Shown: one piece after another, positions 1-64,000 of the stretch
How the letters are laid out: each line of letters begins with the position of its first letter
Position numbering within the stretch: position 1 is the first letter of the stretch
Source of the DNA: Octopus vulgaris
Taxonomy: Eukaryota
Reading direction: 5' to 3'
Assembly: GCA_951406725.2 (NCBI GenBank)
Contig: OX597814.1
Span: 225,308,001 to 225,372,000 of the forward strand
Length of the DNA stretch: 64,000 nt
The notes under the pieces: model-generated
What the model was told of the DNA's origin: nothing
What the model saw: only the letters and a program-made list of their open reading frames with translations
The model's database searches: none
Translations under genes and position numbers: made by a program

Positions 1-163
1 GTGTCCCCTATATCTAATTTTAAAATTAGTTGTACTCCCTATATAAATTTTATATAGGAGCGTTAAACTAATAAACCTGTTTGCTGTTTACACACCCGTC
101 TTCGTCTTTTGTTCGTTTCTTTTGTAAATTCCAAATATATATGTATGTATGTGTGTGTATGCA

Positions 164-266
<103 letters not shown>

Positions 267-340
267 GGATTTCGTAGACAGGAACTGAAACAAACCGATC
301 GTATATATATATATGTATGTATATATGTAAGTGTATGTGT

Positions 341-3070
341 TTTGGTATTGGCAACATGAATGACAATGGTCAGAGACTACTAGAATTTTGCACATACCAT
401 AACCTGTGCATCACTAACACATTATTTGCCAACAAGACATCCCATAAGGAATCTTGGAGACATCCAAGATCTCACCACTGGCATCAGCTGGATCTCATCA
501 TTACACGAAGACCCTTTCTAAATTCTGTTCAACTGACTCGTAGTTACCACAGCGCGAATTGTGACACAGATCATTCACTAATAAGAAGCAGGGTGAGGAT
601 TCTGCCTAAAAAGTCCATCACTTCAAGAAAATGGGCCGATCACGCATTAAAACTGCCAGAACCTCTGACCCTATACTGAGAAAATGTTTTGCTGTTTCTA
701 TCAAAGTTGCCCTCAGTAGCTGCCCAACCACCCCTGCTGAAAGTAGATGAAATTATATCAGGGAAGCTTTGTATACCACATCAATAGATACTTTCGGCAT
801 GAGAGAAAGGCAAAACCCAGATTTTGTTCAGTGCTGGGCTCTCAGAGCTGGAAACAGATATCGAAACAAAGCGTGCAGCTCTGATGTAACACAAGAGTGA
901 TTCTTCTATTAAGTCACTCGAAGAACTCAGAAAGGCAAGAAATAAAACTCAACTGACTGCCAGACGCTGTGCAAATAGGTATTGGCAGGAAATATGTCAG
1001 AGTATCCAGTCAGCTGCTGACAATGGCGACACCCGTGGGATGTATGCCGGTTTGAAGAAGGCCCTCGGTCCATCCGCAACCAAGTCAGCCCCTCTGAAAT
1101 CAACTACTGAGGATCTCATCAAGGACCAAAGCAAGTAAATAGATAGATGGGTGGAGTACTACCAGGATCTCTACTCACAAGAGACCACTGTAGCTGAGGC
1201 TGCAATCGAGAGTGTCAAGATCTTGCCAGTCATGTGTGAACTTGACAGTCTGCCATCTATAGCAGAGCTCACCAAGGCTATTGACTCCCTAGCAAGTAAC
1301 AAGCTTCCGGGAAAAGACGGCATCCCCTTAGAGATCATCAAAACCGGCAAAAACACCATCCTGCTTCGGCACCTTCATGAGCTTGTGTGTCAGTGCTGGG
1401 AAGAAGGTACAGTCCCTCAGGATATGCGGGATGCTAACATCATTACGCTTTATAAAAACAAAGGTGACCGTGGTGATTGTAACAATTACCGTGGAATATC
1501 TCTTCTAAGCACTGTTGGAAAGGCCTCTGCTCGCATTATCCTGTCCAAGCTGCAACTGCTTGCTTCTCGAATTTATCCAGAATCGTAGTGTGGCTTTAGA
1601 AGAAGCAGATCAACTATTGACATAATGTTCTCCATACGCCAACTTCAGGAGAAGTCCAGAGAGCAGAAAATGCCATTATATATGGCCTTCATTGATCTGA
1701 CAAAGGCCTTTGACTTGGTAAGTAGAAAAGGCCTCTTCATCCTGCTCCAAAACATCGGATGTCCACCAAAGCTGCTGAGGATCATCACATCTTTCCATGA
1801 TGATATGCAAGGCACCATACAGCACAATGGTTCAACATCAGCCGCCTTCCAAATAAAAAATGGGGTAAAGCTAGGTTGTGTCCTTGCTCCTACAGTATTT
1901 GGCATCTTCTCGCTACTGCTGTCACATGCCTTTCAGACATCAGATGATGGAGTGTTTCTGCACAGTAGAAGTGATGGGAAACTGTTCAATCTCTCGCGTT
2001 TGCGTGCCAAGACTAAAATCAGAAGCGTCCTGATCAAGGAGGTGATATTTGCTGATGCTGCTGCTCTGGTATCACACACAGAAGAAGCCCTACAAAGGCT
2101 CATCAACTGTTTTGAGCAAGCATGTGGCAACTTTGGCTTATTTATCAGCCTCAAGAAGACCAACATCATGAGTCAGGCTACATCGACCATCCCAAACATA
2201 CATATTGGAGACCACAGACTACAGGAGGTGGAGAAGTTTACCTATCTTGGCACTACCGTCACCTACAACCTATCCCTTGATACTGAGCTCAATATACGCA
2301 CTGGCAAGGCAGCTGCTGTGATGGCCCAACTCTCCAGACGGGCATTGGACAACAATAAACTGACCAAGACCACAAAAATGAAGATTTACCAGGCATGTGT
2401 ACTTAGCACTCTACTATATGGAAGTGAGACTTGGACGCCATACACACGGCATACGACGCCATACGTTGCCTAAATATCTTTCACCTGCGCTGCCTCCGGA
2501 AAATCCTTCGCATCAAATGGCAGAATCATGTCCCCAACAAAGATGTCCTCAAGCAAGCATGAATACCAAGCATGTTTACACTCCTCACACAAAGACGTAT
2601 GAGATGGCTTCGACATGTTAGCAGTATGGAAGATGGCAGAATCCCCAAGGACATACTCAACGGAGAGCTTGCTAGGGGCACTAGGTCTGTGGGAAGACCG
2701 TTCTTACGATACAAGGATGTTTGCGAAAGGGACATGAATGCCTGCAACATCAATATTACCAACTGGGAAGCAGTTGCCAGCAACCGTGGAGATTGGCGAC
2801 GTACCGTAAAAGAGGGAACACAAAGGAGTGACATAGAGGGAGAGGAGAAATGGAAAGACAAGAAAAGAGGTCAACAAGAAACTGTGACATTACAACTAGA
2901 CAGACAAAGTCTTCGCTACATTTGCGGCACCTGCCAGAGGGAGTGTTTGTGCAGGATAGGACTACACAGCCACAACAGGAGATGTATTAGGACATGAAAT
3001 GTAAAAGCCGGACTAGATTATTTTATGCGCAACTCCATTGTCTCCCGAGACAAAAAGGATGCCAACACCA
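341..3070 (+). mobile_element. RTE-clade non-LTR retrotransposon, 5'-truncated and decayed (APE endonuclease C-half + RT + C2H2 tail)
   Basis: ORF pieces carry RTE motifs: [82 protein letters not shown] and C-terminal CGTC..IGLHSH. Stops and frameshifts lie between pieces. The 3' end is ccattgtctcccgagaca...gatgccaacacca. Confidence 0.93.
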
Positions 3071-3144
3071 ATATATATGGATTTCGTAGACAGGAACTGA
3101 AACAAATCAATCGTATATATATGCATATATGTAAGTGTATGTGT

Positions 3145-3282
3145 GTGTCTTTGTGTCTGTGTTTCGCCCTCATCACTGCTTCACAACTGCTGTTCATTTA
3201 TTTACATCCACAAAACTTGCTGGTTTCACAAGAACAAACTAATAGAATAAGTACTAGGCTTACCAACATAAAAAAGCACTAG
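3145..3282 (+). mobile_element. SINE body fragment, host of the RTE insertion (upstream part at 266-340)
   Basis: Resembles the SINE body at 8120-8325 and 37160-37300 (ggattt.gtagac.g.aactgaa ... gaataagtactaggcttac). Confidence 0.6.
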
Positions 3283-3359
3283 GCTGTGTCTCATATTTTT
3301 GTTTGCCCACTCAGTTGTATCTATCAATTTATCTTTGTGTGTGTGTGTATCTATATCTA

Positions 3360-3480
<121 letters not shown>

Positions 3481-3489
3481 GTCTGTCTG

Positions 3490-4558
3490 TCTATATATAT
3501 ATATATATAACACCCTAATGGGAGCCTTAACTCCCAAATTTTAGTCATTTCTTTTATGATCCAAAACTAGGTCAAAAGTACTGAACGGATCTTTATGAAA
3601 TTTGGAAATTATATTCTAAGCATAAGGGCCATAACCCCCATGACAATTCATATATTTTTGCTGTTGATGAAATTTTAACCATAGATATTAGACACAAATG
3701 AAGTAATATTTATAAAATTTCATCTTCTTACAAAGTTAGAAACACCCCTCCATGGGGACTTAACACACACAATTTTGTCATTTAATCTAAGCAAAAACGA
3801 ATACAGTTGTGCTCTTGGAAGCTGTAGGGTTACCCGAGCATAAAAGATGGGCACTATTTCTAATTCAATGGTACAACAGTGTAACAGTTTGCTTTGACAT
3901 ACATTTACATTGTGATTTCTGCAATGTGGTGCATAAATTGTAAAGTAAATGAGAGGCATCTTTGTCTCCACTGATTCAGTTGCAAAGTGTTGAGTAAAGT
4001 TATTTGATTGCAGACCTCCTTTCAGTCTTTTTATTATCACTCGGTCACACATAGTCCCCAGATGGTAACATTGATTACAAGGCCTTCCCAGATGAGTGAC
4101 TGGTTATTCAAAGACATTTATAGATTTTAAATTCATTCTGTCCAGTTAAGTATCAGTATAGTGGTCATTTGCAAACTCCAGAGGTGACACTTTAATTTCT
4201 CCTAAGCCCTCGCGCTACACAGTTGTTAATGTTGATTTCAGTTGGGTCACGCCCTTTCAATTGATATAGATTCGTAATGCATCTTACGGCTATGCCTGTC
4301 ACCTGGATGGTGAGGAATCCTACATTGAGAGTGGTAACGACTAGGGTAGAGTAACTGACTGCTTATTGTGATCATTCGTCTTTTGGTTTCCATGTGGCAC
4401 GATTACAATTTTTTTAGGGTGTGTAAAGAGAGAAATAATCCTCATCTGCAATTTTGATGAAATTCGAAGCGTAGATATTCCAGTTCATTTAGAAAATATA
4501 ACAGAAAAGTCTAATTCTTCAATTGAATGTAACCGAGCAACGCCGGGTATCTCTGCTA

Positions 4559-4559
<1 letters not shown>
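3490..4559 (+). mobile_element. Non-autonomous Helitron-like element
   Basis: Ends in the hairpin ccgagcaacgccggg followed by CTAG|T (4556-4559). The 5' part has aacggatctttatgaaattt, typical of these elements. The 5' boundary is lost in microsatellite. Confidence 0.65.
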
Positions 4560-4598
<39 letters not shown>

Positions 4599-4775
4599 CT
4601 GGAACAAGTAAAACATAAAATATAAGATCATCGGTATTCGTTAATTATGACATTAAATAATTAAGACACCTTATTCTTCTAAATTTCAATCAATTATGAT
4701 TATCACATCTCTTCCGATAGTGTAATTTGGGTATATTTTGGTAGCGCTGCAACACATTACAAACGAATATATATG

Positions 4776-4807
<32 letters not shown>

Positions 4808-5156
4808 TATATATGTATGTATGTATGTATATATAAGGTGAATATTATTCAGCTGCATCAGTTCTGAAGCCTATAGGCGAATGTGTTGTGTGTTAATTAG
4901 ATTTGCTTGTTATTCTATGATCACCTGACTTCATCTTGAAGCATTCTATGATGGGAGTGAGGAAAGCCATTCCTAACAACGCCATGCAAACAAGATGTCG
5001 AATCTGCTTCGCCAGGGGTTTAGAACAAACATTCTGTCTTTGCGACTCCGGCCTTCCCCATCTCGTCTCTCTGTACACACACATACACACAGAAACATAT
5101 TTATACACACATACATACATATTTATATATGCATATATACATACATACATACACCC

Positions 5157-5255
<99 letters not shown>

Positions 5256-6093
5256 TATATGGGTGTATGTATGTATGTATGTATATATGCATATATATGC
5301 ATACATATATGTAGGTTTCTTCAGAGACAAAGAGAGGGAGGGATAATACACACACATGTACAATACACCTACGCAGAAACGCGCGCGCGCATACACACCC
5401 ACACACACCCACAAGCAATATAGAGAGGAGGTTTCTTTCTAAAGTTTCTCCTGAAATTAAATAGTATTTTACCTATAGATCTGTTCAACCAGCGAGTGGA
5501 CTATCAAGATGTTGGTGTCAACCTTTAAATATGGTTCATGATGGCATCGATAAGTTGGTAAAGTGGCAGACACTGATGGCAATAAGCCAAGGCACTTGGC
5601 CAAGGTAAGAATCGATCGGTCTGTACGGACGGAAGAGTCGGTTAGCGATTCAGCTTGCGACCAGTTAAACGATTGATTGCAAAATAAAGTAAATCTCTCA
5701 TTTCAATGCATGAAAGATGTAAACTTCCTTCTATAAATAATAAGTAAATAATATACAGAAAAGTTTACATGAAACTTAAAGTAGGAAAACCTATTCAACG
5801 GTCAGCCGCCTCGCTGACATGAAAGCGCGTGGTCTTCTTAACCACTCAGGATCATAAGGTCGTAGTTTCTATTCTTGAAGCTGGCAAGCACTTCATTTCA
5901 AGTGGCCTTACTCAGTTTTAATGAGTACTACCCAGTTTTACTCAGTTTTAATAAGTACTAACCAAGTACTAGTGCCTCTCTCTTTCAGTAGGTGTCATAC
6001 CCTAAGTCAAATAATAGAGGGCTGAAAATTGTTAATGACTACTCGCCATGACACCTAACACAATTTTTAAAAGCATGGTGTGTTCTACCAAGC

Positions 6094-7505
6094 TAAGGTT
6101 GCCATCTTGCTGCTTTTCACACTAACGTCTTTTTATTATTTCCACTGCGAAAATCCATCGAGTTACGTGTCCGCGTAATTTTAGTGATTGTTATTATAAT
6201 TTAGTACTAAAGTTAGTGATGTTTGATAAAATCAAATCAGAATGTATTTCGGAGTTTACTATCCAAAATGCATGCAAAAAATGTTATGACAATAAAAATT
6301 ACGTTTTTCTAAAATTAGGTCTTTTTAAAGCAAATCGTCTCAAAAGTTCAAAGAGTTCAGAAAAAACTGGAAGCAGAAACACAAGACCCGAGTAAATTAC
6401 TGAATAATCTTCAGCATATCGTTGATTCACTCAGTTTAATAATTATAAAAGCAGGAAAGAAGCTAAATGGCAATTATTCAGTGCAGGATTATTTAGATCG
6501 GAAGCCAAGTCTTCGCTATCAATGTGAGAAGGAAATCGCAGAGTATAAACATTTACTAAGCAAGGAGAAAATGAGATAAGCGGTTGATGCTTTCAATTTA
6601 TTGAGGAATTTTTGAAGCAAATTTAACTGCGTCTTTCAGATTATTTTCGTCTTTTATAGTCAATGAGTTATTTTCGTGTAAAAATATCTCAAACCAATAA
6701 TACCTGAAATAATAGACTTGGCAAAGCATTTTAGTGAAGTTTCAGAGATTCTGACAAAAACTGATTTTAAAGTACTATCACATGGGGAAACGACTGGGAA
6801 AAATCTATTTGATCATTTGTCAAAGTTAGCTTCTCCCTTTACTGTATGCAACCTCTGATGTGTAGTGAGTATTTAGCCACGTGAAATCAAATGAAGATAA
6901 GCGTCAAGCATAGAAACACAAAAAAACAATTTGGACATCAAATATGGACTTGAACGAAGTGGTAAATGTTGTTATGATTATTAACTACATAGAAAACTTG
7001 TAAAGAAAATTTGATCCGTTGATGCTTGAAAACCATGTGAAGCTGCAAATTCAACATCAAAAGAAACTGATTGGGAAATTTTCAAATATATTACGAAGTA
7101 AAAATAATAACCTTAACACAACAAAATCTCGCATAGAAATCTCACAAGAAAAAAAAAGGAATGCAGCTTCAATAACAGACAGCCAGAGTCAAAATCCATT
7201 GATTCGGTCGCAAATGCAACGACGAAAAAGCTGTCTGGAATAGATAAATAAGTGGAAATTGAACCGGTGACTATCATACTGAGGCTCTATGATTCTCCCT
7301 AGACTCAACCTTAATTTCACTTTATTTCATTTAGAATAGAAATATTTAACATTAATCTTTTGACAATAACACCTATTTATGTGAATTTTTGCTTAGCTAC
7401 TTTTTTCTTGATTTGTACTTTTGACTTTTATATAATGCACATTTTAGTGACTTTTAGCTATCGAAATAATAGTGCTTTTTAAAACTTTGATTTAGCAACC
7501 ACTTA
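6094..7505 (+). mobile_element. Highly decayed DNA transposon, possibly hAT-like
   Basis: Imperfect inverted termini taaggttgcca / tagcaaccactta. A frameshifted remnant near 6830-6910 resembles the hAT C-terminal ERxFS region. Confidence 0.3.
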
Positions 7506-8109
7506 CCAGGCTATATTCTCTCATGATTGGCCGCTAGCTATGTTGCATTGTACATATCTTAGGTAGAGATGAAATAGCCCAATAAGGAAATTTTGCGATA
7601 TTTGGTGAAAAGTGTTAAGTAATGCTAGATTTTTGAACAACCGGTATTTCATTTTCAGTGACCTTTCTTGACAAGTGACCATATATATTTTCTGGGAAAA
7701 TTGACTACAATAAATTATTCTGACAAACTTCGAGCATAATGGACGTTTCCAGGCTGGAATTTTTGTATTCTGAGGTCATTTACAAAGGACAAAAGCTAGA
7801 TGATTTAGAGCTAACGAGAAAGACCTTGAGTGGTCGCTCTATCTACTAGAAATGGACATGACAGTCAACTCAAAATACACTCTACTGTTTTTAGATACGG
7901 ATCTATTAGATAGTATGGTCCTCTGTCTCTATGCATAGGATCAAACTGGATAGTCATGTCTGGGATGTCTTGTTTATGAAGCTAATCGATCAGCACCTTC
8001 CACATAAAAAGCAACAACAATTTTGCTTTCATTTTCTTTTGTTATTCTTTCATTGTTATTCGCATATAGACACATATACACATGCTCGGACACGTGAACA
8101 CACACACAA

Positions 8110-8332
8110 CGTGTGTGTGTATGTGTGTGTTTGTCCCCCACAGCGCTTGACAACCGATTATGGTGTGTTTACGTCCCTGTAACTTAGCAGTTTGGCCAAA
8201 GTGACCGATAGAATAAGTACTAGGCTTACAAAAAGTAAGTTCTGGGATCGATTTGTTCGACAAAAGGCGGTGCTCCAGCATGATCGCAGTCAAATGACTG
8301 AAACAAGTAAAAGGAATAAAAGAATGTATACA
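8110..8332 (+). mobile_element. SINE family A, 3' portion
   Basis: Shared body gtgtttacgtcc.gtaacttagc.gttcggc...gatagaataagtact and tail ggcggtgctccagcatg..cgcagtcaaatgactgaaacaagtaaaag. It recurs at 10928, 36155, 36400, 37075, 47930 and 52790. Confidence 0.85.
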
Positions 8333-8394
8333 TGCAAACTGAAAGGAAGCAAAGACTGAAGATTTCCAGACGATGAGTATATAAGTCCGGAGAG

Positions 8395-9365
8395 CCACCT
8401 TTGCTAGCTACGCAGACGATACGAAAGCCTCGCAGAAATACAAACCCTAGCGATATTGCACGCCTGCAGCAGGAGTTGTACGCAATTTACAGATGGACTG
8501 AGGACAATAATATGCAGCTTAATGCTGCAAAACCCCCAGCCTGTAACCAAAACTGAACGAAAAGCTAAGGTACACTGGCCCTGGGGTGGTGGGGATTACA
8601 ATCCCAGAACCTAAATCGGTGCGTGACCTGGGTATCGACATAAGTGATGATACCTCTTTCCAAGTGCACATCACCAAGATGGCTACAAAGTGCACACATC
8701 CGGCTGGTTGGATTCTGAGAACCAGAGAGAAGGAAATCATGATGGTCCTCTGGAAGACATTCTTCCTCAGCCACGTGGACTACTGCTCCCAACTATGGTC
8801 ACTCCACAGTGTAAAATTAACAGCGGACCTTGAAGCAATCCAGTGAATCTTCACAAAGAAGATCTTCTCATTGCAACAGTTCAGCTACTGGAAAAGGCTG
8901 AAACAGCTAAGACTCTACTCCTTGGATCGAAGCCGGGAGAGGTATGCAGTAATATACATTTGGAAGATCCTAGAAGGGATTGTACCAAATTTTGGCATTG
9001 AAAGCTACACAAATGCCAGAACGGGTCGCCATTGCACAGTGCCAAAGTTCCCAACAATGCCGTCTCGCTTCAGGACCAGTTACTGCAATAGCCTGGGTTT
9101 CAGAGGCCCAGATATTTTTAATATTCTCCCAAAGAGCCTGAGAGACCTACAAAAGGTGTATGTAAGTGGTTTCAAAACAAAGCTGGACCTGTTCCTGTCG
9201 AGAGTCCCAAATGAACCTACCTCGCGGCATGAGGCGCAAATAAGGGCAGTGATATCAAACTCCCTTATTGACCAAATGCCACATATCAGAGGAGGCTTTT
9301 AATAATAACAGCGTAACAAACCGGTGTTGCCTCAGCATTGCTACAACTTTGAGCTGAAACCGATC
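8395..9365 (+). mobile_element. CR1/L2-group LINE 3' fragment (RT C-terminus), decayed
   Basis: SYADDTK at 8406-8426, VRDLGI, SHVDYCSQLWS, YWKRLKQLRLYSL, FNILPKSLR and FKTKLDLFL, with stops between pieces. Confidence 0.88.
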
Positions 9366-9566
9366 GAAAAAAAACAGATCAAGCTTACACAGAATACGCA
9401 ATGACAGAGAAAATTACAAGGATGCAAGTAAGGTGTTATAAGTTCAATAGCTGTTTCTGGGGTCTCGAAAATCCATCATAAATGTTGGTAGATGTGGTTC
9501 ACCAAAATACACATCCAGTAATGGAAGCAAATGAACATTGGATAAATCGAACCTCCTTCATCAGAG

Positions 9567-9607
<41 letters not shown>

Positions 9608-10005
9608 TATATATATATACACACACACTCTCTCTCTCACACACACACATATATTTCTCTTCCCTATGTGCATTTCTGTTAATATGCACATGCACATATT
9701 GAAGTTTGTGTCAGTGTGCATCTTTAAATATTCATGATTAATGCTACATGTAGAAAAATAAAATAAAACTAACTTGTCTATTGCACAGTAGAAAGATTAT
9801 GCATTATGCAGATAATTCAATATATTTTATAAACGACAGGAAATTTCGATTTCGATTGGGTTCAGTAATTCAATCTATGAAGACATTCGTCTCTTTTCTG
9901 TCTGTAAACAGTCTTTAGCTCTTGATAAATAAGTCCTAGTTATGTGGGAATCAAATGGAAATGCTTGTAAGCCATTCAAGAACACACAAAAACCGTTAGT
10001 TTCAC

Positions 10006-10169
10006 GGCGCTACTTAAATACAGAGGTATCTACGGAACGATATAAAGGGGAGGGTTAGTTAGGGTTCGGGTGTCATTACACGTCAACGCAGCGTACATTT
10101 AAACTGTTTTGTACGTAACACTTGTATTTAAGTCGTACCGTTAAGGGACCCCTTTATTTAAGTATTGCC
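10006..10169. mobile_element. 164-bp MITE with 15-bp TIRs and 8-bp TSD (Merlin- or hAT-like)
   Basis: TIRs GGCGCTACTTAAATA / TATTTAAGTATTGCC. TSD agtttcac at 9998-10005 and 10170-10177. The paralogous repeat near 53850 lacks the insert. Confidence 0.8.
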
Positions 10170-10197
10170 AGTTTCACTTCAACATTAAAATTTCATT

Positions 10198-10248
10198 TCT
10201 GTCAAAATAGTTTCGTCGCTTTGAAACCGCGACCTGTTCACTGACAAA
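10198..10248 (-). ncRNA. Hammerhead-ribozyme-like motif, type I, G3-C8 core variant (copy 1)
   Basis: Minus strand reads TTTGTCA GTGAACA G GTCGC ggtttcaaa GCGAC GAAA CTAT TT TGACAGA. Confidence 0.55.
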
Positions 10249-11226
10249 GTATCACAAAAGTGATGCCTTTCATTTGTGTGAATGTGTATATATGTGTGTA
10301 CGCGAGTGCGTATTAGTGTGAGTGTGTGTGTGTGTCACTGTTGAAGTCGCTAGTGCCACTTGTTTGTACATATATTGGCTTAGTGGTACAGAGTGCTTGG
10401 AAACTGTATAAGGTGCAAGTTTCGAGTACTTGTCGGTAACTTTTTTCTCCTCGTCTTCTTATAGTAATTAGCCAACTCTCTAGGTTCTTCTCACAGCTAT
10501 CTCGCGTTCAAAAATTATATGGGTATTTAAAAAAAAATTTCCTTCAATAAATACATTACGTATACATTAATAGAATAAACTGTCAGTTTTCCAAATAGCG
10601 AATTAAAACTTAAAATAGAAAGTAAGAGACTTTGAAAACGAGAGACTTTGCAAATGGAATACTCCACAGTGAATGCAATGAATGTTAAAATTAGTGAAGA
10701 GTTGGACGCATCTTTAAATTTGATAGAAATTGGAGCTAAATATTTCAATAAACTTGGGAAATCGAAATTATAGGAAATTTCTTGGCTGATGAATTTCTAA
10801 AAAATATTTCCAGACGGTCGACCCTTTAATAGTTTCTTTTTCTCTTTAGCATTTTTAGAAATTCTTACATACCTAATTAATAAGCAACTTTCTCCATTAT
10901 AGCATATATATATATATGTTCGGCTAAAGGTGGTGCTCCAGCATGGCCGCAGCCGCAGTCAAATGACTGAAACAAGTAAAAGAATAAAAGAATATTGTTT
11001 ATGCTCGGTTTGGTGAATTACCGTGACTGATCTGTCCCCGTATTTTCTGCTTTACAAGTCGGTGCTGTTTATCGTGTAAACATGTGGTGGGGACATTCAA
11101 ACAACCTTATTATCTTTCCATTTGCTGCATTTTACATGGAATCTTTAATCCTCCAAAGTCGTTTTGGCTGCAAATTTTGGAAGTGTGCCGGAAAAATGCG
11201 GTATTTCATTTTACTTTTCCCATACA

Positions 11227-11651
11227 TCTCTATCTATACATATAAAGCTGAAGTTGTCTGTGTGTGTGTGTGGCAGGTTTGGTAGTCTTCAACTAAGATC
11301 ATCTCCTCTGCGATCCTGCGCAAGTTGACCAAAATTGAGAGTATGGTAGAAGAATACTTGCTCTTCATTCTGTAGAAGAAATAATTCAAATCGGACCATG
11401 TTAACACCAAAAATTATTTACATTAAAAAGGTGCTTTTTTCAATGAAAATCCGTATTTTTTACGATTTTTTTACTGCTGTGTCGCCATATTTCGGTGTAT
11501 TTCAACCAGAAAAATGTCCACCTCAAGAGCTACATAATGTAAATTTTTTACTTTTGAAAAAAGATTGAAACTTTTTTAACGCGACATCAAAGTCTGCCGT
11601 TTTAAGCGCAACTAAAAAACAAACCCGAGCAACGCCGGGCTATACTGCTAG
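11227..11651 (+). mobile_element. Non-autonomous Helitron
   Basis: 5' A|TCTCTATCTATACATATAAAG, 3' hairpin cccgagcaacgccggg, then CTAG|T. Confidence 0.8.
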
Positions 11652-13111
11652 TTTATATATAAATCTGAAAAACACAACTTTGATTTCATATTCGCTTATT
11701 ATCCATGAGCTGCATTGTTCAGATATAGATAATCGAAACGTGCATCTAGATGATTGAATTAAAGCATATGACAATATAGAATAAAAATATTTAACTAGAA
11801 ATGAGCGTTTCTTCTCTGGATTGCATAGAAGTGGATAGAAAAAAGATTCCTTTTGGTTAATACAATACCAGATTTTAATTGGCTTCTAACTTCCTTTCTA
11901 TAATTTGCATTGAATAGTGATTAGTTAACTTTTTCATGAACAGAAAAAAAGGGAAGTATTTTATTAAACAGTAAGAAATGGAATAATACAAAATACGATA
12001 AAAATGGCAGGAAATGTTAAAAGTCATTCAAGATTAGGAATTAGAAGTACGAAGTCGTTTGCTCCCATTTCTGATAATAAACAGCCTTTGACTGTTTATT
12101 ACTAGAACTGGGACATAGCTAAGCGATAGAATAATACTACAATTGCATAATAGATGCTGGTTTCATCCATGGAATTCAAAGCCTCACCTTCTTGGATGAA
12201 ATATCTCGCCACAAAACAAATAAAGACTATCGAGATTTCTTCCTCCTTTTCTACCACCTTTCCCTCCTCTTCCTCCTCTTTCTCTTCCTTTCTCTTTCTC
12301 CTCCTCCTCCTCCTCCTCCTCCTGCTCTCTACCAGCTCCATCATCATGATAATCATTATCATTTTACATCTATTTTCCATGCTGGCACAGATTGTACGAG
12401 TCTCCAACTTCTGAGCTTGTTCCCTTTCGAAATTATTGCATTCCTAGACGGGTCGGAGGGTTAAATCTCACTCATGTGTCTCAACTTTAGCTTTGTTTCT
12501 ATGGCTAAATGTCCTTCTAAACAACAACCACTTTACAGAATATACCGGATTGTTTTATAGTATTTTTCAATATGAAAGTCGACTTAGTGAATCAAACCTA
12601 ATAAATCAAAAAACCTTCAGCTTCAAGGTAAATATTTGATTGTATATTTCTCAGACTAGACGGCCTCGACATTGAGAGTTCGGCTTAGTTTATGAGTTAT
12701 CGACTTTTATTGTTTTTAATAAAATTCTTTAATAGCTTCAATAAAAAGAAATGACAGCCAAATGCCTCAAACCTCAAAATGCTGAACTAAAGTATCTGGC
12801 ACCTTTTCTTATATTCTGAGTGCAAAGTCTACTTGTAAATTCGTTGATTTTCATTCTTTCTATGTTGATAAGATAAATACCAGTCAAAGACTAGCTTCGG
12901 AGTAAGCAATTACGAACTTCCCTCGAGATTCAAAGCTTCTGTCAATGATAAAAAATCAATATCAAAATTTATCAGACGTAGAACAGAGGTAGAATTGGCA
13001 TCGGTTACTATGTAGTCGTAGGTTACCCAACTAGATGCTTTACAATTTAACCTTATCTTTTCATCAACCACCAGTTGATAAGTTAAAGACCATTAATACA
13101 TTACTGCTGGA

Positions 13112-13215
13112 TAAGGTGGCGAGCTGGCAGAAGCGTTAGGACATCGGGCAAAATGCTTAGCGGAATTTCGTCCGCCTTTACGCTCTTTGAGTTCAAATTC
13201 CACGGAATCAATTTT
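13112..13215 (+). mobile_element. SINE family B head fragment (remaining body near 13405-13530)
   Basis: ggcgagctggcagaa...gagttcaaattcc matches the copies at 45413, 35617, 48616 and 62962. Confidence 0.7.
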
Positions 13216-14573
13216 CTTTAAAAGTTTGCTAGGTAGTTTATAATAACAACATTTACCACTTCGTTCTAGTCCATGTTTGATGTCCAAAATGTTGCTTTGT
13301 GTTTCTCTGCTTGACACCTACGCTCATTTGCTTTCAAAAACTTCATGTGGCTAAATACTCACTCCACATCAGTAATTGCGTACAGTACAGGGATAAGTGT
13401 TAAAGCTAACTTTGCCTTTCATCCTTTCGGCGATTGATAAAATAAGTAGCAATTGTGTACTGGGCGGGGAGGGTCAATGTAATCGACATACCTCTTCCGC
13501 CGAACTGAGGAGGTCTTGTGTCAAAATTTCCTGAAAATGCCTCCCTTGTGCTTCCTCAAAATTAACAAGTATTTAGTAGCAGTTAATACAGATATCTCAC
13601 ATAGGCACAAGATTTGAATCGCCTGTGGCATATCCCTTACAATTAGATATGTCGATTCTGTTTTAGCTTCTCATTTTAAATCATTGCAGATCACTATTAC
13701 ACTGTGTAACTTTACAAAGTAAAAGCCAATTCACTATTTTATTAGGGTCTAAAGAAAACAACTAACATATTAAGAACATAGATAACTGGGTGTTATAAAG
13801 AATCGAGACCGGGTTTTTAAACCGATACACAATGAACCATTTAGCTACTTATATGAAACTTTTTTGGGGAAAACGTTACTGTGTGAGGTTTATGCTTTTC
13901 CAAAAGCCATTAACTACTTAAGTGGAATAAAGTAGTTACGTGCTTTTCATTTCTAGTGTCCAGACTTCTGTCTTGTGGTAACAACGAGCTCTATAATATT
14001 TTATCATATTTAGAATATGAAACGAAGAGAATGACGAGACAGCAGGTTTGAATTTAATGTTTTACAGTTCCTAGTGTAGTTTCAAACCTCTTGATATTTA
14101 TCTCTAGGTTTCTAACCTCCAAATTCTAATGGAGTAGAGATTTGTAATATGCAAAACTAAACTCCTATTCGATCGACTCCATTCATCCCACGCTTACAAA
14201 TTCTAATGGAGTGCGATGATTCATTTCAGTAACTATGTCTACCAAAATGACTACAGCTACTAATGATAATATTATACAACAAAAGCATGATGTATAATAT
14301 TGTCATGGCGTTGCTCAAGACTCAACAGCGCTAAGCAGATTAATGACACACATTTCTATGGTTAAACATGCGGCTTGTGGCAACATAGTTCTAGGTCAGT
14401 TCGACATTTTTCAGACATAAGTGTATCTAGTTGCTCCGTTAGCCAATGTGTTTAGACTCCTAAAAGAGTAAGTGATGATTTAGACAAATTTCTCTGCAAA
14501 ACGAATGACTGCGCAGAGAAAGAAAACCTATCTCTGTCTCGCTCTCTCACAACACCTTCCCGCTCTTTCTTTC

Positions 14574-14616
<43 letters not shown>

Positions 14617-14773
14617 ATATCTGTGTGTATATTTATCTGTGTGTATATATATCTGTGTGAATGTTTATCCATATAAATATATGTATACATACATGTATAT
14701 GTTTAACGGCGGTGCATCAGCATGGCTGCAGCACTGAGCTGAAACTAAAGAAAAAAAAATACATATCTATCTG

Positions 14774-14922
<149 letters not shown>

Positions 14923-14958
14923 ATTTATCAGTCTATCTATTGATCAATCTACCTATAA

Positions 14959-15009
<51 letters not shown>

Positions 15010-15048
15010 CGTGAATGTGTGTGTGTATGTGTTTGTGTTGTGTATGTG

Positions 15049-15100
<52 letters not shown>

Positions 15101-15624
15101 AGTTTCGAAATTTGAACAGAAACGAAATAAAGGAATAAGCGAAAAATTCACACAGGACAGGATATTGCTAATTCCTCATCAGTTATCGTCCAAAAGATCC
15201 TTACGATTTCACGCCTTTAATGATAATATTGTTCACCTTTGGTGGCGTCAGCGGCGAGAAGCTGCTGGGAATAGCGAATGATGAAAACAAAAGACGACAT
15301 AATGTGAACATATAAACAAAACAAAACAAATATACATTACACAAAACAAACAAACAAAGCCTTGAGGTTCTATGGGTAACGCAAGGAAAATGTCCTAAAG
15401 GATTGGAAACGAAAGGAAAAAATGTGTTGAAAATAGAAAGGAAGAGAGAAAGGCGATCAGGTGAAAAAGGAAATGGAGAAGAAAGATGAGAATGACCAGG
15501 CATCACGTGGCAGTGGGGAGAGAGGGGAAAAGTGGAGTAAGGCAGAGACTGAAAGCAACAGAGAGGAAAGTCGGCAGGGAGAGGGAAGGAGAGAGCGATA
15601 GAGGTGACAGAGAGTAAGCGAGAG

Positions 15625-15681
<57 letters not shown>

Positions 15682-15976
15682 CAGACAGACAGATAGTCAG
15701 ACAGGACAGATAGTCAGACAGGACAGATAGTCAGACAGGTAGACAGACTGAAATAAGCGTCGCACAAAAAAACCTCGACTGAATGGATATACAAATAAGA
15801 ACAAACGTCCGTGCATTTGCATTAAATTATAATCTTCAAAATTTGAACAGAAACAGGAAAACAGAAATTCACAGAGGACAGACAAGCTGTTGCTAGTTTC
15901 TCATTAGTTATCATCCAAAAGATCCTTACAATTTCAAACTTGTAACGACAATATGCATACATGCATACATGCATAC

Positions 15977-16044
<68 letters not shown>

Positions 16045-16078
16045 AAAAAAATATATATTTTGTATGTATGTATGTATG

Positions 16079-16184
16079 TTATTGCATTATCCAGAAACAA
16101 AAGTCATTGTAGTACAGTATGGTTTGCAAAGGTTTAGAGAGTATTTTTAATAGGTATCTACAGGCAAACTAGTAGTGTCATTAA

Positions 16185-16227
<43 letters not shown>

Positions 16228-16295
16228 CATACATACAGCTTAACAGACATGGATACGCGCACACATATACACATACATATATTTATGTATATATG

Positions 16296-16329
<34 letters not shown>

Positions 16330-16825
16330 CATACATATATACATACATTCATGTATATAATAATATATATACATAATATATATATATATGTATATGTATA
16401 TATATATATACATATATACATATATACATGTAAGTATGTGTGTATATATATACCAGCGCAAACAGCGCTCTTTAGCCTTATTTAACATTACCATTAGGCT
16501 TTGTATATGGTAATCAATTGTTACATGTTCTTGTATGTTTATATGTGTGCGCGTATCTATGTCTGTTAAGTTGTATGTATGTAATATATATATATATATA
16601 TATATATATGTGATTTAATGAAACTACGACTTTCGCCTATAGATACCTAGTAAAAACGCTCTTAACAATTTTCTTAAAAATTGATACCGTAAAATATCAT
16701 TGCATGGCGAACCATTCGGTGTCAAAGTCAAACTCCGACTTGGAATATGCTCTTTCTGCAAGTTCCTGAAACCTTTGCAAACCATCATGTGCTACAACGA
16801 CGTTTGTTTCTGGATAATGCAATAA
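16079..16825. mobile_element. Fold-back/MITE-like element with long imperfect inverted arms
   Basis: 16079-16275 is the reverse complement of 16535-16825, for example ttattgcattatccagaaacaaa / tttgtttctggataatgcaataa and cttaacagacatggatacgcgcacacatata / tatatgtgtgcgcgtatctatgtctgttaag. The right arm has an extra ~100 bp. Confidence 0.75.
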
Positions 16826-17942
16826 ATAACATCTGTTGCCAACATCATCACACTATGCTCATAGTGTGACGACATTGGCTTCTTGCATACTGTAGACATA
16901 ACTAAATTATAAGGTGGGTTAAACCAGATTCGTTTGTGCACGCTTATTCCTCTCAAGTCGGAGCAAGTAAAGGGTTCTGCATGTCGGCTAAATTTTCACA
17001 GAAGTCACACTTAGTTAAAGTCTCCAGTTACGTAATCTGCTGCGTACACTTTTCTTTCGTTTGCAGAAATGTGTATGTGTGTATGCGTGTGTGTCTATGC
17101 GCGCGCGTGTGTGCGTGTACACGCTCCTATATTGTTCTTAAGTTTAGCAATATATATGTCATGCATATCGAATATTCCGGGGACGTCGTACTGTCCAATC
17201 TCCTACCTCAACCAGCTCTGACTTACGAATGATCAGGGAGCTGCAAGTGATTTTATGAGTAATCCCACAAAGATACCTGATTTTGATCTTTACGACAGAC
17301 AGGAAAAAAGGCCTTGAATGTCTTTAGAATATTCAAAATATTTATGAAGAGCCGTGACAAAATGTCTTATTTCCTTTAAATTCATATACAGTGGTGTGAC
17401 CAACACCTCCCAGAGATTCACTAATAGCTTATATTTGAGATTACTTCTCGATATAGAGAGTATGAGACGTTGTTCTCAGTACCATTTGTAATAATACACC
17501 ATGTATTCCAAATATAACAGTTACAAGGAAACTTCGTAAAAACACATCGGAGACTCATTAAGAATGTCACCATTTTGAAATCTCCGAAAACCCACCAGTT
17601 AAAGTACTTCAAAGCATCTGGCGATGTCTTGACATTGTTACATTCTTCTTCGAAATGGAGGATACATTTCCCTATTACGGTGCAGCACATCTTAGACACT
17701 TTTGGATGAGCTATCAATGAAGAAGCGCCACTCCTTTTCGGTTACATAAAGTACTGATTGCCTCGAATAGGCAGATTAGATTTGGAAAAAACAACACCGT
17801 AAAACCTACGTGATAATTTTCTTATATGTTACTTGCAGAATTTTATTTAACCAGTTCTATTGGTTGGTCTTAGACGTCAAAATCTCGTCAGTTGACATTC
17901 TGGGAGCAAGATCTCTGGTCAAGTCGTCGGGGGATGCGTCTT

Positions 17943-17978
<36 letters not shown>

Positions 17979-17994
17979 TGAGTGTGTGTGTGTA

Positions 17995-18076
<82 letters not shown>

Positions 18077-18216
18077 TGTGTCTTTTGAGGGTATTTGAGG
18101 GTAGCGTAGATTTATCTCCTTAGCTGCACATATAGAATTGCAATCTGTATAAAGAGTGTCTTCCTCTTTTTCCGACTCGCAGATCTTTCTCTTGAAGTCT
18201 GTTGCACCAATCTCTC

Positions 18217-18273
<57 letters not shown>

Positions 18274-18276
18274 TTC

Positions 18277-18389
<113 letters not shown>

Positions 18390-19217
18390 AAAGATTTTCT
18401 TTTTCTTTTTGGCACTACGAAGTTTGTCTTGATCCTATCAAGGCATGCCAAGAGATACCTTATAGTGTTTATATACTAAAGCAGATGCTGCTACAGATAT
18501 GTACAAACGTACGTACGTACCCACCTACCTACGTACCCACCTACCTGCTTACCCACCTACCTATCTTCCTACCTACACACATACCTACCTACGTGTGTGT
18601 GTATGTGTGTGTGTGTGTGTGTGTAAATTACTCTTGTCTTGATAAACTGACCACAGACACCACATTCATATATCATGGATGGTGTCAAGAGGCTGCAAGC
18701 ATCTGCCAGATGCTTGCATGCTCTTGACACTTTCTCTGACATATGCAGCTAACCTATCCACTATGATAGATGACCTCAGTGCAATTAAGGCCTATCTATC
18801 TATATTCGTATTTACGTTGCTAGAAAGTTCCAGAAAATTCTAGAAATATGTTGAAAATTCTTGAAAGCTCAAGAAAAATATCTATCTATCCCTGCTTGTC
18901 GGACGCTAGTCAAATGGGCTCCACGTAAGTTGGCCATTTTTACGTGTTTAAAAAACTTTTATTGTCAAATATTTTGTTTAAAAGTTGTGCGAGAGCATTC
19001 ACTACAAAACTTTATAAATATTTACATAGAATTTCGCCCCTGTATGGTCGAAATTTCCAGAATTTTGAAGGCATTCGTGGTTTCATTTTAAACAGTTTTC
19101 ATTTTGAAAATGGCAACTGGAAACCACGTGGCCAGCGCGCAAGTCATGCGGAACGCTAGCGAGGCGCTACCCCTACCATTAGCAGCCAAACCTAACAGAC
19201 TGAACACCGCTGTCACC

Positions 19218-19249
<32 letters not shown>

Positions 19250-19346
19250 AACTAATGCCGCAAGGCCATCCACTGTCACCGCTACCAAAGACATCAACTT
19301 AAATTTTCCTCCACTCCCCACACCACACGTCGATTGACTGACAGAC

Positions 19347-19426
<80 letters not shown>

Positions 19427-19936
19427 TTCTTTATTGGCCACACAGGGCTGCACACAGATGGGACAAGTTACAAGGTAGAGCTTTTCTTTTGGGGTTGAAA
19501 AAAACAAAAAACAAAAGAAAAAAAAAGGGGGTGGCGTAGGTTTTCGATCAAGAGGGATCGTAAAAGGGAAGAAAAGAACAAAAAAATAAATAAATAAATA
19601 AAATAAAAAATAAAAAGAAAAAAAAGAAAAGGAAAAGGAACAAAAGAAAAGAGAAATGAAAAAAGAAAAAGGGGAAAAAAAGGGGAAGAGGAAAAAAAAA
19701 ACGATCAATAGGGATCGTGTATTACAGTGCTATGATATATGGTGTAAAGGGGAAAGCAAGTAAGGTTTATCTGTGGGAAGAAAAGCCTACGAAAAGGACC
19801 ACGGTAACCTTGGTCAATATTGTTATATGTTACCACATTTGTTTGCAAGTGGGTAACCCTCTGTTTTTCAAATTCTGGGTTCATAGGATCATGCTCAAAG
19901 TGGCTTCGTCATTCATACGTGCCATTCTTGTTACAT

Positions 19937-22900
19937 TCACCCATTTTTTTTAAAACATTCGCTAGACAAAACTTGCCTCTCTACTCTCACTTTCCTTTTC
20001 AAGTGGTACTTGAAGAAGTTGATGAGAGATTGACCAGAGAGGAAAGTGTTTGTCTCCAATCCTTTCAGACGCGTCCACCAGATACATTCTTTCGCCATAG
20101 CCACAAGGATGATGAAAATAGCTCTTCCTTCTCGTTTGAACGAAGGAGGCGTGACAATATTGACGATAGACTCAGCTGATAAACCGACTCGTCCCACACG
20201 TGACAGCAGTTGTTCGACATAAGCCCACAGGTCGGAAATTGTTGGACACTGCACGAGTGCGTGCAGAACGGTTTCGTCGCTCTGACCGCATCTCGGGCAG
20301 CTCGGCCCCGTGTTTCTCGAGCCGTATCTGTAGAGCTTATCCCGAACGAGTAGCGCTTCTCGGTAGCACTGCCAGGCCAGGGATCTCTGGAAGTTGTCCA
20401 GGGGCCCTGGCCCGAAAGTCGTCCTGAACAGGCGGGTCAGGTACTCCTCGGCGACGTCCAGGTTCGCCCCGAGCTCGTCGTCGTACCTCCCCCCTAATCC
20501 CCTATAGAATGCTTTGGTTGTGTTGAAGTCACTCAAGGTCGACCCAGGACGGCAGAGTTGCTTGAGAGCAACGCGACACTCGCGGTGCCATTCGCCCTTC
20601 CTCGGCCTCTTTTTGATCCACGACTGCAGTTCGGTCATGGAGACGAGCTGCGGGAAAGCGTGCCTCACAAACGGCGACCACACCTGTTCACCGTCGTTTA
20701 CGAAGAGCCTGAGATGTCGCAGTCTCAGCGCGTGTCTGCGCATCATCAACCACGACATGCCCAGTCCTCCTTTTAACGGGTGTTGACAGCAAATGGATCG
20801 CCTGACCATCGGGACGCATCCTTTCCACAAGAAGCGAAAGACAATGCGTTGTAGTTTGGTGATCGTAGGGTCGGGACAAGGCACGACGGTCAGGCGGTAG
20901 TAGATGACGGACGCGATGTACGTGTTCGCCACCTGCGCCCGACCTTTTAGGGACAGTTTCCTCTCGGCCCATTGCCGGGCGAGAGTGACCACCCTACTCG
21001 TTATCTCGTTCCAGTTCTTCTCCACTTGGAGGTCCGGACCAAACCAGACCCCGAGCAACTCAACCGGGCCGTCGGTCCAGCGTCCCACGACGGAGGCGCT
21101 GGTGGACGGCATGGGCTTGCTTCTCCAGGTGCCTAGTCGCAAGCCCACTGACTTTTCCTGGTTGATTTTCGCTCCTGTCACCGCTTCGTAGTTTTTCAGT
21201 GTCTCGCCGACCTGCTCGATGTGCTCGTGGCTAGACACTATGACGGTGACGTCGTCCGCGTATGCAGACACGCTCGTCCCGCATCCCAGTTCTCGTGGGA
21301 TGCCCCTCAAAGTTGCCAGCTTCCGCAATAATGGCTCGAGAGTCAATACGTGTAGAAGCGACGAGAGGGGGCATCCCTGACGGACCGAACGTGCGATGTC
21401 GAAGGGTCTCGATAGATGTCCATTCACGCGAATTACCGAACGGATGCCTCTGTACAAAGCGGCTATCCAGCCGCGGAAGACGGGACCGAAGCCAGCCGCT
21501 CTGAGGACCGCCTCCAAGTAGTGATGGTCTACCCTATCGAAAGCTTTCGATTGATCCAAATTGATCAGCGCCCCACCCTTGTCAGGTTCGTTAACTACCC
21601 TGTCTATGATGTAGCGCATCAGGTGGAGGTTGTCATGGATGGTCCGGCCCGGCACGGCGCATGTTTGCGCTTTGTCGACCAGTTTCTTGATGACAAGCGC
21701 CAACCTCTTGGCTAGCACATTGGCCAAAATTTTCAAGTCTGCATTAAGCAGAGTGATGGACCTAAAGTTATCTATTACATTTCCCTTGTTTAGATCTTTC
21801 TTCAGCAGTGTTTCGGCTCCTCGGCTCACAAAACCAGGAATGCTCCCGTTTTGCTGCCAGTTGCAGTACACCGCCGCCAAGAGATCTCCAAACAAGTCTG
21901 GCATACAATTGTAAAGCTCGTAGGGTAGACCATCTAAACCCGGTGATTTGTCCCTCGAGCATTCTGCCATCGCTTCCTGCACTTCCGCCGCCGTGATGGC
22001 ACCTTCGCAGCACCCTGCCTTTCTTGTCGAGAGTCGTGGTAGGCTATGTAGGTAGGCACTGAAGTCCACCCTACGTTCTTGCCCCCACTCGTCCCGAACA
22101 GTCGGGCAAAAATGCTGCTGAAAGGCCTCACACATTTTACTTGGCTCGAGCAATTCGCACCCCTGTTCATCTACCAGGGACCGAATGGTGGCTTTGTTGC
22201 CCTGTTGCGCCTCTGCCACCCGGGCCTCTCTCGCGGCTCCAACACATTCGCTCCTTAGAGCACGCATCCTAGCTCTGACAGCACACCCTTCGTGTTTGGC
22301 GTTGAAGTGTTGGTCGAGGGCCAACCTCGCCGCCAAAACGTCGGATGCGATGCCGCTTCTTATTGCCTCTTCTAGCTTCTTAACTAGCTCACCCTCTACT
22401 CTATTTCTATCTATGGCTAGTGCTTTGCTGTACCTAATCGCTTCTGCTTTTACTGCTCTCTTGAGGGCAAACCACCATTTGTTGTTGATGATGGCTCCCG
22501 TCAAAGCCCTCTTTACTAGTGTGCTAATCCGGTCTCTGAAAACCTGTCTCGATGGAAAAGACGCGTTTAGTTTCCAGTATCCGGGACCCTGCCTAAGTGT
22601 CTTACCTAAGTCTAGCGTACATGTCACAAGTTTGTGATCCGTGTAGCTGACTATGTGGAATTGTGGACATCCTATGCTTTCTCTGTCTACTGTCCTACAC
22701 AGTATCCTATCTAGATACGATCTCGACGACCCGATGCGGTTGCTCCATGTCCACGTTGGCGTATTCGGGTGGTCTAGTCGGAACCTGTCAGACAGTTGAA
22801 AGCGTCTGAGCAGGTCTCTGAGGCATTTGCATCCCCGTCTATTCCTATCTCTACCCACATAGTCTACATGCGTGTCCAAGGTAGCATTCCAATCCCACAC

Positions 22901-23314
22901 TAAGAGTAAAGGACGAGACGTTCCCAAGAATACTTCTAGACGTTGAAAGAAATCCGCCCGACCTCTTAAGGGCGGTGCGTAGACTGATACGAGTCGAAAA
23001 GCGCACCCATTGCTGCCGTCGACATCCAGGACGACCAGTCTACCCTCCGGGTCTACGAATATTGTCCTTACTTTGAGATCCAGACTCTTGCGAAAAAGTA
23101 CCGCGGTGCCACTACCGCCCATTCTCGGCAGACAGGGGGAAAAATAAATGTTGAACTGTCCGCCAAACATGGTTTTTAGGGCCCGCGGATTGTGGAGTCT
23201 GGTCTCACTTATGGCTATGATTTCTAACTTATGTGACTTTATGTCATTTAAGAGGTACCCTTGTTTCCAAGGGGACCCCAAGCCACGCGCATTTACAGAA
23301 CCGATCTTGATCAT
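19937..23314 (-). CDS. Tx1-type ORF2: APE endonuclease, reverse transcriptase and CCHC finger (1125 aa)
   Basis: SVNARGL, ISETRL, VYAP, (W)DWN, SYLDRIL, TDHKLV; KSPGLDGLP, ITLLNADLKIL, LDQSKAFDRVDH, VRQGCPLS, AYADDVT; CPRC..ETVLHALVQC. Confidence 0.95.
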   Translation of the reverse strand: MIKIGSVNARGLGSPWKQGYLLNDIKSHKLEIIAISETRLHNPRALKTMFGGQFNIYFSPCLPRMGGSGTAVLFRKSLDLKVRTIFVDPEGRLVVLDVDGSNGCAFRLVSVYAPPLRGRADFFQRLEVFLGTSRPLLLVWDWNATLDTHVDYVGRDRNRRGCKCLRDLLRRFQLSDRFRLDHPNTPTWTWSNRIGSSRSYLDRILCRTVDRESIGCPQFHIVSYTDHKLVTCTLDLGKTLRQGPGYWKLNASFPSRQVFRDRISTLVKRALTGAIINNKWWFALKRAVKAEAIRYSKALAIDRNRVEGELVKKLEEAIRSGIASDVLAARLALDQHFNAKHEGCAVRARMRALRSECVGAAREARVAEAQQGNKATIRSLVDEQGCELLEPSKMCEAFQQHFCPTVRDEWGQERRVDFSAYLHSLPRLSTRKAGCCEGAITAAEVQEAMAECSRDKSPGLDGLPYELYNCMPDLFGDLLAAVYCNWQQNGSIPGFVSRGAETLLKKDLNKGNVIDNFRSITLLNADLKILANVLAKRLALVIKKLVDKAQTCAVPGRTIHDNLHLMRYIIDRVVNEPDKGGALINLDQSKAFDRVDHHYLEAVLRAAGFGPVFRGWIAALYRGIRSVIRVNGHLSRPFDIARSVRQGCPLSSLLHVLTLEPLLRKLATLRGIPRELGCGTSVSAYADDVTVIVSSHEHIEQVGETLKNYEAVTGAKINQEKSVGLRLGTWRSKPMPSTSASVVGRWTDGPVELLGVWFGPDLQVEKNWNEITSRVVTLARQWAERKLSLKGRAQVANTYIASVIYYRLTVVPCPDPTITKLQRIVFRFLWKGCVPMVRRSICCQHPLKGGLGMSWLMMRRHALRLRHLRLFVNDGEQVWSPFVRHAFPQLVSMTELQSWIKKRPRKGEWHRECRVALKQLCRPGSTLSDFNTTKAFYRGLGGRYDDELGANLDVAEEYLTRLFRTTFGPGPLDNFQRSLAWQCYREALLVRDKLYRYGSRNTGPSCPRCGQSDETVLHALVQCPTISDLWAYVEQLLSRVGRVGLSAESIVNIVTPPSFKREGRAIFIILVAMAKECIWWTRLKGLETNTFLSGQSLINFFKYHLKRKVRVERQVLSSECFKKNG

Positions 23315-23357
23315 AATCCTAATGAATTAGAATACAAGTGAAAGGAACAGAGGGTTA

Positions 23358-24311
23358 CTTACTGCTCGAAAGTTTTTGCTTTCTTCTCCTTTGGTTTGTC
23401 CTCGAGGAGATCCCAGTACAGTTTCTTTGTGAGATATTTTTGGCATTTACCAACCGCACTGGGGAAAATGCCTTTGAGTGTGTGGTGCAGAGGAATCAGT
23501 AGGGGGTAGGGGTATGTTGCAGGCTTCTATGTATGTCTGTGTAAGTGGTTGTGTTGTTGTTGGTTGTTGAGTGTTTGTGTGTGTTGAGTGCGGTATAAGG
23601 GATGGGGGATCAGTTTTTGTGTGTTTTCTTTGTTTTTCTGTTCCTTTGGTTCTTGCTGTTGTTGGTGGTGTTGGTATTTTTTCAGGTGTTGAGTGGTTTT
23701 TGCTTGATGACGGATTAGCTTGGTGTGCTTCTCTTGTCGTCTTCTGTGTTGATGGTGGTGTGGGTAGTAGAGCTTTTTTTTCGGAGTGCTTTGGTTGTGG
23801 TAGTGGTTGTTGTTGTTGCTCTTGGTGTGCAGTGGTTGGGCACGTCTTTTTCAAGTGTGTTTCGCTTCCACACAAATAGCAGTGTGGTCGCCTGTCCTCT
23901 ACCACTATATAGAGTTTGTAGCCTCCTGGCAGTTCTATAGTGGTGGGTATCTTCTCTATGTGATTTTCCCACATAGTCTTTCTCTCCTAGAACAGCGATT
24001 TCAAGGATGTTTGTCTCTGACATTGTCTCTGTCATTTCAAAGCAGATGGCAGAGACTAACCATTGTGTTTCGACTTCAAGGGGTACATTTTTTATTTGGA
24101 CTTTCATTACTCTCTTGTTTAAATAGACCGGTATCTTTACCAACTCGTCCGAATGCAGCTCCAATGTGGAAAAACGTTTTGCTAAATTTTCGTTGAGGAA
24201 ACGTACTTGGACTGTACCAAATTTATTTCCCCAACTGATATATTCCTTGGAGTCCCATGCAGGACGAAGGCATTTTTCAGTTTTTTTCTGCGGTGCATTT
24301 TCTGGTCGTCT
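23358..24311 (-). pseudogene. Tx1 ORF1 (gag-like, zinc knuckle), frameshifted and 5'-truncated
   Basis: CX2CX4HX4C knuckle CYLCGSETHLKKTC preceded by VEDRRP. Upstream RRM-like text (GTVQVRF, VQIKNVP) is in another frame, and the tail is P/T/Q-rich. Confidence 0.85.
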
Positions 24312-24374
<63 letters not shown>

Positions 24375-24436
24375 GTATGTATGTATGTAAGTAGGTAGGT
24401 AGGTAGATAGGTAGGTAGAAAGACAGAGAGATAGAG

Positions 24437-24498
<62 letters not shown>

Positions 24499-25336
24499 GA
24501 AGAACGAAAGAAAGAAAGAGCGATTACAATTTATCTATGGGAACCGATTGACACAAAAACCTATCACTATCCATCATATTGTTATTGTGAAGCAGAAACT
24601 TAAATGCAGTTTAGTAGTTGAGTAATTTAGTAATTGTAAATAACAATTTAGTTGTCAACTAAAGTAAAAACAAAATTTTCCCGGTGCCAAAAATGATCGC
24701 CAGGACAAAATGTCTGATTTCGAATAAGTCAGCGTCGAATCGGCAACGCCATAATGGCAGAGACAAAACCACTTCGCCAAAGCGTATCTGTCCACTGAAT
24801 TAGCATGTAAGTGGCTGAATATTCTCCAGGCATGTTCACATCCTTTAGTGCTGTCCCCAACCTGGTTAAAATCAGTACAGTGCAGTATATGGTAAGACCG
24901 GAACTTTAAATTGTGTTTTAATCTATCAATTGAAAGGTCTTCCGTACCGTTTCACTCTCTCCAGTTTCAAGTACAAAGCTCCGATCCACCCAAAGCTAGA
25001 ATAAAAGATATTTGCCATAAGCCAGGTCCTTGTTACTTTTAGGTTACCCGCTTAATTCGCCCAAACTGCTACCACTCTTATACATACATGCTGATACACA
25101 CGACGTACACACACCGACCTACACACACGCATATATTCATCCTAGTTCATGCAATTTGTTCCTTCTAATTTCTCTTTTCTTCTATATTTAACTTATATCT
25201 CTGTTGTTCTCATTTTCCTTTTCATCACCTCCCTCTTTCTTCTTGCTTTCCTTCGACAGTTGTTTTATAATCTTTCATTCCTTCTACTTTTGTCCCCTAT
25301 ATTGTTCCTATCACTTATAAAAATACGAAAACAACA

Positions 25337-25367
<31 letters not shown>

Positions 25368-25443
25368 CTTCTTCTTCTTCTTCTTCTTCTTCTTCTTCTT
25401 CTTCTATATGTATATGTGTGTGTGTTTGTGTGTATATATATAC

Positions 25444-25475
<32 letters not shown>

Positions 25476-25482
25476 ATGTGAG

Positions 25483-25574
<92 letters not shown>

Positions 25575-25926
25575 TATAGATAGATAGATATTAATATAAA
25601 TAATATATAAATATATGCATATATACATATATGTACACACCCACACACATATGTATATAATATATACATGCATATATGGGTACAGGACATAAAAAAAAAC
25701 GTTGAACACAATGAGAAACGAAAACATAAAAACAAAAACACAGAAACGAACCTCCTTTCAAACAAAAAAACAACAACAAAAGAACAGAGAAACAAGATAT
25801 ACAACACAAGGAATATTCCCCTTCTTCAGTTGTCCCTGTTCCATCTACTCTACGTTTCATACACACATATATATATACATACACAGACACACACATATAT
25901 TACATTATATTACACACACATGCATA

Positions 25927-25983
<57 letters not shown>

Positions 25984-26215
25984 CTTTTTGGTTTTAAATT
26001 TAAAATAAAATTATCAAAAACAAACAATCAAACAAACAACGAAAACGAGTATAAAAACAAAGGAAACCCCTCTTTCATCCCTTCATTCTTTCTTTTTCAT
26101 CCTTCATATTGATACATACATACACACATACATACACATACATACCCACACACACACGCATATATGTATATATCTATATATATATTAATTAAGTTTGGAT
26201 ATAATTATTATTATT

Positions 26216-26278
<63 letters not shown>

Positions 26279-26431
26279 GCCATTTTAGCCATTAAGTATA
26301 TATTAGATCTCATTTACTTCCTGCAATGTTTTTCTCTTATTCTTTATTGTCGTTTTTGCATCTAATTTTCTGTCATCTTCACTTATTTTCTCCTTTATCG
26401 TAACCTCCAAAGGACACCTGCAGTCACTTAC

Positions 26432-26450
26432 CTGCGAGCACGCACACCAT
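26432..26450 (-). CDS. Candidate first coding micro-exon (M-V-C-V-L-A-G) of an unidentified host gene
   Basis: Minus strand tccATGgtgtgcgtgctcgcag|GTAAGT, a perfect donor consensus in non-repeat sequence. No downstream exon was identified. Confidence 0.2.
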
Positions 26451-53876: not shown

Positions 53877-53927
53877 TTTGTCAAAATATTTTCGTCGCTA
53901 TAAGACCGCGACCTGTTCACTGACAAA
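53877..53927 (-). ncRNA. Hammerhead-ribozyme-like motif, type I, G3-C8 core variant (copy 2)
   Basis: Minus strand reads TTTGTCA GTGAACA G GTCGC ggtcttata GCGAC GAAA ATAT TT TGACAAA, with a perfect 7-bp stem I, 5-bp stem II and palindromic AATATT stem III. Confidence 0.62.
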
Positions 53928-53948
53928 AATCCGTCCAAACATCCGTTG

Positions 53949-54001
<53 letters not shown>

Positions 54002-54100
54002 TACAAAGTGGATGTTCCTATTTAATTTAATTAATTAGTTAATAAATTATATGAATTGGTATTATCTGGAAGTTGATGATTGAAAGGAATCTATTTTCTT

Positions 54101-54224
<124 letters not shown>

Positions 54225-54350
54225 ATAGAAATAGGCTTCAAAAAGAAAATAGAAAGTACACGTGGAAAAAATATGGGAAAAGTAAGAAGGAAAAAGCAAA
54301 AATTCACATTATATATGAACAAATAAAGCTTTTTTATGAAAAGTAACCAG

Positions 54351-55079
54351 AAATATATACATTTAGATGAACTGAGCTAGAATTAAGAAGAATAAAAGCC
54401 ATTATTTTGAATTGTTAATGATATTCAAAGTCATACCGGTATCGTCAAACGCTATACACTGGCTTTGAATGAACACCGATTTCGAAACGGTGTTGGGTCT
54501 AATAATCCCTGAGTAAAAGATTATGTGTAAGGGAGGTAAGTAGTTCTGGACGTTGTGCAATTAGAGTAGATTTAATGCTGTAATATGAATGGTGTATAGG
54601 ACGTATGGGAGTTGGTGATATTATTGGTAAGATTAGTAGGAAGATTAGTATTATGTTATGTGTTCATGCTAAGTTGTGGATGATATTTATTGGTGAAAGT
54701 TTCCTCTTTGTTCATTCTTTGATGTACTATGAACATTGATAGAAGGGGAAAATTAGGAAGTTAGGATTAAGGTTTTCTAGCACATCTTTTTATGTGTTCA
54801 CTGACATGTATCTCTCTGTATTGTTGGTGACGGATTTGTTCTGTATTACAGCAATATATCTACTCTAATTGCACAACGTCCAGAACTACTTACCTCCCTT
54901 ACACATAATCTTTTTACTCAGGGATTAGTAGACCCAACACCGTTTGGAAATCAGTGTTCATTCAAAGCCAGTGTATAGCGTTTGACGATACCGGTATGAT
55001 TTTGAATATCATTAACAATTCAAAATAATGGCTTTTATTCCTCTTAATTCTTGCTCAGTTCATCTAAATGTATATATTT
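54351..55079. repeat. Long inverted repeat (~235-bp arms, ~255-bp spacer), fold-back element
   Basis: 54351-54585 is the reverse complement of 54843-55079 with scattered mismatches. Confidence 0.92.
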
Positions 55080-55181
55080 ATCGTTAGTTTTTTATTAAAA
55101 AAAAACCTTCAGTTTTTCATATCCCAAGTGCATTTTCGCTTTCTTCTTCTTCTTCTTCTTCTTCTTCTTCTTCTTCTTCTT

Positions 55182-55212
<31 letters not shown>

Positions 55213-55214
55213 TA

Positions 55215-55256
<42 letters not shown>

Positions 55257-55406
55257 ATTTGATTTGAAAACCCCACTGGAATGGGAGAAAGCGCTAATAA
55301 TCTGAATGATATGATCTGAATGATACGATATATATATGTTAAAAATGTAATATATAAATAAATATCTATAAATATGAACCATCCGATCTTCTGATTACCT
55401 CATTTC

Positions 55407-55470
<64 letters not shown>

Positions 55471-55486
55471 TTTATGAATATAATTG

Positions 55487-55873
55487 AACAATAATCCTTT
55501 AATCCTAGAATGGAATGTATATACATTTAAATGCATCACTAGGCGCATTCCCACAAGTCACATGGCTTTTAAGATCAGAGTACGTGTTCCTGGGATGATT
55601 GAGGTGTAATCCATTGTATTCGTTGATCATCATCATTGAGCTTGATACTGATAAAAAGAGAAAAGAACCCATCCCTCTGTGGTTCATTCACTAATGTTAT
55701 ATTGCCTGAAGAAATGAATCAATGATTACGATCAACCAGATGCCCACGGATACTACATGCTACACTGCAATAATCCTAGGAGTACGGACTGTGATCTCAA
55801 AAGTCATGTGATTTGTGGAAATGCGCGTAACGATGCATTAAATGTTTATAATTTCCATCTTAGGATTATTGTT
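55487..55873. mobile_element. MITE-like element with ~110-bp diverged inverted arms
   Basis: aacaataatcct..gatggaa..atgcatc..gcgcatt.ccacaa.tcacatg.ctttt.agatca is mirrored at 55770-55873. Confidence 0.7.
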
Positions 55874-56344
55874 TTTATTATTATATTTATCCTACGTTAT
55901 AACTTGAATCAACCTCGAAAAACTGGTCACTAGTCAGCATCATTAGACGGTGACCGGCATTATACATATAGCGCATTGGTAGTATCTCGAGTCCAAGTAA
56001 GACCGTTCCGAACAACTTGCAGATGATTTCTTTATAGTAACCAAATGTTCATGTTTACTTTGGTCCATTTCCTCCATCATAATATGCACGGGTGCACGGT
56101 GTGCCAAAGGTCAGACGTTGAAGTGATCGCAGAGCAATAGGAGATGAAGGGTTTTGCTCAAGAACACAGCACACAACGCGCGAAGCGAATCCACGATCTC
56201 ACAATCATGAGTGTAATACCGTAACCAACAGACCAGGCGCCCTCACACACACACACACATTTATCTATTCTCTTTTTCTCTGTCTGCCTGTCTCTGTTTG
56301 TCTGTCTGTCTGTCTGTCTCTGTCTGTCTGTCTGTCTGTCTGTC

Positions 56345-56376
<32 letters not shown>

Positions 56377-56377
56377 C

Positions 56378-56410
<33 letters not shown>

Positions 56411-56412
56411 CA

Positions 56413-57307
56413 CGTGGTCTGATCAATACGTTTCCGGACTGTTGCCATAGTAACAAAGCTAAAGTACACAGAGTGAAGAAAACACTTGACACAAACTGAC
56501 CTTGAACTCCACTGTGCATGCGCATTACGTTTTATCGTTCTATCTCACTTCCGCTGTTTACAGCAGTACTTCGAAGGAAGGTGTGTAGCGTGTGATCATC
56601 GCATTGACCATGACAGAGAAAGGTATGCAGAGAATCTGCATCAAATTTTGCCAAAGGCTTGGCAATACCTGCTCACAGACCTACGCAAAGTGCAAAGTTT
56701 TCAAAAAGTTTTCATCGTTCTCGATGCAATTAAGATCTTGTGCAACTGAAACCCGCGTGTCGTTTTGGTGAGCTGAAAGCAGTTTGGGCACAAATTTAGC
56801 AGACACGCGTCTCAGATCCAAATCTTTATTGATAATTGACTGAATTCAACCGTAACTGATCTTCACATCCTCTGATAACTCGCGGACGGTGAATCGACGA
56901 TTTTCTCTCACAGCTGCACGCAGATCTGCAATGTTTTTCTCAGTTCTGCTGGTTGCGGGACTCCCAGAATGTTCGTCACTATCGACATTCTTCGGTCCAC
57001 CTTGTAAACGTCTGAAACACTTGTGTGCGACTCATACAATCTTCCCCATACACTTTCTACAACTTTGCGAAGGCTTTTGAGCAGGTATCGCCATGACAAC
57101 TTTGTCTGTCGGGGTCAGTGCAGCGATCGCACGCTACACACCTTCCTTCCAAACACTGCTGTAAAAAGCGGAAAAAAAACTAGCACGTTAAAACTCAGTG
57201 CGCATGCATAGCAGAGTTCAATGTCAATTTGTACCTAGTGGCTTCACTCTGCGTACTTTAACTACGTTACTATGGCAACAGACCAGATACTTATTGATCA
57301 GACCTCG
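56413..57307. mobile_element. Mariner derivative made of two inverted left ends
   Basis: TIRs cg(t/a)ggtctgatcaata. The plus strand encodes MTEKGMQRICIKFCQRLG. The minus strand encodes SGSPATSRT..VRENRRFTVREL..DLDLRRVSAKFVPKLLS. The 5' leader is present in both arms. Confidence 0.88.
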
Positions 57308-57309
57308 TA

Positions 57310-57378
<69 letters not shown>

Positions 57379-57380
<2 letters not shown>

Positions 57381-58980
57381 GCCGTCCACCAGCGCCTCCG
57401 TCGTGGGACGCTGGACCGACGGCCCGGTTGAGTTGCTCGGGGTCTGGTTTGGTCCGGACCTCCAAGTGGAGAAGAACTGGAACGAGATAACGAGTAGGGT
57501 GGTCACTCTCGCCCGGCAATGGGCCGAGAGGAAACTGTCCCTAAAAGGTCGGGCGGAGGTGGCGAACACGTACATCGCGTCCGTCATCTACTACCGCCTG
57601 ACCGTCGTACCCTGTCCCGACCCTACCATCACCAAACTACAACGCATTCTCTTTCGCTTCTTGTGGAAAGGATGCGTCCCGATGGTCAGGCGATCCATTT
57701 CCTGTCAACACCCGTTAAAAGGAGGGCTGGGCATGCCGTGGTTGATGATGCGCAGACACGCGCTGAGACTGCGACATCTCTGGCTCTATGTAGACGACGG
57801 TGAACAGGTGTGGTCGCCGTTTGTGAGGCACGCTTTCCCGCAGCTCGTCTACATGACCGAACTGCAGTCGTGGATCAAAAAGAGGCCGAAGAAGGGCGAA
57901 TGGCACCGCGAGTGTCGCGTTGCTCTCAAGGTCAACCTTGAGTGACTTCAACACAACCAAAGCATTCTAGAGGGGTTTAGTGGAGGGGAGGTACGACGAC
58001 GAGCTCGGGGCGAACCGGGACGTCGACGAGGAGTACCTGACCCGCCTGTTCAGGACGACTTTCGGGCCAGGGCCCCTGGACAACTTCCAGAGATCCCTGG
58101 CCTGGCAGTGCTACCGAGAAGCGCTACCCGTTCGGGATAAGCTCTACAGACACGGCTCGAGAAACACGGGGCCGACCTGCCCGATATGCGGTCAGAGCGA
58201 CGAAACCGTTCTGCACGCACTCGTGCAGTGTCCAACAATTTCCGACCTGTGGGCTTGTGTCGAACAACTGCTGTCACGTGTGGGACGAGTCGGTTTATCA
58301 GCTGAGTCTATCGTCAATATTGTCACGCCTCCCTCCTTCAAACGGGAAGGAAGAGCTATTTTCATCATCCTTGTGGCTATGGCGAAAGAATGTATCTGGT
58401 GGACGCGTCTGAAAGGATTGGAGACAAACACTTTCCTCTCTGGTCAATCTCTCATCAACTTCTTCAAGTACCACTTGAAAAGGAAAGTGAGAGTAGAGAG
58501 GCAAGTTTTGTCTAGCGAATGTTTTAAAAAAGATGGGTGAATGTAGCAAGAATGGCACGTATGAATGACGAAGCCACCTTGAGCATGATCATATGAACCC
58601 AGAAATTGAAAACAGAGAGTTGCTTATTCGAAAAAAAAAAAAAAAAAAAAAAAAGAAATATAACATGTGACCCCATTGACCGAGGTTACCGTGATCTTTT
58701 CCGTAGGCTTTTCTTTCCACGGGTAAACCTCACCTGTCCTCCCCTTTACACTTCATATTGACATTTCTGTGATAACGATCCCTGTTGATCAATTCTTTTT
58801 TTTTTTTTCCTCTCCCCCTTTTTTTTAACCCCCTTTTTTTGTCCTCTTTCTCCCTTTTTACGATCCCTTTTGATCGAAACTCCCCCTTTCTTTTTTTTTT
58901 TTTTTTTAAACCTTCAAAAGAAAAGCTCTACCTTGTAATTTGTTCTATCTGTGTGCAGCCCTGTGTGGCTAATAAAGAAA
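57379..58980 (+). mobile_element. Second Tx1 copy, 5'-truncated and disrupted, embedded in (TATC)n
   Basis: Protein nearly identical to the C-terminal ORF2 of 19937-23314, with a short deletion near 57930 and a stop near 57968. (TATC)n lies at 57309-57380 and 58983-59008. Confidence 0.95.
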
Positions 58981-59004
58981 CATATCTATCTATCTATCTA
59001 TCTA

Positions 59005-59037
<33 letters not shown>

Positions 59038-59138
59038 AACTATCTATCTATGTATCTATGTATCTATGTATGTATGTATGTATGTATGTATGTATGTATG
59101 TATCTATCTATCTATCTATCTACCTATCTATCTATCTA

Positions 59139-59219
<81 letters not shown>

Positions 59220-59221
<2 letters not shown>

Positions 59222-59432
59222 AGGTGATTGAAAAGTAACTCCTTATATTAAAATACTTATAAATTAGTTATTAATTGCAAGTTTTACAAGTAAGTGGATA
59301 TGAGAAGAAAGCTTTTAGTATGAGGTTTTATTTAAAATTACAAAAACAAACACAAAATTTTGAGAAATATATTACAAGAGATAAATAATTTGGAAGTATT
59401 TTGAAATCGGGAATTACTTTCCAATCACCTTG
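59220..59432. mobile_element. 213-bp Tc1/mariner-type MITE
   Basis: TIRs CAAGGTGATTG(A/G)AAAGTAA(C/T)TCC with TA on both sides. Confidence 0.85.
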
Positions 59433-60329
59433 TATATAAAGTACTGTCTTGAGGCACACAAAAGAGGAAGACAGAAGATATATGTGTGTGTGTGTGTGCG
59501 TGTGTGTGTGTGTGTGTGTAAATTAATAAATAACTGATATTTATTAATTTATACATACACACACACTTATATTCAAGTATATTCACACACATCAATACAT
59601 GTATATGTGCGTGTTTGTCTGCGTGTTTGTGTGAGCCCACGTGGAGGTAATCGCTGACAAGGTGTCAGCAAAACTGGTGCTTCTCGAAACGAGCATTGTT
59701 GCAATATATGTTTCACACTGAGTCACAAGCAATCCTTGGTAACTTTCACTATCAGAGTTGTAATCAATCCATTATTGACTCATTAAAGACCTGCAACCAA
59801 CAACAGTATTGTTCAGTGCTGGCACTAAACTATTAAGGAACAAAATCACATATATGTGTGTATTTGTGCGTGTGTTTGTGTGTGTTTGAACGTGTGTGTG
59901 TATATATGTGTGTGTGTGCATACGCGCGTGTGTGTGTGTATAAGTGCGTGTGGTGTGCATGCATGAATGCATGTGTGTGTAACACGTATTTGTGTGCCTC
60001 TTCTGTGCTTGCCTCGGGGCATGTACTTTTGTGGCTGTCTCTGTATGTATACGGCTCAGTATGTGAGTTTGTGTGTATGTGCTCCTGAATATGAGCATCT
60101 GCTTCTGTGGCCCGGCATGTATGTTTATGTGTGAAGAACTTAACAAGTAATTAAATGCTAAAATGCATTACAGGGTTTCACACTGTTACCTCAGTGAACA
60201 CAAGTGATCTCCAGTAAATATGAGCAGAAGTACTTAATATGCTTTCACTCTATATTCACCGAAGATCATTGACGAACGCAACGAATCCACTCGGATCACA
60301 CACACAGACACACACACACATATATATAT

Positions 60330-60830
60330 TGATAGAAATATGTATATTGTACAAAAAACATAATGACTCAAGAAAAATTATTATGGACACCCTCTTCACA
60401 TCCAAGATTGTGACATCATTCTTGAGGTAGTTAGGAGAATAAATTGATTGGTGACAAGAAAACATCTCCGTATCTAATATCAGTCTAAACAGATATTGAC
60501 AAGTACATGGGACAATTGCAGACTTTTCGATCTCATAAGACATGTTCATCAGGCACAGCTTTTTCCTGTACTAGCAGATTAGTGGTGAGAATCACCACAT
60601 TGATGCACAGATATGTGCTTTGATTTTTTTCCAGTTCATTATGTAAAATGACCCTAGAATGATTAATTTTTCTTGAGGAATCTGGTAATTACTCGAACTC
60701 ATTATGATACTTTTTGACGCCTGCAGTGTACATCGTTGTACTTCAACATATCATCATAATGGTTATCTTACATTGATATAGCAAATTTTCAAGTCCCTCC
60801 CCCATTTATCCTTTCATAGCTACACTGAAA
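60330..60830 (-). mobile_element. Decayed Penelope-like 3' end with a degenerate hammerhead-like motif (60517-60557)
   Basis: Minus strand ENLLYQCKI (GIY-YIG-like), followed downstream by GTGC CTGATGA ... GATC GAAA AG TC TGCA. Confidence 0.4.
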
Positions 60831-60879
60831 CGGAGGAAGTTCTATGTCCGTACAATTAAGGATGCCCTGATGCATCTCA

Positions 60880-61440
60880 CGGTCTGCAAACACTAGCGCT
60901 GGCCAAACTGCACCTGATATTAGTGTCCTTTGTCAAAAAGATTTCAGTCAACCTTGTAGAACCCTCTTCTTTCTACCTCTCGACTATAATAGTCTATAAG
61001 CAATACTCCAATGAAGAAAGCCTCTACGTTTGCTATCGGTTTTGCATCTTACCCTTGGCTGCACACTCTAGGTAAGTACCCCCCACCTCATGGCTATTCA
61101 CTTCCATTCTACCAAGATCACAGCCATGCACATATGCACACCAAGTGCACAAGCACCTCCAGTTGCTTCAAACAAACAAGAACACTTTCCCTTACAACGT
61201 TCCTTCTGTTACTCTCAAACATTGCGTCTCAGATATAGCCACTATACTCACAAAATTATTCAGTCACTCTTTGCTTCAACTAGAACATATCCTGACCTTT
61301 GGAAACTCCAAAATGGGTATCCCATCAATTTCTGCTGTCTACCGCACTACCGTGCTCACTGACGGCTCATCAAAGTTTGTGGAAACATCCATTAACAATA
61401 ATGTCTTACAAGCTCTCTCGGCCACATTGATGGGCTGAAG
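60880..61440 (+). mobile_element. Decayed LINE fragment (endonuclease end to RT start)
   Basis: LKHCVSDIATILTKLFSHSL..YPDLWKL..YPINF..SKFVETSINN resembles the pre-RT region of L2/CR1/Jockey-group LINEs. Confidence 0.5.
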
Positions 61441-61605
61441 TTTCTATTTCCAGATTAAACTATTTACATATTCGCTGGTGAAAAGCTTGAGAAACCATAA
61501 AACATCACAATATTTATTCTCAATCTCGCACTGTTTTACTTCAGTAAGAATCTGTTATAATTTCCTTCTGAAATGTTATACTATCCATGTATCATGGGAC
61601 CTTAG

Positions 61606-62022
61606 CAACTTCCGAAATGTCAAGTACGTTGCTGAAAGATTTCTAATTTCGTTGTAGCTAAAGACAGAGACAACAGACCTCTAGACAATTTTACTTTTAA
61701 AACTTTGCCTTTCATTGTTGCGAACCCAATCGAATCTACGATAAGCAGCCACTAAAATATTAACTATATACTTGACCAAAAGAAATAAATTTAGCTTTAT
61801 AATAATGCTCTGAAAATTTAGTTCTTTCTATCATGTGAAGCTAGTTTATATCATAAGAATGTATATTATAAGAATTTTAGACGATATAGCAAACAGGTTG
61901 TGGAGCCACTGTCTTGTTTGACATTCAAAATATCTCAGCCTATTGCCAACGGCTGGTAGAAAGTTAGAGATAAATTACTGTTATTGAAATATTTCCTGAT
62001 TGAATGAGTTGTCCGATAACTT
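61606..62022 (+). repeat. ~410-bp dispersed direct repeat, copy 2
   Basis: Matches 53130-53542. Confidence 0.9.
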
Positions 62023-62216
62023 AATACAAGCCAGATATTGAGAAAGGTTGCAGAAACCTTTGAATAGACTGCCCGAGCTTCAATACTTTTAATATAATTC
62101 AATAAACTCCTGGTTGGTTGTAAGTAGATATAATAAAATCCTTGATAGCTATAGTGACCATGATGACTACAGTAGTTATTAAAATGATGCTGAAAATAAT
62201 GATTATGACGATGATA

Positions 62217-62249
<33 letters not shown>

Positions 62250-62961
62250 CTGCTGTAGGTGATAGCGTTCTCACTGGTTCTGGAGTGTGGTTTGTTGCTG
62301 ATGTAATCGGTAGTTGCTGAACATTCTACATAGAGAGCTGCTCATATTCGTAGAGTGCGCAAGAATTTCATATAACTTTACTTGATAGAAAAATCTGTTT
62401 AAAACTTCTAAACTAAATACATGACATGGAACTTAAGGTTAACATTAGTCTAATAGATCATTTTTATGTGTTGATAAAAATAAGCGTGAAATTCATTCGT
62501 AAAATTTCAAAAGGAATATAAATTATCAACTTCAACGTAATCTACAATTACGTTTAATTTTAAAATATGCAGTGATTTCATTTACGGAGATTGCAAAGAG
62601 TGAGTTACAAATATCATATATAATTTGTAAGTATTGATTCGATGATTAATCAGACACGTTCGTTGTCATATGAAAATCCAATAAAATAGACATTAATATA
62701 CTTTACTACATAGTAAACTGGCACTCCGTCGGTTGCGACGACGAGGGTTCCTGTTGATTCGATCAACAGAACAGCTTGCAAGCAATTTTCTAGAAGCTTT
62801 GGTTCGAAAGTCTTTCCGAATTACTGATTTTTCTAAACCAAGGGTGGTCGCCTAGATCAACACGCTCTAAATTAAATACATTAAATTTACTTAAATAATT
62901 AAATGAAATTCAGGTAGATTTGCATTGAAATACAGGTATCTGTAAATGGTACAAGATTATT

Positions 62962-63543
62962 CTTTTCTACTCTAGGCATAAGTCTCGAAATTATTTGGGA
63001 GGGGCTAGTCGATTAGATTGTCCCCAGTACGCGACTGGTACTTAATTTATCGACCTCGAAGGGATGAAAGGCAAAGTCGACCTCGGCGGAATTTGAACTC
63101 AGAACGTAAAGACAGACGAAATACCTATTTCCTCACTACCCACAAGGGGCTAAACACAAAGAGGACAAACAAGAACAGACAAACGGATTAAGTCGATTAT
63201 ATTGACCCCAGTGCGTAACTGGTACTTATTTAATCGACCCCGAAAGGAGGAAAGGCAAAGTCTTCCACGGCGGAAGTTGAACGCAGAACGTAACGGCAGA
63301 CGAAATACCTATTTCTTTACTATCCACAACGGGCTTAACAAAGAAGAGACAAACAAGGACAGACAAACGGATTAAGTCGATTATATTGACCCCAGTGCGT
63401 AACTGGTACTTATTTAATCGACCCCGAGAGGATGAAAGGCAAAGTCGACCTCGGCGGAATATTAACTCAGAACGTAGCGGGAGACGAAAATACCGCTAAG
63501 CATTTTGTCCGGTGTGCTAACGTTTCTGCCAGCTCGCCGCCTT
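62962..63543 (-). mobile_element. Composite SINE family B: one head and three tandem bodies, 17-bp TSD
   Basis: TSD aatggtac(a/c)agattatt at 62945-62961 and 63544-63560. ~180-bp units are joined at gacgaaatacc|tatttc (about 63126 and 63309). Confidence 0.88.
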
Positions 63544-64000
63544 AATGGTACCAGATTATTAATAGTTTACCGTACAAGGTACTATTCAGTACAAGGTAAA
63601 AGATAACCAGTTTGGCAGCAGGGTATTTGAAGTACCTGTTTGGGGTAAGATATAATAGTTTAACAGAAACCCTTGAACAACATTCTATCGCAATTCTCTT
63701 AGTTGTGTAAGGTGTTTAAGTATAGCTAGAGAACATGTTTGTGTGTGTTTGTGTGTGTGTGTGGAGGAGTTGTATGCATGTATGCCATTATTTAGTTTTA
63801 TTTCAAGATTTCTTGCCAATAGAGAATGAGTGGTTTTGTAACCAACATCAACAACAGGGTAATTTTGTACGTATGTATTCGTGCATATTTGTATGTTCTA
63901 TTTTATGTATGTCTTCTCATACATATAGTTGTATATCAAGGCATGTTCATATATACTTAAATGATAAACTTATGAAAAGTTTTACAGACTTTTACCGTTC

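Follow-up and report, generated by a model that had tools for sequence, protein, structure and literature searches.

Does a hammerhead ribozyme with its core base pair reversed occur in nature? The pair between C3 and G8 has been established by structure and by engineered swaps, and the natural variation known at these positions comprises U3-A8 and U3·G8 only. The question is raised by a stretch of 64,000 nucleotides of the Octopus vulgaris genome (contig OX597814.1, positions 225,308,001 to 225,372,000), here called the window. Two sequences on its minus strand, at 53877-53927 (copy 1) and 10198-10248 (copy 2), read just as a preliminary description had given them, as hammerheads with the core GUGAACA instead of CUGANGA, i.e. 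with G3-C8. We have examined the two copies, the element that carries them and its relatives in the genome.

The two copies in the window and their element

Copy 1 (53877-53927, minus strand) is a minimal hammerhead of type I: stems I and II flank the core in a three-way junction, and helix III is short and palindromic, as had been proposed. Stem I pairs 53927-53921 with 53883-53877. The core G3 U4 G5 A6 A7 C8 A9 (GUGAACA) occupies 53914-53920 on the minus strand, with G3 = 53920 and C8 = 53915, and is followed at 53913 by an unpaired extra G. The latter is typical of Penelope-like elements (PLEs), where the hammerheads of the pseudo-LTR (pLTR) are of minimal type I with a nucleotide separating residues 9 and 10.1 (Cervera and De la Peña 2014, PMC4209133). 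Stem II (GUCGC/GCGAC, including G10.1-C11.1) and its variable loop II lie at 53894-53912, the arms being 53912-53908 and 53898-53894. There follow G12 A13 A14 (53893-53891), the palindromic helix III strand AAUAUU (53890-53885) and U17 (53884), and from hammerhead numbering the cut is predicted at 53884/53883, again on the minus strand. The hammerhead residues U4 G5 A6, A9, G12 A13 A14, A15.1-U16.1 and H17 are all present. The literal C3 and G8 of CUGANGA are absent; a base pair between positions 3 and 8 is present. The cleavage triplets had been read as UUU and AUU, but both copies have UUU once the register is chosen so that stem I stays intact.

Copy 2 belongs to an older subfamily and spans 9962-10250 (minus strand), with its hammerhead at 10248-10198, G3 = 10241 and C8 = 10236. 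The palindrome of its helix III is broken (ACUAUU), and it contains a 164-bp MITE-like insertion (10006-10169, minus strand) with an 8-bp target duplication and imperfect terminal inverted repeats. In a descriptor scan with four alternative cores the only GUGANCA matches in the window were copies 1 and 2. One long-looped match to CUGANGA at 52579 (plus strand) is probably due to chance. At E values as high as 10 Rfam still reported no hammerhead at the motif and returned four weak unrelated matches, as expected if CUGANGA-based searches miss the motif. Over the whole window, microsatellites matched miRNA models among the 150 of 223 Rfam matches listed.

The repeat around copy 1 had been placed at 53735-53950, with a length of about 215 bp. 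Its homology runs from 53934 to 53736 (minus strand), and the unit is about 207 nt long from the inferred start site (see below), copy 1 being without the first few nucleotides past that site. Copy 1 is a solo pLTR with tail, 95% identical to either end of a full unit (locus L176), and it lies between two microsatellites that are likely the target site, (TA)n on its 5' side (53950-53999) and TA/CA on its 3' side (53546-53733). In the tail (53736-53805, minus strand) 3' ends are preferred at two places, near 53796-53805 and near 53736. The first 31 codons of the element ORF fall at 53735-53827 (minus strand, ATG at 53827), and in loci L127 and L130 they continue into the ORF.

The ORF has a YVDD motif and open stretches of up to 1,025 aa. 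There is a GIY-YIG domain at its C-terminus (PF01541, 23.1 bits with a cutoff of 22.6), and CQSNCAVC in the ORF corresponds to the CX2-5CxxC linker between RT and EN. Pfam RVT_1 did not match the element protein; its homologues are named RT-domain proteins. The hammerhead lies about 1.1 kb downstream of the RT-GIY-YIG ORF, and L176 is a whole unit with two same-strand G3-C8 hammerheads (positions 1242 and 5503) separated by 4,261 bp, the reading frame being broken in L176 and in L177. The ORF link and the two-hammerhead unit bear out the suggested association with Penelope, and the repeat has the pLTR and tail layout of a PLE. Neptune PLEs have an RT, a CX2-5CxxC linker, a C-terminal GIY-YIG, microsatellite targets, inverted 5'-truncated copies and a tail (Craig et al. 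2021, PMC8557442). Linker, GIY-YIG, microsatellite targets, inverted truncated copies and tail are common to the present element; we call it Neptune-type from this description of linker and targets, the linker motif being the same in Nematis (PMC8557442).

All eight young-ORF loci fetched (89-95% to the query) have G3-C8, so the family has spread with the swap. Of three older ORF loci, one retains G3-C8, another has lost 2 nt at this place and the third is without the repeat. Other canonical C3-G8 minimal hammerheads, from unrelated PLE families, are found in the flanks of L049, L106, L111, L131, L292 and L311.

Elsewhere the window contains, at 23326-19940 (minus), 1589-2470 (plus), 57298-57942 (plus), 31524-31333 (minus) and 54841-54668 (minus), what we take to be a 1,129-aa LINE-like ORF, RT fragments and two Penelope-type protein fragments. 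It also holds a 2-kb (TATG)n array (45918-47901) and a 184-bp tandem unit of a SINE-like repeat (63007-63494).

The reversed pair in family A and its sister families

We searched the genome (2.8 Gb, 227 contigs) using an 18-mer that spans stem I, core and stem II. The G3-C8 version has 6,616 exact matches, while the reversed controls have none, and the motif is therefore no product of chance. What had been taken for a two-copy family is one of thousands, to which both copies belong; we term it family A. The C3-G8 version of the 18-mer has eight matches, which fall in sister families C and D (six and two, respectively) with related downstream sequence. Most family A copies are about 207 nt long and located in (TA)n, and at 17 of 30 loci there is an inverted partial twin within 300 nt, often just upstream. 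Further 5' sequence, through a fixed 25-mer, is included in 486 copies. Non-LTR retrozymes are non-coding tandem repeats of 150-400 nt with a hammerhead in each. Family A copies are instead dispersed solos that end inside the ORF, and they do not fit this definition. Short tandem pLTR arrays with TA spacers occur at a few loci only (L142 and L143 on C28, L321-L325 on C2). These arrays are retrozyme-like in layout, and the L142 copies shown are G3·G8.

The search for relatives in JGI metagenomes gave one weak match among 35 stretches. A read with G3-C8 was also seen in a sequencing run under a second organism label. In the repeat, CpGs decay two- to fourfold faster than the remaining sites, which suggests methylation of family A copies.

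Conservation within family A was analysed in 89 copies anchored upstream of the ribozyme, of which 86 were aligned, with the first 95 columns usable. The proposed fixation holds across these genome-wide copies: G3 is present in 81/86 and C8 in 81/86, with no C3 and a single G8. Of the 47 unstructured columns, which cover leader, loop II and downstream sequence, 10 show changes at the level of subfamilies (counted by hand, CpG decay aside); of 28 columns of core, stem II and helix III none does (Fisher p = 0.011, a soft test in that the loop columns are non-independent and stem I was set aside). The common stem I change A1.3G (9/84 copies) retains a U·G pair.

Single mutants are nevertheless present in numbers, 442 copies genome-wide being non-C at position 8 and 194 non-G at position 3. 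The combination G3·G8 makes up 29 of the first 100 non-C8 rows listed, corresponding to about 128 copies, and C3·C8 makes up 10 of 100 non-G3 rows listed, or about 19 copies. We considered a spreading G3·G8 intermediate lineage and found no support for it. The 29 loci fall in several subfamilies, and one has an inverted twin retaining C8, so that these copies look like products of decay. The C8-to-G changes, more numerous than those of G3 to C, are scattered over subfamilies.

The core was then compared with those of the sister families, where homologous C3-G8 relatives were found. Family B (54% identity over 814 aa) has CUGAUGC at the same place in 7/7 loci, i.e. C3-G8 with A9C. In the young family B copies (L114-L119 and L125; for example L114:6382-6441, plus strand) A9C is a second unusual core, and the open stretches of this family, which include a long insert rich in Asn, reach 1,312 aa. 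The cores of families C and E are CUGAAGA and CUGAUGA. The old family D has C3-G8 or U3·G8 and stems near-identical to those of family A; among the copies seen (L276-L282, L032, L033, L258, L259 and L261) U3·G8 outnumbers C3-G8, and one is U3-A8. There is no ORF within 1.5 kb of families C and D, and their PLE status is therefore assigned through pLTR homology. Position 17 is U in families B, D and E and mostly C in family C.

Sixteen chosen copies from the five families were aligned. The 3-8 pair is formed in 16/16 rows (CG 7, GC 6, UG 2 and UA 1). Of all cells 88.9% are paired, a value reached in 0/500 shuffles, with slid controls at 26-51%; the rows are related and hand-picked, so these figures carry no probability. 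Positions 3 and 8 are the only ones at which family A departs from the core consensus, and the two substitutions complement each other. Judged from these comparisons, the G3-C8 swap is derived, reciprocal and fixed in family A, an indication that the active fold is under selection. By a rough count, two random core changes would yield a complementary 3/8 swap about 0.6% of the time (1/55 x 1/3). Given that the only two core changes are in the bases that pair, and are complementary, drift does not explain them.

Ends of the copies and the predicted cut

The 3' ends of 234 matches cluster at reference positions 187-199 and 249-254, about 60 nt apart. By analogy with the Anolis element PAc (PMC11167929), these two preferred ends are likely two internal start sites of reverse transcription.

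The 5' ends of family A cluster at AGATGCAGC. At 37 junctions with non-element sequence upstream, the base before AGATGCAGC is G in 24, where the template has C (binomial p = 4e-10); L003, L020, L039 and L057 are examples of such extra-G junctions. Reverse transcriptases copy the cap as an extra G. Our literature search found nothing on a cap-copied extra G for PLEs. We infer that a capped transcript starts at the A of AGATGCAGC, about 23 nt before G3, making this the pLTR start site. Counting that A as +1, G3 would be at +24, the cut after +59, the ATG at +116 and the RT starts at +147 and +207. The hammerhead is complete in most copies, frequently together with the extra 5' G, which suggests that their templates were capped, uncut RNA. 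The sharp 5' end was also considered as the 3' end of an intron, with a branch-like CTAAC, pyrimidines and CAG. This was rejected, since a junction G where the template has C fits a cap-derived G. No splice-type joint ending at the sharp 5' end was found in the contigs of four runs; these runs, which we guess to be RNA, have contigs covering pLTR and ORF, and such contigs cannot show ends or expression.

Folding of the 207-nt unit of L101 gave predicted pair probabilities of 0.69-1.0 for stem I and 1.0 for stem II. Helix III would form only between two molecules, and the AAUAUU self-duplex is very weak at -0.2 kcal/mol. If the RNA is cut, some copies might begin at the cut. We inspected junctions at N1.1 in 30 loci of the 133 with a non-T before N1.1, and found 11 clean insertion starts, five loci joined via stem I self-homology and 14 point mutants. 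The control at +8 had one clean junction in 30 loci of 166 (p = 0.002 compared with N1.1). The tenfold enrichment in 5' breaks that this implied did not survive an unbiased scan, in which +8 proved to be a low bin and the excess about twofold. For that scan the first 100 of 460 matches were listed and 78 rows scored by hand, the other 22 being set aside as 5-nt deletions, old-subfamily inserts, hairpin twins or unclear. Of 15 positions compared, the predicted cut holds the largest number of 5' breaks, 11 of the 78 listed rows scored, and the mean at its 14 neighbours among the rows listed is 4.8 (Poisson p = 0.01). Removing four stem-homology cases leaves 7 against 4.8 (p = 0.21, rows listed). 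In 20 rows that were fetched again, most junctions at neighbouring positions were real. These data are suggestive at best of a genomic footprint of the predicted cleavage.

Is the swapped hammerhead a ribozyme?

We consider it probable that the motif is the pLTR hammerhead of a Neptune-type PLE with G3-C8 throughout the family, and that it would cleave itself slowly after U17, as a dimer or with the element protein. The weak intermolecular helix III favours such slow, gated behaviour, as does the published behaviour of PLE hammerheads and engineered mutants. The former are proposed to act as dimers and cleave poorly in vitro (PMC4209133). In the Anolis Poseidon element PAc, the hammerhead needs its protein, and insertion in vitro is unaffected by hammerhead mutants (Frangieh et al. 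2024, PMC11167929); in the available part of that report, no RNA reads end at the cut. Activity of PAc is abolished by C3G or G8C and partly restored by both together (PMC11167929). Elsewhere the rate falls about 1e5-fold with G8C and recovers in part when C3G is added (PMC8495972). The rescue by C3G/G8C that had been invoked for the present motif thus stands in that some activity is regained, but it is only partial (PMC11167929, PMC8495972). The C3-G8 pair is present in the tertiary-stabilised structure and absent from crystals of the minimal form (PMC3884650), and a kept 3-8 pair therefore points to the active conformation. Several points count against the cleavage reading: the very weak helix III duplex, the uncut templates, the pile-up of 5' breaks that loses significance without the stem-homology cases, and the behaviour of the PAc mutants on insertion in vitro (PMC11167929). 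A reciprocal swap also has to pass through an unpaired intermediate, which shows that a dead or weak ribozyme can be tolerated by the lineage, and family B has A9C in 7/7 loci.

Could the fold be retained while cleavage is negligible? The structure might serve as a binding site for the PLE protein, or as a 5'-UTR structure between cap and ATG, with the 3-8 pair kept for shape. The uncut templates and the weak pile-up of 5' breaks at the cut site would agree with this, as would the indifference of PAc insertion in vitro to hammerhead mutants (PMC11167929) and the poor cutting of PLE hammerheads in vitro (PMC4209133). Yet the 3-8 pair is part of the active conformation (PMC3884650), G5, A6, G12-A14 and A15.1-U16.1 are retained along with it, and an engineered G3-C8 hammerhead does cleave (PMC11167929). 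On this evidence we regard a fold without appreciable cleavage as unlikely.

A neutral relic, in which the role has been lost, both bases have drifted and a successful master element has carried the variant along, seems to us decidedly improbable. Copies do decay neutrally after insertion, as the 442 non-C8 and 194 non-G3 copies testify, and their high identity reflects recent amplification rather than selection. Against such a relic, the only core changes are two paired bases that remain complementary, and several subfamilies have altered loop and leader but never core or stem II. The G3·G8 rows (29 of 100 listed) are spread over subfamilies, in the manner of decay rather than of a spreading lineage. 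The remaining idea, a chance look-alike within a repeat, could appeal to the absence of a hammerhead match in Rfam. It is refuted by the position of the motif at the usual place of a PLE hammerhead, where it can be aligned to canonical sister hammerheads, and we give it practically no credence.

Returning to the favoured reading of a slow pLTR ribozyme, we put forward a fuller version more tentatively, as a possibility that falls somewhat short of an even chance. Family A would hold the first natural working G3-C8 hammerhead, its lineage having crossed an inactive intermediate and fixed the reversed pair in a U17 background, with a protein- or dimer-gated cut so slow that capped RNA would usually be reverse-transcribed before cleavage. 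The remaining steps belong to the favoured, more probable reading itself. There U17 may have made the exchange easier, since a C at position 17, the more usual base, could mispair with G3. Among PLE hammerheads in print U17 is common (PMC4209133 supplement), and engineered G3-C8 is stated to be more active with G17 than with C17 (PMC3884650; the data are not given there). The capped RNA would begin at the A some 23 nt ahead of G3 and would carry the hammerhead from +24 to +59, its ATG being at +116. Helix III would be built by two hammerheads joined via AAUAUU, and the G3-C8 pair would position the 2'-OH of residue 8 just as C3-G8 does. Cleavage would either detach a capped 59-nt leader or release an RNA of unit length. 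The element RT would start at +147 and +207 and copy back to the cap, which would give the thousands of solo copies, and no cut would be needed for a copy to insert.

The 2017 collection of Lünse et al. reportedly holds about 150,000 PLE variants. A natural G3-C8 pair was not found in the hammerhead literature searched, where it is engineered only; Lünse et al. 2017, Przybilski and Hammann 2007, and Martick and Scott 2006 fall outside that scope and could list it. It was likewise not found in the available parts of PMC6765202, PMC6155905, PMC2837043, PMC10085705 and bioRxiv 10.64898/2026.07.22.740005. The 11 text supplements of PMC3088659 contain no G3C8, C3G, G8C or GUGA string, and a term search of the text of the PMC4209133 supplement gave nine GUGA strings, none of them a core.

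The more than 6,600 G3-C8 copies beside C3-G8 sisters, with the same stems and a different core pair, would be the natural covariation that was missing. That a lineage regains a lost pair argues that the active fold is selected, although insertion uses uncut RNA, and this bears on the open question of the role of hammerheads for PLEs. In practical terms, search descriptors need a free 3-8 pair. If the reading is correct, CUGANGA-based surveys miss entire hammerhead families, and some PLE clades scored as hammerhead-less may hide G3-C8 cores.

Of the known systems, the PLE hammerheads of PMC4209133 resemble family A in being of type I with an extra nucleotide, G10.1-C11.1, a palindromic helix III and a pLTR location, and in occurring mostly as solo copies and inverted pairs, with U17 common. 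They differ in the core, which is G3-C8 in family A, U3-A8 (Schistosoma) in the text of that paper, and C3-G8, U3-A8 and one U3·G8 in its supplement. The natural core variants of Perreault et al. 2011 (PMC3088659) share with family A a covariation of residues 3 and 8, but in the available text it is described as U3-A8 only, not G3-C8. PAc has, like family A, a hammerhead beside the ORF start, AT-rich targets and an uncut RNA template, and two internal RT starts in the 5' end of its ORF give a tail (PMC11167929). It belongs to the Penelope/Poseidon clade and is naturally C3-G8, G3-C8 being engineered there (PMC11167929). It differs further in its ATG, which precedes the cut in PAc and lies 57 nt after it in family A, and we also list the spacing of about 60 nt between the two 3' ends of family A as a difference from PAc (PMC11167929).
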